From NCBI GenBank assembly GCA_016839745.1, contig JAEOTS010000045.1, positions 15,750 to 79,749 on the forward strand: 64,000 nt of DNA. Reading direction: 5' to 3'. The DNA comes from Promethearchaeota archaeon (GTDB taxonomy: Archaea > Asgardarchaeota > Lokiarchaeia > Sigyniarchaeales > SOKP01). The position numbers and the translations under genes were made by a program. The notes under the pieces are model-generated. The model searched no databases. It saw only the letters and a program-made list of their open reading frames with translations, and was not told the DNA's origin. Shown piece after piece: positions 1-64,000 of this stretch. Within the stretch, counting starts at the first letter, position 1, and every line of letters starts with the position of its first letter.

Positions 1-1019
1 TGAGCTCCTACATTCCAATGAAATCTCAAGATATCAATTTTATTAAAATAATTTGAGCTAATATGCCATGTCGGATCACAAGCAATCCAACCTATATTTG
101 GTACGTAATATTCCATCCATGCCTGCAACATCATTGTTGAACTGGAATCATTAAAGGTAAATTGGTATATATCATTAATTTTTGGCTCGAATAAAGAATT
201 ATTTGAAATTAAAAATCCAGTAACTTTACGAGCAGGAATATTCTGAATTCTTAAGAGTGTAATCATCAAACTTGAATATTCACTACAATCCCCCTCTCTA
301 TTATTATATGCCCATAAGGCACCCTTTTCTTGAAACGGAAGATTTCCATTGTAAGTAAGATTATTTGAAACCCACTCAATAATTTTTCGAGCTTTCTCAA
401 TGGGATTATCATCATAACTAACGATGCTATTAGAAAGGTCTATTAAGGTCGGATCGTCTCTTTCATAATAGGGCTCTGAATTATTACAATATAAATCAAA
501 AATTTCATCACTTGTATCGTAATCTCCTATATCCTCGTCATTAATATCTTGAAATTCTATTTTATTTAACTTAACTGTATATTTTTGATTAAAAGTAATT
601 TCTTCGCCTGGTGAGAGGCTGGCATTAAATGAATCGTATGTATTATTAAACTTATCATGATGTCCTGTATTAATCTCAGAAGGGTTATATCCACCGATAT
701 AATTATACAAAAGCTCACTTTCTTGATAAGGGGGGCAAAATTTTGTTAAAGGAGAGTCAGGAATACGATTATTTAATCTTGCAAATTTAAAATAATACTC
801 ACCAGGAGTATATGTGGGAGTTAACGAAAAATTAGTTTCAATCTGATAAGTAACAGTTTGAGAGATATTATATTTTGATACACCCATATTTGATTGGGAT
901 GAAAATTGAAAAGAGTATCTATCTTGAGCGTCAAAGTTGAATGGGAAAAAGATACTTAATGGGATAAGAAAAGTTATAATGAAAAAGCCTATAAAAACGA
1001 AAATATTCTTATTTTTCAT
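1..1019 (-). CDS. Secreted/membrane-anchored transglutaminase-like domain protein (3' end runs off the window)
   Basis: Not in the ORF track; translated by hand from ATG at 1019: MKNKNIFVFIGFFIITFLIPLSIFF... (signal/TM), then EGDCSEYSSLMITLLRIQNIPARKVTG and LQAWMEYYVPNIGWIACDPT, the transglutaminase-like core motifs. No stop seen before the window edge. Confidence 0.85.
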   Translation of the reverse strand, partial: MKNKNIFVFIGFFIITFLIPLSIFFPFNFDAQDRYSFQFSSQSNMGVSKYNISQTVTYQIETNFSLTPTYTPGEYYFKFARLNNRIPDSPLTKFCPPYQESELLYNYIGGYNPSEINTGHHDKFNNTYDSFNASLSPGEEITFNQKYTVKLNKIEFQDINDEDIGDYDTSDEIFDLYCNNSEPYYERDDPTLIDLSNSIVSYDDNPIEKARKIIEWVSNNLTYNGNLPFQEKGALWAYNNREGDCSEYSSLMITLLRIQNIPARKVTGFLISNNSLFEPKINDIYQFTFNDSSSTMMLQAWMEYYVPNIGWIACDPTWHISSNYFNKIDILRFHWNVGA

Positions 1020-1153
1020 CTTAAATTTAATAAAATCTTTGTCTTTTTATTGGTATAAAATTATTATAAAAATATTATAAGAAAATATTTAAACTATTTT
1101 ACTTTTTTTCGAGAGCTCAAGTGAAATGAGTTGATTTATTCATTCATTACGAT

Positions 1154-4021
1154 TTAAAAGATAATATTTTTTCTTCTCGCAATATATTTAAAAATCTCTA
1201 TTCCAATTATTCCTGGTAATGCAAGCAAAATACATATAATCCAATCGGAACCGCTCAAAAAGAGAAAATTAATTTGAAAGTCTAATCCAAACTCATCGTT
1301 TACATAATAATTTACTGTTTGGGAAAACATAATATAGAGTACATGCAAAGCAAGTGTAAAAAGACTAACCACGAATAAAGAGAGACTGAATTCCCTTCTA
1401 AAGCTTTTAAATAGACTTTTATTCGGTCGTCTAATACTCCAAATAAATGTAGTTTCCACGATATACAATGTTGTAATAAACATAGTTCTTGCCTTTTGGG
1501 AGAGTAATTCGTCAGGAGTCGAACCAATTGGCAAATAACTAATGTCTGGATTAAGATTCCATTCGTTTAGTGGGAAAGCGCCTCCTAAGGTCAATTGAAG
1601 CACTAAAAATAAGCCAATTCCCATTAAAAATGCTTGTGTTAATAATAGAATCCACATATTCCTATTTAATAACTGTGCCTTGTCTCTCGGAGGTTCCCTC
1701 ATCACATCTTTAGGATGCTTATCAATTACTAAGGCTAAAGCTGGTAAAGAATGAACAATTCCATAAATATAGATATGCTGCCATTCTGAACTAAATAACT
1801 GAAAAAAAGGAATAAATTCATAAGAGAAAAATATCACAGATTCCATTAAATTTAAACAAATAAAAAAATATATGATTGTACGTATTCTTGCAAATAAACC
1901 GCGACCAATCTTTACACCTCTAACTATAGATGTGAAGTTATCATCACTCACAACCATGTCCGCAGTTTCTTTGGCTACATCAGTACCTGTTATTCCCATG
2001 GCTATCCCAGCATTTGCTAATTTTAAAGCTAATGCATCATTAATACCGTCACCGGTCATAGCACAGATGTGATCATCTGACTGATACCTTTTTACAATTA
2101 CCTCCTTATCAGAAGGATTAACTCGTGCGAACACAGACACTCTCTCGAAATCTTTATCGCTTAAATTATTAATTTCTGAGCCTTCTACCACTAGATCACC
2201 TTCCTTATAAATTCTCATTTGAGCTGCTATAGTTTTGGCTGTTGCAGGATGGTCCCCTGTAATCATTGATATTTTAATACCAGCGGATTCACTCTCCTCT
2301 ACTGAAGCCCTCACTCCAGGTCTTGGAGGGTCTAGTATTGAAACATATCCTAAGAAAACAAGATTATTTTCGACTTCTTGTCTTTTAAAGTCTTGTTCTC
2401 CCTCGATTTTCTTATATCCAATAGCCAAAGTTCGATATCCTTGTTTCGCTCGGATTTGTATGCTGTCTGTTAAGAGCACCTTTAGTTTTTCAGTTAATTG
2501 TTCTTGTACACCATTTATTTCAATTTGAGTTGTTATATCTAAAAGCCTTTCTGGAGCTCCTTTCGAGAATGCTATAATTGTAGTATCATCGTCATTAAGT
2601 TTACAAACAGTTGTCATTCTTTTAAATTCAGAACTAAACGAAAATTCTTTTAAAGGTAAATATTTTTTTTTAATATCATACGGGATGTACCCTGCTTTTT
2701 CAGCTAACACTAATAATGAAGCTTCTGTTGGCGAGCCTAAAGCCTTTCTTACGGGAATTTCCTTTGATTCTTTTAATCGAACCTTTACATCCTCATATAC
2801 TAAATTTGCGTTATTATTTAATACGCTTGAATCAATGAACTTTATAAATGTAGAATTTTCCTTTAAGCTCACATTGTTTCCATTTTCGAGAATAATCCCA
2901 TCAGGATCATAACCTGAACCCGTAACTTGGTATTCTTTATTATTTATCCAAAGATTTTCAACCGTCATTTCGTTCTTAGTAATTGTACCAGTCTTATCTG
3001 AACAAATTACGGATACGCGACCGAGAGATTCAATTGCAGATAAATTTTTTATTATAACTCCACTTTGAGCCATGTTAAGAACACCTGTAACCAAAACGAG
3101 CGTTGTTAATAGAGGTAAATTAATAGGCATGATCCCCATTGATCTTAGAATGGAAGATATTATCGCATCACGTATATTCACACCAAAAAATAAACCTTCT
3201 AATCCTAAAACAGAAAATTTATACACAATTAAGACGATTAAGTAAAGGATAACAATAGTTCCAAGAATATAGCCTAACCTATTTAATTTTCTCGTTAGAG
3301 GAATATCCTCGATACTTCCCATCTCGTTCAGTTGATTTGAAATTTTTCCAATCTCAGTATTAAGACCTGTTCCAGTGACTACTGCTTTCAATCTACCGGT
3401 ATTTATGTAAGTCCCCATGAACACCATATTACTTTGGTTCTGAATAGATAAACCTTTGTCTTTAATCTCTTTATCATTCTTTTCTACTGGTTCGCTCTCA
3501 CCAGTAAGTGGAGCCTCGTCAATGGTTAGATTGACCAATTCAAGAATTCTAGCATCTGCACCGATTTTGTCGCCTTGTTCTAATAGAATAATATCTCCTG
3601 GAACCAGTTCTTTTGTAGGAATTTCAAATTGGATCCCATCTCGTAAGACGACCGTTTTTAAAGCAGCAATTTGTCTTAAAGCTTCTAAAGCTTTTTGAGC
3701 TCTATACTGTTGAGTTATTACGGTAATTGAATTAATAATTACTACCGTAAATGTTATGATTGTTGATGTTCTATCTCCGAGTAATATAACGATTCCTCCC
3801 GAAATTATTAAAATTATAATTAAAAAATTAAAAATAGGCGCGAGATATACTTTCCATAATGATTTTCTAATCTTTGGTAGTTCGTTGCATCCATATTTAT
3901 GCTTTCTTTTTTCAATCTCGGAAGTACTCAAACCATTATTAATATCTGTTTGAAATGTAGTAATTAAACTTTCTATAGGTTGAAAATAAGCTATATCAGA
4001 AGGAGGCTGGGTTTGAATCAT
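1154..4021 (-). CDS. P-type ATPase, P2A-like architecture with non-canonical membrane ion-binding residues
   Basis: LTGES, SDKTGT phosphorylation motif, KGAPE, DPPR, MITGD, TGDGIND; about 10 TM segments; TM4 reads PINLP instead of PEGLP. Confidence 0.93.
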   Translation of the reverse strand: MIQTQPPSDIAYFQPIESLITTFQTDINNGLSTSEIEKRKHKYGCNELPKIRKSLWKVYLAPIFNFLIIILIISGGIVILLGDRTSTIITFTVVIINSITVITQQYRAQKALEALRQIAALKTVVLRDGIQFEIPTKELVPGDIILLEQGDKIGADARILELVNLTIDEAPLTGESEPVEKNDKEIKDKGLSIQNQSNMVFMGTYINTGRLKAVVTGTGLNTEIGKISNQLNEMGSIEDIPLTRKLNRLGYILGTIVILYLIVLIVYKFSVLGLEGLFFGVNIRDAIISSILRSMGIMPINLPLLTTLVLVTGVLNMAQSGVIIKNLSAIESLGRVSVICSDKTGTITKNEMTVENLWINNKEYQVTGSGYDPDGIILENGNNVSLKENSTFIKFIDSSVLNNNANLVYEDVKVRLKESKEIPVRKALGSPTEASLLVLAEKAGYIPYDIKKKYLPLKEFSFSSEFKRMTTVCKLNDDDTTIIAFSKGAPERLLDITTQIEINGVQEQLTEKLKVLLTDSIQIRAKQGYRTLAIGYKKIEGEQDFKRQEVENNLVFLGYVSILDPPRPGVRASVEESESAGIKISMITGDHPATAKTIAAQMRIYKEGDLVVEGSEINNLSDKDFERVSVFARVNPSDKEVIVKRYQSDDHICAMTGDGINDALALKLANAGIAMGITGTDVAKETADMVVSDDNFTSIVRGVKIGRGLFARIRTIIYFFICLNLMESVIFFSYEFIPFFQLFSSEWQHIYIYGIVHSLPALALVIDKHPKDVMREPPRDKAQLLNRNMWILLLTQAFLMGIGLFLVLQLTLGGAFPLNEWNLNPDISYLPIGSTPDELLSQKARTMFITTLYIVETTFIWSIRRPNKSLFKSFRREFSLSLFVVSLFTLALHVLYIMFSQTVNYYVNDEFGLDFQINFLFLSGSDWIICILLALPGIIGIEIFKYIARRKNIIF

Positions 4022-4126
4022 TTCAATATCTATTTCTAATTTAGATTACATCAATTATGAAAGAATATTGATTTAAACATTTGTAATTATATATTCTTTT
4101 CTCTAATCCTTTGATAACTTATATAA

Positions 4127-5089
4127 TTAGGCATGAGATTCTTGTGGATCTCCCAAAATATCAACTAATACATGATATTTCTTTCTGATTGTTGTACTTG
4201 AAAATCTGCTAGTTTGTTCAACAATACTTTGAGTAAAAATTTTGCGATTATCTAGCGTTTGTCCTATATAATAAATCAATCCGGCAGTGAATGCTTTGTA
4301 ATTTAAGTTTAGAATTTTATCGTATGGAATTATGCTTAAAAGTTCATCTGCTAACAATTGCATTTCCATTTTTAATTTCGTGTATTCCTGTTCGTTCTGA
4401 AAATGTTGTTTTACTCTTTCATATTGGATAATGTTTAAATCTTTTTGAAAAAGAATTTTAACTTTGCTCTTTATTTCTTGCTCTAAGTTGATTGTGTTTT
4501 TATAACCCTTTATTCTTTTATCTGTTCGCTTAACTTTTAGCATGGCATTATTAAGCATTTTCTTGTTTATTTTATGTCCCAGTTCTTTAGAAGTTTTTAT
4601 GAAATCTTCAACTCTTACATTAGTTGTTTCCTTGATCTCCATCCAAATAATCGCTAGGAAAATAATAACCATATTTTCGTAGGTTTGACGATGATACTTG
4701 TTATATCGTAGATATTTATCCTTAATTTCATTATATTTAGCGTTATCAATACTTAATCCAATACCATTACCCTTCAACATGCTAATAGTTTTCTTCTGTT
4801 CAGTAAAGCTACTTTCAGAATCCCGAAACCATTTATTTAGAGTTTTTATCTGTTCATAACGTTTTCTTGTTTCTGGATCCTGAATTGCTTTAGAGTCGCT
4901 CATTCTTATTTTTCTCTCGTATTCTAATTGAGAATCAGAATAAAAATCTGGAGCAGGAGTTCTTTCAAAAGCAATTTGATCTGTCTCAATTAAGCCACAA
5001 TCTTGACATACAAAGAAACCTCCTTCTTGTTTTACATTCTTATGCATACATTCGGTATCTTCCGCGTAATCTTTCTTATTATCGTTCAA
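4127..5089 (-). CDS. Divergent TFB/TFIIB-like protein
   Basis: N-terminal Zn ribbon (CMH...CQDCG) and C-terminal cyclin-fold/HTH-like segment (FTAGLIYY...FTQSIVEQTSRFSSTTIRKKY) resembling the end of TFB. Confidence 0.7.
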   Translation of the reverse strand: MNDNKKDYAEDTECMHKNVKQEGGFFVCQDCGLIETDQIAFERTPAPDFYSDSQLEYERKIRMSDSKAIQDPETRKRYEQIKTLNKWFRDSESSFTEQKKTISMLKGNGIGLSIDNAKYNEIKDKYLRYNKYHRQTYENMVIIFLAIIWMEIKETTNVRVEDFIKTSKELGHKINKKMLNNAMLKVKRTDKRIKGYKNTINLEQEIKSKVKILFQKDLNIIQYERVKQHFQNEQEYTKLKMEMQLLADELLSIIPYDKILNLNYKAFTAGLIYYIGQTLDNRKIFTQSIVEQTSRFSSTTIRKKYHVLVDILGDPQESHA

Positions 5090-5264
5090 GAATTTATCAA
5101 TTAATTGAGTATATTTACTTATTTTCGCTAATAGTTCAAAAAAAATATTAGTTTCTTATTTATAAATTTTTTATATAAAACCATCACATTAAATATAATA
5201 TAAAAGATTCTAAAAAAAATATAGAATAATAATTTATTTTCTGAAAATAACGAGTTGGTTAAGC

Positions 5265-5831
5265 ATGGAACGTAAAGCTGTTTTAAAGTGGTTAAAAATT
5301 TTTAGTGTTAGTTTCTTAATTCTTTCTATAGTTGAACTCCTTGATTTAATATTTATTAGTTCTTTAATTAATTTAAATTTAGATAGCACGCAGTATAGTA
5401 TTATTAGCATAATTTTTCAATCCAATTTTATGACAATTCACGCTATGCTTTTATGGATCATTTTATTATGCATAATTTGTAGTTTTATCATTTTATCGTT
5501 CTCGATTTTTAGAGTTGCTACAAGGAATAAGATCAAAGACTACATACTCGCTAAGTTTTTACTGCTCATTGGTTTGTTTCTAATAATAGGGGATTTTATT
5601 AAAACAAATTTCATTTTATTATTAGGTAACAGCACTATAAAAACGGGTATAACCACTATTACATTACAAGACGCGCTTTATACGCCATCTATTACTCCTA
5701 TATTCGGGGCTATAATGTGGATTTATTTTACTGTTGTTGTAAGTTGTTTTTTAATCTCTGGATTAATATTTGGTGGAATAGGTCTTAAGTGGATGCTTCT
5801 TATCCAAGATGAAGAAACTTCCAAACAATAA
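5265..5831 (+). CDS. Hypothetical 4-TM membrane protein
   Basis: 188-aa ORF with four hydrophobic segments. Confidence 0.75.
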   Translation: MERKAVLKWLKIFSVSFLILSIVELLDLIFISSLINLNLDSTQYSIISIIFQSNFMTIHAMLLWIILLCIICSFIILSFSIFRVATRNKIKDYILAKFLLLIGLFLIIGDFIKTNFILLLGNSTIKTGITTITLQDALYTPSITPIFGAIMWIYFTVVVSCFLISGLIFGGIGLKWMLLIQDEETSKQ

Positions 5832-5929
5832 AATTAAATTAACAAAATTTGTTTCTTTTGTTCGAAAATAAAAAAAAAGAAAAGATAACTTTTTAATCGA
5901 TCAAGTCGATTAATTTAGCTTTAGTTCAC

Positions 5930-6862
5930 CTAAAGCCTTGATTTTATTTGTTTTGCCCTGCTACGTAGTGTCACTTCGGTTATTTTAGCTATATCAGCCA
6001 CAAGAGATTGAGTTCTTCTAATAGCTCCATCCTTTGCTGCGATATAGATACAAGCGGCAGCTAATCCTTTAGGGTCTTTCCCTGTGCGCGCTAAACCGTT
6101 CTGAGATGCCGTTCTTAACATGTCAATTGCATCCTTTTGAACCTTCATAGGCAATTCTAATTCGTTTCCAAATCTAAAAACTAAAATTTCAGCTGTTATA
6201 GGCTGATATCTCAACCCTAATTGAGGTAATACTTCCCTTATAATCATAGCTAAACTTCTGTGAACAGTTCTTCTAGGCGTTAAAGAAGCCTCACATACTT
6301 CGTCTAATAATCGTGGAAAGTCATGAACTCGAATCGCAGCGTATAAAGAACCTGCGATGAAACCATTAATTGATCTTCCCATTGTTAATTTTTTCTTGGC
6401 AACAATACTGTAAATCTTCCAAGCTGTTTCTGAAATGTATTCTGGAATGTTTAATTTTGAAGTTAACATTTTTAATTTGGGTTTAGCTTCCCAGAAATTT
6501 CTTTCTATGCTTGAAATTAACGAATTTTGAATTTTAGATAAACGTGAAAATAAAGCTTGTTCTTTAGGTCCTATTGATTTGCCTTTTGAATCGGTCTTTG
6601 TGGTCGGAAGCATCGTTCTCGGGCCAAAATCTCGCCAACGAGGTTCAGTTCGTCTTCTATTTTGGATTTCTTCTACAGTATAGGCTCTTCTCTCGTTACC
6701 TACATATGTTCGCTCTGCAATCATGCCACAATTTAGACATACTTTATTACCATCGCGCTCTTCGATGGAAGGATTAGTACAACAATCAACCTTTTTACTA
6801 GAGGGCAAATTATCTTGATCAATATTTTTAGTTTTTATTAGATCACGGTAATTGCTATTCAT
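5930..6862 (-). CDS. tfb: Transcription initiation factor IIB (TFB)
   Basis: Zn ribbon (CC...CLNCG), B-reader-like ERRAY, two cyclin repeats (LTMGRSING; GKDPKGLAAACIYIA...TQSLVADIAKITEVTLRSR). Confidence 0.93.
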   Translation of the reverse strand: MNSNYRDLIKTKNIDQDNLPSSKKVDCCTNPSIEERDGNKVCLNCGMIAERTYVGNERRAYTVEEIQNRRRTEPRWRDFGPRTMLPTTKTDSKGKSIGPKEQALFSRLSKIQNSLISSIERNFWEAKPKLKMLTSKLNIPEYISETAWKIYSIVAKKKLTMGRSINGFIAGSLYAAIRVHDFPRLLDEVCEASLTPRRTVHRSLAMIIREVLPQLGLRYQPITAEILVFRFGNELELPMKVQKDAIDMLRTASQNGLARTGKDPKGLAAACIYIAAKDGAIRRTQSLVADIAKITEVTLRSRAKQIKSRL

Positions 6863-7145
6863 ATTATATCACAAAAAATGTGTCATTATAACATTCAAAT
6901 GGTACCATCTAAACATAAGATTGTATAAAAAATTAGATGTTGTTACGACTTTAATAATGTAATAATATGTATGTATCCAATCTGCATTTATAAATCTTTG
7001 TCTTGAAAATTATAGTGCATCATTAGAGGGGGAATAAAATGGGACACAAACAATAATAATTTACCCCTCTCTGTCAATATTTAATCAAAAACAATAAAAT
7101 TTTAGATTTATGCCCTTCTTAATGTAACTAAGAAAATAACTAAAT

Positions 7146-7673
7146 ATGGTTTATAGAATGGAATTTTACGATGTTGTGAGAAAAAGAAGGAGTTATAGAG
7201 TGTATAAACCCGATATACCCGAAGAAGATAAGATTAATCGAATTTTAGAGGCTGCTAGATTAGCTCCAACCTGGGCTAATAAGCAAGGAATGGAATATAT
7301 TGTCGTTAAAGACCCTGAAACGGTAAAAAGAGTTTGGAATGCGGTTGGTCAATCGCAGAAATTTGTTGAAGCTCCCATGTTTATCGTAGGTATTATTTCT
7401 GAATCGGGATCTGGAAGTAATTCCAATGGGATAAAATATTTTCCTTTAGATTGTGGAATCTGTTTTGAACATCTAATTTTAGCGGCAACCGCTGAAGGGT
7501 TAGCTACTTGTTGGATTGGTTGGTTCAATGAAACCAAGATACAAGAAATTCTCGACATACCAAAAAAATTCAGAGTTTTGGCATTAACACCTTTGGGATA
7601 TCCTGTTAAAGAAAAAGGAGAAGTCAAAGATCGAAAACCTCTTGAAGAAATCGTACATTTTGATAAATTCTAA
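7146..7673 (+). CDS. Nitroreductase family protein
   Basis: RRSYR, ARLAPTWANKQ, AEGLATCWIG, PLGYP, RKPLEE motifs. Confidence 0.93.
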   Translation: MVYRMEFYDVVRKRRSYRVYKPDIPEEDKINRILEAARLAPTWANKQGMEYIVVKDPETVKRVWNAVGQSQKFVEAPMFIVGIISESGSGSNSNGIKYFPLDCGICFEHLILAATAEGLATCWIGWFNETKIQEILDIPKKFRVLALTPLGYPVKEKGEVKDRKPLEEIVHFDKF

Positions 7674-7736
7674 TTTTTTTGAAATCCTACTTCATTAAGG
7701 AGTAAAGGTAAAATAATTTCTAATTTTATTTTATTT

Positions 7737-9455
7737 ATGCATATTGTTAGAATCAATGTAAAAACACATAAAATCAATTACGAAGAGATACTTAACGATT
7801 CAAAACATTTTTTATTAGGAGCTCGAGGGCTAACTTCGCAAATCGTTCACGATGAGGTTCCGCCCCGATGCGATCCGTTAGGACCAGAAAATAAACTAAT
7901 TTTGGCAAACGGTATACTAACGGGAAGTCCATTTCCAAATTCGGCTCGCACTTCAGTGGGTAGTAAAAGTCCTTTAACAAAGGGTATAAAAGAAGCAAAT
8001 GTGGGGGGCAGACCTTCACTAATGCTCGCTAAACATGGTATACGAGCCTTAGTCTTTGAAGATATATCCTCTGATTTAAAAATGCTTTTAATAAATGAGA
8101 AGGGAATCGAGTTATTACCCGGTACTGAATATAAGGGATTAGGAAACTACGAACTACATCAAATATTAAGAGGCAAATATGGAGAAAATATTGGAATTTA
8201 CTCTATAGGACCGGCAGGTGAACATAAGATGATATCAGCGAGCGTCGCTGCCAACGATTTAGAAGGATATCCAAGCAGACACGCGGCTCGAGGTGGTTTA
8301 GGGGCAGTTATGGGTTCAAAAGGGATCAAGGCCATTGTTATTCTACCTCCGAAAGAATCAAAAGTAAAAATGCACGATTTAAAAAAATTCAGGGAGGTTT
8401 CAACTCCTTTTGCCAAAGAACTAGCTAACACTAAAAAAGTCTTTTCTACATTTGGGACAGCTTTGATGATGAGGATAATGAGCGAACATCAAGGAATCCC
8501 TACGAAAAACTTTAGAATGGGATCCTTCGATAAAATTTCGAACATTAGTGGCGAAAAACTCCATGATCTCGTAATTGCGAGGGGGGGAAAGAAAAATTTA
8601 GCTTGCTCTCCTTATTGCGTTATAAAATGCTCTAATTTTGTTGTAGACGCGAACGGTAACCATATAACTTCCAGCCTTGAATATGAAACGATGTGCTTAA
8701 ATGGAACTAATTTACTTATTGACGACTTAGATAGCTTAGCTAAAATTGATCATTTCTGCGACGATGTAGGAGTCGATACTATAGAGTTTGGAGGTACTAT
8801 TGGTGTTGCTATGGATTGTGGTAAGATTCCTTGGGGAGATGCAAATTCAGTTTTTAATATCTTAGATAAAGAAATCCGGGAGAACACCGATGTTGGCAGA
8901 TTGTATGGTAATGGCGTTAAAAATATTGGAGAGAAATTAAACGCTCAGAGGATACCAGAAGTAAAAGGACAAGGTATTTCTGCGTATGATCCAAGAGTTT
9001 TTAAAGGAATGGGTGTTACATACGCAACAAGTCCAATGGGTGCCGATCATACAAGTGGAGCAGCAATAGCCGGCAGAGTAGCAAGTCAAACCAAAGATTA
9101 TGGCGAACTCACTAAAAACGAAGGAAAGTTTGAATTATCATTTGAATTACAAGTTTATACTACAATCTTGGATTCAATGGGCTGTTGTTATTTTATTGGA
9201 CCAAGTTACGAGAACATGGAGATTGTAACTGCTGCTATTAACGCGATGTATAATCTAGATTTATCAAGAGAGGATGTAATTAATATTGGAAAACAAATTC
9301 TTAAAACCGAGCTCACATTCAACGAGAAAGCAGGTATTTCCAAAAATACAAATGATGTTCCTGACTTTTTTAAGCTTGAGCCTTCTGAGCCTAGTGGTTT
9401 AAAATTTACATTTTCTAGAGAAGAATTACAAGATTTTTGGGAGAATTTAGATTAA
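7737..9455 (+). CDS. Aldehyde:ferredoxin oxidoreductase family (tungsten/molybdopterin) protein
   Basis: KSPLT, IGPAGE, AARGGLGAVMGSKGIKAI, EYET, DDVGVDTI, YDPR motifs; Cys cluster ligands (CSPYCVIKC). Confidence 0.92.
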   Translation: MHIVRINVKTHKINYEEILNDSKHFLLGARGLTSQIVHDEVPPRCDPLGPENKLILANGILTGSPFPNSARTSVGSKSPLTKGIKEANVGGRPSLMLAKHGIRALVFEDISSDLKMLLINEKGIELLPGTEYKGLGNYELHQILRGKYGENIGIYSIGPAGEHKMISASVAANDLEGYPSRHAARGGLGAVMGSKGIKAIVILPPKESKVKMHDLKKFREVSTPFAKELANTKKVFSTFGTALMMRIMSEHQGIPTKNFRMGSFDKISNISGEKLHDLVIARGGKKNLACSPYCVIKCSNFVVDANGNHITSSLEYETMCLNGTNLLIDDLDSLAKIDHFCDDVGVDTIEFGGTIGVAMDCGKIPWGDANSVFNILDKEIRENTDVGRLYGNGVKNIGEKLNAQRIPEVKGQGISAYDPRVFKGMGVTYATSPMGADHTSGAAIAGRVASQTKDYGELTKNEGKFELSFELQVYTTILDSMGCCYFIGPSYENMEIVTAAINAMYNLDLSREDVINIGKQILKTELTFNEKAGISKNTNDVPDFFKLEPSEPSGLKFTFSREELQDFWENLD

Positions 9456-9475
9456 ACAATAAACTCATAATTCAG

Positions 9476-10021
9476 TTAAATGTAGTTCAGTAAACCCTTT
9501 TTTCTCATTATAAATTCAGCTGTGATTATGAAAAATAACCCAGGAAGAAGAGTTGGCATTAAAAAAAGAACTATTACGATTATCTCTTCTAAACTCAACC
9601 ATAAAATAATATTAAGAACAAAAGAACTAAGACCGCTTAGTGCGAAAAGTATCTTGAGTCTTCGATATAATGAAAGTGAAAAGTGCCAACAACAGATTAA
9701 CAATAGATTTGAGCTTTCGATTAATATAAACATCATGATAAGCAATGTGTTATATGAGAAAATTGCGATAATATTTATTATAGCAGTATCAACAGCGATT
9801 AAAAATAAGAATTTCGTTGTATTTTTAATAAAAAAATCTTGTTCTAGTTTTAAGACTACACTAAGTAAAAATGATGGCAGAATTATACAAATTAGTAGTA
9901 GATATAATATTAGATCATTTAGAGCTAACATATTAAATAGAATCGATAAAATTAGACTTAATAAAATTAGAAATGAACCTAAGATTCTAAAAAATGCTCC
10001 TTTTTTACCTTGAATGATCAT
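9476..10021 (-). CDS. Hypothetical multi-TM membrane protein
   Basis: 181-aa, almost entirely hydrophobic ORF. Confidence 0.7.
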   Translation of the reverse strand: MIIQGKKGAFFRILGSFLILLSLILSILFNMLALNDLILYLLLICIILPSFLLSVVLKLEQDFFIKNTTKFLFLIAVDTAIINIIAIFSYNTLLIMMFILIESSNLLLICCWHFSLSLYRRLKILFALSGLSSFVLNIILWLSLEEIIVIVLFLMPTLLPGLFFIITAEFIMRKKGLLNYI

Positions 10022-10158
10022 TTCTAAACCGTTTTAGATAATTAATGACTAATAAGATCTAGATAACTCTAAGAAATTATAAATTTAAATAGAAAAAAAA
10101 GTATTTTGAATTAAGTGATAATTTTTAGAAATTTATAAAGATAAGAGTAATGTGAAAA

Positions 10159-11529
10159 ATGAATAAGGAATCCATTTTGATAAAACTGGAGGATATCGTA
10201 GGAAAGGATTTTGCAACAAATAGTTCGGAAGATTTGTATATTTATTCTCAAGATCCTGGAGCTTCGATACCTAGACATGTTGATTTCGTCGTTATGCCAG
10301 GTACATCCGTGGAAGTTCAAGAAATAGTAAAATTAGCAAACCAAGAGAAGATACCAATAGTTCCCATGGGTGGTGGTCTCACATTAAGTGGACTAATAAT
10401 TCCGGTAAAGGGCGGAATAGTTTTAGATATGAAGCGAATGAACCAAATAATAGAAATTAATCCGTTTAGCCGGTATGCCCTTATTGAGGCAGGAGTCACC
10501 ACTGGCCAGATACTTTCACATCTGAATGACAATTACCCCGATCTCCAACCACCAATTCCTGACGCTCCACCTTCAGCTACAGTAGCCGGGAATATGTTAA
10601 TTCATGGCTCAGGATATCTATCTCAGAGATACGGAGGTCATGGAGCTATGATTAATGGTCTTGAAGTTGTCTTAGCTAACGGAGAAATTTGTAAATTAGG
10701 ATCGTGTGCGGTTTCTGATTATTGGTTTGATAGAGGGCCAATTCCAGATTTTATAGGCTTATTTATTAGCGCTTTTGGGACAATGGGAGTAATTACCAAG
10801 CTTTCGATACAACTATTTCCAAAACCAAAAATGAGAGATATTATTTTTGGATTAATGAGTGATCCTAAAGACTTACCAGACTTGTTACTGAAAATCACGG
10901 CGACGGGATATGCTGAAGACATACTTCTAGGAAAGCAAGATAAACCTGAATGGATGAAGGGTTATGTTTTTATTATGACTTATATTACGGGTGACTCAGA
11001 GGAAGATATAGATCGCCAAACAAAAACTCTTAAGCGTATCTATCGAAAGTCTAACGCGAGATTTATGAAAGCTCCGGAAAAAATGCGAGATCTTTATTTG
11101 GATAAACCAATATTTGCTGCAGGAGCCGCTGATTTTAGAAAAGGAGGTGGATTCGAATATGTAGGTGCGTTTATGCCTCTTGAAAAAATTCCCGAAGCAT
11201 ATGAAAAGGGTGCAGATATCGCAAGAAAATATGGAATTACCCCAACTTTAGGCTCTCGGTTAATAGGGGGCGTTCATACAATAGTAATGTTCTTTTCTTA
11301 TTCCTTCAATAGAGCTAATCCCCAAGATATGGAAAATGCACGTAAAGCACTTTATGAAACTAATAAATTAGCTTTAGAATTAGGAGGTATTCCATGGAAA
11401 GCTGAGCTAGAAGGACAACGATTAATCCTTGAAAAAATGGATACTAGCTATAACAAATTAATGAAAACGATACAAAGCACCTTGGATCCAAATGGTATTA
11501 TGAATCCAGGAAATTGGGAGGTGAAATAA
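10159..11529 (+). CDS. FAD-linked oxidoreductase, GlcD/D-lactate dehydrogenase family
   Basis: PMGGGLTLSG FAD-binding region, GLEVVLANGE, GTMGVIT, C-terminal LDPNGIMNPG. Confidence 0.9.
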   Translation: MNKESILIKLEDIVGKDFATNSSEDLYIYSQDPGASIPRHVDFVVMPGTSVEVQEIVKLANQEKIPIVPMGGGLTLSGLIIPVKGGIVLDMKRMNQIIEINPFSRYALIEAGVTTGQILSHLNDNYPDLQPPIPDAPPSATVAGNMLIHGSGYLSQRYGGHGAMINGLEVVLANGEICKLGSCAVSDYWFDRGPIPDFIGLFISAFGTMGVITKLSIQLFPKPKMRDIIFGLMSDPKDLPDLLLKITATGYAEDILLGKQDKPEWMKGYVFIMTYITGDSEEDIDRQTKTLKRIYRKSNARFMKAPEKMRDLYLDKPIFAAGAADFRKGGGFEYVGAFMPLEKIPEAYEKGADIARKYGITPTLGSRLIGGVHTIVMFFSYSFNRANPQDMENARKALYETNKLALELGGIPWKAELEGQRLILEKMDTSYNKLMKTIQSTLDPNGIMNPGNWEVK

Positions 11530-11531
11530 AT

Positions 11532-12716
11532 TTGGAATTAAAATTAGAACAAGATTGGAAGGATATAGTTCATAGGTGTTTTAGATGTGGTTATTGTAAA
11601 TTTACGTATGAATTTTCTGATTTCAATTGCCCAAGTTATAAAAAATATCGGTTTGAGACTTATTCCACTGGTGGGAGGTTATGGCTCATTTATGGTTTAA
11701 TAAGTGGAGAAATTCCGTGGAGTCAGAGCGTAGCAAATGTACTTTATGCATGCTCTACATGCGGAAACTGTACCGAAAATTGTAGGTTTGACAAATTTAA
11801 CGATTTTTTGGTAGATATTATTGAAGCTGCTCGAGCAGAAGCAGTGATAAAAGGATTTTGTCCCGAGAGGCAAAAAGCTCTAACGGAACGTATTGAGAAT
11901 CACGAAATGTTTAATCCGTACGGAGAACTGAACTCAAATAACGAAGATTTAAAGAAAGAGTATAATTTACCAGACAAGGCAGAATGGGTTTATTATATAG
12001 GTTGTACATCTAATTATCGTCAAAAAAATTTAAGAGATGCTACCTTAAGGTTTCTCAAAAATGCAAAACTCGATTTTACTTTAATTGATGAGCATTGTTG
12101 CTGTAGTCCGCTAATGAGAACTGGTCAAACAATTTCTGTTAAAGACTTCATAAATTTCAATATTACTAAAATAAACGAGGTAGGAGCATCAAAGGTCATC
12201 ACTTCGTGTGCAGGTTGTTATCGTACATTAAAAAAGGATTGGTTAAAATATGGTGCCGACTACGATTTTCAGGTATACCACACAGTAGAATTAGTTAAAG
12301 AGTTAATGGAAGAAGGAAGATTAAAATTTCATTCAGAATATAATAAAACCATTACTTATCACGACCCTTGCCACCTTGGAAGACATATGGATATCTACCA
12401 GCCCCCAAGAGAAGTGTACAAACAAATTCCCGGAGTTCAACTTGTAGAAATGAGAAGAAATCGGGAAAATACTTGGTGCTGTGGCGCCGGGGGTGGTGTA
12501 AAAATAGGTTATCCTGAGTGGTCTGTTGAGATTTCAAAGGAAAGACTTGAGGAAGCAAAAACTACAGGCGCATCTGTAATATCGTCAGTGTGTCCATTTT
12601 GTAGAACAAATTTAAGCGATGCTAACGATAAATTTGGCATGAACCTTGAGGTTATCGATTTAATTGAAATATTAGATAAATTAGATTACGATATTACTGA
12701 TAGAAACATTGATTAA
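11532..12716 (+). CDS. Fe-S oxidoreductase with two CCG domains (GlcF/HdrD-like)
   Basis: CFRCGYC and CSTCGNCTENC ferredoxin motifs; YHDPCHLGR and CCGAGGG. Start placed at TTG 11532 after GGAGGTG (track start 11514). Confidence 0.9.
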   Translation: MELKLEQDWKDIVHRCFRCGYCKFTYEFSDFNCPSYKKYRFETYSTGGRLWLIYGLISGEIPWSQSVANVLYACSTCGNCTENCRFDKFNDFLVDIIEAARAEAVIKGFCPERQKALTERIENHEMFNPYGELNSNNEDLKKEYNLPDKAEWVYYIGCTSNYRQKNLRDATLRFLKNAKLDFTLIDEHCCCSPLMRTGQTISVKDFINFNITKINEVGASKVITSCAGCYRTLKKDWLKYGADYDFQVYHTVELVKELMEEGRLKFHSEYNKTITYHDPCHLGRHMDIYQPPREVYKQIPGVQLVEMRRNRENTWCCGAGGGVKIGYPEWSVEISKERLEEAKTTGASVISSVCPFCRTNLSDANDKFGMNLEVIDLIEILDKLDYDITDRNID

Positions 12717-12774
12717 ATAAATTCATTGCTTACTAGTATAATAAAAAATTTTTTAATTTAAAGGTGTTAATACA

Positions 12775-13644
12775 ATGAGGTTAGGAGCTCACATGAGCGT
12801 TTCAGACGGCAAATACATGGCATTTCATAGGGGTAGAGAACTTAAATGTGAATCTATTCAAGTTTTTATCAGAAATGTTCGCTCTTGGTCGACAAAACCT
12901 TTAGATCAGAAAGATATCGATGAATTCCTTAAAACTAAAGATGATTTTAAAAACGAAATATGGCCGGTGATAAGTCATAATAGTTATTTAATCAATTTAG
13001 CAAGTATCGATAGTGAAAAATTAGAGAAATCTTATAATGCAATGTTGGATGAACTTCAAAAGGCCACCCAATTAGGTATCGAATATGAAAATATGCATCC
13101 TGGTGTTATCCCTGTTAAAGATAAGGAAAAGATTTCTAAACAAGAAGCATTTGTTCAAATCGCTACTCAGTTAAATAAATTAATGGATGATACTAAAGGA
13201 TCTAAAGTTAAGATACTACTAGAAACTACTGCTGGGCAAGGGAAAGGATTAGGTAATAAATTTCACCATTTTGAAACAATAATAAATAAAATAAAAGATA
13301 AGAGTAGGATTGGAATTTGCTTTGATACAGCACATTCTTTTGCTGCAGGTTATGATTTTACCACTAAAAAGAAGTATACCGAAATGTGGAACGATTTTAA
13401 TGATACGATTGGATTGAAATATCTTTTTGCATTTCATCTAAACGATACCGAAAAAGAATTAGGATCTCGGGTCGATCGTCATACGCACATTGGTCACGGA
13501 AAGATTGGAAAAGAACCGTTTGGTTTTTTCTTGAACGACGATAGATTTACGGATACTCCAGGAATTTTAGAAACTCCTAAAGGGGAGGATTTAAAGGAAG
13601 ATAAAATGAACCTTAAAACTTTGAGAGATTTAATAAAACCATAG
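12775..13644 (+). CDS. nfo: Endonuclease IV (AP endonuclease)
   Basis: LGAHMS, HNSYLINLAS, HPG, LETTAGQG, CFDTAH, HLND, DRHTHIG, ILETP. Confidence 0.96.
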   Translation: MRLGAHMSVSDGKYMAFHRGRELKCESIQVFIRNVRSWSTKPLDQKDIDEFLKTKDDFKNEIWPVISHNSYLINLASIDSEKLEKSYNAMLDELQKATQLGIEYENMHPGVIPVKDKEKISKQEAFVQIATQLNKLMDDTKGSKVKILLETTAGQGKGLGNKFHHFETIINKIKDKSRIGICFDTAHSFAAGYDFTTKKKYTEMWNDFNDTIGLKYLFAFHLNDTEKELGSRVDRHTHIGHGKIGKEPFGFFLNDDRFTDTPGILETPKGEDLKEDKMNLKTLRDLIKP

Positions 13645-13754
13645 GCTATTTGTGAGCTGAAACATCAAAGAACTCTCGAGAAGAGAAGTAAATCGCGAAA
13701 ATTTTTAATTTTTCTATCTTTTTTACATTAAAAAGTGAAAAAAAAGGGGTATAG

Positions 13755-16700
13755 TTATTTCTTCTTTTGTTTTTCCAAGATAATTAATGAAAGTATCGTT
13801 ATGAACGTAAATAGCATGTAGTAATACCCAAATGAAATTATAGGTCCTTCGTCCAAATCTTCGGGAATCGCAATGATAACCTCTACATCTTTGAAACCTA
13901 TATTTCCATAAGTATCATTTGCGTAGAACCTAATTGTAATTCTACCTTCACTTAAAGCTTCCCAGGCTGTTTGATTAAACGTACCGGTCAAACTCGTGAT
14001 GATGTAAATCGTTTCCCCTCCATCGAGAGTGTACCAAATCGTATCTAAATCGAGTTCATCTATAGATATTATGTAATTTGGAGCATTTAAACCAAATATG
14101 CTAATAAAAAAAGGAAAGTTTATTGTAATAACAGGAGCAGTGTCATCCCTATATATTGGAAAATTATCTTGACTACCAGCTGTACCTGAGATTATGTATG
14201 GTGTATCGCCTATGCCGTCGAAGTTGGCATCAACGCCATAGTAATAATCCCAGTAATTACCAATAGTTCCATTGTCCCATTTGTTATTAACTCCATCATC
14301 TACAGCCTCAATCATATTATTAATAAAATGATTTAAAAAGATTAAATTGTAATTACTAGTAGAGTCTAACCATATTCCATAATAACTATTACTTAATATA
14401 TTTCCCGAAAGCGTGTTGTTATTGCTATAACCTAAAAACATTCCTGCAGTACAATCTGAAATATTTAACTCTGAAATTATCGAGTTGTTACAATTAATCA
14501 AAATAATTTGCCCCGCGTTCGTGAAATTACTCGATTCTAAACCTGTTTCATTTACATAATAATAGACCGGTTTGTTGTTTACAAGGTTTGTATCATCAAT
14601 ACTGTGCGATGCCATTTCTACTAATAGTCCATAAAGAGAGATTCCGCAAAAATTCAATAAATTCCCCGAGAGCGTGTTGTAATTACTATAATCTAAATTT
14701 ATTCCTTTATAATTGCTATTTACGGTATTTCCCGAGAGCGTGTTGTAATTACTATATTCTAAATATATTCCTCTATAATTGCTATTTACGGTATTTCCCG
14801 AAAGCGTGTTGTTATCACTACCCCATAAATATATTCCATAAAAATTGTTATTACTAGCGGTATTTCCCGAAAGCGTGTTGTTATCACAATCCATTGATAA
14901 TGATATTCCAAGATTATTGTTATAACTGACATTATTTCCCAAAATCCTGTTATTAACACATTCAAAATCTAAATTTATTCCATAATTACCGTTATTATTG
15001 GCGATATTTCCCGAAAGCGTGTTGTTATCACAATTCCATCCTAAACATATTCCATAATCACCGTTATTACAGGCGATATTTCCCGAAAGCGTGTTGTTAT
15101 CACTATCCCATAAATATATTCCATATTGATTATTATTTGCGATATTTCCCGAAAGCGTATTGTTGACACAATAATATAAATATATTCCAGAACCTTCTGA
15201 AATATTTAACTCTGAAATTATCGAGTTGGTACAATTAATCAAAATAATCTGCCCCGCGTTTGTAAAATTACTCGATTCTAAACCTATTTCATTTGCATAA
15301 TCATAAACTGGTTTGTTGTTAACAAGGTTTGTTTTGTCAATACTGTGCGATACCATTTCTACTAACGAACCATAAAGAGAAATTCCGCAAAAATTCATTG
15401 AATTCATAGAAAGTTTATTATTACTACCTCCCGATAAAGATATTCCCGCAAAATAGTTATTACTAGCGGTATTTCCCGAAAGCGTGTTGTTATCACAATT
15501 CCATCCTAAATATATTCCATAATCTTTGTTATTTGCGGTATTTCCCGAAAGCGAGTTATTATCACAATACGATTCTAAATTTATGCCATAACCATTGTTA
15601 TTTGCGATATTTCCCAAAAGCGTGTTGTTATCACAATACCAATTTAAAAATATGCCATAATCATTGTTATTTGCGGTATTTCCCGAAATCGTGTTGTTAT
15701 CACTATTGTATAAATGTATTCCAGTATAACCGTTATTACTGGCGCTATTTCCCGAAAGCGTGTTGTTATTGCTATAACCTAAATATATTCCTGTAGTACC
15801 ATCTGAAAAATTTAACCCTGAAATTATCGAGTTGGTACAATTAATTAAAATAATCTGCCCCGCATTCGTAAAATTACTCGATTTTAAACCCATTTCATTT
15901 GCATAATAATAGACCGGTTTGTTGTTAACAAGGTTTGTTTTGTCAATACTGTGCGATACCATTTCTACTAATGAACCATAAAGAGAAATTCCGCAATAAT
16001 TCATTGAATTCGCAGAAAGTCTATTATTACTACCTCCGTATAAAGATATTCCATAATCATTGTTATTTGCGGTATTTCCCGAAAGCGTGTTGTTATCACA
16101 ATACGATTCTATAGATATGCCATAATTATAATTATTACTGGCGGTATTTCCCAAAAGCGTGTTGTTATCACAATACCAACTTAAATATATGCCATAATAA
16201 TTATAATTTGCGATATTTCCCGAAAGCGTGTTATTAACACATTCAAAATCTAAATATATTCCATAAAAATTGTTATTACTAGCGGTATTTCCCAAAAGTG
16301 TGTTGTTATTACAACTACTTAAATATATGCCATGAAAATTATTTGAACAATCGTTATTTATTATTTTGCCGCTATCGACATTATCTAATTTAATACCGGT
16401 ATTTTCCCAAGAAGAACCGGAATTATATAATGAACAATTTCGAACAATAAAGTAGGTATCAGAGTTTTTAATCTCTATGCAATTGCCTGAATATTGTGCG
16501 TTAATGGTAACATTCTCGATAACATAAGGATCTGTCCAATTCCCCGAACCAGAACACCATGGTTGAGCTTCTGCCCAGGTCCAATTGTGAGCCCCGACCC
16601 CTGTAGCTAAGTCGTCAATATAAATAGGGTTTCCAGTTAGGTCCCAAAATCCGGATTGTTTTATTGGAATCTGAGTTTTCTCAATCAAATCGAGATTTAT

Positions 16701-16784
16701 TTTAATATCTGTGCTTACTATACTGGAGAGTAAAGAGATTGTGAGTAATGTAATTAAATATAATACTTTTTTCTTTGATTTCAT
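13755..16784 (-). CDS. Cell-surface right-handed beta-helix (NosD/CASH-like) repeat protein with C-terminal membrane anchor
   Basis: Signal peptide; many GIxL...NNTLSGNxxxNN repeats; GNYW...DGIGDTPY; Ig-like domain; ISFGYY-TM-KQKKK tail. Confidence 0.9.
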   Translation of the reverse strand: MKSKKKVLYLITLLTISLLSSIVSTDIKINLDLIEKTQIPIKQSGFWDLTGNPIYIDDLATGVGAHNWTWAEAQPWCSGSGNWTDPYVIENVTINAQYSGNCIEIKNSDTYFIVRNCSLYNSGSSWENTGIKLDNVDSGKIINNDCSNNFHGIYLSSCNNNTLLGNTASNNNFYGIYLDFECVNNTLSGNIANYNYYGIYLSWYCDNNTLLGNTASNNYNYGISIESYCDNNTLSGNTANNNDYGISLYGGSNNRLSANSMNYCGISLYGSLVEMVSHSIDKTNLVNNKPVYYYANEMGLKSSNFTNAGQIILINCTNSIISGLNFSDGTTGIYLGYSNNNTLSGNSASNNGYTGIHLYNSDNNTISGNTANNNDYGIFLNWYCDNNTLLGNIANNNGYGINLESYCDNNSLSGNTANNKDYGIYLGWNCDNNTLSGNTASNNYFAGISLSGGSNNKLSMNSMNFCGISLYGSLVEMVSHSIDKTNLVNNKPVYDYANEIGLESSNFTNAGQIILINCTNSIISELNISEGSGIYLYYCVNNTLSGNIANNNQYGIYLWDSDNNTLSGNIACNNGDYGICLGWNCDNNTLSGNIANNNGNYGINLDFECVNNRILGNNVSYNNNLGISLSMDCDNNTLSGNTASNNNFYGIYLWGSDNNTLSGNTVNSNYRGIYLEYSNYNTLSGNTVNSNYKGINLDYSNYNTLSGNLLNFCGISLYGLLVEMASHSIDDTNLVNNKPVYYYVNETGLESSNFTNAGQIILINCNNSIISELNISDCTAGMFLGYSNNNTLSGNILSNSYYGIWLDSTSNYNLIFLNHFINNMIEAVDDGVNNKWDNGTIGNYWDYYYGVDANFDGIGDTPYIISGTAGSQDNFPIYRDDTAPVITINFPFFISIFGLNAPNYIISIDELDLDTIWYTLDGGETIYIITSLTGTFNQTAWEALSEGRITIRFYANDTYGNIGFKDVEVIIAIPEDLDEGPIISFGYYYMLFTFITILSLIILEKQKKK
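14395..16330. repeat. Intragenic imperfect tandem repeats (about 66-72 nt units nested in three larger duplicated blocks)
   Basis: Recurrent TTTCCC(G/A)AAAGCGTGTTGTT; three near-identical blocks encoding 'CGISLYG.LVEM.SHSID.TNLVNNKPVY.Y.NE.GL.SSNFTNAGQIILINC.NSIIS.LN'. Confidence 0.9.
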
Positions 16785-16979
16785 ATCGATTATAATTTAC
16801 GAAAATTTGTCTTTATTAAATTAATTATTGCTAATTATTATATAAAGGTTTGTTCAACACATTAACATCTCTGTGCTATAACTAATTATACATTCTAATT
16901 GAAATGAGAATGGTAAGACTAAAATATTTGAATAATAATAAGAGTTTTTCTTCGCTACAAATAAAAAAGAAGTAAATGT

Positions 16980-17378
16980 TTACTCGTGAATCTTAAACCA
17001 TAAAGGACTAAGATCTTTTACAAGTCCGTTATAATTAACTGTTAATTCCTCACCTTTTATTATATCTTGAATAGCTGAATATTCAATTGCTTTGTTCTCA
17101 TAATCGTATAAGTACTTTAAGTTAGGAGTGTACGAATGGTTGATGAATTGACTAACGCTAAGAGTGATTGCATTTTTAAATGCAGGGTAATGCTTTGGAT
17201 CTTCCCAAATATAGCAATAGTCGTATAATTGCGTTTTTCTAATCTTTTTATAATCTTTATTGGGTAACAAAACTACATTTGCTACATCTATTACGGTTCC
17301 CTTCTTAATATTTTTTTTCGCAAATGCTCCTCTTCCTTTTTCTTTTGAAATATATTTAACCACTATAAAATCATGCAT
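16980..17378 (-). CDS. SET-domain protein (putative protein-lysine methyltransferase)
   Basis: KGRGAFAKKNIKKG, FINHSYTPN, IIKGEELTVNY SET signatures. Confidence 0.9.
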   Translation of the reverse strand: MHDFIVVKYISKEKGRGAFAKKNIKKGTVIDVANVVLLPNKDYKKIRKTQLYDYCYIWEDPKHYPAFKNAITLSVSQFINHSYTPNLKYLYDYENKAIEYSAIQDIIKGEELTVNYNGLVKDLSPLWFKIHE

Positions 17379-17405
17379 TCAAATCATCTTAAAATATATT
17401 TTACC

Positions 17406-18002
17406 TTACTCAATTGATGCATGTCGTTTATCAATATCTACTTCAGATATTCCTAATAAAACCATTAACGAAGCCCCAATTGAATCCAAAATGGACAGCG
17501 TAGAAATGTCGAATAACGACGTAAACGGAGCTAAAGTATCTTGTGAAATAGCTTTTTCTTTACTTTTGCCCTCAACTTTAATGATCAAATCGGATGTCGT
17601 GCCTATTGTACTTTTAGGATTTCCTGTAAATAGGGCAATTTTACCTCCGATTTTTTTTGCTTCTTTGGTAATTGCTTTAGGCGAAGTAGTTTCGCCGCTT
17701 CCACTTATTAATATTAAAAGGTCATCTTTACTATAGCGATAAGTTACTGCGTCAGAAACAAAACAAGATTTAATACCTAAGTGCATTAATCTTTGGGCAA
17801 AACATCGCCCAATAAATCCTGATCTACCAGCACCATATATAAAAATCCTTCCATCATTAGAATCAATTTCATTAATCAAATCAATTAACTTTAAAACATT
17901 TTCCATGTCAATTGATTCGGTATTTGTTTTTACCTGTTCTGCAATTTCTAAAAGTGTATTTAAGAATCTTCCCCGTACTAGGTTTGAATTGGAATCTTTC
18001 AT
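17406..18002 (-). CDS. hxlB: 6-phospho-3-hexuloisomerase (SIS domain)
   Basis: IYGAGRSG, FAQRLMHLG, ISGSGET, APFTSLFD, terminal RHASIE. Confidence 0.88.
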   Translation of the reverse strand: MKDSNSNLVRGRFLNTLLEIAEQVKTNTESIDMENVLKLIDLINEIDSNDGRIFIYGAGRSGFIGRCFAQRLMHLGIKSCFVSDAVTYRYSKDDLLILISGSGETTSPKAITKEAKKIGGKIALFTGNPKSTIGTTSDLIIKVEGKSKEKAISQDTLAPFTSLFDISTLSILDSIGASLMVLLGISEVDIDKRHASIE

Positions 18003-18004
18003 TA

Positions 18005-19291
18005 TTATCGTTCCTCCTTTGAGAATTCAGGATGGACACAACTTCTCCATTGATCTACGGTTTCTTTAGGACCTAATCCTATTAATAGGTCCCCTACTTC
18101 AAAAATAAAATCTGATTTAAAACTATAAATCCATTTATTTTCTCTTTTTAAAGCAATAATATGAAATCCTCTTTTATATTGTTGATTTTGTAACTGCTTG
18201 TATGTTTTTTCTTTGAAATATGACTCTGTTGAGATTGTTTCTCTAACAACTATTTCGGGAGTTTCTTCAATAGCTTTTTGAAGAATGATATGAGGTTCAA
18301 AGCCTTTTAAAATATTTTCAGCTAAATGAGCTGCTGCATCTGATATTAACTCACAAGAAAATACTATACGCATAATACCTGTTAAATTCTTTGGATTATC
18401 AAGTAATTGTGTTATATTCAAAAGATCCTTTTCAAAAATTATATTAAGACCATCCATTATAGACTCCATCTCTAATACATCCTCAGCTACTTCATAGCTA
18501 TTAAAAAATAACGCTGCTAACGCTAATTCTATCATCGTTTCTGAAAGATCTGTTATTGTTATGTAATCTTTTTTGAGTTCTTGAATTTTATCGAATACAT
18601 CAGGATTAGTCAGATCAAATTCAGATTCTTTCTGCATATCATCAATATGGAAAGAAAAATCTTCAGTGTCAAATGTTAATTTTTTCAATTCTTTGATTGG
18701 CTCAATTTCTCCTTTTATTATTAATATATCCCCAACTTGAATTTCGTTGTCCTTTTCGAATAACCAATTATCTTTTCTTTTGATCGCTATTAAATCCACT
18801 CCGTATTTTGATCTAAAATGTACCTCTTTACGTTTCATGCCTATAAATTCACAAGCATCATTGATGGTGATTTTTACAATAGGTTCGGGAACATCATCCC
18901 AAAATAATTGTGTGAAATCAGAAATATCGCTATTAATATATACAACCCGAGCGATATCCGCTAGAGCATCTGAGATTTTGTCAATAGAATAACCCATAAC
19001 AACAATAGGTTCCAAAGCTTTAGCTTCTTTAAAACCTCCAGTTTGAGTTTGAATAATTTGTAAATTCAATAGAAATGTTAACTCGTGGATTCTTTTTTCA
19101 ATTTTAGAAGTTTCATCCGCAATTTCTTTGCTACTAAATTTAATAGCGCTGTAAGCTAGATCAATCATCAAGTCGATCTTCTGTTTCATCTCTTTTAAAA
19201 TGTCTTTTAGTGATATAGGCTGATACTGGAACTTCTTTCTTTTTTCAAGTTTTTTAATTATTTTCTCACTCTCGTTTAGATAATTATACAA
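18005..19291 (-). CDS. PhoU-like/TrkA-C (RCK_C) tandem-domain transport regulator
   Basis: Two repeats of a PhoU-like helical bundle (LMIDLAYSA; TMIELALAA) each followed by TrkA-C (IAIKR...GDILIIKG). Confidence 0.85.
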   Translation of the reverse strand: MYNYLNESEKIIKKLEKRKKFQYQPISLKDILKEMKQKIDLMIDLAYSAIKFSSKEIADETSKIEKRIHELTFLLNLQIIQTQTGGFKEAKALEPIVVMGYSIDKISDALADIARVVYINSDISDFTQLFWDDVPEPIVKITINDACEFIGMKRKEVHFRSKYGVDLIAIKRKDNWLFEKDNEIQVGDILIIKGEIEPIKELKKLTFDTEDFSFHIDDMQKESEFDLTNPDVFDKIQELKKDYITITDLSETMIELALAALFFNSYEVAEDVLEMESIMDGLNIIFEKDLLNITQLLDNPKNLTGIMRIVFSCELISDAAAHLAENILKGFEPHIILQKAIEETPEIVVRETISTESYFKEKTYKQLQNQQYKRGFHIIALKRENKWIYSFKSDFIFEVGDLLIGLGPKETVDQWRSCVHPEFSKEER

Positions 19292-19835
19292 ATATTTGGA
19301 TAAAGATTATTATTAGAAGCGGTGTTAAAAAATCTGCTAAAGATGTCACCATAGGAATTAGAAAATTATTAGGATCTTTTCCTTTTCTAAATATAAATAT
19401 AGAACCCATAAATAAAAACACGAACATAAGCCCAAATAGAATCAAAATAGTACTACTTATTATTGATATGATTAACAAGGGATTAACGATTTCTATTCCA
19501 GTTACACTTCCCAGTATGTATCCTAAGCTAATTAATGCAACAAGGCTTAATAAAATTGTTATCAACAATCCATAAAAGTCTTGTTTTAATCGATCCGAGG
19601 GCTGAATTCTAGGAGATAAAGTTCCTATATATAGGTGAGATGTAAGACGAGAAACTAAAACGGTTGATATATCACCTATTAAGGAATTTAAAGACGGTAA
19701 AACTAATAAGATAATAGGAAAACTTGACAATACTCGCTCATTGTTAGATAAAAGAGTCCCTGAAAAGAGTCCCATAACAGAACTTATTAGGACAACAATA
19801 ATTGATTCTTTGAATATTTTTTTAAAGTAGTCCAC
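19284..19835 (-). CDS. MgtE-family (SLC41-like) transporter membrane domain
   Basis: PSLNSLIGDI...SRL and GKDPNNFLIPMVTSLAD motifs. Confidence 0.85.
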   Translation of the reverse strand: MDYFKKIFKESIIVVLISSVMGLFSGTLLSNNERVLSSFPIILLVLPSLNSLIGDISTVLVSRLTSHLYIGTLSPRIQPSDRLKQDFYGLLITILLSLVALISLGYILGSVTGIEIVNPLLIISIISSTILILFGLMFVFLFMGSIFIFRKGKDPNNFLIPMVTSLADFLTPLLIIIFIQIFV

Positions 19836-19837
19836 TA

Positions 19838-20392
19838 TTATGGCACCCCCAACATAATAATTGTTAGATAGAAACTAATAACAGTAAAAAAGTCGTCAAT
19901 CGCTGTCATTACTGGATTTACTACGTTATTTGGATCTAAACCACGCTTAAATGCTAAAAAGTTTAAGATCGTGGAACAAGGAATTGAAATCAATAATGTA
20001 AACACTATCGAAATAACCGGAATTACGATTAACAAACCAATATGAAAAATGTAGAGTTTAATTAATAAAAAATTAATAAGGATACTGAAAACTCCGATTG
20101 CTAATGCTGTTAATAACGATAGGGCTAATGTAGCTACTACATTTTCAAACCATGATTTCTTATTAAATTCGCCGATAATAAAGTCTCGTGAAGTTCGAGC
20201 AATAAAAGGACCACTTAAATTACCCCTAAGAGATAATAAAGCAGGGATAATTAGAATTAATAAAAGAAAGCTCTTAAATGAAACAATTAAAAGAGATAGC
20301 ACGATCCCAGCAAGGATATCGCCCACAATGGAAACCATTTCAGATGGAAAGGTTTCTTTAATGATTTTACCTTTAGTATCTCGAGCTTCCAT
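19838..20392 (-). CDS. MgtE-family (SLC41-like) transporter membrane domain, second copy
   Basis: PALLSLRGNL...AR and GLDPNNVVNPVMTAIDD motifs. Confidence 0.85.
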   Translation of the reverse strand: MEARDTKGKIIKETFPSEMVSIVGDILAGIVLSLLIVSFKSFLLLILIIPALLSLRGNLSGPFIARTSRDFIIGEFNKKSWFENVVATLALSLLTALAIGVFSILINFLLIKLYIFHIGLLIVIPVISIVFTLLISIPCSTILNFLAFKRGLDPNNVVNPVMTAIDDFFTVISFYLTIIMLGVP

Positions 20393-20618
20393 ATGTCATC
20401 ATCATCATCAGATGAACTTATAATTAAGTTTTCGTTCATTTTCTTTAATATTTATTAAGGCTCGAAATTATTTAAAAATTGCTAAATGATATAAAAAATT
20501 TAATATAAGCATTTAAAATCAAATAAATTCTTCAATTATTTTGGTTTGGAGAAAGAAAATAGGTGATTTTTTTTAAATAAAATTAGATGCACCTAAAAAG
20601 AAAAAATCTATTTCAACA

Positions 20619-22154
20619 TCATATAGATTTTAACCAGTTGGAATCGATACGATTAAGGGCAGTCTCAACTTCTTTTCTAACATTCCAATCGTCATCCCAT
20701 AATGATTTTGCTAAAGGTTCTAACGCTTCTTTGTTTCCTATTTGACCTAATGCTTTTGCAGAAGCAATTCTAATTTTAGGATCTCTGTCTTTAAGCATCT
20801 CTATAAATGGTGAGATATCACTAATATTTTCAAATTTTCCTAATGCTAAAGCAATCCAACTTTTAATGAAAAGATCATCATCATTTATTAAAGGAAATAG
20901 AGCCTCTAAGCTATCTTCATCCCCTAATTTAATTAAGAGCTTAACTGCTGCCCGTTTAGTTTTCCAATTCGTAGAATTCAAAAGAGTTTTCACCTCATTA
21001 GTGTATGTTTGATTGCTTATTTTGGATAAAGCTTCAATAGCGATATCACGCACTCTATTATCAGGATCATTTAAAAGAGTTAATAATATGGAAATCTGCT
21101 GTTCATTACCTAACTTTCCAATTAGTTTTGCACAAAGGCTCCTTATTTTCCATTCTTTATCCTTAAGACCTTCAAGAACTTGAACTGGAACTTCATCCTT
21201 AGATATCTGAATAAGTGAATTATAGGCCAATTTTCTGGTTTTATTATCACTACTCTTGAAAGAATTAATCATATAGTCTATAGAATTCTTATCTTTAAGT
21301 AAACCTAAGAGCTTGATTGCTTCCTTCCTTTCTATCATATTTTTGCTGTTTGCAACTTCATAGATTTTTTCATAAGAATCAAGTGCTATAAAGATTTGTT
21401 CTAGTGATTGGATTGATAACCTACGGATATCTTCATCCTTGTTTTTTAATAATCTTAGAAGTGGATCAATTGCCCGCTTACTTTTAATTACACTTAAGGC
21501 TTTTATGCTCGCTTTTTTAACATCCTCATCTTTATCATCCAATAAATTGATAATTAGTCTTGCATCCTTTACTTGAATCAATTTCTCTAATGCTTGAATA
21601 GCATTTCGTCTGACTTCAGGATCATTTTTGTGAAGCATATCTTTTAAATAATTAATTGATTCATCACTTTGAATTCTACCTAAGATGATTGGAATTGCTC
21701 GTTTTACATGAATATTTCCATTATCAAAATAATTAATAATCCCAGTTACATCTCCTAACTTTCCTATACTCACGATTGATTTAATTACTTCATCTTTTAT
21801 TTCTAAAGAAGGATTACTTAGCATTTCTAATAAAGGATTTAAAGCAGAGAGGAACTTAGTCTTACCAAGCGCAATTACAGCAGTTTTTCTAGCTGTTATA
21901 AAATTATCTTTTAGAGCTTCAATTAATATTGGATTTGATACTTCCGGTACGTTGTTCGCAATAACTTCAATAATTTTTGCTCTTACTTTTCCGTCTGATT
22001 CATTCTTATATTGTAGAGCAAAAAAACTCAAATTAATTTTATCAATCAAATTACCAAATGAATTTATCATATCTACTTTATTCTCTGGAACAGTTTCTTT
22101 AAGATATTTATCTTTAAGTTCTTGAAATTCCATTTTTCTAATCCTCCATACCAT
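20619..22154 (-). CDS. HEAT/PBS-lyase repeat protein
   Basis: Over a dozen L.D.D..VR..A..AL repeats. Confidence 0.92.
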   Translation of the reverse strand: MVWRIRKMEFQELKDKYLKETVPENKVDMINSFGNLIDKINLSFFALQYKNESDGKVRAKIIEVIANNVPEVSNPILIEALKDNFITARKTAVIALGKTKFLSALNPLLEMLSNPSLEIKDEVIKSIVSIGKLGDVTGIINYFDNGNIHVKRAIPIILGRIQSDESINYLKDMLHKNDPEVRRNAIQALEKLIQVKDARLIINLLDDKDEDVKKASIKALSVIKSKRAIDPLLRLLKNKDEDIRRLSIQSLEQIFIALDSYEKIYEVANSKNMIERKEAIKLLGLLKDKNSIDYMINSFKSSDNKTRKLAYNSLIQISKDEVPVQVLEGLKDKEWKIRSLCAKLIGKLGNEQQISILLTLLNDPDNRVRDIAIEALSKISNQTYTNEVKTLLNSTNWKTKRAAVKLLIKLGDEDSLEALFPLINDDDLFIKSWIALALGKFENISDISPFIEMLKDRDPKIRIASAKALGQIGNKEALEPLAKSLWDDDWNVRKEVETALNRIDSNWLKSI

Positions 22155-22276
22155 CTTTCAATGAAAAAAACCGCTAACTATAAAATCGAGTTCCTATTTT
22201 TATTTTTTAGTAAATGGAAAGATAGAAATTGTAAATATCAAAATTAAATTCTTTCACATCATATTGAACTATAATC

Positions 22277-23692
22277 ATGAAATTTATTTCTTATGAGTCT
22301 AGATTCAAAGAAACAAAAAATAAAAATATTATAATTCTTTTCTTATTTTGCCTTACATATTTATCAATTTTTCAATTATGCTTAAGAGATTCCCTTGTTA
22401 GTAATTTTAACAGCAAAGAAGATTATATTCATGAATTATATCATCCTGTAACATCAAAAAATGGATTTATTAATTCAGAAGGAAATAAAATTTTTTGGTT
22501 CATCCAAATTACTGATACCCAATTTATTTGGCTAGACCAAAATAGAATAGATACATTTTCAAAATTTCTTAACGAGACAAAGAAAATAATTAAACCGTTA
22601 TTTATAATCCATACTGGAGATATAGTCGATGCTAATAATGGTATATATCAAAACCCTGAAGAATGGCAAAACTATAATAAAACTTTATCAGAAAATAATA
22701 TTAATTCGTCAATTTATGTAGATTTAGTTGGAAATCATGATGGTTCTGAGGATCCTAATTACAGCTACTTTATCAATTACTCAATTACAGGAAGTGAATA
22801 TAAAGCTACTCAAATTTCATTTAATCATTCTTTTTCTTTTGGAAATTATGCATTTATTGGAATTAATACCGCTAAAGATTCATATGATAATATATTTGAG
22901 TTTGGATTTAGTGGTTTTTTAAATACAGAAGAATTAGATTGGTATGAGAATGAATTAAAAAGATATAAAGATTATGATAATATATTTGTTTTCGGACATC
23001 ATCCTCCTTTCTTTCTTCCATATTATAGAATTATTTCTAATTTGAGTTCAACAGGTAAATCATTTTATGATTTAAACAAAGAATATAATGTAAATTATTA
23101 TTTTTGTGGTCACATTCACTCTAATTACATTCAGAAAATAGATGGATTAAATACGATAATAACTGATAATTTTGATGATAATAATGGTACATATAGAATT
23201 GTAGTAATTGATAATAATCAACTTTCAACTTCAATTGAAAATATAGGAAAATGGCCACAAGGACTTATTATAAATCCCCCAAGTCACAACTTCTATGACT
23301 CTCAATTTAATATAGATTTAGAAAAAATTCATGTTCTTGCATGGGATCCAAAAGGGATAGTTTCTATTGAATGGTCTGTTTATTTCGAAAGCGGCATACA
23401 ATTCAAAGATTGGACTTCTTTACAAAGAAATCATGAAAACGGACTATTATGGGAAGGAGATTTTTGTAAAGATTTAAGTTATGAAAATAATTATATAGTG
23501 AAAGCAAAAATTGAAGGGAATTCTGGTCAAGTTATAAGAGAAATAATATTTAATGTTCCAAAGAGCATAAATTATGAATTAATCCATATAATTTTAACAG
23601 TATTTGTTATAGGAATTATTACTATACCAATAATAATAATCATACTTTATCCAAAAAAGATTTTAAAAAAGAAAAATAAACTTCAAAGATAA
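22277..23692 (+). CDS. Membrane-anchored calcineurin-like metallophosphoesterase, TMEM62-like
   Basis: QITD, HTGD, GNHD, GHHP, CGHIH metal-binding motifs; N- and C-terminal TM helices. Confidence 0.88.
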   Translation: MKFISYESRFKETKNKNIIILFLFCLTYLSIFQLCLRDSLVSNFNSKEDYIHELYHPVTSKNGFINSEGNKIFWFIQITDTQFIWLDQNRIDTFSKFLNETKKIIKPLFIIHTGDIVDANNGIYQNPEEWQNYNKTLSENNINSSIYVDLVGNHDGSEDPNYSYFINYSITGSEYKATQISFNHSFSFGNYAFIGINTAKDSYDNIFEFGFSGFLNTEELDWYENELKRYKDYDNIFVFGHHPPFFLPYYRIISNLSSTGKSFYDLNKEYNVNYYFCGHIHSNYIQKIDGLNTIITDNFDDNNGTYRIVVIDNNQLSTSIENIGKWPQGLIINPPSHNFYDSQFNIDLEKIHVLAWDPKGIVSIEWSVYFESGIQFKDWTSLQRNHENGLLWEGDFCKDLSYENNYIVKAKIEGNSGQVIREIIFNVPKSINYELIHIILTVFVIGIITIPIIIIILYPKKILKKKNKLQR

Positions 23693-23760
23693 TATTAAAA
23701 GAATATATAAAAAAAATAGGCATTAGGATAGGCATCAACACTGTTAAAGACAAAGTTGAT

Positions 23761-25383
23761 TTGAGTATGTGGAAAACAATAGCTAAAAATGAAATTCGGT
23801 TAGCAACTTATAGATTTAGGAAAAATAGGAGACTATTTTTATTATATCTATTTTCTATTTTAATTTTTTGGGGTTTTTATTTTGGTCCAAACTTTCTTGA
23901 TATGTTGATTCCAGAATTTGTAAGTTATTATGGATATATGTATTTAAATCAGTTAGTCTTGTACTTTGAATATTTTTTTTTCCTTATTTTTCTGTTAAAT
24001 ATAATGCTCCCATTATATAATTTATATAATAAAAAGGGAGGTGATACAAAGGAATTTATTCTTGCTTCTCCCATTAAACCAAAAGAAATCTTCTTTGGAA
24101 CATTCATTTGGAAGATGCCATTTTATTTATTATTTGTATTGTTTATTGGTCCGGTATTTACCAGCTTGTTGAATCAAATTGCTGACTTGAATATTTTTCA
24201 TCATGTCGTGATTTATTTATGCATATTTGGGGTTCTAGTTTTTAGTCTATTAATCGGGAAAGTTATTTCAAACCTTATTGAATATAAAATTAATAAAAAC
24301 CAAAAAGCGCAAAACACTCGTAAAATTAGAATACTGGTAATTACTCTAATATTGATAATTGTCTACTTCTTCATACGATTTTTGAGTACCTTATTTTTAA
24401 CCTCGCCAGTATTAAAGAATTGGTTAAATATTTTTCCTTCATATTGGTACTCGTCTATCATTATATATCTCATTGATCCATCGATGCTATCTTTAAACTT
24501 CTTTAACATCTGGATAATCTTATTTCTCGCAATTTTCATTCCTATTTTAATTTTTTTTGTTTCTTATAAGAAATCTAATGTCTTTTATATTATAAAAAGT
24601 TCAGATGATTTTTCTGAATTAAAAACCGGAAAAGATAAGAAGAGTTATATTTTCTTGAGAAAAATTACTTTAAAAAAATGGAAAGTTTTGGTACAAACTC
24701 ATTTTAAAGAATTTTTTAGGAATGAAGAGTATATATTAAAATTCTTCTATGCAATTGTATTAAATATTATTTTCGGTATAGTTTTAGCTTTATCTCTTGG
24801 CGAATTTGAATGGGGACCTATTAGTGAAATACAAATATATAAACTTTTAGAAGTTATGATTGTTTCCTGGATAGGTAGCATTCTATTTGGATCTATGTCT
24901 GGACTTTATATTTTTATTGAATCGAAAAACTTAGTAAATATCTATAAAAAATCTCTAAGAGGAACAAAATCTTTAATTTATTCGATTTTATACTTTTTAG
25001 TTTATTTAATCGTTTTTATAGAATTAATTTCTGTAACTCTATTTACTTTAATTTTCCAATTAGATCCATTATTATTTTTGATATTTATTGTTACTTACTT
25101 TATAGTGAGCTTAACTATCGTTTTAGAAATGATAGGAATTCAATGTTTAAAGCCAATATTTAAAGATCGAAAATCGATGATTATGTGGAATGTCTACATT
25201 TTAATGATCTTGCAGATTTTCTCTTTATTACTAACTTTTAGTCTTTTAATTCCATATATTTCTGATGGTACGGAACCACTCTTAGCGTTATTATATATCT
25301 TTATAATTCATTTTGGAATAACCTCAGGAATAGCAATAGTGCTATTTTTTCTAGGAATTAGAAAGATTAGTAAATTTGAATAA
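23761..25383 (+). CDS. ABC-2-type exporter permease-like polytopic membrane protein
   Basis: Starts MWKTIAKNEIR; EFILASPIKPKEIFFG; about 12-13 TM segments in two halves. Confidence 0.75.
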   Translation: MSMWKTIAKNEIRLATYRFRKNRRLFLLYLFSILIFWGFYFGPNFLDMLIPEFVSYYGYMYLNQLVLYFEYFFFLIFLLNIMLPLYNLYNKKGGDTKEFILASPIKPKEIFFGTFIWKMPFYLLFVLFIGPVFTSLLNQIADLNIFHHVVIYLCIFGVLVFSLLIGKVISNLIEYKINKNQKAQNTRKIRILVITLILIIVYFFIRFLSTLFLTSPVLKNWLNIFPSYWYSSIIIYLIDPSMLSLNFFNIWIILFLAIFIPILIFFVSYKKSNVFYIIKSSDDFSELKTGKDKKSYIFLRKITLKKWKVLVQTHFKEFFRNEEYILKFFYAIVLNIIFGIVLALSLGEFEWGPISEIQIYKLLEVMIVSWIGSILFGSMSGLYIFIESKNLVNIYKKSLRGTKSLIYSILYFLVYLIVFIELISVTLFTLIFQLDPLLFLIFIVTYFIVSLTIVLEMIGIQCLKPIFKDRKSMIMWNVYILMILQIFSLLLTFSLLIPYISDGTEPLLALLYIFIIHFGITSGIAIVLFFLGIRKISKFE

Positions 25384-25560
25384 GGTTTTAATTTCTTTAA
25401 ATTTTTAATTTTTGAGAGATAAAGATTAACTACATTAGATATTATGCCATTCGAATCAATAATAAAATTGATTATATCGTTGATCTCATTATTTTATCTA
25501 ATTCACCATTTCAATTTGATTCAATAACTTTTTTTTAGGAGCTGAAATTAATTTAAAATT

Positions 25561-26043
25561 ATGAAAACAGTAATAATTTATTTTACAATGTCAGGAAGAA
25601 CAAAAAAAACCGCAGAGGCTATTGCTAGTACTTTAACTAATCATGAAGTGAGCTACTTATCAATAGAATTAACTGGCAAATTTATTGAAAAGATAAAAGA
25701 GTTAGATAAATTCGAGAATAATGATTATTCAGCTATAGAAACACAATTTAGCGGTTTCAATGCTTCAGGTTTTGATTTGATCATAATTGGTATGCCTACT
25801 TATGGAAATTTCCCACCGAAGGTGTTTGGTGAAATATTACGGCGGATGGGTAATTTGAATGGAAAAAATGTGGTTATTTTCAATACAGCTCGATTTTCAG
25901 GTGGAAAGTGTCTTGTTTATATGAAAGAAAAAATTGAAGAAGCTGGTGGTGAAGTAATAAATCAATCTAAATTTAGGAAATTATTCTGGATTGGCACAAA
26001 AAAAGCTATTCAATTTGGAAAACAAATCAATGAAATAAAATAA
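25561..26043 (+). CDS. Flavodoxin-family protein
   Basis: IIYFTMSGRTKKTAEAIA and IIIGMPTY motifs. Confidence 0.88.
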   Translation: MKTVIIYFTMSGRTKKTAEAIASTLTNHEVSYLSIELTGKFIEKIKELDKFENNDYSAIETQFSGFNASGFDLIIIGMPTYGNFPPKVFGEILRRMGNLNGKNVVIFNTARFSGGKCLVYMKEKIEEAGGEVINQSKFRKLFWIGTKKAIQFGKQINEIK

Positions 26044-26131
26044 ATCTGATTTATCCATTTTTAATTATTTTTTTACAGAGATTTATCCCTAAATTTAAGA
26101 TTCTTTTATCGCGAATTTTTCCCTAATGGTC

Positions 26132-26164
26132 GCAGAAGCTACATAATAGGTAGGCTTCTACTGC
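26132..26164. terminator. Imperfect hairpin between convergent genes (possible terminator)
   Basis: GCAGAAGCTAC-ATAATAG-GTAGGCTTCTACTGC stem-loop between the flavodoxin (+) and small membrane gene (-). Confidence 0.3.
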
Positions 26165-26182
26165 AAAAAGATTTAAAAATGT

Positions 26183-26455
26183 TTATGATGTATTTGAATT
26201 TGAAGATCTTCTTTTTATTTGTTTATATATGTAATTAATTACGAGGGGAGCTACTAATATAAGAAGTCCATACGGATTTACTAAAAAAAGGTTGAGCACA
26301 GATAATAATAAATCTGAGGGATTATATTTAAATATATAAAATATTAGAAATAGATAAACAGCAACGCTAAATAATACAAACAAATAATCAGCTTTCATTT
26401 TCCACAAAAAACCTAATAAAACTAAAAAAAAAAATATTGCGCTTAAATATTCCAT
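26183..26455 (-). CDS. Small 3-TM membrane protein
   Basis: 90-aa hydrophobic ORF co-oriented with the upstream surface-protein gene. Confidence 0.6.
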   Translation of the reverse strand: MEYLSAIFFFLVLLGFLWKMKADYLFVLFSVAVYLFLIFYIFKYNPSDLLLSVLNLFLVNPYGLLILVAPLVINYIYKQIKRRSSNSNTS

Positions 26456-26500
26456 ACTTCAAACCATTATATTTTAGGTAAAATATATTAAAAAAAAAAA

Positions 26501-28327
26501 TTAAAATTTTAGTTTCTTTTTCTTTATTGAAATTATTAATACGCCCATTGAAAATAGTGTAATACCAGTAAATATTAGAAGAGGATAACCGGGAATTATG
26601 TCAGTTTCAGTTAGTGTTGTTAATAATACAATAGATGCAACTTCTTGTCCACCATATGTTAACCGGATATGATCTAGTACACCATTACTATCCCAATCCA
26701 TATCAAAATTAATAGTTTTACCAGCGACAGGTCCAGGAAATTCATAAGCTTTGACAATACCACTCCAATCATAACCCTTTCCAACGAATAATCCTGCTGT
26801 TGACAAGAATTGTTCGATTAAAGCACTTTGATCTGCTGGAAATGTTGTTGGATCTAAAATATACAATTGGTAATATTGAAATATATCTCCTCCTACTAAA
26901 TCTGTTAAATTTACCCAATCACTCAACGGAATTCTAATCTGGATTGTAAGATTTATGGGTACCCCTTTAGGACCTCCAGGAATTAGCTCTACTTCATCTC
27001 CTATATGATCTATTATTGCTTTCAGTCTAAATTTGTCGAATCCACCCATTAATTCAAATTGATATAAAAGGGTTTCAAACTCAACCATCAGCTGATCAAA
27101 ATATATTTGACCCTGATTTACATAATATGATCTTAAACTATCAATTGATAAAGTCGTCCAACCAGGTGGAAAAAATCCTTCGGGATATGAAGAATTTATA
27201 GCAATTACCATCATTCCCATTGATTCTCTTATTAAATCTAATGTGGGCATCGCTTGTTGTTGAGGAGACATCCCTGAAGTCATACCATAAACGGTCATAT
27301 TAATTATTTCAGACATATTTAGAGCATATAAATCAAAGGGAACTGTGCTGTTGAAACTCTCAATAACGAACTCTGCAATATAGGTAATATTTTCATCTTT
27401 AATTGGTTCAAGGTATAAGATATCTATCATTAGATCTGATAAGGTGTGATCTTCCCAATCTCCAGGAATAGTTCCAATAGACATATTGAAGAGATACATA
27501 TACTGATCAATGGCTGTAAAGAAACTGACCTCAGTTAATCCTGTATAAGCATACATTTCATCCATTTGATCAATAAACCATTGTGGAATTATTGGTAACA
27601 CTTGTTGGTAAAGTGTAGTTAGATTCATGTGAAACCAACCTGATGGGATCATTCCGGGAATAATGGTGGTATTGACAAAATCAGCTATAAAACTAAGAGA
27701 ATATTCCAGCAGATCATCCACTGTCATAGTTTCCCATCCTGAAGGTAGCCATCCGTAAATATCTAAACTATTAATTAACAATTCGAAAATGTCGCTTATG
27801 GTAAACTCTTCGAATCCAGGGTAAGTCGCATTCAATCCATCTATTACATACCCGAAAAATGTATCAATATTATCAGATCTCCAATCAGAAGGAATGAAAC
27901 CAGATAGTACAGTAGTGTTAAATGTTTCTACAGTACTATCGAATAACGATTCTAGAAATGTTGAAAAATTAACTGTTTTCCAATCAGAGGGAATTAACCC
28001 TGGAAGGAAATTTGTATTAATAAAATCTATCGAATCTGCGGCCAAAAGTGAAATAGCGTCAGAAGCATTCAAATCAGTATAAGGACCAAGATCTAAAGCC
28101 AAGATTTCAGTAAATAATTCATCAACAAAGGTTTCAAAATCATTTTTTAAAGAATATACTCCATCTTTATTTAGTCCTAAGTCCCATACATATTCTTCGC
28201 CTTCAGAAATACCAACATAACTAGGAGCTTGCGCAACAGTGAAATTTCCAACTGAAATTAAAATAAGGCTGCCTATTAATAATATACTAGCAATTTTTAC
28301 TTTTCGCATTTTGATTGCCCTTAACAA
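26501..28327 (-). CDS. Exported surface protein with internal G-x-x-P-x-(D/G)-W repeats and C-terminal membrane anchor
   Basis: Signal peptide, YVGISEGEEYVW N-terminus, six GxxPx(D/G)W motifs, IPGYP-TM-KKKK tail. Confidence 0.85.
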   Translation of the reverse strand: MLRAIKMRKVKIASILLIGSLILISVGNFTVAQAPSYVGISEGEEYVWDLGLNKDGVYSLKNDFETFVDELFTEILALDLGPYTDLNASDAISLLAADSIDFINTNFLPGLIPSDWKTVNFSTFLESLFDSTVETFNTTVLSGFIPSDWRSDNIDTFFGYVIDGLNATYPGFEEFTISDIFELLINSLDIYGWLPSGWETMTVDDLLEYSLSFIADFVNTTIIPGMIPSGWFHMNLTTLYQQVLPIIPQWFIDQMDEMYAYTGLTEVSFFTAIDQYMYLFNMSIGTIPGDWEDHTLSDLMIDILYLEPIKDENITYIAEFVIESFNSTVPFDLYALNMSEIINMTVYGMTSGMSPQQQAMPTLDLIRESMGMMVIAINSSYPEGFFPPGWTTLSIDSLRSYYVNQGQIYFDQLMVEFETLLYQFELMGGFDKFRLKAIIDHIGDEVELIPGGPKGVPINLTIQIRIPLSDWVNLTDLVGGDIFQYYQLYILDPTTFPADQSALIEQFLSTAGLFVGKGYDWSGIVKAYEFPGPVAGKTINFDMDWDSNGVLDHIRLTYGGQEVASIVLLTTLTETDIIPGYPLLIFTGITLFSMGVLIISIKKKKLKF

Positions 28328-28586
28328 ATTAAATTATTTTTTAGTAAAATTACTTTAGTATATAATATACACATTATCTATTTAAACATATGTTATAATG
28401 GTTCAGTAAGCTTTTAAATTAAATTTTTTAAAAATTATCAAATAAATTCTTTACAAATTCTAAGAATCAATAATTCCTAAATTATTAATTATTCCTAATA
28501 ATTACACATATATTACAATAATAACTTTTTATATAACTTTTAAAACTAGTTTAAAATCAATATTTGAAAAAAGCGGGATATAAAAG

Positions 28587-29351
28587 ATGGATTATAACCT
28601 TGCAATAATCACTCAAGATCTTTCTAAAAATTATGGTAAGACACTTGCTGTAAAAAATCTGAATCTAAATGTGCCTTATGGTATAATATATGGGCTTCTC
28701 GGACCAAACGGAGCGGGAAAGACCACAACTGTCAAAATGCTTAATTCGATGATTGAACCTAGTAGTGGTAATGCGAAAGTAATGAATTATGATATTATCA
28801 CTCAAAAGAAGGAAGTTAAATTAAATTGTGGATATTTATCTGAATCACCAAGTTTGTATGAAAAACTCACCGCAAGAGAGTTTTTAGAGTTTGTAGGTGA
28901 ATTGTATTACATTACTCCAAGAATGAATGCTAAGCGAATAAGTGAATTATTAGTTTTATTTGATCTAACTAATAAAGAAAATGATTTAATTAAAACATTT
29001 TCAAGAGGAATGAAACAAAAATTAGGATTGTGTGCGGCATTAATACATGATCCGGAGATTATCTTCTTAGATGAACCTACATCAAACCTAGATCCCGAAA
29101 CAAGCAGAACAGTTAAAGACCTTGTGTTGGATTTAGTGAAAAAAGTAAATAAAACTATTTTTCTCTGTACTCACTTACTCGATACTGCTGAAGAATTATG
29201 CGATAAAATTGGAATTATTAATAATGGGACCTTACTAATAGAGGGAAAACCACGAGATTTAATCAAATCTGTTGATGCAAAAGATTTAGAAGATGCCTAT
29301 TTAAAAATGTTGAGAATATCTAGGAATAAAGATGTATTATCCTGGAGATAG
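28587..29351 (+). CDS. ABC transporter ATP-binding protein (ABC-2 exporter type)
   Basis: GPNGAGKTT, FSRGMKQK, FLDEPT, CTH. Confidence 0.95.
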   Translation: MDYNLAIITQDLSKNYGKTLAVKNLNLNVPYGIIYGLLGPNGAGKTTTVKMLNSMIEPSSGNAKVMNYDIITQKKEVKLNCGYLSESPSLYEKLTAREFLEFVGELYYITPRMNAKRISELLVLFDLTNKENDLIKTFSRGMKQKLGLCAALIHDPEIIFLDEPTSNLDPETSRTVKDLVLDLVKKVNKTIFLCTHLLDTAEELCDKIGIINNGTLLIEGKPRDLIKSVDAKDLEDAYLKMLRISRNKDVLSWR

Positions 29352-29517
29352 CTAGGTAATTTTCGATCTTAATACCGCACTATCTTGATCTGATTCATTA
29401 CATGCTGGAGTTAATTATTCTTGTAATAAAACTAACTATTTATCCCAAATGAAAATAATAAATATGCTACCTTATGATTATTAGCAGATAAAAAAGAAAA
29501 GTAAAAAAAATAGAAAC

Positions 29518-29784
29518 TTACGAACTAAGTAATTGAAATAGTATCGTAGCATGAGGGATATAGAATTGGTCTTTAACTTTAATTACGACAGTATGAAAGT
29601 ATTCAGCTAAACCTAAAAAACCCCTTATAACAGATTCGTCCTCTTCGAACTTAAATACTACTCTAGCTATAGCTGCGCCAGTACTAAAGTTGGCTTTTTC
29701 ATACACCCTTTCATCGATTAAAGGAATTTTCAATTCGTTTACAATTTCATACACACGCTTAATGAAGAGTTCTCTCTTTGGAAT
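29518..29784 (-). CDS. Small hypothetical protein, probable ATT start
   Basis: Track ORF (GTG 29754) extends in frame to ATT-CCA at 29784, preceded by AGGTG; no upstream ATG before an in-frame stop. Confidence 0.65.
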   Translation of the reverse strand: MPKRELFIKRVYEIVNELKIPLIDERVYEKANFSTGAAIARVVFKFEEDESVIRGFLGLAEYFHTVVIKVKDQFYIPHATILFQLLSS

Positions 29785-30058
29785 ATTAAAACACCTATTA
29801 ATATTGAAAACTAATTATTATAGATACAAATGAAATATGATATATAATATATTAGATTTGAACCTTTTAATTGTTTTTTTTTCCAAGAAATTTTTGATTA
29901 GACGGAACTTATTTAGTTAAGTTAAAATCTAAGATGCGATACAAGTATTATAAAAAAATAAAAATAAAAATATAAATTAATATAATACAATTACTACTAT
30001 AGCTATATATTATTCCATAATAAAAAAATAAAAAAAAATTAGAGGAATTGATGGATCG

Positions 30059-30754
30059 TTGGTTTCGAAAGAATATAAGAAGATAGAGAGAGTCGTAAAT
30101 TTTATGAAAAAAGGGTTAACATCCCTATCTGACGATTTAGAAGAAACTGTTAAAGGGATTAATGATTTTATAAAATCATTGGGTAAGGCATTGAAGGATT
30201 TGAAAGATGTCTCTATTGAACCAGAATTAAAAACTGTAAGCACATCCTCTAAAAAAGTCGTTGGTACCTCAACGGGACAAGCAAAAACTGCTGCTGCCAG
30301 TACGTTATTTAATTTACTGAGCGGTAGTCCCGGAGCAGTACAACAAGCGCCACCAACTGCTACCGCGAGTACTTCACCTACGGTTGGGAGCCCTCCTAAA
30401 TCACCTAGTGTTGGTCCTCCAAAAAGACCTGCAAGTGGGGTGCCTCCTAAAGCCCCAATAACTGGCGTAGCCCCTAAACGCTCTAATTTACCACCAGCAC
30501 CAAAATTACCTCCCACTGCTGGAAGTGGTCCCCCCCAAGCACCAAATAAGGGAATAGTTCAAACTCCATCATTTGCCAAAAGACCTGCGGCTCCTGCAAC
30601 AGGCGTTCCTGCAAGACCACCTGGCGCACCTACAGCACCTCCAGCGGTATCGGCTCCAGCAACGGCACCTCAAGCCGGCGGTGGATTAGGTTCTTTACGC
30701 GACGAGATGTTAGAAGAATTAAACCGCTTAAAGAAAATAATGAGAGGAGATTAA
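30059..30754 (+). CDS. Coiled-coil / proline-rich / C-terminal WH2-like helix protein
   Basis: N-terminal heptads; about 110-aa Pro/Ala/Gly/Ser/Thr-rich linker; ends GGGLGSLRDEMLEELNRLKKIMRGD. Confidence 0.8.
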   Translation: MVSKEYKKIERVVNFMKKGLTSLSDDLEETVKGINDFIKSLGKALKDLKDVSIEPELKTVSTSSKKVVGTSTGQAKTAAASTLFNLLSGSPGAVQQAPPTATASTSPTVGSPPKSPSVGPPKRPASGVPPKAPITGVAPKRSNLPPAPKLPPTAGSGPPQAPNKGIVQTPSFAKRPAAPATGVPARPPGAPTAPPAVSAPATAPQAGGGLGSLRDEMLEELNRLKKIMRGD

Positions 30755-30860
30755 GAAACAGACTTTACTACTTTTTGTTAGTCTTTTATATTAGGAATTT
30801 CTTAATTTTTACTTTCTCATTCAACAACTTTTTATTATAAATATCAGATATTTAATATAG

Positions 30861-31607
30861 ATGGAGAATAACAATTCTATTATTAGCGATAACGGAATTC
30901 CTGTTGTAGTTCCTAAACGTATGTTAGTCTTTGCTGGTCACCCAGATGATGAAATTATATCATGTGGTGGAACGATACTTAAATATCAAGCTTTGGGATC
31001 TGAAGTATTCGTAGTTGTAGCAACAAGCGGATTAGGTGGATACGCAAAAAGCGAACAGAAAACCGAGATTGAAAAGCAAAGAAAGCAAGAACTTGAATTA
31101 ATTCAGAAATCTTTGAAATGTAAAATCATCGAATTAGAGTATGTTGATTTAGAAGTCAATAGCGAACATATTTCAGAAATAACCAATTTAATAAGAGAGA
31201 TTAGACCTCATGTTATTCTAATTCCTCATTATTCAGATTTCCACCGTGTTCATAGGAATTTATCTTTAATTACAAAAGAAGCAATCTACCATTGTTCCAC
31301 GGGTAAAGCATATGGAGGATATAAAAGAAATTGGACTCCATTAGGAGTTTATTACTACGAATCCCCTTCTTGCAAGTTCCAATATGTAGAAGGTTCTGTT
31401 TTTATAATAGTAGATATTGAAAAATACTGGCGCGAGAAAAAAGAAATCTTCAATATTGTTTATCTTTCTCAGAAGGAGGTTTTAGAAAGAGTGCTAGAAT
31501 GGGCTGAGGACACAGCAACTTTAAGAGGTAACGAAATTAATTCAACTTATGGGGAAGCTTTTATCCCCGAGACTACATATACTCCGTTGAAAATTTTATT
31601 ATTATAG
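30861..31607 (+). CDS. PIG-L/LmbE family deacetylase
   Basis: FAGHPDDE...CGGT, D.H..H (SDFHRVH), YGEAF motifs. Confidence 0.9.
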   Translation: MENNNSIISDNGIPVVVPKRMLVFAGHPDDEIISCGGTILKYQALGSEVFVVVATSGLGGYAKSEQKTEIEKQRKQELELIQKSLKCKIIELEYVDLEVNSEHISEITNLIREIRPHVILIPHYSDFHRVHRNLSLITKEAIYHCSTGKAYGGYKRNWTPLGVYYYESPSCKFQYVEGSVFIIVDIEKYWREKKEIFNIVYLSQKEVLERVLEWAEDTATLRGNEINSTYGEAFIPETTYTPLKILLL

Positions 31608-31649
31608 ATTCGAAATAACTAATACCAAACATAAAAAAATAAGGAAATT

Positions 31650-32765
31650 ATGGGTAATCTTACTGTTGTTTTAGATATTGGGCAGTTTTCAGCAAAAGCA
31701 GGATTTGCGGGAGAAGATATGCCGTCTCAAGTTTTCTTCACGATTGTAGGAACCCCAAAATATAGACAAATTGATTACGAGTATTCAGGTATTAGAAAAG
31801 ACGATTTTTATGTAGGAGATGAAATTCAATCAATAGGGTTATATAAGGTTTTTTACCCAATAAATAAAGGAATAATCAAGGACTGGCTTTCTTTTGAAAA
31901 AATAATTGATTACATTTTTTACAATTTAAGAGTAGATCCGAGCTTAGTTAACATATTGTTTGCGGTTCATCCTTTATTTCCTTACAGCGATTTAAAGAAA
32001 TTATTTGAATTATTCTTAGAAAAATATCAATGTAATGCGTTTTATCCTGTCTTAGATTCCATGCTTACTTTGTACGCAGGAGGTTTTCAAACAGGTTTAG
32101 TTGTAGAGATCGGAGATAGTCTTACAAGAATAACTCCTATCTATCAAGGATACAAACTAGATCACGCAATTAAACATGTTGATATTGGTGGAAGAACTTT
32201 AACGAGGTTCATGGAAAAAATATTAGGTGAAAAAGGATATTCGTCAGATTCTTCAATTAGGAGGGAACTTGTAAGAGCCTTAAAAGAAAAAGCGTGTTTT
32301 GTATCTCTTGATTATAAAGAGGATTTGAAGAGAGTTGAGCAATACGAAAAGGAATATTCTTTACCGGACGGCTCAACAATTTTTTTAGCTAGAGAAAGGT
32401 TCGAAGTACCAGAATTATTGTTCAATCCATCATTGGAATTAGAGGAGATTTCTCTCCCAGAAGCAATAATGGATGTTATTGAGATGTGCGACTTAGATGT
32501 TCGTCCAGACTTATTAAACAACATTTTTTTATCGGGAGGTTCTTCTATGTTTCCCAATATCAAATCCCGAATTTATCAAGAATTAGAAATTGAATTAGCT
32601 CGCCGAAATAAAAAAAATCAAGTCATTAAAATAATAGCTCCCAGGGAGCGCATTTTCTCTGTTTGGGTTGGAGGATCGATTTTGGCAATGATCCCTGAAT
32701 TCGAGCAGAATTGGATAACCAGAGCGAAATATTACAATGAAGGTATCCCTGACGATCTTCTATGA
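31650..32765 (+). CDS. Actin-family protein (divergent Asgard actin / Arp-like)
   Basis: VLDIG..AKAGFAGEDMP, YVGDE, GLVVEIGD, IGGRTLT, YSLPDG, ERFEVPELLFNP, LSGGSSMF, IIAPRER.FSVWVGGSILA: colinear with actin over its full length. Confidence 0.96.
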   Translation: MGNLTVVLDIGQFSAKAGFAGEDMPSQVFFTIVGTPKYRQIDYEYSGIRKDDFYVGDEIQSIGLYKVFYPINKGIIKDWLSFEKIIDYIFYNLRVDPSLVNILFAVHPLFPYSDLKKLFELFLEKYQCNAFYPVLDSMLTLYAGGFQTGLVVEIGDSLTRITPIYQGYKLDHAIKHVDIGGRTLTRFMEKILGEKGYSSDSSIRRELVRALKEKACFVSLDYKEDLKRVEQYEKEYSLPDGSTIFLARERFEVPELLFNPSLELEEISLPEAIMDVIEMCDLDVRPDLLNNIFLSGGSSMFPNIKSRIYQELEIELARRNKKNQVIKIIAPRERIFSVWVGGSILAMIPEFEQNWITRAKYYNEGIPDDLL

Positions 32766-32897
32766 ATCATCGCTTTAGATTCAAGCATCTGTTTTTCAAA
32801 GTATCAGAGTAATATTACAAGCGTATTACAGTTTTTTAAAAATATTATTCTGGTATTATATCTTAGTAGAACTTTATCTCAAGTAGAGTGTTAAAAA

Positions 32898-33263
32898 ATG
32901 GAAGGTCCTCAAAATACGAGTTTCGAACAAACTAAAATTCTTAAAAGGTACTATAAGCCAGATTACTCTCAATTATTTAACAAATTAAAGAACATAAAAA
33001 CTCCCGTGAAAAACGAAATTTTAATTTCCTTACTTGACGGAAATTGGCACACAGAGTTAGACTTAATTAGAGTAGCTAAACAAAAAATGAAATATATGGG
33101 TGCTGTAACCTTAGGGACTATGATTCTTTCTTTAAATCATCACTTAAAAAACGATTATGTTGAAAGGAAAGTGATAAACGGAAAGCTGTCTTACAGAATA
33201 TCAGATAACTACGTAGGTCTTACTCGAGCTGCATATAACAAATATAGTTTTAAAATGGACTAA
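32898..33263 (+). CDS. Hypothetical winged-helix-like protein
   Basis: EILISLLDGNWHTELDL...YVERKVINGKLSYRI has wHTH spacing. Confidence 0.6.
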   Translation: MEGPQNTSFEQTKILKRYYKPDYSQLFNKLKNIKTPVKNEILISLLDGNWHTELDLIRVAKQKMKYMGAVTLGTMILSLNHHLKNDYVERKVINGKLSYRISDNYVGLTRAAYNKYSFKMD

Positions 33264-33285
33264 CTTCAAATTAAATAAACTTTTT

Positions 33286-35472
33286 TTAATTTCTTTTTAC
33301 GCACTGATCTTTAGAAATTTGATAACCTGAGCAACTAGAACAAAAACCATTAGTTTCTTCTTTATACCTATTACTCCAACATTTTGGACAAATATAATAT
33401 ACAGTAGTTTTATTTTTGTTCCTTTTTAGGATCTTAAACACATTAAAACCGCATTTTAAACAAGTCGTAGATTTTAATATGGTAATCCTACCAGTTTTTG
33501 GAACTGGGAGGTAAGTCTTACAACTTCTATCAGAACACGCAAGGAATCTTTTTTTTTGTGAAGTAGTGACTAAGCTCATGGGATTAGTATTGCAAGTTGG
33601 GCATTTAGAAGTAGTTTGAGGAAAACTTTTCTGTGTAGAATTTTGTTGCATTGCCGTTTTTAAATTATCTTTCACGCTATCAAATTGGAAAGTTATCGCT
33701 TTTTTATTATTACGGAATTTATCAAATAAATCGAGGAAGAGCTTTTTTACTGTAGTAACCACACTATCCATTGTTTTCCTATTTTCTTTGACGTCTTCAA
33801 GTAACTTTTCAACAAATCTGGTAAAATCAGGCTTTAAAAATGGTAACCACACTTTAATTAATTCACTAATAAGAAATTTACCCCATTCAGTTATTTTAAA
33901 GCGATTTTTAGCAATTCTATAGATTAATTTACGATCTACTAGAATCTTAATTATAGTGGGACGAGTGGATTTTGTTCCTAGGTGTTCTTTCTCCATTAGT
34001 TTTAATAAAGTTGTATCTGTGTAATGGGGAAGTGGTTGAGTTTCTTTTTCGTTCAAAAAGATTTTATTAACCGGAAGTTCCTTAACTTGAATCTCGAATA
34101 ATGGTTGATAAACTTTTTTCAAAAATGGAGCGATTTCGTAAAATCCACTTTGAGTTAACGCCACGATTTGAGATGCAAATACTTCATCTTTGATGGATAA
34201 CTTTAATTTGGTCCTCAATTCTTTTGCTTGTTTACCAAAAAGGGCTAAATAATGGCGAGCTAAAATATCGTATACTTTTTTCTCGAGATCGTTCTCAAAT
34301 TTAGAGCTTTTTTGCTCTAGGCTTACCAATGGAGTAATGGGTGGATGATCTCCAGCATCAACTTTTCCGGTTGTTGGATTCATTCTATTTTCCTTAAATA
34401 GATTTACTGTGTAAGATCCATAGTTAATGTGTGGTTTGAAATTTTTAAGATATTGAATATGATCAAAAGTGGAGTTGTATTTATCGCTATCAGTTCTTGG
34501 GTAAGAGATAATCTGATTTAAGTAGAGTGAATTCATAGTATTCATAGCCGCTCTTGCGCTAATTCTTAAAGTCTTTGTTAACAATACCAGAGCTTTAGAA
34601 GTGTTTAAAGGTGTTGGCGGATTAATTACTACGGATTCTTTTGTATTGTTTAAAATTATAGCGATTTTCTCGTCTTTAATTTTTTGGAAAATAGCTTTTG
34701 CTTCAGATTCTTTCTCTTTAACGAAAGGATTCTTAGTATGCACAGCTTTAATATTATAATTTTTATGCTCTAAATTGGCTGTAATTGTCCAGTATGGTTC
34801 AGGAATAAATTGTTCGATCTCAAGGTCTCTTAAATATATTAAATAGAGTAGAGAAGTCTGTACTCTTCCTATCGATACAAATTTATTATTAATCTCGTTC
34901 AATATCGGTTTGAATGTATTAGTGACTTCTCTAGTGCTTGAAAAACCGATGAAAGCGTCAATAATCGCTCTTGCTTCACCTGATTCTCCCCAACTCCATT
35001 TAGGAGGAATTAGATTTCTATATTTTGAAACGATCTCCTTTTTCTCTAATGAACTTAACCATAGTTGGTTAACTTTAATACTTCTATTAGCCTTAATAAT
35101 AAAGGGTAGCGCGTCAAAAAGACCTATATTACACCCTTCAATGTCTGCATCAGTAGCAATCACACATTCATCGCACAATTTAGAGAATTCGATTAAAGTT
35201 TTAATATATGGACTGGCATAACTTATAGCCACTTTATCAATTGATTTTGGATTTGTAATGATTTCTCTCGGATCTGATTTAGCCCAGCTTTTATATTGAG
35301 CGGTATTTCTATATTCTAAAATATGTCCTCGAAGAGGAACAACATAGATATTCTTAGAAGGTATATGATAGACATGTAGGAACTTAGTTTTGCTTATAAT
35401 GGTAACAGGTCCTAACGCTTCTGCGATTCCTTTAGCAGCTTTATTTTTTTCAGAAATTATTAAAATCGGCAT
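33286..35472 (-). CDS. topA: DNA topoisomerase type IA with C-terminal Zn ribbons
   Basis: ISEKNKAA TOPRIM, ATDADIEG, SIGRVQT, active-site ISYPRTDS, HPPITP, LGTKSTR; C-terminal CxxC repeats. Confidence 0.95.
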   Translation of the reverse strand: MPILIISEKNKAAKGIAEALGPVTIISKTKFLHVYHIPSKNIYVVPLRGHILEYRNTAQYKSWAKSDPREIITNPKSIDKVAISYASPYIKTLIEFSKLCDECVIATDADIEGCNIGLFDALPFIIKANRSIKVNQLWLSSLEKKEIVSKYRNLIPPKWSWGESGEARAIIDAFIGFSSTREVTNTFKPILNEINNKFVSIGRVQTSLLYLIYLRDLEIEQFIPEPYWTITANLEHKNYNIKAVHTKNPFVKEKESEAKAIFQKIKDEKIAIILNNTKESVVINPPTPLNTSKALVLLTKTLRISARAAMNTMNSLYLNQIISYPRTDSDKYNSTFDHIQYLKNFKPHINYGSYTVNLFKENRMNPTTGKVDAGDHPPITPLVSLEQKSSKFENDLEKKVYDILARHYLALFGKQAKELRTKLKLSIKDEVFASQIVALTQSGFYEIAPFLKKVYQPLFEIQVKELPVNKIFLNEKETQPLPHYTDTTLLKLMEKEHLGTKSTRPTIIKILVDRKLIYRIAKNRFKITEWGKFLISELIKVWLPFLKPDFTRFVEKLLEDVKENRKTMDSVVTTVKKLFLDLFDKFRNNKKAITFQFDSVKDNLKTAMQQNSTQKSFPQTTSKCPTCNTNPMSLVTTSQKKRFLACSDRSCKTYLPVPKTGRITILKSTTCLKCGFNVFKILKRNKNKTTVYYICPKCWSNRYKEETNGFCSSCSGYQISKDQCVKRN

Positions 35473-35657
35473 TAGATTTTTTGTTTTATGCCATACATTA
35501 TTTAGATAATTTATAATTCAAGGATTTATAAATAACAATAGATTTACGTATTTCTAATTGATGTTAAATAATACTCTCTAATTTGAATACAAAAATTCAG
35601 CTTATTATAATTTCTCATTGTAGATATTTAATTGTTCTGTAATCTAAAAAAATAAGT

Positions 35658-37658
35658 TTACTGTTTTGGGAGAACAAAGCTAAATTCAGTACCCAAATCT
35701 CTTCCTTTTGACTCAGCCCAAATTTTTCCTCCATGTGCTTCTATAAAACCTTTAGCGATGTACAACCCTAATCCACTTCCTTTATCTAGAGTAGAGTATC
35801 CTTCAATACCTTGTTCTATTGTAACGAACTTACCGAATAACTTTTGCATTTCTTCAGGTGTTAAACCTTTTCCGTTATCCTTTATACTAAAAACGAAAGT
35901 CTCATCATCTTCAATATTAGAGATAATAACTTTTCCATCCTTCGGAGTAAATTTGATAGCATTTGATAATAGATTCAAAAAAACTTGTGAAATTCTGAAC
36001 TGATCTACTTTTAACTTAAGATTTTCTGAGATTTCAAGGTTAATTGTTAAATTTTTTTGTCCAATTTGAAACTCTAAATCAGAAATACAGTTACTTATTA
36101 TATCGTGAATGTTTTCTTCTCTTTTCACTAACTCTATTTTTTTTGCCTCGATTTTCATTACATCTAACAATCGATTAATATACCCTTCTAAGCGTTTGAC
36201 ATTATTCAAAACTCGATTTAAATCCTCCTTAACTTCCTCTTTCAATCCCTTTTCTCTTAATAGTATCAAATCAATGTATCCTCCAACAGAGATTAATGGA
36301 GTTTTCAAATCATGAGCAGCAATACTAATAAAATCAGTTTTCAATCGATCTAATTCTTTCAATTCGATATTTTGTTCTCTTAATATTCGCTCCGATTCTT
36401 TTAATTTTTCCTCAGCGAGTTTCTTTTCTGTTATGTCCTGAATAATAACTTGAACCATTTGTTTTCCACTTATATTGATGCTTGACAGTTCAGATTCAAC
36501 CCAGATCAATTCTTTTTCTTTATTATATATTTCGGTAATTTGAGGTTTCATAATTGGATTATCTGGTTCTCCTTTAGACATTAAATCCCGAAGTATTCTT
36601 AACCCGGGTTTTGTTTCATTGGGAAAAATTCTTGTGAGAGTTAAATAATTTTTATCGAGAATATCTTCTTTTTTGTATCCAAACAGTTCTGTTGTTTTTG
36701 TATTCATATCAACGATTTTACCATTATAATCCATAAGTACGATGCTAAATGGTGAATTCTCAAATAAATGTCGATATTTTTCTTCAGATTCTTTTAATTT
36801 TTGCTCAGCAATTTTACGCTCAGTAATATCTATTACAGAACCGATTGCTTCAATAGGATTTCCTTCGTTATCCTTTAATAATTCAACTTCATCACGCATC
36901 CAGTGATAAGTCCCATTCTTTAATTTGAAGCGGTAATCATATATTGCTACAAATTCTTTTTCAATTAAGTCTGAAAGTTCTGTTAAAACATGTTCTTTAT
37001 CATCAGGATGGATTTTATTGAGCCAAAATTCTGAGTTATTCATAAAATCTTCCGAGGAATAACCCCATTTCTTTAGGACATTATCACTTATAAAAGTAGC
37101 TCCATAATCTCCTACAACTTTCGATGTATAAATTATTGCCGGATTAGAAGAAACTAGAAATTTGAATCTCTCTTCGGATTCTTTTAACTTTTGCTCTGCA
37201 TGTTTTCGTTCTGTGATGTCTGTGACTGAGATTAAATCAGCCGGTCTACCCATGTAATCTACGGATCTAGAATAAATATCTATCCATCTAATTTCTCCCG
37301 ACTTATTAATGATTCGAAACTGATAGTTAGTTAAATAATCCTTTAAACCTCTTTGTTTTTTCTCGAGCTGTTCTAAAACCCAAATTCTATCTTTCGGATG
37401 GATCAAATCAAAAATTTTTATTGGGCTCAAATGCATTGTTTCCTCCACAGTATATCCTGTTAGAACTGTAGATTGCTTGTTAACATACTTTATTTTATTG
37501 TCTTGGATAATTGCGATTCCCATTAGAGAGTTATCTGCAATGGTTTTGAATTTTTCTTCTAAATCTTTAAGTTCTTTAGTGCCTTCCTCTAACTTTTTTT
37601 CCAATTCTTTATTTAATACCATAAGTTCTTCTTTAGACACTGATATATTCACCTTCAT
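35658..37658 (-). CDS. Cytoplasmic PAS-domain sensor histidine kinase
   Basis: Three PAS/PAC domains ending DITE; H-box AHDLKTPL; NLLSNAIKF, DNGKG, GSGLGL. Confidence 0.95.
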   Translation of the reverse strand: MKVNISVSKEELMVLNKELEKKLEEGTKELKDLEEKFKTIADNSLMGIAIIQDNKIKYVNKQSTVLTGYTVEETMHLSPIKIFDLIHPKDRIWVLEQLEKKQRGLKDYLTNYQFRIINKSGEIRWIDIYSRSVDYMGRPADLISVTDITERKHAEQKLKESEERFKFLVSSNPAIIYTSKVVGDYGATFISDNVLKKWGYSSEDFMNNSEFWLNKIHPDDKEHVLTELSDLIEKEFVAIYDYRFKLKNGTYHWMRDEVELLKDNEGNPIEAIGSVIDITERKIAEQKLKESEEKYRHLFENSPFSIVLMDYNGKIVDMNTKTTELFGYKKEDILDKNYLTLTRIFPNETKPGLRILRDLMSKGEPDNPIMKPQITEIYNKEKELIWVESELSSINISGKQMVQVIIQDITEKKLAEEKLKESERILREQNIELKELDRLKTDFISIAAHDLKTPLISVGGYIDLILLREKGLKEEVKEDLNRVLNNVKRLEGYINRLLDVMKIEAKKIELVKREENIHDIISNCISDLEFQIGQKNLTINLEISENLKLKVDQFRISQVFLNLLSNAIKFTPKDGKVIISNIEDDETFVFSIKDNGKGLTPEEMQKLFGKFVTIEQGIEGYSTLDKGSGLGLYIAKGFIEAHGGKIWAESKGRDLGTEFSFVLPKQ

Positions 37659-37904
37659 AGTTTATATTAAAACCAAAATTTAAGTCATTACAATATTCTG
37701 TAAGGACTTGACCAATATTATACCCAAAATCAAAACTTGACGCCATTTTTAGCCAAAACCTCTTAAACTTATAAGATATAAAGTCCCTAATTTATATTCT
37801 AGTAAAGATTTTTAATAATGTTATTCTTTCCTTAAAATTGTAGTATAAAAAAATTAAAGAGAAATTTCTGATCTTTAATATACTAATAGTTATTAAATGA
37901 TATA

Positions 37905-38513
37905 ATGGTTGTTATTGAACCTTCTTTTGAGATCGACGAGAAAGGACGAGTAATTTGCCAATCTCATTCAAAATATCCTCAATTTCTTCAACCACATATG
38001 ACCGATCTAGAGGATATTCAGATGGAAAAACAATTAACATGCAAATCATGTGCACATTATATAAATGATGATTGTTATTTCCCCAGATCTGAAATAGATA
38101 AAATTGAGTTAGACAGGTTAACCAGGTCTCGCTTTCAATGCAACCTTTGTGGAAATAAAATCGATAGAATGTTGACTATAATACAAAAAATCTATTTTGA
38201 AGTCAAGTTTAACATGAACATGCCTTTAATTTGTTGTAATTGCTATCTGAGCTTACAAGAAAATAAATTTATTGAAAATAATAGAAGACGAATTTTTGAA
38301 TCATTATCCTTCTATACACCTAGTATATTTTTAATTATAAATCCATACCCCTTTAATGTTGCTGCTGTTTTGATATATGTCTTTTTTGTAATCGTTCTAA
38401 AAATTATCATTAAGCAAAAGTTTCATTACAGTCTTTTTTTATTGGATTTGCTCAAAGGAAAAAAGTTCTACGAAAAAAATTTTCGAGATAAAGATAAATT
38501 GGATCTACCCTAA
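37905..38513 (+). CDS. Cys-rich hypothetical protein with C-terminal TM segments
   Basis: CxxH, CxxC, CxxC and CCxC motifs followed by hydrophobic helices. Confidence 0.7.
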   Translation: MVVIEPSFEIDEKGRVICQSHSKYPQFLQPHMTDLEDIQMEKQLTCKSCAHYINDDCYFPRSEIDKIELDRLTRSRFQCNLCGNKIDRMLTIIQKIYFEVKFNMNMPLICCNCYLSLQENKFIENNRRRIFESLSFYTPSIFLIINPYPFNVAAVLIYVFFVIVLKIIIKQKFHYSLFLLDLLKGKKFYEKNFRDKDKLDLP

Positions 38514-39614
38514 ATTTCCAGCCCAACCTCGCACTTTTTTTCGCATCCTTTCTTGTTTTATAGCAATCAAATCAATTTCGCTTTTGTTTTTATTCTTTAA
38601 ATTCTCTATTTCGGGAATAAATTGGTATTTGATAAAATAATTTTTGATTTCTTTTGATATTAAATTGTCTGGAATTTTTTGAGGATTATTTCTGAAACCA
38701 TTATAAAGAGACTCCCAGGATTCGAGAAAAGCATCTATATTATCCTTGTATTCAAAGACAGGAAGTGTACCTAAGTTGTTTGTAGTAGTGATTGCGATAT
38801 TTGCTCTACTAACAGTAAATCGATTACCATTGAATGAAACGGCTATACCATCTTCGTCTTTTAATCTTTGGAGCATGTTTATATCCGTAATTGAATCACC
38901 TAATGCTACAATTTCTGAAATTGGAACTTGAGTCTGATTAGAAATAGCCTCAACTGCTAATTCCTTTCTCTTTCCTCCTCGCACTCGAATTAGATCCATG
39001 GCCTTGATATAATCAGAATCTTCTCTTTTCCAGAAAAAATCGTTTAATTCGTTTATGACTTTGTCTAAATGTTTGCCACTGTCGATAAAATGCTGGAAAA
39101 TACCCTTTACCAGTATGTCTACATCGCTCTTAATGTTATGAAAAGTTTCACTCGCGTTTTTTATATTCAACTCGGTGCAAAAAACATGATCAGAAGGAAT
39201 TTTTAACTCTTTAGCTATATTGTAGGCAAAGTGAGAATAGCTTGTAGATATGATATATATATCCCAATCTCTATGGAGCCTTTCCATAAGATCTATACAC
39301 CCAGGTAATAGCCCCAGACTTTGTTTGGCTATTCCTATTAGTTCCTCGTCGGAAAAAGAAGAAATATATAATGGCGCTACTAACCTTAGTGTATCTCCAG
39401 GTTGGTAATCGGGTATATTTAATTCTTCTTTAACTCCGGGGACTTCAATTAGGTAATCATCGTACTCCGATAACATCTCATAAAAGCCTCCCATGTTATA
39501 TTTTTGTAAACCAAGGTTAGATTTATTACCCAGTAGCTTGCTCAAATCTGCAGCGAAGTCAAGAACACTGATAGGCCCCTCTAGATCCCAGCAACAAACA
39601 TTTTTTACTGTCAA
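38505..39614 (-). CDS. HAD-superfamily hydrolase (EhaR/COG4030-like)
   Basis: WDLEGP motif I, YQPGDTL, IISTSY, LGDSITD, SFNGN. Confidence 0.8.
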   Translation of the reverse strand: MTVKNVCCWDLEGPISVLDFAADLSKLLGNKSNLGLQKYNMGGFYEMLSEYDDYLIEVPGVKEELNIPDYQPGDTLRLVAPLYISSFSDEELIGIAKQSLGLLPGCIDLMERLHRDWDIYIISTSYSHFAYNIAKELKIPSDHVFCTELNIKNASETFHNIKSDVDILVKGIFQHFIDSGKHLDKVINELNDFFWKREDSDYIKAMDLIRVRGGKRKELAVEAISNQTQVPISEIVALGDSITDINMLQRLKDEDGIAVSFNGNRFTVSRANIAITTTNNLGTLPVFEYKDNIDAFLESWESLYNGFRNNPQKIPDNLISKEIKNYFIKYQFIPEIENLKNKNKSEIDLIAIKQERMRKKVRGWAGNLG

Positions 39615-39741
39615 GTTCTAATACCTAATATTTGTGTGTCGATTCATATGAAAGATTATTTGTAGTATATAATTTTAATTGATTTCTTATTAATTTGATA
39701 TCAGTCTCAAGATGCACAAAGACAAATTTACAAAAACAGAC

Positions 39742-40233
39742 TCACAAAGAAACCTTAAATATATCTTGAATCGATCTTTCTTTTCTTTCTTTCTCGATTA
39801 TTTGACGCCAGTTTGGCTTAATTACATCGAAGGCATTCTCAGTAAGTTGTACTAATTTTTCGTCAGAAATGTTTAGAAAATAACTTAAAGATTCTAAAGC
39901 TCTCTTGTCTTTTATTCTGGTCAAACTTTCGATAATGAATATAACTCTTAATTTGTCTAATTCTATTTCTGGTTTCTTAATTTCTTCTTCTAATTTTTCT
40001 ATAATTCTCAGTGTAGCTCTCCCATCCTCTATTCGTCCTAATGCTTCTATTATTCTATTTATCACAATAGGATCATCCTCAGATTTTAACGCACGACATA
40101 ATAAGTTAACAGCTCGACCATCTTGTAGAAAACCAAATTGTCTTGCTGCTTCAGCTCTTTTATCAGAATCTTTATCGTGAAACACTTGTTTTATTAACTG
40201 ATTAAAATTTGTGTTTTTAGCTTGCCAATTCAT
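39742..40233 (-). CDS. HEAT/PBS-lyase repeat protein
   Basis: RAEAARQFG..DGRAV; IIEALGRIEDGRA; ESLTRIKDKRA. Confidence 0.85.
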   Translation of the reverse strand: MNWQAKNTNFNQLIKQVFHDKDSDKRAEAARQFGFLQDGRAVNLLCRALKSEDDPIVINRIIEALGRIEDGRATLRIIEKLEEEIKKPEIELDKLRVIFIIESLTRIKDKRALESLSYFLNISDEKLVQLTENAFDVIKPNWRQIIEKERKERSIQDIFKVSL

Positions 40234-40331
40234 AATCCATGTAGAGTTAAAATCGAAATTATTATAATTTGATCTTTATAAAATATAATTCAGTAAGTAA
40301 TGAATGAGTATTTTAAATTGTGAGTTAGATT

Positions 40332-41654
40332 CTATTGTAAGAGATAATTCATGTGATTTATTCTTTTTTGGAGTAATTTCTGCGTTCCTATATCTTTTCT
40401 ATAAAATAATTTGCCACTAATGCATCCAACTCCTTGTTCAGCAACTTTCTCAGCGCCTTCTAGGTTATTAGCAATCCCAATTATCCCCATGGCTCTCGAT
40501 GATGTAGTGTAAACATTTTCACCTTCTCTATATACTGAAGCGTAGTAATACTTAGCCCCAATTTGCTCCAGTTTTTCCTTATTTATTATTACTAATTCAT
40601 CCTTTTTCGGAGAAGTAGGGTATCCTTCAGGGGCTAAATATTTGCACACAGTTGCTTTTTTTTCAAATTCAATCTCTGGCTTTAAATTCCCATTAATAAT
40701 TCCCATACAAATATCTATGAAATTAGTTTTCAACAGGGGTAAAATGTTCATTGCTTCAGGATCCCCAAGCCTTGCGTTAAATTCTATTAATTTAATGCCT
40801 TTTGCGGTTTTAATATACCCGCCGTAAAGGAATCCTTTATATTCAACTCCCGTTTCTGCCTTCGTTGCTGCTACGACTTTCTTCATGTCTTCAATTGCTT
40901 CATTTACATCTTCTTGTGAGATAAAGGGCATAAGATGGTTTTCCATCGAGTAACTTCCCATACCTCCGGTGTTGGGGCCTGTATCGTCTTCGTAAGCTCT
41001 CTTATGATCTTGAACTAGTGGAGTAGCAATTACATTCTTGCCGTCAACGAATGTTTGAAGCGTAAATTCTTCTCCTTCAACTTTTTCCTCGAGAAGAAAA
41101 GAAGCTTTTTGATCGACTAAAGCTTGACAATATTCCAAAATATCTCGTTTAGAAAAAAGATGATCCCCATATACCTTTACGCCTTTTCCACCTGTTAAAC
41201 CATCTGGTTTGACAACTATATTTTCTTCTCCTAACTCATCAATATAGCTCTCTAAGTTTTCCATAGAATTGTAACTCTTACTATTGATGTTTGAAGTGAT
41301 TTTATATTTTTCTAAGAGAGATCTAACAAAAATTTTTGATCCTTCTAATTGGGCAGCTTCAATTCCTGGACCTACGCATGGTATTCCATTCCTTTCTAAA
41401 GCGTCAACAATTCCTACTACTAAAGGTGCTTCTGGACCAATTACAGCAAAATCAATATTGCTTTCTTTCGAAAATTCAATAATTTCCTTAAAATCAGTCT
41501 CAGAGTGAATTTTTATTCTCCCATGACTTAGATCTTCTAATCCCGCATTTTTAGAACTCATGAACGCGTATAATTCGGCTCCATCTCTGACCAGCGTCTC
41601 TCCTATTACATGTTCTCTCGCTCCATGTCCGATTATAAGAGTTTTGACTGTCAT
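40332..41654 (-). CDS. purD: Phosphoribosylamine--glycine ligase
   Basis: IGHGAREH, IGPEAPL, AQLEGSK, KPDGLTGGKGV, QDHKR, GPNTGGMG, EFNARLGDPE. Confidence 0.97.
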   Translation of the reverse strand: MTVKTLIIGHGAREHVIGETLVRDGAELYAFMSSKNAGLEDLSHGRIKIHSETDFKEIIEFSKESNIDFAVIGPEAPLVVGIVDALERNGIPCVGPGIEAAQLEGSKIFVRSLLEKYKITSNINSKSYNSMENLESYIDELGEENIVVKPDGLTGGKGVKVYGDHLFSKRDILEYCQALVDQKASFLLEEKVEGEEFTLQTFVDGKNVIATPLVQDHKRAYEDDTGPNTGGMGSYSMENHLMPFISQEDVNEAIEDMKKVVAATKAETGVEYKGFLYGGYIKTAKGIKLIEFNARLGDPEAMNILPLLKTNFIDICMGIINGNLKPEIEFEKKATVCKYLAPEGYPTSPKKDELVIINKEKLEQIGAKYYYASVYREGENVYTTSSRAMGIIGIANNLEGAEKVAEQGVGCISGKLFYRKDIGTQKLLQKRINHMNYLLQ

Positions 41655-42231
41655 AATTTTAGTCTTCTTTAGATGAATTTCTATTGAGTATTAAGATTAT
41701 ATAATTAAATTTAAATTGTTTTATATCAAATTTAAAGTAATTATTAATCAAACATTATAAATCTGACTTTCTTAATTCTCTTGCAAAAAGTATAATTCAT
41801 TCGAAATGTTAATATAGGAACTATCTTAAACAAATTTAAAACTTGAATAATATAAGCATTATGAAGGCTAAAGGTATATTCACTCTAACCGATAAAAATT
41901 TCTTCTGCTTGGGGGATTGTAAAACAACAAATAGCTGAAAATAAATTATCTTTTAGCCTTTCTATTTCTTTTGGGAGCTACCACTTAAATCAATACAGCT
42001 AGCATCCAATGAAACAATTGAGGTTAATCAAATCCAAAGCTGTATAATTGTAAATTCGGAAGAAATTATCGTTGTTGATGCAACCTTAAATTTGAGTGAC
42101 GCTATGATCAAAATAACTTTATTAAAAACAGTAACCTTTAAAGAGAATCAATATCTTCAAGTTCAACTAAATAATTTATAATTAAAAAAAGATTCAAGGA
42201 AAAAGCATTAACAGATTTATCCTTGATTATA

Positions 42232-42819
42232 TTATTCTACTTTTTCACCACATTTTGCGCAAAATTTGGCTTCTATAGGGAGATCTCTTCCGCAATTATG
42301 ACATTGCTTACTAGTTTTTTCTTCCTGATTTTCAACTGCTTCCTTTTTAACTTCAGTTAAATCAGATCCACAATGAGGGCAAAATTTAGCATCTTCGTCA
42401 ATTTTATCCCCACAAAAGGGACAATTTACTTTAACAGTTGATTTTTCTTCAACAGGTTTAGAAACCAAGGATATAGGTTTAGTCGCCTCTTGAATCCCTC
42501 CAACTTGAAGAGTAATTGGTAATTCGATCATATGTCCTTTCTTCGTAGTGAGAGTCGCTGTAAGAGTAAAAATACCATCTGCTTTAGGTAAAACCGTAAA
42601 TAAACGATTCTTGCTATTTCGCTTTGCTATTCCTCCGTAAAATTCTATTTTAACCAGTAATTTAACTTCGGGGGGACCTGACAATTTTACCTTAACTTGA
42701 GGAATATAGTTATCTGTAAGATTTTGTACTGTTATATAAAATTCTTTACGTTTATTGAGAGTAGTATATAATGAGTCTACATTACCCTTTAAACTAAAAT
42801 GAAAATCTGTTGCTGACAT
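42232..42819 (-). CDS. Ig-like domain plus double-zinc-ribbon protein
   Basis: Beta-rich N-terminus; four C-terminal CxxCG motifs. Confidence 0.8.
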   Translation of the reverse strand: MSATDFHFSLKGNVDSLYTTLNKRKEFYITVQNLTDNYIPQVKVKLSGPPEVKLLVKIEFYGGIAKRNSKNRLFTVLPKADGIFTLTATLTTKKGHMIELPITLQVGGIQEATKPISLVSKPVEEKSTVKVNCPFCGDKIDEDAKFCPHCGSDLTEVKKEAVENQEEKTSKQCHNCGRDLPIEAKFCAKCGEKVE

Positions 42820-42963
42820 TTTCTTTTTTTGATTAACTTTTTTAATTTTTTAAGGATGCAAAAATCTATCTTATATAATCTAAATAAATTTCATAATATA
42901 TATAATGAGGAGCCCAATTTTTTTTTTCAAAATATTAAAAAAATAATAAAAAAAATTATAGAT

Positions 42964-44130
42964 TTATTTACGATAAGATCCGTAAGTTTTGCACGCATCG
43001 CACATAGCTTTAATATTTTCTAATTTTGCGTCGTCTGGAATTTCTGAGCCAACGATTAAACCTCCACCATCAGCACACTTATCAATAATTTCCTTTACTT
43101 GCTTTTCAACCATGTTAGGGGTACCAACTGTAAATAATGACGGTTTTAGATTACCTTCGATACATAAATGTCCTCCAAGTATTTCCTTTGCTTTGAAAAT
43201 ATCTGTTCTCTCGTCCATATGCAGATATATCTTACCTTTAGGTAAATCAAGGAAATAATGCAACCGATCAGTCCAATTAGTATCCATGTGCATTTGAACA
43301 ATATATCCTTTCTTGACGTAAGTACTAACTGTTTTTTTGAAATATGGCCAAAATAATTCTTCAAAATGTTTAATAGATATAAAATCAGAACTTGCTCTTG
43401 CGCCTCCAACTAAAAGCGTCTTCCCTTGGCTCTGAGTAATCCCATATTCCCCCATACGTATAAAATCGTCAGTATATTTATCGCAAATTTCTATAATTTT
43501 GTCACTATGTCGATAAATATCTTTCATAAAATTGGTAGAACCTCGAAATGTTGAAAGAAGATCAAATATTGTCCCACCTGCTCCATCGTTGAAAGTAGGT
43601 ACTTTAAAGTGCTCCCACCATTTAATTGTATTCTCTACAACTTTAGGAGCAATCTTACTTAATTTCATCATATCACCCATTTTCGCATTGTTAAAATTTG
43701 CAAGCCAGAAAAAACCATCTTTAAGAATTTTGTCGTATTCTTCAGCCTTGAGAAATGGATCTGTTAAACTTCGTTCAGCAAGTTGTGGTGGGGCATTAGG
43801 GGATAGTTGTCTCCCAGGTAATTTCCAGTCTAAATAATATACAGAGAACATATCAGGAAAAGGATTTACATATTGCATATACATGCCTCCTCCGGCCATA
43901 GCAATATCAAAACCTCCCATTTTATGATATATCCACTCCATTGCTTCTTGAGCTTTATCGGGATTTTCAAGCATATCTTGGGCTGATATGTGATCAAGAT
44001 ACTTAGTCTGAACGAAATCGATCAAGGGCCATATTGGGACTCTATCAGGTTCTTTTAATTCCATTGCCGTTAGCATTCTTTCTACGCTCGTCATTGCCTC
44101 TTCTTTTATTGGCTCCAATTTAAGCAGCAC
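42964..44130 (-). CDS. Uroporphyrinogen-decarboxylase-fold protein (MtaA/CmuA-like, corrinoid-associated)
   Basis: PDRVP, FEELFWPY, DIFKAKEILG...CIEGN, GGGLIVG..IP..AKLENIKAM; follows a corrinoid protein. True start may be TTG 44118 or ATG 44094. Confidence 0.85.
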   Translation of the reverse strand: MLLKLEPIKEEAMTSVERMLTAMELKEPDRVPIWPLIDFVQTKYLDHISAQDMLENPDKAQEAMEWIYHKMGGFDIAMAGGGMYMQYVNPFPDMFSVYYLDWKLPGRQLSPNAPPQLAERSLTDPFLKAEEYDKILKDGFFWLANFNNAKMGDMMKLSKIAPKVVENTIKWWEHFKVPTFNDGAGGTIFDLLSTFRGSTNFMKDIYRHSDKIIEICDKYTDDFIRMGEYGITQSQGKTLLVGGARASSDFISIKHFEELFWPYFKKTVSTYVKKGYIVQMHMDTNWTDRLHYFLDLPKGKIYLHMDERTDIFKAKEILGGHLCIEGNLKPSLFTVGTPNMVEKQVKEIIDKCADGGGLIVGSEIPDDAKLENIKAMCDACKTYGSYRK

Positions 44131-44764
44131 CTCCTAACCATTTTTTTACAATCTTTACCCCTTCAAAGGCATTATCGGTGAAAGCGTCAGCACCTGCTTT
44201 CTTCATCCAGAGTTCATCCACAGGAAGACCACCTATAATTATCTTTAGATTTTCTCTAAGTCCGGCAGCTTTTAAAGCCTCTGTCGTAGCATGCATTGAC
44301 TCTAATGCTACTGTTAAAAGTCCTGAATAAGCAACAACTTTGGCATTAGTTTCTTTTACTTTTTCTACAAATTCTTGCGAGGGAATATCTACCCCTAGAT
44401 CAACGACATTATAACCAGCCGATTTCAATAAAGTTACAAAAATATTTTTTCCAATGTCATGAACATCCCCCTCAACAGTTCCAATTACGACTGTTTCTAA
44501 TTTGGCTCCTTTATTTACATCTTCTTTCATATAAGGTTTAAGTAAAAGAGCAGATTGTGAGAAAATCTCGCCAGCCATCACTAATTCAGTTAAAAAATAT
44601 TCTTTTTTATTAAACCTTTCCCCTACAACTTCTACTCCTTCTCTTAGAATCTCTATAACTTCATTTGTCCTTACTCCTTCTTTCAATAACAGATTAACTA
44701 ATTTATATGCCTTATCCTCATCAAGATCGATTACAGCTTTAAGTAAATCTTCTCTATTTGTCAA
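44120..44764 (-). CDS. Cobalamin-binding corrinoid protein (MtaC/MtbC-like)
   Basis: Cap domain EYFLTELVMAG; GTVEGDVHDIGKNI (DxHxxG), DLGVD, SGLLT, IIGG. Confidence 0.95.
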   Translation of the reverse strand: MTNREDLLKAVIDLDEDKAYKLVNLLLKEGVRTNEVIEILREGVEVVGERFNKKEYFLTELVMAGEIFSQSALLLKPYMKEDVNKGAKLETVVIGTVEGDVHDIGKNIFVTLLKSAGYNVVDLGVDIPSQEFVEKVKETNAKVVAYSGLLTVALESMHATTEALKAAGLRENLKIIIGGLPVDELWMKKAGADAFTDNAFEGVKIVKKWLGGAA

Positions 44765-44765
44765 T

Positions 44766-44936
44766 TTATTTTCCTCCTACTTTTTTCTTCATAAATCCCA
44801 TTATTAAGCGACGCATCGAAAATGTTTTCTTCTTATCGCCCCATAATATGTGACCAATAGCTTTATTAATCTCTTCTTTTGAGGAGTATTTAGGTTTTTT
44901 TGAGAATTCTTCTATAATATAACACCTCTTATTCAT
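44766..44936 (-). CDS. Small basic protein upstream of the corrinoid operon (not in track)
   Basis: Hand translation: MNKRCYIIEEFSKKPKYSSKEEINKAIGHILWGDKKKTFSMRRLIMGFMKKKVGGK*. Its stop lies 1 nt before the corrinoid start and its 3' end carries the GGAGG RBS. Confidence 0.55.
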   Translation of the reverse strand: MNKRCYIIEEFSKKPKYSSKEEINKAIGHILWGDKKKTFSMRRLIMGFMKKKVGGK

Positions 44937-45080
44937 AATGGTATTATTTAATTCTTGCTCTTAGAGTATTTAAGGTTTTAATATAATTTAAAAATAAAAT
45001 TTAGTATTCAACTCTACGAAGATTGGAGGATTTCGTTTTTAAGTCGAGAATTAAGGTAATTATCCAACTAGAAATATAAT

Positions 45081-45605
45081 CTACTCGAGCATTCTTTGCT
45101 TAAAAACCTCTATAGTCTCAGAGATTTCGTTTAAACGCACTGAAAACTCTTTAGGCTTTAATTTCTTTAATTTTTCAAAATTGTTTACAATTTCCTTAAA
45201 CTCACTAATCCAGATCTTCATTAAAATCTCACTCTCTTTTCCCTCTATTCGCTTATTAATGACTTCTGCAATGGATGAGTTTATTTTGTCCATAAGTTTT
45301 TTTTCATTAATCGTATAGGAAATTCTTAGGACATCTTGTTGGGTTTTAATTTTCTCCATATCTTCTTTCATGGAAGTTTTATGTTTTAAAAGTTCTTCGT
45401 TGAACCTATTAATCATATCCATAATAATTTCTTCTTGAGTCCTAATTGTTTGCTCGATCCGTTCTTGGCTAGATAAAATATCACTTTTGATTGATCTTAT
45501 CTCTTCTTTTATAAAATGGATATCGTCTTCCGTGTTTTTTACTTGATAAATTAAATTTTGAAATTCCTTAATTGTTATCTCTTCAATTTTTTCTTTTTTG
45601 GGAAT
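45081..45605 (-). CDS. Coiled-coil protein, probable ATT start
   Basis: Track ORF (ATG 45422) extends 61 codons in frame to ATT-CCC at 45605, preceded by AGGTGG; helical heptad pattern throughout. Confidence 0.7.
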   Translation of the reverse strand: MPKKEKIEEITIKEFQNLIYQVKNTEDDIHFIKEEIRSIKSDILSSQERIEQTIRTQEEIIMDMINRFNEELLKHKTSMKEDMEKIKTQQDVLRISYTINEKKLMDKINSSIAEVINKRIEGKESEILMKIWISEFKEIVNNFEKLKKLKPKEFSVRLNEISETIEVFKQRMLE

Positions 45606-45640
45606 TGTTTACCACCTTTTATAAATAAATCAAAAATGGA

Positions 45641-46612
45641 TCACGATTGATGTTTGTTCGATTCTAATTCTAATATCGAATCTAATTTTAACTCGAAATC
45701 CTTTTTTAAATTTGCTAGGTCTTCTAAGGATTTATCAATATTGCTCATTAGAGAATCGATTGGAGCTTTTTTTAAATTTGATATAAGATCAGAAATAATT
45801 GACAAATTATTTTTAAACGCAATTATAATATTTTCTTTAATTAGACTCTTGTCGACATCGAATTCTTGAGCTTTTGTAAGATCTTTAATTTCTCTAAGAG
45901 GGAAATCTTCGAATTCAGCTAATTTTACATTTTTTTTAATAAAAGTAGGGGTTATTTTATTATGGAGCGTATTTGGATCAATTTCTTCTAAATTTATGAT
46001 TAATTTTTCTATATCTTCCTCAGTTTTATTAATAGATTCTAAAAATTTCTTGGAAATTCCTATGAATTGCTTTTCTTTACTCTCTTTCTCAATTTTTTTC
46101 ATAAAATTTAAAATTACTAATGAGAATGCCTCAGAAATATTATCTTGGGTTTTAGCTGAGACGAATATAATAGGAAAACCTGTTATTTGGTACTGACGAA
46201 TATTGTTTAAAAGAATTTCTGAATCTTCTGGTTTTATTAAATCAGATTTGTTTCCTATTAAATAGGTAATACATTCTGGAGAATGTTGTGATAAATTTTT
46301 CATATAAGTTTGTAAAAGCTCTTGTAATGTTTCTTTAGGATTATTTAAGTCGAATATTAACAAAGCCGAATCCAAATTACTAAAGAATACCGGGTTCAAA
46401 GGATTAAAACTTCTTTGCCCTCCAATATCCCAAATATTTAGCCTAATATGATAAGATGTTAATTTATACTCCTTTCTGGCGATATTACTACCAATAGTGG
46501 GAATATACATAGCAGGGAAATCCTTTCCTACAAATGTATTTACAATCGATGTTTTACCAACCCCCCATTGTCCTAATATAGCCAGTTTAATATTTATCTC
46601 TGAGACAATCAT
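45641..46612 (-). CDS. Rab/Ras-like small GTPase with C-terminal helical extension
   Basis: G1 GQWGVGKT, G2 YIPTIG, G3 WDIGGQ, G4 NKSD, G5 SAK; about 150-aa helical tail. Confidence 0.93.
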   Translation of the reverse strand: MIVSEINIKLAILGQWGVGKTSIVNTFVGKDFPAMYIPTIGSNIARKEYKLTSYHIRLNIWDIGGQRSFNPLNPVFFSNLDSALLIFDLNNPKETLQELLQTYMKNLSQHSPECITYLIGNKSDLIKPEDSEILLNNIRQYQITGFPIIFVSAKTQDNISEAFSLVILNFMKKIEKESKEKQFIGISKKFLESINKTEEDIEKLIINLEEIDPNTLHNKITPTFIKKNVKLAEFEDFPLREIKDLTKAQEFDVDKSLIKENIIIAFKNNLSIISDLISNLKKAPIDSLMSNIDKSLEDLANLKKDFELKLDSILELESNKHQS

Positions 46613-46735
46613 ACTTTTTAATTCGAGAAAAAATGAATTAATTTAACTACATATTAATTGTTAATTAATACGCAATCTTTATAAATATGCTTTATCAATA
46701 ATCAGAATCATTAAAAAACCAATTTTAGAAACTCA

Positions 46736-47332
46736 TTAACTTAAAGAATTATCCTCTTTTTTTTCTGATAAATTTTTAAAAGCGAACACAATTCTTTGGA
46801 TTACAGTAATATTTGTTCCAATTGCTAAGAAAATCATTGTCCACCATATAGCCATAGGAAACCATATTTGTAATATCGATCCGATTAAAATAATTGGGAC
46901 CCTATCTGTTCTTTCCAGTAATCCAACGCCATATAAATTAGGAATTCCTAAACTCTCGATTTTTGCTCTAGTATATGAAGTTAGGAACGCGCCAGCAAGT
47001 GTTATCAAGCCTATATATATTTCAGTATATCCCCCAAGGATAATCCCAAAAAAAATGAGATAATCTCCAATTCGATCTAAGGTAGAATCTAAAAACGATC
47101 CTAGTTTCGTTGGTCCTTGAAGACGAGCTACTACACCATCTAGTTGGTCGAAAAACTCTACTAAAGCTAGACTAATTATGATTAAAGGTAAAACTTGTAA
47201 AATAAAGAATAAAAACGCTAATGCTGCGAAAAATAAACCTAAACCTGTTATAATATTTGCAGGTATTTTTTTTAACTTCTTAGCTAAGGGAAGAAGTAGT
47301 TTTTCTGAGTATTTTTTGACTCCTAATAACAT
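46736..47332 (-). CDS. CDP-alcohol phosphatidyltransferase (archaetidylinositol-phosphate synthase-like)
   Basis: DQLDGVVAR...GSFLDSTLDR signature; SYTRAKIE; GLLERTDR. Confidence 0.92.
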   Translation of the reverse strand: MLLGVKKYSEKLLLPLAKKLKKIPANIITGLGLFFAALAFLFFILQVLPLIIISLALVEFFDQLDGVVARLQGPTKLGSFLDSTLDRIGDYLIFFGIILGGYTEIYIGLITLAGAFLTSYTRAKIESLGIPNLYGVGLLERTDRVPIILIGSILQIWFPMAIWWTMIFLAIGTNITVIQRIVFAFKNLSEKKEDNSLS

Positions 47333-47442
47333 CTTATTAATCCCGTGTTTGAATTGTTCAGTGGCTTTTCTTTCTAAATATAAGACTTATAGTAATTAAT
47401 AATTAATTAATCCAAATAATCCAACGAAAAAAAAAAGAAAAA

Positions 47443-48948
47443 TTAAATTCTATAGATTGGATAAAATTTCTTTTCTAAATATTCGATAAAATAGTCTGGG
47501 TTTAAATCTTCTCCAGTTACTCTTTTAATCAAATCTTTTGCTTGATAAATCCTACCATATTGATGAATATTTTCCCTTAAAAACGCTAACAGGTTAGAGA
47601 AATTACCTTTTTCATATTCTTCCGGCAAAGTGGGATGTTGTTTAAGGGCGGTCTTATAAAATTGGGCTCCATATAGATTTCCTAAGAAATATGTTGGAAA
47701 GTACCCAAAGTTTCCCCAAGACCAGTGAATATCTTGCAAAACACCATCAGAATTAGTTGGAGGTGTTATTCCTAGTAAATTTTCCATTTTTTCGTTCCAC
47801 AATTCTGGTAGTTCGCTAACTTGAACATTACCTTCTATAATGTCTCTTTCCAGTTCAAACCTAAGAATGATATGCATACCATAAGTAACTTCATCAGCTT
47901 CTACACGAATCAATGATGGTTGCACTGTGTTAATACTACGGTAGAAGTCTTTGACACTTTTATCCTTTAAATTGTTTGGAAAATTTTTTTTAAGTTTAGG
48001 ATACCAAAACTTCCAAAATTCCATACTCCGGCCAACCATATTTTCCCACATACGGGATTGGGATTCGTGAACTCCCATCGAACATCCACTGGCTAATACT
48101 GAGTCATGAATCTCCTCCATTAATCCCATCTCGTATAGAGCATGTCCACATTCGTGAATCGAGCCAAAAATGCATGTTGGAAAGAAATTATCGTCGATCC
48201 TAGTTGTAAATCTCGTATCTGATGAGGATAACGATGTAGTAAATGGATGGACTGATTTATCTTGGCGTCCTTTATTAAAATCGTAATTCAATCCCTTGAT
48301 AATTTCGATGCTAAAATCCCATTGCTTATTCTTGTCCCATTTTTGCGTAAGTATTGAAAAATCGGGCTTGTCGCTTGAATTTTCTAATTTTTTAATGATA
48401 CTATTGAGATTTTGCTTTGATTTATTGAAAATGTTAGCAATCCAATCATATGTTGCTCCAGGTTCGTAGAGATCGATGAGAGTAGAGTATGGATCAGGAT
48501 GAGTGTCTAGTTTCTCTGCAACTTGAATTTGAAGCCCGATCATCTTTTCTAAAAGAGGTTGAAAAATGGAAAAATCATTCTTTTTCCTTGCTTCTACCCA
48601 CTTTATATAACCAAGAGAGCCAGTTTTTGAGATTTCTTCTACCAATTCGGCTGGTAATTTAACCTCTTGCTCGTAATCCCTTTTTGCTTCGCGTAAAGTG
48701 GCGTTATCAATTAAGTTTAAATCTTTCAACTTTTCAGCTTCCTTTATTAACTTCCCAATTTTATCAGAAATTAATCGCTCATGGATTATTTTACTCATGA
48801 GAGCGTTCTGTTCAGCTCTCCCTCCAAACGACCCTTTAGGTAAATTAACTTGTTCATCCCAGCCTAATAAAGAACGAATGTGATTGAGACGAGTTATTTC
48901 ACTAAACTCTTTTTTGAGTTCTTCTATAGCATTCATATTTCTATACAC
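47443..48948 (-). CDS. Carboxypeptidase, M32 family
   Basis: HPF, HECGH, HESQS, IRVEADE, GVLQDIHW, GYFPTY. Confidence 0.96.
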   Translation of the reverse strand: MYRNMNAIEELKKEFSEITRLNHIRSLLGWDEQVNLPKGSFGGRAEQNALMSKIIHERLISDKIGKLIKEAEKLKDLNLIDNATLREAKRDYEQEVKLPAELVEEISKTGSLGYIKWVEARKKNDFSIFQPLLEKMIGLQIQVAEKLDTHPDPYSTLIDLYEPGATYDWIANIFNKSKQNLNSIIKKLENSSDKPDFSILTQKWDKNKQWDFSIEIIKGLNYDFNKGRQDKSVHPFTTSLSSSDTRFTTRIDDNFFPTCIFGSIHECGHALYEMGLMEEIHDSVLASGCSMGVHESQSRMWENMVGRSMEFWKFWYPKLKKNFPNNLKDKSVKDFYRSINTVQPSLIRVEADEVTYGMHIILRFELERDIIEGNVQVSELPELWNEKMENLLGITPPTNSDGVLQDIHWSWGNFGYFPTYFLGNLYGAQFYKTALKQHPTLPEEYEKGNFSNLLAFLRENIHQYGRIYQAKDLIKRVTGEDLNPDYFIEYLEKKFYPIYRI

Positions 48949-49069
48949 TTGATTTTTTTTCTTTTACAATTGATATAAACGATTTTAATATAGGTAAATA
49001 AAAAAGATTTGCTTTTATTTTGTCTAGAAAAAATAATCTTATGGAGGAATCAAAAAAGGAAAAGAATTC

Positions 49070-50554
49070 TCATGAGAGATCGTGCTTTACAAACACATCT
49101 GCTGCTAATTCAAGGTCCTCAACATTAAGAGGCCTTGATAAGGCTTTTTTGAGTTCAATTAAAAGCGCTTCACATAAGTTTAATGTTAGCGAACTACCAC
49201 GTTTTTCGATTAGTTGTTGGAGGATAAATGGAAAATCATCATCTTTCTTCTCAACAACTTCTAATGTTGGACGTTTTTCTTCAGGAATGACTTCATCTAT
49301 ATCAAGTGTAATGTCTTCTTTATCTATTTCTTCCCCCTCTGAAGAATCATCTGTTGAAAATAACATTAAATCTTCTGTTTTTTGCTTGATTTTTGTTGGG
49401 GCTTTTGGTATTTCTATAGGGGGTGCTTGTATTAGTGTTTTACTTGTGGGTAAGGGTTGTACTTGAATTCTTCGCGTAAAACGAATTTTCCCAGGGATTT
49501 CAAATTTCTTTTTTGCTTCAATTCCTTTTCTAATTTTAGCTTGTTCGTCGACTTTTTCCTGTAAGCTCTCTATTTTCTTCTTGAGAGTAGTCATATAAGT
49601 AAAGTCTTGATACTCATTAGATATTTTTATTAATTCCTTATATTTTGCTATTGCGAGAATAAAATTTCCCTCACTTTCAACATTTTTAGCTTCGTTAAAT
49701 AATTCCGTGAAATTGTGGGGGAGCAATTTTTTGAGATTTAGAGCTTTAGAAATTAAATTTCCAATCTTTTCTTTTGCACTCGCATCAACTAAAGATAACT
49801 CTTCCATATTCGAAATGTTTAATTCATTCTTAATTATTCTTATATCTTCTTTTCGAACCAAATCACGCTTATTACCAATAATCAAAAGTTTGGAAAATTT
49901 ACTCTCTTGCTTTTGCAAATCAAGAAAGTGATTAATTACTCGTAAATGATAATTAGATAAATCGAAAAGGAGAATTACTAAATCAGATCCTTGAATGAAT
50001 TTCGACCATAAAAGCGAGAAGTTATCTTTTAGCTCAAAATCCCATATATCGAATTTAAGATTATCTATAGAGCAAATCGAGGCAGTTGCAAAATTCATGA
50101 TCGGACGCACTCCATTACTCTTAAACATGTTAAATAACATCGTTTTTCCTGAATTTTGAGGCCCCACTATAGCAATCTTAGAGTGTAATTCATATTGCTG
50201 TTCTCGTAAAAAATCTACATACTCTCGTTTAAAGTTAGTTGAGGTATTTATATCATTTGGCGTTGGAAATAATTCCTTAAATTTTTGAATAGTATTTTCA
50301 ATCGCTGGACCGATATATTCAAGGCTATCAACAAGATCGGTAATAAACAAAAATAACATATCCCCCTCTGACCTGTGAAATATTTGAAAGTGTTCTGATA
50401 CTGGTTTTTGGAATGTTTTGCCTACCATAGGCATGTCTATATAAGATTGAATGATTTTGATAACATTTTTCAATTCATCGTCTCCAAGTGCAAGAGCATA
50501 AGTGTGATTATAAATGCAGTCGTTTTTATGAAAAATGTGAATTTGGCGAAGCAT
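49070..50554 (-). CDS. Longin-like domain + degenerate small GTPase + helical (MIT/TPR-like) multidomain protein
   Basis: N-terminal longin-like beta/alpha pattern; GPQNSGKT, WDFE (no G3 Gly), NKRD; A..VE..GNF..AI..Y helices; acidic linker. Confidence 0.8.
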   Translation of the reverse strand: MLRQIHIFHKNDCIYNHTYALALGDDELKNVIKIIQSYIDMPMVGKTFQKPVSEHFQIFHRSEGDMLFLFITDLVDSLEYIGPAIENTIQKFKELFPTPNDINTSTNFKREYVDFLREQQYELHSKIAIVGPQNSGKTMLFNMFKSNGVRPIMNFATASICSIDNLKFDIWDFELKDNFSLLWSKFIQGSDLVILLFDLSNYHLRVINHFLDLQKQESKFSKLLIIGNKRDLVRKEDIRIIKNELNISNMEELSLVDASAKEKIGNLISKALNLKKLLPHNFTELFNEAKNVESEGNFILAIAKYKELIKISNEYQDFTYMTTLKKKIESLQEKVDEQAKIRKGIEAKKKFEIPGKIRFTRRIQVQPLPTSKTLIQAPPIEIPKAPTKIKQKTEDLMLFSTDDSSEGEEIDKEDITLDIDEVIPEEKRPTLEVVEKKDDDFPFILQQLIEKRGSSLTLNLCEALLIELKKALSRPLNVEDLELAADVFVKHDLS

Positions 50555-50709
50555 TTTCTATAAATTCTTTTTTTTATTAGCTTTAATAATATATATTAAA
50601 CTTCTTATTAATATAGTTTACAATTTTCTTTAAGACTATTTTAAACCCAATAGAAAAGTTTAGAATCTGTGTTTGATATTACATAAATAGCTAGTTTCAA
50701 TACTTATAA

Positions 50710-51687
50710 TTGAAAAATCTCCGAAAAATGCCGCTACAACCAGAACATCTTGACAAATTCTTAGAGGAAGAGATCGATACTAAGTTTAAATCAGAATTAT
50801 TAGAACTTTTAAGAAAAAGAATCGATAATCTATGTTTTAAAGAGTGTGAGATCGATAGAATCCAGTGTACATTAACTCCACTCTGCACACATAGAGCCTT
50901 ATTAAAGCTTCGGTTATTAAATGGTCTTACTATTGAAGATCAGCCTACATTCTGTTATAGCGTTCATAAAAACATCATTTTTCGCGATTTTAGGAATAAA
51001 ACGGTAATTTACAAACCTAATGATGCTTACCTATATTTAGTAGATTTCTTTGATGTATTCTTTCACGGCGATTACAGAAAACTAAATAAGTTTTTTTCCA
51101 AGAAAGACTTTAAAGGAGCCAATAAAATTTTCGACGATAGAATAAATAATCGAGAAGAAGATTTTCAATATTTATTAACTGATGATCAAAATTTTATGAT
51201 ATTTAAATACGATGATAAAATCCATGTCTGTTTTATTACTGAAAATTACGCTCTCTGTAACGCAAACAGAGAAAACATTTCTGATTTAGAACTACTTTAT
51301 GGTTTATGTAAGATGTTTGCACAGATTTATTTTCCTGAAGTAGAGCTAAAACTAAACCACTCTAATTGTGTGGAAATTACAACAATTATTCCAAAAGATG
51401 CTCTTTCAAGAATTAGCAAAACACCCCCTACCGATGAAAATTCCAAACTCGATAACTATATTTGGAACGTATTTCCTGGAGAATTAGACGCGTTAAGTCA
51501 ATTTTGTAAGGAAATTAATATATATTTAGATAAGAAAGGAAACTTAGCAATAAAACTAAACATTGGTGTTGTACCAGAAGTTCGCATGAATAGATATTCA
51601 AGCGCATTGCTACGATATCGAGATTTAAGATTAGTATTCAACATTATATTTCGCCTGTACAATGATTTCTATATCTTACATGTGTAA
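50710..51687 (+). CDS. Hypothetical protein with N-terminal Cys cluster
   Basis: 325-aa ORF; CFKEC...C...C...C motif. Confidence 0.75.
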   Translation: MKNLRKMPLQPEHLDKFLEEEIDTKFKSELLELLRKRIDNLCFKECEIDRIQCTLTPLCTHRALLKLRLLNGLTIEDQPTFCYSVHKNIIFRDFRNKTVIYKPNDAYLYLVDFFDVFFHGDYRKLNKFFSKKDFKGANKIFDDRINNREEDFQYLLTDDQNFMIFKYDDKIHVCFITENYALCNANRENISDLELLYGLCKMFAQIYFPEVELKLNHSNCVEITTIIPKDALSRISKTPPTDENSKLDNYIWNVFPGELDALSQFCKEINIYLDKKGNLAIKLNIGVVPEVRMNRYSSALLRYRDLRLVFNIIFRLYNDFYILHV

Positions 51688-51722
51688 ATTTTAAATAAAT
51701 AAAAAATTAAATAATAAATACG

Positions 51723-52964
51723 TTGGTTAAAATGACTGAAAAAGACCAAGAGAATCCAGAAATCACGAAAATCAAGGATTTTGTAAAAGATGGAAGAATC
51801 GATGATGCTGTGAACATCATCGCACTATATCTTGGAGACTCTACTCAAGATGATTATCTTATTAGGTTAGAAGACATTATTGAAATGTTATTATTACTTC
51901 ATGGTGGAAGAACCGTTTTAAGGTTCTTAATAGAACGATTGATTATTGACATTCCGTCCTTATTAGAAAACCTTTCTAAACAAGATTCTGTTCTACGCTA
52001 TTCATTCTTGTTATTATTAAAAACATTATGCGAAAACGAATGTGATTTATTTCTACCTCATAGCGAGGATTTATTAAATTCAGACGATCCAAACGTAAGA
52101 GAGGCTATTCTACAGCTAATTATCTTTATGTCCGGAGGAGAGGCAGAAATTGAAGACGAATCGCTTATTAATAAGATTGCTTTTACGTTAGCCGATGAAC
52201 AAGAGTTTGTAGTTGAAAAAGCAACTCAAGCTTTGATATCTATAGGAAAAAAACACCCATTATGGGTCACCAAAGCAGTTACAAATATAGCTAAGGAAGA
52301 TCCCGAAAATGATATGTTAAAAAAATCAGTAGATTCCGTTCTAAAATCAATCGTTACTGTCGAAAAAATTGAAGAAATCAGAGAGGAAACTCCGTCAGAA
52401 GAGAAATTGATAGAAAGAGAAGAAATTGAGATAATTGATAAAGAACTTGAATTAAAGAAAAAAGGAATAGAAATCAAGAAAAAGAAGATAGAATTAGAAG
52501 AAAAGGAAAAGGAATTAGAAGAGAAAATTATATCTGAAAAGGAGAAAACACTTAAATTAAAAGAAGAAATACTTGAAAAAGAAACGGTTGTTCCACCAGA
52601 AGCGGATCTTATACCTAAAAAAGTTAAAAAACAATTGAAAAAGGAAGAATCAGATATTATCGACAAAGAGATCGAGCTTAAGAAGAAAGATTTGGAAATT
52701 AAAAAGAAAAAATTAGATTTAGAACTAAAAGAACGCGAAATTGAGGAAATGGCAATCGAGGAAAAAGAAAAAGCATTAAAAATAAAAGAAGAACTAATTG
52801 AAAAAGAAAGCGAATTATCTCAAGCAGAAATTGAATTAAAACAAAAGGTTATCAAAGAAAAGGAGCAGAAAATGATAGAAAGTGAAATCAAAAGAGCAGT
52901 AGAAGAGTTTATGGTTACTGATGATAAAGAAAAAGATGAGGAAAACAAAACAGAGAAAAATTAA
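51723..52964 (+). CDS. ARM/HEAT-like domain plus long E/K-rich helical tail
   Basis: LLNSDDPNVREA and LADEQEFVVEKA HEAT units; duplicated E/K-rich segment. Confidence 0.82.
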   Translation: MVKMTEKDQENPEITKIKDFVKDGRIDDAVNIIALYLGDSTQDDYLIRLEDIIEMLLLLHGGRTVLRFLIERLIIDIPSLLENLSKQDSVLRYSFLLLLKTLCENECDLFLPHSEDLLNSDDPNVREAILQLIIFMSGGEAEIEDESLINKIAFTLADEQEFVVEKATQALISIGKKHPLWVTKAVTNIAKEDPENDMLKKSVDSVLKSIVTVEKIEEIREETPSEEKLIEREEIEIIDKELELKKKGIEIKKKKIELEEKEKELEEKIISEKEKTLKLKEEILEKETVVPPEADLIPKKVKKQLKKEESDIIDKEIELKKKDLEIKKKKLDLELKEREIEEMAIEEKEKALKIKEELIEKESELSQAEIELKQKVIKEKEQKMIESEIKRAVEEFMVTDDKEKDEENKTEKN

Positions 52965-52980
52965 GCTTTTAAAAATCTTT

Positions 52981-53979
52981 CTAATTAATTTTATCTTCAG
53001 TTATCGGAGCAGTATATAATCTCTTTACTATTTTCCTAATCTCGTCCACTTTTACGCTATCGGCAGGTAAACCTTTTTGTATTGCTTTAGCAAGTCCGTA
53101 TGCAAGTTCAATATAATTTAAATCTTCCAAAAATTCGACGATTTGGATTTTGTAGTCGTTATCATTGACGCCCTCTCCGTATTCCATTAATTTTTCTTTT
53201 AGTAAAAGATCAATTTTGTCAGTTCTTTCGACGTGACGCACTTTTTTAACTAGTTGTTTAAATGAATTGAAGATATTGTAAAGTTCCGACTGAGGATAAT
53301 CGTCTATATTCCTTAAAACGTAGAATATAAATAGTTCGGCTTTTTCATATCGTTTTATTTTTAAACTTATTTCTAAGAGCTCGAGAAGCGCTTGTTCGTA
53401 AAGGAATTTACTTTCCATATTGGGCACAATTTTTTCAAAGATCCAATCAATCAAATTTGGTTGATTAAATCTTTCTATTACGTCAATAAGGAGTTTTATT
53501 ATAGAAAAATACAACTTAGCGTTTTCTGTTTTGGTAGCAGTCAAAAATGAAACTAAGGCATATTTAATCCTACCCATAGCATCATCTAAATTAACTGGAG
53601 TTTCAGCAAATTTGTAAAACGCAGATTCTAAAATGGGTTGTACTTTTTCTCGATTTTTAAAATCATAAATAAAATATTCGCTCCAATTTGGGGCGATTTT
53701 ATCCGGAGTTGTTTTTTCCTTTGCTTTTGCCGGGGCTTTTTCTAACGGCTTCGGTTTAGAGAGTTGAATTTTTTCAGAGAGATTCTTTGCTTCGGTCTCA
53801 GACAAAAATTCTAAAATTATTTTGTTTTTTTCAATAGGTACAATAAGTTTAAAAAAGATCTCTTCTGCTTCATCAAATAACGCTTCTCTCAATTCTTTTG
53901 GGAACGTAACACCAGTTTTAGTTTTTTTAATTACATCTTTAAAAAAGAAATCGTTATCTTGTTCCTTATCTTCTGCCAT
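52981..53979 (-). CDS. Hypothetical protein: AbrB/SpoVT-like N-terminus plus alpha-solenoid
   Basis: GVTFPKELREAL matches the AbrB-type motif; the rest is helical. Confidence 0.65.
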   Translation of the reverse strand: MAEDKEQDNDFFFKDVIKKTKTGVTFPKELREALFDEAEEIFFKLIVPIEKNKIILEFLSETEAKNLSEKIQLSKPKPLEKAPAKAKEKTTPDKIAPNWSEYFIYDFKNREKVQPILESAFYKFAETPVNLDDAMGRIKYALVSFLTATKTENAKLYFSIIKLLIDVIERFNQPNLIDWIFEKIVPNMESKFLYEQALLELLEISLKIKRYEKAELFIFYVLRNIDDYPQSELYNIFNSFKQLVKKVRHVERTDKIDLLLKEKLMEYGEGVNDNDYKIQIVEFLEDLNYIELAYGLAKAIQKGLPADSVKVDEIRKIVKRLYTAPITEDKIN

Positions 53980-54072
53980 AATTATTGTTAAGAAAAATAG
54001 TTTTTTAATTATATGTTGGAATACAATAAGAAGTTGTTAATAGGCAATTAAATCTTTGTTATGATAAAGGAA

Positions 54073-54675
54073 TTACCCCGTGACGTTTACTAATTCTACT
54101 CCTCGAATGTCGTAATTTTTATCGATGAAGCATAAGATTGCATGTCCTTTATGATTATAAACCAGTGGTACAGGATAAGACTCTGCATTATCTATAAAGC
54201 TTCTTTTAACGATTACTGGAAGTATAGTATTACAAACCATACATGGAACCTTAAGATCCATAACTGAATTTAGCGCGTTAAAGTTATTAATAATATTATC
54301 AATTTCATCTTTAAAGGAACTGAACATCGCGGTGGAGAAATTATCGTATTTTATATAAGACTCAATGTCATATATTTCGTTAAAAACCACAGAAACTTGC
54401 TCAATTAGAGCTTCTAACAATTGAAATTGAACATCATTATTGGAGCCTGCAGTATAAATCAAGTTTTTCAATCGAATATGGACAATTTTCATGTTCCCTT
54501 TAAAGAGATGAAAAAAGATATTGCTTATAGGATTTTGTTTTACAACATTTAGGTCTAGAATATAACTCTTATATGACTTCGGTGGTTTCCATTCAAAAAT
54601 TGTGAAAGTATCCGTACTAATGTTAATAAATTCGAGATTTTGCAAAATTCGTGAATAATCTGCCATAATAATCAA
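54073..54675 (-). CDS. Longin-like domain protein with C-terminal Zn-binding module
   Basis: Longin-like topology ending FSSFKDEIDNII; CMVC...HKGHA...IDKNYDIRG. Confidence 0.6.
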   Translation of the reverse strand: MIIMADYSRILQNLEFINISTDTFTIFEWKPPKSYKSYILDLNVVKQNPISNIFFHLFKGNMKIVHIRLKNLIYTAGSNNDVQFQLLEALIEQVSVVFNEIYDIESYIKYDNFSTAMFSSFKDEIDNIINNFNALNSVMDLKVPCMVCNTILPVIVKRSFIDNAESYPVPLVYNHKGHAILCFIDKNYDIRGVELVNVTG

Positions 54676-54916
54676 GAAAAGTTTGTATTTTATACTGCTT
54701 TATTTGTTTAAATATATCTTTAATGCAGAAAATTAATTAAAAATTTATAAATATTACAAGTAAATTCTAGTAATTATATCTGAGCTTTCCTATTTAATCT
54801 TTTATAGGTAAGTATATAAAAATATTTTTGCTATTTAATTTAAATAATTATATAGAAAGATTTTTTTATTACCTAAAACATTACAATAGCTATTAAAAAA
54901 TTATAAATCCTAACTC

Positions 54917-55747
54917 ATGAGTTTTGCGAATATAAACGGTGTAAAGCTATCATATAGAATTTATGGTAAAGGTTTTCCTGTTATCTTCATACACGGGTAC
55001 GGTGCGAAAAAGGAGATATGGAAACCTCAAGTATTAGAAATTAGTAGAAGATTTAAAGCGATAACTTTTGACTTACGAGGAACTGGAGAAAGTGACAGAC
55101 CAAATATACCTTACACTATGAAGATGATGGCCGAAGATGTCAATGGATTAGCAGAGTTTTTAAATATAAAAAAAGCTCATATTATTGGAAGATCTTTCGG
55201 AGGCATGATTGTCCAAAATTTTGCTCTTATCTATCCAGAAAAAGTTGACAAGCTAGTGTTAATTGCTACTAATTACGGTAGAACTGACATTGGGTGGGTT
55301 GAAATACCCAAAAATGGCCAACTTGAAGAAGTAGAAACCTTAAAACACGACCCATTGAAGGCGTTCAAACAAAAATCAAAATGGCTTTTTCATATAAAGT
55401 TTAGAAAAGAAATGGAAGCAAACCCAACCAAAAAATTTTATGATATCTTTTCAATGGAAGATTTAATTCGAGAAAGTACGGTCAATCCTTCAAGACCGCA
55501 GGACATATTAAATCAAGCAGAAGCTATGAAAACACATTATACTTTGGATAGATTAGGTGAAATTAAATGCAAAACTCTACTTATTGCCGCTTCGCACGAT
55601 AGACTAACACCTGTTTCAGTCATGGTTGAAATGAATAATAGAATTCCTAATAGTGATCTAAAAATCATAAATGAAGCGGGCCATTTTATGACTCTCTCAA
55701 GAGCTCCGGAAGTGAATAAGTTAATTCTTGAATTCTTGGACGATTAA
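54917..55747 (+). CDS. Alpha/beta hydrolase
   Basis: FIHG, DLRGTGES, GRSFGG nucleophile elbow, D (SHD), H (AGH). Confidence 0.93.
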   Translation: MSFANINGVKLSYRIYGKGFPVIFIHGYGAKKEIWKPQVLEISRRFKAITFDLRGTGESDRPNIPYTMKMMAEDVNGLAEFLNIKKAHIIGRSFGGMIVQNFALIYPEKVDKLVLIATNYGRTDIGWVEIPKNGQLEEVETLKHDPLKAFKQKSKWLFHIKFRKEMEANPTKKFYDIFSMEDLIRESTVNPSRPQDILNQAEAMKTHYTLDRLGEIKCKTLLIAASHDRLTPVSVMVEMNNRIPNSDLKIINEAGHFMTLSRAPEVNKLILEFLDD

Positions 55748-55858
55748 TTATTTTATTCTATTTATTTGTGAATGTGGACATTCTTGTGAGAAAACATGAG
55801 AAGATTTTTATATACTTAACTTGAAATTCTTAATATATTCTCCATTAAAACTTTTAAT

Positions 55859-57559
55859 ATGAATGATATGAAAGATTACTCAGAATGGAAGCCAATTTAT
55901 GATTATGAAAACGAATCTCCTCATTTAGAAAATGTAAATAGGCCATGGTTAAAATTTAGACCAGGAAATGTACCAAAATCGATAATATTTGATCCTATAC
56001 CGGTTCATGAATTAATAAAACTATCAGCTAAAACCTTTCCTAACAATATATGTGTTTATAATAAACCAGCTGATAAAAAATATACCTATCGCGAATTAAT
56101 AGCTATCTCTGATAAGGTTGGAAACGCTTTGATTCAATTGGGAGTAAAAAAAGGAGAACCAATAGGCATTATGACTTCTAATTGCCCAGAATTCATTTTC
56201 TGTTGTATTGGAATTATGGAAACAGGGGCTATTGTAGTTCCAATTAATCCCTTACTTAAGGAAAGCGATGTAGCGCACATTATTCGGGAATCCCGGAATA
56301 TGAAAATTGCATTTGTCCACAAAGGAAACTTTAGAACAATGAAAAAGGTTCAGAAAGAGATTAAAATCGAAACTATAATTTTACTCCAAGCAGATATAGC
56401 AAAAGAAGGCACTACAACATTTGAAGATTTTATAGAGGATGTGACCCCAATTCCTCCAAATATAGAATTAGATCCCTCAGAGAATCTTGCTGCTTTATTG
56501 TTTACCGGTGGAACTACAGGGTTACCCAAAGGTGTTATGCTAACTCACACAAATCTGGTATTTTGTACCCTCTCATATCTCCTAATGGGCGGAGAACCTG
56601 AAGAAGGGATGAGTTCTTTTGGTAAAACGGTTAATCTCTCTGTGTTGCCATTATGCCACTCCTTTGGTTTTCTAGTTTCAATTATTGCATTATATGGAGC
56701 TGCTATGCTGGTTATTTTTGACTCTTTTAATCCCCCTGTAATACTAGAAGCTATTGAATATTTTAAAGTAAAAAATTTTATTGGAGTTCCTGCAATGTAT
56801 CAAATGTTAGTAAATGCCCCTGATTTCACTGAACGTGATCTTTCCAGCCTAGAAGAAGCAAATTCTGGTACCGCGGCTTTAGCTCCAGAATTAGCAAAAA
56901 GATGGGAAGAAGTGGTAGGTATTAAAGTAGGACAAGGTTTCGGTTTAACTGAGACTTCACCAATTACGCACATACCCGCTAAATGGATGCCTGAAATTCG
57001 ATCAGAAAGTATTGGGATACCAATCATTGATACAGACGTTAAAATCGTTGACCCAGACTCTTTGACTGAGCTTAAGCCAGGAGAGATTGGAGAGATTTTA
57101 ATTAAGGGTCCTCAAGTAATGAAGGGATATTGGAGGAATCCTGAAGCGACTAAAAAGACTATTGTAAACGGCTGGCTACGGACTGGTGATTTAGCTAGAA
57201 TGGATGAACAAGGATATTTCTACATAGAGGGTCGCGCGAAGGATATTATTAAATATAAAGGTTATAAAGTGATGCCTCGTGAAGTAGAAGAAAAATTATA
57301 CGAACATCCCGCTATTCACGAAGTTGGCGTAGTATCAGCCCCGGATTCAAATATTGGCGAAACAATCAAAGCCTATGTAGTATTAAAACCAGAATGCAAA
57401 GATGGAAAAATAACAGAACGAAATATTATCGATTGGGCTAAAGAACGATTGGCAGCTTACAAATATCCCCGCCAAGTCGAATTTATAAATATTTTGCCTC
57501 GAACAGCTGTAGGAAAAATATTCCGTAGAAAGTTAAGAGAAAGGGCGATGAAAGGTTAA
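55859..57559 (+). CDS. Long-chain fatty acid--CoA ligase (AMP-binding)
   Basis: FTGGTTGLPKG, GFGLTE, GPQVMKGYW, TGD, PRTAVGK. Confidence 0.93.
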   Translation: MNDMKDYSEWKPIYDYENESPHLENVNRPWLKFRPGNVPKSIIFDPIPVHELIKLSAKTFPNNICVYNKPADKKYTYRELIAISDKVGNALIQLGVKKGEPIGIMTSNCPEFIFCCIGIMETGAIVVPINPLLKESDVAHIIRESRNMKIAFVHKGNFRTMKKVQKEIKIETIILLQADIAKEGTTTFEDFIEDVTPIPPNIELDPSENLAALLFTGGTTGLPKGVMLTHTNLVFCTLSYLLMGGEPEEGMSSFGKTVNLSVLPLCHSFGFLVSIIALYGAAMLVIFDSFNPPVILEAIEYFKVKNFIGVPAMYQMLVNAPDFTERDLSSLEEANSGTAALAPELAKRWEEVVGIKVGQGFGLTETSPITHIPAKWMPEIRSESIGIPIIDTDVKIVDPDSLTELKPGEIGEILIKGPQVMKGYWRNPEATKKTIVNGWLRTGDLARMDEQGYFYIEGRAKDIIKYKGYKVMPREVEEKLYEHPAIHEVGVVSAPDSNIGETIKAYVVLKPECKDGKITERNIIDWAKERLAAYKYPRQVEFINILPRTAVGKIFRRKLRERAMKG

Positions 57560-57618
57560 AAAATAAGCTTTTAAAATTTTATTACCTATTTTGATATATA
57601 TGAGAACCAAGTAAAAAT

Positions 57619-59046
57619 GTGAAAATTATGAATAAGGAAGAGATATGTTTCATGTCAGCTTACGACATGGTTAATGCTATTACAAACCAAGAAATTACCT
57701 CAGAAGAAATAACTGAAACGATTATAGAAAGGATTGAAAAAATCAATCCTAGAATAAATGCATATTGCACTACGACCTTTGAAATGGCGCGAGAAATGGC
57801 AAAACGCGCTGATAAAAGGGTAAAGAATGGAGCAAATATCGGAATTCTAAATGGAGTACCTACATCAATAAAAGACCTTATGGCAGTTGAAGGTGTTAGA
57901 ACTACATATGGTTCTAAAATGTATGAAAATAATGTTGCTACAGAGGATTCCATCGTGGTAAAACGATTAAAAGATGCAGGATGCGTAATACTAGGAAAAA
58001 CGAATACCCCTGAATTCGGACATAAAGGTGTAACTGATAATTTAATATTTGGTCCAACACTTAATCCTTGGAACTTAGAAAGAACTTCCGGTGGATCGAG
58101 TGGTGGAGCGGCAGCTTCCGTTGTTTCGGGAATGGGACCTCTAGCTCAGGGGTCAGATGGTGGAGGATCAATACGCCATCCGGCATGTTTTTGTGGTGTT
58201 TACGGGATAAAACCGTCTTTTGGGAGAGTCCCAAGATATCCAAGATTGTTTATTTCTGCTCAAGACTGTTCCGCTACAGGAGCTCTAGTAAATTATACAT
58301 CTGACGCTGCTCTCATGCTCGATGCTATAAAAGGGCCTTTTGAAGGCGATAGATTCTCGCTTCCTGCTGATAATATTAAATATATTGAGCATTACAATGA
58401 AATTCCTAATAAATTGAGAATAGGCTATTCGTTTGATCTAGGATTTGCAAAAATTGTGCAAAGTGACATTAAAGAAAGTGTGATGAAAGCTATTAACAAA
58501 TTCTCTCAATTTGATTGGGTTATAGAAAAAGTCAAAATTAAAAGAACTCGGGTTTCAGAAGCATTCAGCATCAATTGGTTAGTTACTTTTGCTTATGAAC
58601 TTCAACCATTCCTAGAGAAATGGAAAGATAATATGGATCCTAATTTAGTAAAATGGGTTGAAACAGGTTTAAGCTATCCAGCTTCATCATTGCCTAGTTC
58701 AATGATGACGAGAGAGAAATTCTATAGAGAACTCTATAAAACTTTCCAAAATTACGATGTTTTAATTACTCCTACTACAGCCGTGACAGCTTTCGGTCTT
58801 GGAATTACAGCTCCGAAGACTATTGAGGGGAGAGGAGTATCTCCTACTGGGTGGCAACCATTTACTTTCCCATTTAATTTTACTGGACATCCTGCTGCCT
58901 CAATTCCTTGTGGATTTGACCGCGATGGATTACCAATTGGTATGCAAATTGTTGGAAGAATGTTCGATGAATTAACAGTCTTACAAATTTCAAAAGCTTT
59001 TGAAGAAATGGCACCTTGGCAAAATAGGAGACCAACCTTTAATTAA
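57619..59046 (+). CDS. Amidase signature family protein
   Basis: SIKD, GKTNTPEFG, GGSSGG, GSDGGGSIRHPA, GLPIGMQIVG. Confidence 0.93.
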   Translation: MKIMNKEEICFMSAYDMVNAITNQEITSEEITETIIERIEKINPRINAYCTTTFEMAREMAKRADKRVKNGANIGILNGVPTSIKDLMAVEGVRTTYGSKMYENNVATEDSIVVKRLKDAGCVILGKTNTPEFGHKGVTDNLIFGPTLNPWNLERTSGGSSGGAAASVVSGMGPLAQGSDGGGSIRHPACFCGVYGIKPSFGRVPRYPRLFISAQDCSATGALVNYTSDAALMLDAIKGPFEGDRFSLPADNIKYIEHYNEIPNKLRIGYSFDLGFAKIVQSDIKESVMKAINKFSQFDWVIEKVKIKRTRVSEAFSINWLVTFAYELQPFLEKWKDNMDPNLVKWVETGLSYPASSLPSSMMTREKFYRELYKTFQNYDVLITPTTAVTAFGLGITAPKTIEGRGVSPTGWQPFTFPFNFTGHPAASIPCGFDRDGLPIGMQIVGRMFDELTVLQISKAFEEMAPWQNRRPTFN

Positions 59047-59158
59047 ATCGGACTAAATTATTTTTCTCTTTTTTTTTTGTCGAAATATCTTTAAAATAAA
59101 ATCGAATATAATTAATTAACTTGGTAGTCATGAAATAAAACCCTTACTAAATAAAACC

Positions 59159-60001
59159 ATGAATAAAAAACATCTGAGGAAGGAGATAACAGATTTTCAA
59201 CCAACTCAGAGAGCACCGGAATATAACAATTTGGAATTTACGGTATTACTGGTAAGGCCAGAACACGCGGGAAACATTGGATCTATAGCCCGACTCATGA
59301 AAAACTTCAACTTTGTTAATTTAGTTGTATTTAATCCTGTTGAGAGTGCAGAAATCATACGGAGCCATCATACCCAAGGATTTGCTATGCATGGTAAAGA
59401 TATCCTTTTAAACGCAGAAATTATAGAACTTAAAAGCCAAAATACCCACTTAGATAAATACAAAGAATTACTTCAAAAATTTGATTTAGTAATTGCATCA
59501 ACAGCTAAAGGAATGCATTATAAGAACATAAGAAGGTTAGCTACCTTTCCTGCAGAATTAATTCTACCTATTTCAGAAAATCCAATAACTATTGCTTTAG
59601 TATTCGGGAAGGAATCACGGGGACTTACTAACGAAGAAATAGAATTTGCTGATTTATTACTTAGAATACCCTCTGAAAATGCTTATCCTACTTTGAATCT
59701 TTCTCACGCTTGTGGAATTATTCTGTATGAAATCTATAATAAAATACATAATGTCGCAATAGGAAGAGGAATCAAACCAGTATTATTAGCAAATAAAAAC
59801 GATAAACAACTCCTTTATAATAGCATAAAAAGTTTAAGTAAAAGTCTCAAAATTCGCCCATACATTGCTGAAAATGTTTTCTTTTCTTTTAAAAATGTGT
59901 TTGAACGAGCCTTTATTTCAAAAAAAGAGCTAAACTTAATTTTAAGCGTGTTCTCAAAATTGAACTCTCTCTTAAAGAAAGGAAAAATATATGAGGAATA
60001 A
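59159..60001 (+). CDS. trmJ: SPOUT RNA methyltransferase, TrmJ/LasT family
   Basis: LVRPEHAGNIGSIARLMKNF, VFGKESRGLTNEE, YPTLNLSHA. Confidence 0.88.
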   Translation: MNKKHLRKEITDFQPTQRAPEYNNLEFTVLLVRPEHAGNIGSIARLMKNFNFVNLVVFNPVESAEIIRSHHTQGFAMHGKDILLNAEIIELKSQNTHLDKYKELLQKFDLVIASTAKGMHYKNIRRLATFPAELILPISENPITIALVFGKESRGLTNEEIEFADLLLRIPSENAYPTLNLSHACGIILYEIYNKIHNVAIGRGIKPVLLANKNDKQLLYNSIKSLSKSLKIRPYIAENVFFSFKNVFERAFISKKELNLILSVFSKLNSLLKKGKIYEE

Positions 60002-60012
60002 ATTAATATTTT

Positions 60013-60210
60013 CTAAACTGCTTGATAATAACGTGGTTTCTGGTTAGCATAGATTACTATCTTTTCAGGTGTATCATTCACAATTCTTCTAATGACTTTG
60101 GCAAGGGCGTTGTGTGTGTCGTATCCCATAGCGCTTGCCCATTCACTGGCGGTACATCTTCCTAATTCTTTTAATTTATCTAAACAAATCTGCTCATAAG
60201 TCCTTGGAAT
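60013..60210 (-). CDS. Small winged-helix protein (65 aa), probable ATT start, not in track
   Basis: Hand translation: (I/M)PRTYEQICLDKLKELGRCTASEWASAMGYDTHNALAKVIRRIVNDTPEKIVIYANQKPRYYQAV*; in-frame stop upstream with no ATG. Confidence 0.6.
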   Translation of the reverse strand: MPRTYEQICLDKLKELGRCTASEWASAMGYDTHNALAKVIRRIVNDTPEKIVIYANQKPRYYQAV

Positions 60211-60570
60211 TACCTTCTTTACCTTTAAAATTGATGATTACCTCCAATTTAACTTGTTCTATTATTTTATTCTAATTTATTTAGAAAAACACTTATTCTA
60301 TGAAAGATTTATATGATATTGTTATCAACCCTACTCCAGATAATAAGATTAGTGGCAACATTACATCTTTGCTATAATTATGGCGTTGTCTCCTAGTATT
60401 CCAATGTATTATCTATCTTGAATAAAAATTAGATCTGAGGTTATTTAAAGCATGATGTTAGACATTTGTAGAGGATTACATAGTTTCTGTATAAGGATTT
60501 AAATTAACCCACTTTTCAAACCCAAATAATTTTTGATAGAATTATCGCCAAAAACAAGCTTTTCTTGACA

Positions 60571-60840
60571 AAATCGTAAATTATTTTAGTAAAATGCAAT
60601 TTAGGAAAAAAATTGTTAAAATTTGGATAGTCTATTAAGGGATCTTGAATTGATGTAAAATTTTTGGGATTAAGTATGTTCTACTAGTACGATTTCACTT
60701 TACAATTTTTACCCATTTAAATATATCTTAAGAATTGGGAATGTTTTCCCACTGTAAAATCGAGATTTTTACGATTTATTAATTAATGCGTTAATATTTC
60801 ATGAAAAAAAAAATGAATATGTTTTTTTTTAAATTAAAAC
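60571..60840. promoter_or_regulatory. Cluster of iterated/inverted AAAT(C/T)GT(T)AAA motifs and palindromes next to an A/T tract
   Basis: AAATCGTAAA 60571, AAATTGTTAAA 60610, reverse copies TTTACAATTT 60699 and TTTACGATTT 60768; palindromes TGGGAA-N4-TTCCCA 60736-60751 and GTAAAATC-GA-GATTTTTAC 60754-60772. Confidence 0.35.
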
Positions 60841-60996
60841 ATCATACTAGTTGAAACTAAAACCATATTAATACAATTAGTATTTACTAAAAAGCCAAGT
60901 TTGGTATGTTCAATATCGGATAAAATTATGGAATTACGGTAAACCGTTTAAGTGAAGATGCTTAAATAAAACTCAAGAGTTTGTTATTGTGAATAA

Positions 60997-61236
60997 ACCT
61001 GATTTGAGAAAATTAGAGTAAGATAGGGATAAGAAATATTTAATCAAGACTCCTGCGCCACCCTGGATTTTTGTCTTTTGGAAGCGCGAAATCTTCGCGT
61101 ATTTTGCCATTCTTACCCTATTTTAATTCAGACCTTATTATTAGGTCTTGGCGACAGGAGTCAACCTTTCTAATTCAGAGTGGTTTTTTATTACTAAACT
61201 TAAACCGAACAAAATCTTTCTCATTGATAATCAGGT
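60997..61236. ncRNA. Candidate structured non-coding RNA (nested stems plus pseudoknot), family unknown
   Basis: Eight complementary segment pairs, centred on GC-rich GACTCCTGCGCCA (61048-61060) / TGGCGACAGGAGTC (61149-61162), in an AT-rich intergenic region; strand unresolved. Confidence 0.55.
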
Positions 61237-61412
61237 GTTTTCTTATCAATCTGCTCATCTAATACTCCAATTTATATATTTCAGCTAATATAAACCCTAT
61301 TACAAAAAACATGTATTCCATCAACAACCTACAGTAATGTAATCCACTATATTAGAGCTTAGCTTTAAAATAAAAAGATATATATAGCCAAATATGGTAT
61401 TTTTATTTAACC

Positions 61413-61877
61413 ATGTCTCAATCGTATAAAGATTTTTTAGAAAAATACAAAATCGACGATTTTAAAACGAATTTAAAGCTTTCTGGACACACAAAAATTG
61501 ATTTCTACAACGATATTGATAAACTATTAAAAAGTATGAGTACAATTTTCGACAAACTCGCAACAATTGGAACTATGAGAGGTGCTCAAGTATTAATGGC
61601 AGTTGCAAAGCTAACAGGACCAGATGAAGTAGTAAATAAAACGGATGTGAAAAATTGTTTGAATATCGACAGATTAGAGAAATTAAGATCTGCTTTTGAG
61701 TATTTAGAAAAAGCTAAATACATTACGATTGAGGAAAAAACCGAGAAATTTCATATTGTAAAGTTAAACGAAGAGGATAATCCAGACTTAAGAGTATTAA
61801 GGGAGATCGTTCAGAAATATTGGAAATCCCCTCGAGAAGAAGTAGAACAAGCTCAGAAATGGAGTGAAGAAAGATGA
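61413..61877 (+). CDS. Winged-helix-like hypothetical protein
   Basis: AQVLMAVAK...VNKTDVKNCLNI...LRSAFEYLEKAKYITI...FHIVKL wHTH pattern. Confidence 0.7.
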   Translation: MSQSYKDFLEKYKIDDFKTNLKLSGHTKIDFYNDIDKLLKSMSTIFDKLATIGTMRGAQVLMAVAKLTGPDEVVNKTDVKNCLNIDRLEKLRSAFEYLEKAKYITIEEKTEKFHIVKLNEEDNPDLRVLREIVQKYWKSPREEVEQAQKWSEER

Positions 61878-62869
61878 GAAATTCTTTAAAAGTTGAGCTG
61901 AATTTCGAAGATGAACAAGGTCTTAGAGATTCAGTTAAGACAATTAGATCAGAATATATTAAAAAAGCGCTTAAATCAATTGTATATATTACTATCGTTT
62001 TGTCTGTAGCACTTAGTTATTTGCTCTACGGTTATTTGCCCTACATCGAGAAGAATTTTTTTACCAACTTATTACCTTCTGAGAGCTTTAATCAAGAGGG
62101 AAATAGTCACCCCTTAAATCTAACTCTAAGTTGGACGTTTTTTAGTACGTGTATTTTCTTAATAGTATATTTTATTCGATTAAGTCAAGTAAAATTTACG
62201 CCTTCTTTAATTAGATATATCGAAAAAGAGACAAAATACGCGGGATTTGAATTTATAAAGAAAATTGAGAGCGTTGGATTATTTATGGTTCTCACAGCTG
62301 TCTCTATAGCAATTCTATTTTATATTGACACTAGACTTATCCAATTTAACGAGACTTTCTTGAGTGTTTTCTTTCAAAATTCTTTTTTCGTCTATTTACT
62401 AATAAGTTTATTACTCCCGATCGTTTTCATCTTTAGAAACGATAAATTTACTATCAAAGTAAAGGACAATGTTTTCGTTCTTTGTAATCTGCATTATGCT
62501 GTTCGGAAAAAGAAGGATTACGATTCTAATTTATTAGGAATAATTCTAACATCAAATCGTTTATGTACTAAGTTTGATAAATCTGGAAAATATATCTATT
62601 CCAAAATTTCAGAAAATAGATGGTTAATTAGAAACGAGCCTTCCGTAATATCACCATTTCTTCATTTTGAGGAGTATTCAGTACCCATTAACTTCCAAAA
62701 GCAATTTTTAAACATTGTTTTGGCTCTTAACGATTGGGAAAGTAATTACATTTCAAACATTAATTCAATGAATCATTATTTCTCAAACACATTTCCATAT
62801 TACAAATATGGGAATAATAAGGATGATAATAGAAGGGGACTTATCTATTTGAGATTTTTAAATCACTAA
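61874..62869 (+). CDS. Hypothetical membrane protein (4 TM plus soluble C-terminus)
   Basis: ATGA overlap with the upstream gene; four hydrophobic segments. Confidence 0.75.
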   Translation: MRNSLKVELNFEDEQGLRDSVKTIRSEYIKKALKSIVYITIVLSVALSYLLYGYLPYIEKNFFTNLLPSESFNQEGNSHPLNLTLSWTFFSTCIFLIVYFIRLSQVKFTPSLIRYIEKETKYAGFEFIKKIESVGLFMVLTAVSIAILFYIDTRLIQFNETFLSVFFQNSFFVYLLISLLLPIVFIFRNDKFTIKVKDNVFVLCNLHYAVRKKKDYDSNLLGIILTSNRLCTKFDKSGKYIYSKISENRWLIRNEPSVISPFLHFEEYSVPINFQKQFLNIVLALNDWESNYISNINSMNHYFSNTFPYYKYGNNKDDNRRGLIYLRFLNH

Positions 62870-63050
62870 CACTATTTTTTTCCAAGGTAATCATCCTATT
62901 AAAATATCGTTAGCCTAAAAGAGGGAGGAAATTAAATAATCAAATATGGATACTTTTATAAGGTAAAATTTGATCTTTACTCATTGTGATTCATTTTTGA
63001 ATCCAATTAAGTATAGATTCTATTGTTATCCACATTAGAGAGTCTTTTCA

Positions 63051-63926
63051 ATGAAGAAAAGTAAGATTCTTAACATATTGTTAATTTTCCTTTTATTGGT
63101 TATTAACTTAGACGCTAAATCACTTGAAAGTTCTGCAAATCCACTTCCAGGTCCAGAAATACTTGATATGGGGGGGATTGTTCATGATAGTAATAACTCT
63201 TTAAACTTAGTCAACGCAGATGTAGTTCTTACTATAGATTCTACAGATTTCCAAAATAATATCTCAATGCTATTTAACGGTAATTACACCATCCATAATC
63301 CCACAAACACTACAGAAAATGTAACTATATATGCTCCTTTTTCATTTCAGGGAGATAACATAGAATCGGGGTGGCAAGTAGCAGTAAACGGCACTCCTAC
63401 CGATTTTAGCTCTGTATGGGCTGATTCACTTAATTCTAATCTATCATCTTATTTCGAGAATTATACCGCATATATAGCGTTTTACATAGTAATTAACATT
63501 ACTATTTTAAAAGAAACTTCTCAGGTTATTTCGTATAGATTATATAAAACTATGGAAAATCCATTATATTACACGGATTATTACTCAATTCGCTATATAG
63601 TAGCTACTGCTAGAGCGTGGAAGAACTATATCACAGAGAAAGTCGAATTTAAAGTTCAAGGAAAACTCCCAACTTCTTATACCGAATATACTGAAAAATC
63701 ATGTAGTATTTCGACTATTCCTAATGGGAAATCTTATAGCTGGAATTGGGATAATGAAAGTATTAATGACGATATTGTTGGGATAAATTATCGTGGACAA
63801 TTACTTAAACCCGAAGAAATACTTTTCTATATAATATTACTGGGAAGTATTGGTATAGGAGGAGTGACTTTAATCGTATTTCTGATTGTAAGAAAAAAGA
63901 AAAAAAAGAAAAGTCGTAACTTATGA
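63051..63926 (+). CDS. Exported protein with C-terminal membrane anchor
   Basis: Signal peptide, beta-rich body with many N-x-S/T sequons, TM helix followed by RKKKKKK. Confidence 0.8.
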   Translation: MKKSKILNILLIFLLLVINLDAKSLESSANPLPGPEILDMGGIVHDSNNSLNLVNADVVLTIDSTDFQNNISMLFNGNYTIHNPTNTTENVTIYAPFSFQGDNIESGWQVAVNGTPTDFSSVWADSLNSNLSSYFENYTAYIAFYIVINITILKETSQVISYRLYKTMENPLYYTDYYSIRYIVATARAWKNYITEKVEFKVQGKLPTSYTEYTEKSCSISTIPNGKSYSWNWDNESINDDIVGINYRGQLLKPEEILFYIILLGSIGIGGVTLIVFLIVRKKKKKKSRNL

Positions 63927-64000
63927 ATCCCTCTTATTCCGTACGGAATAATTCATCCCAAAAGACGGCAGAAATTTAAGTAAGGTTAAGAACAAAAAAA

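Follow-up and report, generated by a model that had tools for sequence, protein, structure and literature searches.

What does the 231-residue protein encoded at positions 30059-30754, on the same strand as a divergent actin gene, do in this Lokiarchaeal genome? The window, meaning the whole stretch of 64,000 nucleotides analysed here, had received an initial annotation in which this protein was a candidate nucleation-promoting factor of the WH2 type, working with the neighbouring, supposedly Arp-like actin. The question has some weight, as the regulators of Asgard actin described in two accounts are profilins and gelsolins, with no nucleator, elongator or membrane linker among those described there (10.1101/2025.11.30.690169; PMC9433394). 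Asgard two-domain gelsolins carry a WH2-like motif (LVDV, LKDV or LRRV), and that literature describes no other WH2-like actin contact for Asgard archaea (PMC9433394). The protein is called the adaptor below, and its gene has the following surroundings.

29518..29784, minus strand: c1, an 88-residue orphan alpha/beta protein, transcribed divergently from the adaptor gene
29785..30058, no strand: AT-rich intergenic stretch from which c1 and the adaptor gene diverge, read from the sequence
30010..30516, minus strand: Gly-rich antisense shadow ORF of 168 residues, mirroring the Pro-rich arm
30059..30754, plus strand: adaptor gene (231 residues, TTG start), the soluble Lokiarchaeal form of a pan-Asgard family with an anchor, a proline arm and a putative docking helix
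30861..31607, plus strand: PIG-L/LmbE-type deacetylase (Pfam PF02585, 85 bits)
31650..32765, plus strand: divergent actin paralog of 371 residues (Pfam PF00022, 303 bits)
32898..33263, plus strand: wHTH-like gene of 121 residues, downstream of the actin paralog, with synteny within the family

The adaptor reading frame is a real gene, and it encodes a member of a hitherto undescribed family that most Asgard archaea possess. Its TTG start follows a GAGG by 12 nt, and the MVSKE N-terminus is kept in homologues. The overlapping Gly-rich frame was considered as a gene and rejected, since the conserved frame is that of the plus strand. The c1 gene apparently starts at an ATT preceded by AGGTG, and the region between it and the adaptor gene presumably holds the promoters of both. 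The gene order given in the initial annotation, with a shared plus strand and intergenic gaps of 106 nt (adaptor to PIG-L) and 42 nt (PIG-L to actin), agrees with the ORF coordinates. A TATA-like box and T-runs lie upstream of the PIG-L gene and would leave the adaptor with a transcript of its own; PIG-L and the actin paralog are probably co-transcribed, to judge from the 42-nt gap, the AGGA before the actin ATG and the lack of a T-run between the two. The 121-residue wHTH-like gene is without a Pfam match.

Pfam and NCBIfam scans of the adaptor, c1 and the C-terminal tails found nothing, none of 192 adaptor homologues carries a Pfam domain, and ESM Atlas searches with the adaptor and with c1 each returned only their own Asgard clusters. 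An AlphaFold2 model built from a 31-sequence alignment (pTM 0.21), together with alignments of homologues, divides the protein into these parts.

30065..30208, plus strand: N-terminal helix of 48 residues (aa 3-50), pLDDT about 90, with heptad-like hydrophobic spacing
30281..30319, plus strand: second short helix (aa 75-87) with the core motif LFxLLSG, conserved, a weak helix in AlphaFold2
30320..30685, plus strand: disordered proline-rich arm (aa 88-209), 27% Pro, unstructured in AlphaFold2
30485..30514, plus strand: NLPPAPKLPP motif in the arm, 8 of 10 positions invariant in close homologues (alignment A1)
30686..30742, plus strand: C-terminal, putatively docking helix (aa 210-228, 19 residues), pLDDT about 88, with a phylum-wide pattern

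The layout first proposed, an N-terminal helix, a Pro-rich linker and a C-terminal amphipathic helix, is thus borne out, and both strings quoted in support of it, NLPPAPKLPP and GGGLGSLRDEMLEELNRLKKIMRGD, are found in the protein. The arm is 122 residues long; PP is its longest proline run, as the initial annotation had cautioned in noting no long poly-Pro runs. The number of GPPKAP-type repeats in the arm varies among homologues, and the NLPPAPKLPP motif degrades outside the window's order.

Every member of the family is built in the same three parts: a head that anchors or oligomerises, then a long, flexible arm rich in proline, and last an end helix of 19 residues that is nearly invariant. 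The type of head varies by lineage. In the window and several other classes it consists of the 48-residue helix and the LFxLLSG helix, in a gene beside c1; most other classes have a transmembrane segment followed by a coiled coil instead. The N-terminal helix is kept in all soluble-type members and presumably oligomerises or holds c1, and the LFxLLSG helix is present in those lineages that also carry c1. In f9, an LFxLLSG-like string was seen in a different protein neighbouring c1. Members with a transmembrane segment, coiled coil, proline arm and the same tail occur in families f7, f9, f15, f17, f18 and f29, and the positive residues that follow the transmembrane segment place the tail in the cytoplasm.

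The end helix, borne on this long flexible arm, is among the most conserved short helices of the phylum. Among 20 close homologues it does not vary, nor do the N-terminal helix and LFxLLSG, and phylum-wide it follows the pattern L-[RKQ]-x-[EQA]-M-[LM]-x-E-[LIM]-x-[RK]-[LI]-K-x-[ILMFY]-[MFI]. A profile of the tail matches 259 of 301 Asgard genomes and 85 of 90 high-quality genomes, mostly with one match per genome. Against a library of 1.84 billion proteins the same profile gave 47 matches; ten of these were looked up, and the five that carried an organism name were all labelled Asgard. The adaptor family is specific to Asgard archaea, most of whose genomes have it, as a rule in one copy, and no second tail-bearing protein was found in the window's own genome. 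The initial annotation had named lack of conservation of the tail as the first result that would speak against it; because conservation among homologues is strong and phylum-wide, the idea could not be set aside on that ground.

Conservation of the whole tail must be separated from the occurrence of its best-known four letters. The LKK[TVI] tetrapeptide alone represents no more than chance, being present in 6.8% of the ORFs of at least 150 residues in this genome, and it is the whole tail that exceeds chance, because it is invariant in the close homologues and recognizable across the phylum. Across families, LKK is the form met most often, with L or I and the first K constant; at the position of the second K, families f1, f2, f5, f7, f18, f21 and f29 have K and the others E, S, R, A, T or G. 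The residue that follows is I, L, M, F or Y in every family, not T or V.

These details bear on the WH2 proposal, under which the proline arm would recruit profilin-actin and the helix with its LKKI would deliver G-actin. A WH2 motif is a short amphipathic helix of about three turns, a few-residue linker and then an extended LKK[T/V]. In the adaptor tail, the spacing ML-EE-L-NR-LKKI leaves a helix-to-LKK linker of zero, and AlphaFold2 models residues 210-228 as one continuous helix with LKKI inside it. WH2 model PF02205 matched neither the whole protein (hmmscan, E<=1) nor the tails (E<=10), and VASP_tetra model PF08776 did not match the tails (E<=10); the tails scanned were 30-45 residues long and came from four lineages, and HMMER filters can drop very weak matches. 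Compared with PDB sequences, the tail profile found no WH2 or MIM chain, only non-significant coiled-coil matches. The overall layout does recall WASP and VASP, LKK is the commonest tail state, and other Asgard proteins, in which a zinc-ribbon-like (Cys-rich) domain comes after tandem tails, bear a likeness to Spire, by analogy only. Against this stand the missing profile matches and linker, the continuous helix, the bulky residue in place of T or V and the replacement of the second K in several families, and the tail cannot, on this evidence, be recognised as a WH2 motif. The role proposed for the arm is also weakened, as Loki and Odin profilins are reported not to bind polyproline (PMC8410842).

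The initial annotation had offered, as its own alternative, a VASP-type oligomerisation coil. More generally, the end helix could be a self-association coil, resembling the VASP tetramerisation domain or a leucine zipper, that cross-links adaptor molecules. Its nearest PDB likeness, although non-significant, is the end of the GCN4 zipper (ARLKKLVGE, against NRLKKIMRGE in the adaptor), its hydrophobic spacing is 4-4-3-4, and its E and K positions could form inter-helix salt bridges. The VASP tetramerisation domain is a coil of about 45 residues, and the 19 residues of the end helix are short for a stable coiled coil of any kind. With PF08776 unmatched, the VASP-type alternative finds no support. 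The occurrence of two or three tandem copies with flexible linkers, and of the tail on unrelated scaffolds, also argues against self-association, and the phylum-wide invariance of E216, E220, R223 and K225 suggests a specific receptor. We regard self-association as rather improbable.

Does the genomic context favor actin? The actin paralog lies downstream of the adaptor gene at 27 of 30 loci of one family, the window's own, which is a hint towards actin as the partner and a contextual point for a nucleation-promoting factor. The adjacency is missing at three loci of that family, of which two belong to the same genus as the window. The PIG-L gene is a facultative insert between adaptor and actin paralog: a comparison of 32 f1 loci found no full-length copy at 9 of them, with only a 67-residue match at L019. 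Homologues of the wHTH-like gene were recovered downstream of actin at three other loci of the family (L020, L054 and L055), and an unrelated topoisomerase, likewise downstream of actin, at two. In a sister family the adaptor, actin paralog, wHTH-like gene and topoisomerase are scattered and the linkage is lost; outside the linked loci, the actin paralog lies 44-70 kb from the adaptor gene, or no orthologue of it was found. Synteny with actin across Asgard genomes had been suggested as a check, and it was seen in one family. Actin adjacency is a family-level feature, no deeper than that of the unrelated topoisomerase, and it does not define the adaptor family.

The identity of the actin paralog points the same way. 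Its 60 best PDB matches listed are all conventional actins, at about 300 bits, and it aligns end to end (residues 6-365) to chains mostly of 365-384 residues. An Arp2 or Arp3 identity was rejected: this is a divergent actin of the same length, without Arp2/3-type insertions. The genome also has two canonical lokiactin genes, on contigs C80 and C190. Its orthologue was found only in the window's order, against an adaptor family that spans the phylum, and the presence of that family in lineages without the actin paralog contradicts the idea of a dedicated pair. The module with an Arp-like partner, as first proposed, thus reduces to a linkage seen in one family, and we consider a WH2-type nucleation-promoting factor very improbable. 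Among proteins significantly enriched in lokiactin co-immunoprecipitation, those named in one account include gelsolins, a profilin and an Arf GTPase, and no adaptor-like protein is among the names given there (10.1101/2025.11.30.690169).

The adaptor's steady and deeper partner gene, kept as its neighbour across the phylum, is c1, not actin. Homologues of c1 adjoin the adaptor gene in seven families (f1, f3, f4, f5, f14, f21 and f23), in divergent, convergent or co-directional orientation depending on the locus, so that the pairing itself is observed directly. None of 390 c1 homologues carries a Pfam domain. The AlphaFold2 model of c1 has a pLDDT of 92, and fold searches found no relative in the PDB, with a best E of 0.2 by Foldseek and a best Z of only 4.5 by VIA-align wide. 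Re-ranking gave a weak likeness to a single beta-alpha-beta-beta-beta module of the glyoxalase fold (Z <=3.9). A roadblock fold was also considered for c1, and was absent among the matches listed. No fused forms of c1 were found among proteins of at least 204 residues, which is weak evidence. No c1 gene was found in the searched genomes of f15, f17, f18 and f29, four of the six families with transmembrane-type members, or in the f7 and f9 genera sampled, and c1 therefore cannot be the receptor of the tail.

The same tail appears on other scaffolds, including membrane-anchored proteins, Ras-like GTPases and zinc-ribbon-like (Cys-rich) proteins, and in some Asgard proteins it is repeated two or three times in tandem, with flexible linkers in between. 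This reuse is seen directly in the sequences; that the helix is a portable docking motif is what the reuse suggests. In f29, an Arf-like GTPase gene lies directly downstream of the adaptor gene. The gene neighbourhoods of tail-bearing proteins P0254 and P0280 were uninformative, and P0248, a tail protein of the zinc-ribbon type, matched no PDB sequence.

Two further readings give the helix other targets. It could be a MIM-like ligand of an MIT domain, that of Vps4 or another, in a family that recruits ESCRT to a membrane or a c1-defined site. The MIM1 consensus is (D/E)xxLxxRLxxL(K/R). Aligned by eye with this (alignments A3 and A4), M217, L221, L224 and K225 fit positions 4, 8, 11 and 12, LPPAPKLP loosely resembles a proline-type MIM2, and membrane-anchored forms of the family exist; the charges at positions 1 and 7 are reversed (R214 and E220, the latter invariant), and an assignment to MIM1 was rejected on that account. 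No ESCRT gene adjoins any of the roughly 60 loci examined, and no MIM-bearing chain was among the PDB matches. In eight membrane-type members, hmmscan (E<=1) found no CdvA/steadiness-box match (PF18822, PF09454), only faint coiled-coil noise of the SHOCT, GvpG or RRF type. A MIM-like role is unlikely. Alternatively, the helix could bind membrane and so target a soluble protein there, as do the C-terminal membrane-targeting helices of MinD and FtsA. It is amphipathic, with a hydrophobic moment of 0.42, yet 12% of shuffles reach that value, the net charge is 0 with invariant acidic residues, and most family members already have a transmembrane anchor. We give membrane targeting very little credence.

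The explanation we favor, by a modest degree over even chances, is that the protein is a tethered docking-helix adaptor, with a layout like that of arcadin-2, docking in trans. The head would fix or multimerise the adaptor, with c1 or in the membrane, the proline arm would serve as a spacer that extends its reach, and the end helix would dock in trans onto one very conserved cytoplasmic partner. An Asgard-specific, widespread and usually single-copy family with such a helix very likely plugs into a core machine of the Asgard cell, with actin, ESCRT and a GTPase platform as candidates. The phyletic test discriminates no partner, since actin persists in the families where no tail was detected (f19, f22 and f11), and MIT in f22 and f11 as well. 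For the end helix, the hydrophobic groove of lokiactin is a possible partner, held tentatively; a Vps4/MIT-type domain is an unlikely one; a small-GTPase-linked platform or another protein, taken jointly, is a reasonable prospect that stays short of even; and self-association or membrane binding takes the remaining probability. A more specific version, in which a membrane- or c1-anchored tether docks its helix in the barbed-end groove of lokiactin and links actin to attachment sites, with an arm that might collect profilin-actin, seems to us rather doubtful. If true, a lokiactin tether would be a pre-eukaryotic, non-homologous counterpart of WH2, VASP and formin-type assembly factors, and the tails fused to small GTPases or next to them would be a hint that GTPases controlled actin assembly before eukaryotes arose. 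Whichever the partner, two unannotated Asgard families, the adaptor and c1, are defined here along with a portable docking motif. The partner question is directly testable, given a small protein and a helix that is obtainable as a peptide of 19-25 residues.

By its layout, the proposed head, arm and helix mechanism would resemble arcadin-2, ParR and WH2-type ligands, and comparison with known systems places the adaptor nearest the first of these. The motif of two-domain gelsolins is an extended strand between gelsolin domains, whereas the adaptor tail is a free terminal helix on a proline arm. Ena/VASP proteins (EVH2 C-terminal coil, PF08776) likewise combine an oligomerising helix, a proline-rich region and a terminal helix, the adaptor doing so in one small protein; the order of parts differs, and the adaptor has no EVH1 domain, PF08776 match or polyproline runs. 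ESCRT-III MIM1 tails, which bind the Vps4 MIT domain, share a C-terminal amphipathic helix, a flexible, partly proline-rich linker, the hydrophobic register and a terminal Lys, but the adaptor lacks an ESCRT-III core and ESCRT gene context, and two of its charged positions are inverted. With WH2 proteins (PF02205; WASP/WAVE/WIP, thymosin beta-4, Spire) the adaptor shares an amphipathic helix near L-K-K after a proline-rich region, and the tandem arrays of its end helix in other Asgard proteins are a second likeness; it differs in having no profile match or helix-LKK linker, an LKK that is not strictly conserved, a helix of five turns rather than about three, and a bulky hydrophobic residue in place of T/V. 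In arcadin-2, the crenactin regulator of Pyrobaculum calidifontis (PDB 5LY3), a conserved C-terminal helix lies behind an unconserved linker and, by itself, binds the hydrophobic groove of crenactin with a Kd of 31 nM (PMC5173319). That binding relies on a tryptophan, and the adaptor tail has none; the adaptor's actin adjacency is confined to one family, and its linker is proline-rich and about 120 residues long. There is no evident sequence relation between the two, so the likeness is one of layout, with actin binding by the adaptor putative. Arcadin-2 is archaeal, its gene adjoins that of an actin homologue, and the protein runs from a core through an unconserved unstructured linker to a small C-terminal helix that is conserved; the adaptor, too, carries a conserved C-terminal helix beyond an unconserved, unstructured linker.

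The substantive findings concern the pairing of the adaptor with its neighbor c1 and the portability of the helix at the adaptor's C-terminus, here called the tail. The adaptor gene is real and conserved, and it lies among these features of the window:

29518-29784, reverse strand: c1, an 88-residue orphan protein transcribed divergently from the adaptor; the frame opens at ATT (29782-29784), 7 nt behind AGGTG
30059-30754, forward strand: adaptor, 231 residues, TTG start preceded by GAGG
30861-31607, forward strand: PIG-L gene (PF02585, 85 bits), 106 nt beyond the adaptor
31650-32765, forward strand: actin-family gene, the actin paralog (PF00022, 303 bits), 42 nt beyond PIG-L

AlphaFold2, applied to a 31-sequence alignment, models a single long helix at residues 3-50 (pLDDT about 90), a weak helix at 75-87, an unstructured stretch at 88-209, and a C-terminal helix at 210-228 (pLDDT about 88); the pTM of the whole-adaptor model is 0.21. 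The arm is 27% proline, with PP as its longest run. The initial annotation thus described the protein accurately in its three-part layout, Pro-rich arm, same-strand neighbors and both gaps. A 168-residue Gly-rich reading frame (30010-30516, reverse strand) runs antisense to the proline arm, and gene callers could choose it over the adaptor.

A search of 5.8 billion proteins found 192 adaptor homologs, none with a Pfam domain; all that carry a name come from Lokiarchaeota- or Promethearchaeota-type assemblies. We found no description of the family in the literature. Much of the N-terminal helix, the strings TVSTSSKK, AKTAAASTLFSLLSG, NLPPAPKLPP and PSFAKRP, and the last 25 residues do not vary across 20 homologs; the count of GPPKAP-type repeats does. 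The full-adaptor profile matches 60 of 68 genomes in the window's own family (f1), and all seven in the sister family (f2); its matches to genomes of other Asgard families are weaker. The weaker matches show two architectures with the proline arm and end helix in common: a soluble form like the window's adaptor (f1-f5, f14, f21, f23), and a membrane form with an N-terminal transmembrane segment, basic residues, coiled coil, arm, and helix (f7, f9, f15, f17, f18, f29). In eight membrane-type adaptors scanned with hmmscan at E<=1, no CdvA-type hairpin was matched. A gene with ribose-5-phosphate isomerase A motifs, recognized by eye, sits beside the membrane-type adaptor, or one gene away, at loci L047-L053, L069, L072, and L073, in five families (f7, f9, f15, f17, f18).

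Conservation of the tail among homologs, set beforehand as a test, was borne out well beyond those 20 sequences. A 36-column tail-only profile finds 259 of 301 sampled Asgard genomes, including 85 of 90 of high quality, usually once per genome. Against 1.84 billion representative proteins it yields 47 matches at E<=0.001; of ten that were looked up, five have a named organism, in each case labeled Asgard. Positions L213, M217, E220, and K225 are invariant, and E216 and R223 nearly so.

These results show an adaptor built of head, arm and terminal helix, the last of them invariant and reused in evolution on other scaffolds. Some proteins have two tandem copies of the helix, preceded by a Ras-like GTPase domain and followed by a zinc-ribbon-like (Cys-rich) domain; others with such a Cys-rich domain begin with two or three copies. 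The helix also ends further Ras-like GTPase proteins, forms three repeats of 40 residues, and occurs on a TM-TIR protein; the window's own genome has the adaptor copy only. The Asgard proteins P0244, P0248, P0254, P0276, P0280, P0281, and P0274 carry one to three copies on scaffolds that include Ras-like GTPase domains and an unannotated CxxC...CCxC domain. P0268 (549 residues) has a transmembrane segment, then a complete soluble-type adaptor with its tail, then a TIR domain (PF13676) at the C-terminus; this may be a genuine fusion or an artifact of gene calling or assembly. In f29, the membrane-type adaptor is immediately followed, on its own strand, by an Arf-like GTPase gene (about 315 codons):

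L071:1945-2895, reverse strand: Arf-like GTPase
L074:2175-3113, reverse strand: Arf-like GTPase

Neighbor clustering around 20 distant loci shows that c1, at 88-90 residues, adjoins the adaptor. The c1 profile has matches in f1 (62/68), f2 (6/7), f3, f4, f5 (4/4), f14 (16/19), and f23 (3/3), weakly in f21, and in a single genus (g53) of f9. Tail-bearing adaptor genes have c1 as their immediate neighbor in f1, f3, f4, f5, f14, f21, and f23, in divergent, convergent, or co-directional arrangements. Adjacency that survives rearrangement usually marks a functional pair. In the window, ATG, GTG, and TTG are absent where c1 homologs start, and c1 apparently begins at ATT. It has no Pfam match; its predicted fold is a helix followed by a beta-alpha-beta-beta-beta unit (pLDDT 92), with no significant structural relatives in fold searches. 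Because c1 was not found in f15, f17, f18, f29, or the f7 and f9 genera whose tail-bearing membrane-type members were read, it cannot be what the tail docks onto. It is found together with the soluble head. In g53, c1 lies beside another coiled-coil protein, of about 530 residues with a wHTH-like segment at its end, in which the string SALDFVEKLDG resembles the adaptor's LFxLLSG helix:

L061:4930-6514, forward strand: coiled-coil gene, split by a frameshift or stop
L062:1130-2737, reverse strand: coiled-coil gene
L063:2804-4387, reverse strand: coiled-coil gene

This co-occurrence and resemblance suggest that c1 may bind the short LFxLLSG helix.

The initial annotation had read the tail as a WH2-like motif, and the adaptor as a possible nucleation-promoting factor paired with an Arp-like neighbor. 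Neither the WH2 profile (PF02205) nor that for VASP tetramerization (PF08776) matches the adaptor, or the tails of four lineages searched alone with the cutoff relaxed to E<=10. Searched against PDB chains, the tail profile finds no WH2-bearing or MIM-bearing chain; its best matches, to the end of the GCN4 zipper, are non-significant. A linker between helix and LKK is absent, and LKK falls inside one continuous five-turn helix in the model; the second K differs among families, and LKK is always followed by a bulky hydrophobic residue. The tetrapeptide LKK[TVI] by itself is weightless, since 6.8% of long reading frames in the window's genome contain it. We therefore reject the WH2 assignment, and the broader nucleation-promoting interpretation is not established. 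The one WH2-like motif we found described in the Asgard literature is a strand between gelsolin domains (PMC9433394).

The window's genome has five actin-family genes, among them two canonical lokiactins (442 and 432 bits) and the adaptor's neighbor (300 bits); Lokiarchaeum ossiferum has four actin homologs, three termed ARPs (PMC9834061). The 60 best listed PDB matches of the paralog are conventional actins, most of similar length. Compared by eye with the genome's own lokiactins, phosphate loop 1 changes from DNGTG to DIGQF, and D, E, and R stand where actin has Q137, D154, and H161; ATP hydrolysis is probably altered. Another of the genome's actin-family genes (219 bits; locus L004, G000:C93:45110-49102, minus strand) is a 510-codon frame in which an insertion of about 130 residues precedes the final actin segment; the insertion bears two zinc-ribbon-like motifs of the form CxxC...CxxC.

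The proposed adaptor-actin module is only shallow. It stands in f1, where the paralog lies downstream of the adaptor at 27 of 30 first-set loci and both further loci (L054, L055); PIG-L lies between them, with full-length PIG-L missing at 9 of the 32. At L006, L018, and L035, two of them in the window's genus, the adaptor and PIG-L are kept without the paralog, replaced at two of the three by an opposite-strand membrane-protein gene. A wHTH-like gene follows the paralog in f1 (homolog at L020, L054, and L055), and at L054 and L055 a topoisomerase gene, encoded on the opposite strand, is also downstream of it. The module does not extend to f2, where 44-70 kb separate the adaptor and the orthologous paralog (53-58% identity), and the wHTH and topoisomerase genes lie dispersed. 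In f4, f5, and f14, which have the adaptor, no paralog ortholog was called, because no match (26-44% identity) exceeds the lokiactin level. In the window, T-runs and a TATA-like box after the adaptor's stop codon, and a 42-nt PIG-L/actin gap with AGGA and no T-run, suggest two separate transcripts.

The most economical reading is that the adaptor would be a tether, offering its docking helix to a single, highly conserved partner in the cytoplasm. An ESCRT/MIT partner is improbable: the tail has a partial MIM1-like register, but MIM1 charges are inverted in it and ESCRT gene context is absent. Actin is a possible partner, given an archaeal precedent, the paralog's adjacency in f1, and the proline arm, but the synteny is shallow and about 30 loci outside f1 have no actin context. 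The recurrent association of the tail with small GTPases may point to a different hub. A published lokiactin co-immunoprecipitation names gelsolins, a profilin, and an Arf GTPase among its significantly enriched proteins (10.1101/2025.11.30.690169). For the adaptor as a tether, the nearest archaeal precedent to its tail is arcadin-2, in which a linker without conservation leads to a conserved C-terminal helix that binds the groove of crenactin with a Kd of 31 nM (PMC5173319).

Follow-up and report, generated by a model that had tools for sequence, protein, structure and literature searches.

A multi-copy family of structured RNAs with an invariant U-rich box in Lokiarchaeia

Positions 61019-61165 (+) of the window, by which we mean the whole 64,000-nucleotide stretch of DNA analysed here, very probably hold the gene for a stand-alone folded small RNA that is transcribed independently. 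The RNA is a member of a multi-copy RNA family of Lokiarchaeia that is absent from Rfam, and it is one of two copies in its genome. We infer both ends of the transcript, which gives a length of about 120-175 nt. Comparison of related copies shows a multi-branch predicted fold in which the closing helix P1 encloses a helix with a U-rich loop, the hairpin P2, a pyrimidine-rich strand and the hairpin P3 (Table 1). A purine-rich 5' arm pairs with the pyrimidine strand across P1 in the window copy and most others of the genus, a pseudoknot with moderate comparative support. The original prediction had described a structured, so far unannotated Asgard RNA extending over 240 nt (60997-61236). Its central claim is borne out by a conserved, covarying fold and the lack of any Rfam match, and the extent of the element in this window is corrected here to about 145-175 nt instead of 240 nt. 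As to its role, the reading of the gene as one for a small RNA that acts in trans, as the RNA of a ribonucleoprotein (RNP), seems to us evenly poised between right and wrong.

Table 1. Features of the RNA gene and its flanks in the window
Feature	Position	Strand	Basis or remark
Conserved upstream block	60925-61004	+	identity 0.67-0.92 (six orthologous loci) vs about 0.5-0.6 further on
Promoter-like GAAGAT	60954-60959	+	in conserved upstream block
TATA-like TTAAATAA	60962-60969	+	in conserved upstream block
Pseudoknot 5' arm: TAAGATAGGG 61019-61028, bulged A 61029, TAAGAA 61030-61035	61019-61035	+	pairs with 61110-61125
P1 5' strand (closing helix)	61048-61060	+	13 of 13 pairs with changes on both sides, 73 copies
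Two-pair helix C61061-G61081, C61062-G61080 closing 17-nt loop with U-box CUGGAUUUUUGUCUUUU	61061-61081	+	covariation
Sm-site-like heptad AUUUUUG	61067-61073	+	inside U-box loop
P2 hairpin GCGCGAA-AUC-UUCGCGU	61084-61100	+	double changes at 7 of 7 pairs
Pyrimidine-rich linker	61101-61129	+	predicted unpaired within core
Pseudoknot 3' arm in linker	61110-61125	+	pairs with 61019-61035 across P1
P3 hairpin (A)GACCU-N7-AGGUC(U)	61130-61148	+	invariant in genus, covaries beyond
P1 3' strand, bulged A 61154	61149-61162	+	covariation and sequence check
3' tail with T tracts: TTT 61167-61169, T6 61184-61189	61163-61189	+	probable termination zone

All nine pairs of complementary arms listed in the original prediction were located by script where they had been placed. 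Complementarity is perfect in six of them, namely the outer stems (three pairs), P3 and the side and competing hairpins; a single bulge interrupts the core stem and another the pseudoknot arm, and one G.U pair occurs in the hairpin at 61084-61100. The 240-nt stretch folds to -65.9 kcal/mol and its dinucleotide shuffles to -45.3 +/- 4.2; z is -4.86 for the + strand and -4.28 for the - strand. For the core at 61040-61170 the corresponding z-scores are -5.29 and -3.61, so that both the entire region and its core fold better than shuffled sequence, as a structured RNA had been expected to do, and both fold more strongly on the + strand. The core also forms a GC island, with a GC content of 0.44 compared with 0.26 in the flanks.

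Searches for known RNAs were negative. No hit at the gathering threshold was obtained with Rfam 15 in the whole 64-kb window, and only chance hits appeared when the E limit was relaxed to 10 for 60200-61500 or to 1 for 19 diverse copies of the family; these scans gave no match to the snRNA models (U1, U2, U4, U5, U7). ARAGORN found no tRNA or tmRNA in the window, and a full-text literature search of incomplete coverage returned no description of the family. The lack of a Rfam 15 match and of a published description that we could find thus indicates, without amounting to proof, that the family is uncatalogued.

The fold is carried by covariation. Alignment A2 holds 73 copies from 12 genera, drawn from about 400 hits in total to the covariance model R1. 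Since these copies were aligned to a covariance model, A2 is somewhat biased towards that model, and within it standard pairs occupy 91.6% of cells, as against 65.7% when the partners are shuffled. Compensatory, two-sided changes were found in all 27 core pairs, in line with the homologues and compensatory changes anticipated for relatives' genomes. The covariation score was 0.62, compared with 0.19 for shuffled partners and 0.06-0.12 for partners slid by 1-3 columns. A raw MAFFT alignment also shows wholesale compensated replacement of P1 and P2: in copy L025, P1 is entirely different in sequence yet complementary, and in paralogues the sequence of P2 is swapped with full compensation (for example AGUGUG/CACACU in the second copy of the genome). 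P3 does not vary within the genus, and in distant copies it covaries over 5 pairs, 98% of them paired. The two pairs that close the U-box loop covary as well, with CG in 54 and AU in 9 of the 73 copies at one pair, and CG in 60 and UG in 7 at the other. Across the 73 copies, G.U cells outnumber A.C cells by 136 to 49, and the RNA is therefore read from the + strand. The window copy scores 126.6 bits against R1 (E 6e-33) and has the parts of the family in order: a covarying P1, the box 3' of its first strand, then P2, the linker and P3.

Directly 3' of the 5' strand of P1 lies a 19-nt box, CUGGAUUUUUGUCUUUUGG (CTGGATTTTTGTCTTTTGG as searched for in genomes), with an exact match at 61063-61081 of the window. 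The box is invariant in alignment A1 and nearly invariant in A2, while P1 and P2 around it are replaced. The base that follows it is A in the window and usually U in the family. Its heptad lies in a 17-nt loop closed by the covarying 2-bp helix, and thermodynamic folding places GGAU and GUCU of the box in a weak local hairpin. The canonical Sm heptad is AUUUUUG. Compared with the Sm site RAU(4-6)GR, the sequence GAUUUUUGU at 61066-61074 fits in its heptad, and the G is followed by U, not by a purine; AUUUUUG then continues into UCUUUUGG. Further along the core, folding predicts a mean unpaired probability of 0.7-0.8 for the pyrimidine-rich linker across the family. In most relatives the linker reads CGCCCUCCUCCCCCUAUUUU, and the window copy has fewer C residues than this family consensus.

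The linker contains one strand of a pseudoknot. A pairing of 61023-61035 with 61110-61121 across the core stem had been proposed, and it is present and longer than drawn, with moderate comparative support. In its full register 61019-61028 pairs with 61116-61125 (one G.U) and 61030-61035 with 61110-61115. The interleaved order of arm, P1 5' strand, linker and P1 3' strand, as in an H-type pseudoknot, is evident from the sequence. The duplex between arm and linker in the window copy has an energy of -19.5 kcal/mol (z -3.8). In the majority of copies from the genus, AAAAUAGGG stands upstream of P1 at a distance of 12-53 nt, and the linker contains CCCUAUUUU. Double changes between arm and linker were seen at two positions (nine rows), with T-A replaced by C-G in seven distinct rows and A-T by T-A in two; a G.U pair stands at the latter position in two further rows, one of them the window copy. 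The helix is paired in 86.8% of cells compared with 83.7% after shuffling, and the observed figure is attained in 36 of 2000 shuffles, a modest global statistic that is explained by the fact that most positions never vary. When each copy's own 5' leader was paired with its linker, z fell below -2 in 23 of 69 copies, as against 8 of 69 for the downstream flank used as control. Some distant copies have different but matching arm and linker sequences, one sub-group has an internal insertion instead, and in many distant copies the pairing is absent or unclear. These comparisons moderately support a pseudoknot that is probably real in the genus of the window and is not a universal feature of the family.

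The RNA is spread widely within one Lokiarchaeial family. A BLAST search of the window's own genome with 60950-61300 returned a second copy on another contig, and the match covered 61048-61161 only, i.e., the core closed by P1. In this second copy P2 is different but self-complementary, and the G.U pairs of inner P1 work only on the + strand. A DNA search of 40 relatives found the core in 23 of the 24 genomes of the genus, with 1-9 copies each. Covariance model R1, built from 28 copies, gave hits in 123 of 131 genomes of the family to which the window belongs (f1), in 12 of its 13 genera and with 1-17 copies per genome; outside f1 it matched 1 of the 14 genomes searched from the sister family (f2) and 0 of 5 from two other families (f3/f4). 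With model R2, built from 73 diverse copies, weakly matching, diverged copies were detected in 3 of 10 sister-family genomes and none in f3/f4. The box alone, at up to 1 mismatch, occurs in 126 of 134 f1 genomes, in 1 of 14 f2 genomes and in 0 of 252 genomes from 31 other families of the phylum; a reversed control pattern gave 1 hit. Among the 2.9 million viral contigs of IMG/VR there were 4 box hits, a single one of which is a true copy, on a 224-kb contig filed as viral. Copy number differs between close relatives.

Upstream of the RNA, promoter-like words lie in a conserved block (Table 1), and a similar GAAGAT...TTTAAATA stands at a comparable distance in paralogues at another locus. Counted from P1, the region -90..-51 is enriched in TATA-like words across the 73 copies, and the region -40..-1 is depleted of them. 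From these words and the position of the TATA element we infer a transcription start at about 60990-60994, 25-60 nt before P1, which would place the 5' arm inside the transcript. In most copies CC-TTT(T) directly follows P1. The motif AAGATAAAAATTTAA was considered as a family-wide promoter element and rejected: at up to 1 mismatch it occurs only at one orthologous locus, at 3 mismatches controls match about as often, and there is no exact match in the own genome. The upstream regions of tRNAs, tried as a promoter reference, were uninformative with only 11 tRNAs (ARAGORN).

The window copy is flanked by a SpoU-type methylase gene (59159-60001) on one side and by three genes (61413-63926) with no match in Pfam on the other. 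Relatives of the neighbouring gene come from Promethearchaeota/Promethearchaeia MAGs, and the host is therefore a Loki-type Asgard archaeon; an Asgard host had been assumed in the original prediction. Elsewhere in the family, 34 copies from several genera share the main syntenic locus, in which the RNA stands between the gene for a small membrane protein and a radical-SAM Tes-like gene. A further 7 copies belong to the window-type locus, many other loci are singletons, and in two loci synteny is retained between species and even between genera. At the ancestral locus, the divergently oriented gene encodes a small 4-helix membrane protein with no Pfam hit. In the sister family, a search for a homologue of this syntenic arrangement yielded a single weak hit to the membrane protein, and that hit is not accompanied by the RNA. 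The conserved neighbours were also considered as partners of the RNA and set aside; neither the membrane protein nor the radical-SAM (Tes-like) gene is RNA-related.

Two other explanations concern how far the RNA extends and whether it belongs to its downstream gene. It is highly improbable that the whole nested structure at 60997-61236 is the functional RNA, with the hairpin at 61223-61250 acting as a switch against the outer stems. Its outer arms are perfect complements of 8, 7 and 6 bp, the minimum-free-energy fold includes outer stems 1 and 2, and the inferred start near 60992 would include the outer 5' halves in the transcript. Conservation, however, is limited to the inner ~145 nt. In a seven-way alignment of the spacer, identity is high at 60925-61004 and 61045-61164 and drops right after 61165, to a minimum of 0.40-0.44 at 61225-61264, the site of the outer 3' arms and of the competing hairpin; over the whole of this least conserved stretch, which takes in the outer 3' halves and the side and competing hairpins, it is 0.40-0.62 as against 0.9 in the core. 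The T6 tract (Table 1) precedes the outer 3' halves. The outer stems (60997-61017 / 61169-61236) are thus complementary as drawn but not conserved even in the closest orthologues: the leader-trailer duplex reaches a z of only -1.5 in the window and -0.5 to +1.2 in five orthologous loci with core identities of 82-94%, and in L005 the G opposite C61222 has become A with its C partner unchanged. Likewise, the side hairpin at 61182-61206 is a perfect complement but lies in the least conserved part of the spacer, and the same placement tells against the proposed switch, although the competing hairpin is complementary in the window. Since orthologues conserve neither the outer stems nor the switch hairpin, the 240-nt extent is unsupported, and we conclude that these elements are in all likelihood peculiarities of one sequence, not of the RNA family. 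We give similarly little credence to a cis-acting leader or riboswitch for the 154-aa gene (61413-61877) and its operon, as the original prediction had also suggested. The RNA is indeed on the same strand as this gene, 245-263 nt upstream of it, in the window and 16 orthologous loci. Yet the gene has its own promoter, conserved at 61285-61404 and nearly invariant in the block 61365-61404 (identity 0.82-1.00), and it occurs without the RNA: among 28 loci with relatives of the gene only the 10 closest carry the RNA, about 265 nt upstream, it is absent from 17 relatives with a full upstream flank, and among eight RNA-less loci that were compared with the window the closest become homologous to it from 61277 onwards and the more distant ones from later positions. 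Other copies of the RNA precede unrelated genes or face convergent ones, the downstream gene being convergent in 31 of 83 cases (94 distinct copies). The convergent neighbours, the gene's own promoter, the RNA-less relatives and the variety of loci together make the RNA a stand-alone gene and not a leader. They are evidence for the window copy being a recent paralogue, probably inserted upstream of an independently promoted gene, and the comparison of loci shows a downstream operon that is apparently not under the control of the RNA.

Three further explanations concern what the repeated unit is. Repeated DNA of a MITE-like non-autonomous element, with P1 as terminal inverted repeats and no RNA function, would account for copies that are dispersed, multiple (1-17 per genome) and variable in number between close relatives, and for the true copy on the 224-kb contig filed as viral. 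We nevertheless consider it very unlikely, and the idea that the structure is the end of such an element did not hold up. The termini differ between copies yet stay complementary, with G.U pairs usable on one strand only; conservation is highest in the internal 19-nt box and not at the ends, and the internal hairpins covary; two loci are syntenic across species and genera with no transposase nearby, and only 1 of the 4 viral box hits is a true copy. A self-cleaving ribozyme or a metabolite-binding RNA, with the box as active or binding core, is in our judgement quite unlikely too. An invariant core within variable helices and a pseudoknot are typical of such RNAs, but none of the ribozyme or riboswitch models of Rfam 15 matched at E up to 1-10, the copies are stand-alone rather than within repeats, introns or 5' UTRs, and U-rich loops would presumably make poor catalytic cores. 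The faintest prospect is that of a Y-RNA-like molecule bound by Ro60 for quality control, or of a guide-type RNA whose box pairs with rRNA. Y RNAs have a bulged closing stem, a pyrimidine-rich interior, a U-rich 3' tail and a length of about 115 nt, all of which recall the RNA described here. However, TROVE/Ro60 (PF05731) was detected in 0 of 61 genomes of the order, in searches that did detect the positive controls, and the RNA is therefore not a Y RNA. As for a guide, when up to 3 mismatches are allowed the box has no complement in its own genome outside the two loci of the RNA, except for one 3-mismatch site on contig C43, and 12 hits appear at up to 4 mismatches. No rRNA genes were found in the own MAG; with rRNAs from relatives (a 23S rRNA and partial 16S rRNAs) the duplexes of the box were ordinary (z -0.5, -1.3 and +0.6). 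Since neither a long genomic complement nor an unusual rRNA complement exists in these sequences, a guide role for the box appears unlikely.

We return to the reading of the RNA as a trans-acting part of a small RNP. According to this proposal, the RNA would act in trans as the RNA part of the particle, and a protein would dock on the invariant U-box. That the U-box is a protein-binding platform is plausible from its conservation pattern, and we would put no more weight on this than on its opposite. The candidate for binding it is an Sm-like protein, given the AUUUUUG within the box and the affinity of archaeal Sm-like proteins for U-rich RNA; we put this identification forward tentatively, as it is more doubtful than the platform itself. 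In Sulfolobus acidocaldarius, the RNA partners of SmAP1 and SmAP2 recovered by RIP-seq carry U-rich motifs (PMC12817955). Three to six LSM-domain hits were obtained in every genome searched, and the candidates are the four Sm-like proteins that these genomes encode. A lineage-specific Sm paralogue was considered, as a fourth LSM hit is frequent in f1 compared with three in f2, and was discarded because the same protein is found in f2 (35-45% identity). With all four Sm-like proteins also present in the sister family, no Sm-like protein tracks the RNA. Further points go against the proposal: the 19-nt U-box is far longer than an Sm heptad, its G is followed by U in place of a purine, folding puts part of it in the weak hairpin mentioned above, and no neighbouring gene suggests a partner.

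On the RNA side of the proposal, the variable C/U-rich strand, which is of CCUCC type and resembles an anti-Shine-Dalgarno sequence, would pair with purine-rich RNA, and the 5' arm would mask or pre-organise it. The commonest sequence of the strand is CCCUCCUCCCCC, which is complementary to ribosome-binding sites of the GGAGG type. That the linker serves as a seed for purine-rich, Shine-Dalgarno-like targets is nevertheless unlikely in our estimate. The full combination, in which the U-box RNAs are archaeal Sm-class RNPs with an Sm-like protein on the AUUUUUG loop and a pseudoknotted C/U strand guiding them to purine-rich targets, is a speculative model that we expect to fail in at least some of its parts.

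Asgard archaea are, to our knowledge, the closest known archaeal kin of eukaryotes, and we know of hardly any description of non-coding RNA in them. The RNA family is near-universal in one large Lokiarchaeial family, with several copies per genome and under strong structural selection, and a 19-nt box that stays unchanged amid a rewritten molecule indicates an important and specific partner. An Sm-like partner would give the family a bearing on how snRNPs arose, and if the reading as an Sm-class RNP were true, the particle would represent a prokaryotic equivalent of the eukaryotic snRNP core that might even be related to it. With a partner that is not Sm-like, the RNAs would still be among the first lineage-specific structured Asgard RNAs with a testable architecture.

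Several known systems share parts of this architecture. The Sm-class snRNAs comprise U1, U2, U4 and U5, and U7 with its AAUUUGUCUAG-type site. Like these, the Lokiarchaeial RNA has a U-rich AUUUUUG motif between helices that is conserved while the helices vary, and it is encoded by a small stand-alone gene with a putative promoter of its own in an Asgard host with several Sm-like proteins; UUUGUCU within its U-box recalls U7. Unlike the snRNAs, it matches no snRNA model, its 19-nt box is in a closed loop and the G is followed by U. The comparison does not extend to Sm binding, a cap or a role in splicing. Y RNAs and bacterial Y-RNA-like RNAs are similar in size, in the bulged closing stem formed by the 5' and 3' ends, in the pyrimidine-rich interior and in the U-rich tail; they differ in that the Ro60 (TROVE) partner occurs in 0 of 61 genomes here and that there is no Rfam match.

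The small RNAs of the HgcC/E/F/G type, which Klein, Misulovin and Eddy reportedly described in 2002 as GC-rich RNAs of AT-rich archaea, are in Rfam. The RNA described here is likewise an orphan structured RNA in a GC-rich island (0.44) of an AT-rich spacer (0.26), but it has no homology to them and no Rfam hit, and lineage and fold differ. RsaE and RNAIII of S. aureus are regulatory RNAs with C-rich motifs that pair with Shine-Dalgarno sequences. The exposed C/U-rich stretch of most copies (CCCUCCUCCCCC) is similarly complementary to GGAGG-type sites; in contrast to the hairpin loops of RsaE and RNAIII it lies in a multiloop or pseudoknot, it is less C-rich in the window copy, and its targets are hypothetical. 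Finally, the RNAs bound by archaeal SmAP/Lsm proteins (Sulfolobus, Haloferax) and the Hfq-dependent RNAs of bacteria are also stand-alone, with a U-rich putative docking element, a variable single strand as a possible seed and several sibling copies per genome. Those RNAs form no single structural family, whereas the Lokiarchaeial RNA has one fold and one box across a taxonomic family.

The spacer of ~800 nt at window 60005-60800, which follows the SpoU-type methylase gene, was 55-84% identical across seven species, a level of conservation close to that of coding DNA. Only a small minus-strand frame at its SpoU-proximal end offers an explanation for this conservation. This frame was retained in 9 of 10 orthologous loci with ~80% amino-acid identity (E ~1e-40), and its translation, which includes …TASEWASAMGYDTHNALAKVIRRI…, has the look of a helix-turn-helix. 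No ORF of at least 40 aa starting with ATG, GTG or TTG was listed at its position; the frame could represent a small gene that begins with a non-canonical codon. Further downstream, no counterpart of the very AT-rich stretch was present in six orthologous spacers (identity 0.03-0.21). On the 3' side of the RNA gene, none of the three co-oriented genes had a Pfam match; the 154-aa gene was conserved in 28 Promethearchaeota MAGs at 51-86% identity, and its promoter block (window 61365-61404) was near-invariant.

Features identified in the window and in related loci
Feature	Location	Strand	Remarks
Stop-free frame, 74 codons	window 60016-60237	(-)	amino-acid conservation across orthologous loci
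Block	window 60425-60464		within spacer 60005-60800
Conserved palindrome GGGAATGTTTTCCC	window 60737-60750		within spacer 60005-60800
Very AT-rich stretch, ~100 nt	window 60805-60905		just 5' of the conserved promoter block for the RNA gene
Three genes, 154, 331 and 291 aa	window 61413-63926	(+)	co-oriented
142-aa protein	L133:1258-1686, genome G018	(-)	weak N-terminal LSM-domain match, 30.6 bits
Diverged true RNA-family member	L151:41-142	(-)	29.3 bits, exact U-box

Neither archaeal SSU nor LSU rRNA was found in the whole of the window's own assembly (89% complete), and searches for rRNA-related features in it are therefore blind. The 142-aa protein of genome G018 is conserved order-wide, with 35-45% identity in the sister family, and is a fourth Sm-like protein besides the three canonical ones.

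The carrier of the diverged RNA copy at locus L151 is an IMG/VR contig filed as viral (IMGVR_UViG_3300029288_000001, 224,826 nt), which may belong to a giant virus of Lokiarchaeia or be a host contig filed in error. In the orthologue of the window copy from genome G014 (L007:1505-1606, minus strand), hairpin P2 is wholly gone through a deletion of ~19 nt, and P1, the U-box, the linker, P3 and the 5' arm are retained. Because P2 was deleted and the other parts were kept, it seems that P2 is dispensable, or else that this copy is in decay. At the Tes-like locus of three genomes (L022, L023 and L024), the linker carries a 30-nt insertion with its own hairpin, CCGUG/CACGG, and with a GGGGA immediately 5' of UCCCCC. 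These copies have no upstream AAAAUAGGG arm, and their sequences read as if an internal partner stood in place of the pseudoknot arm.
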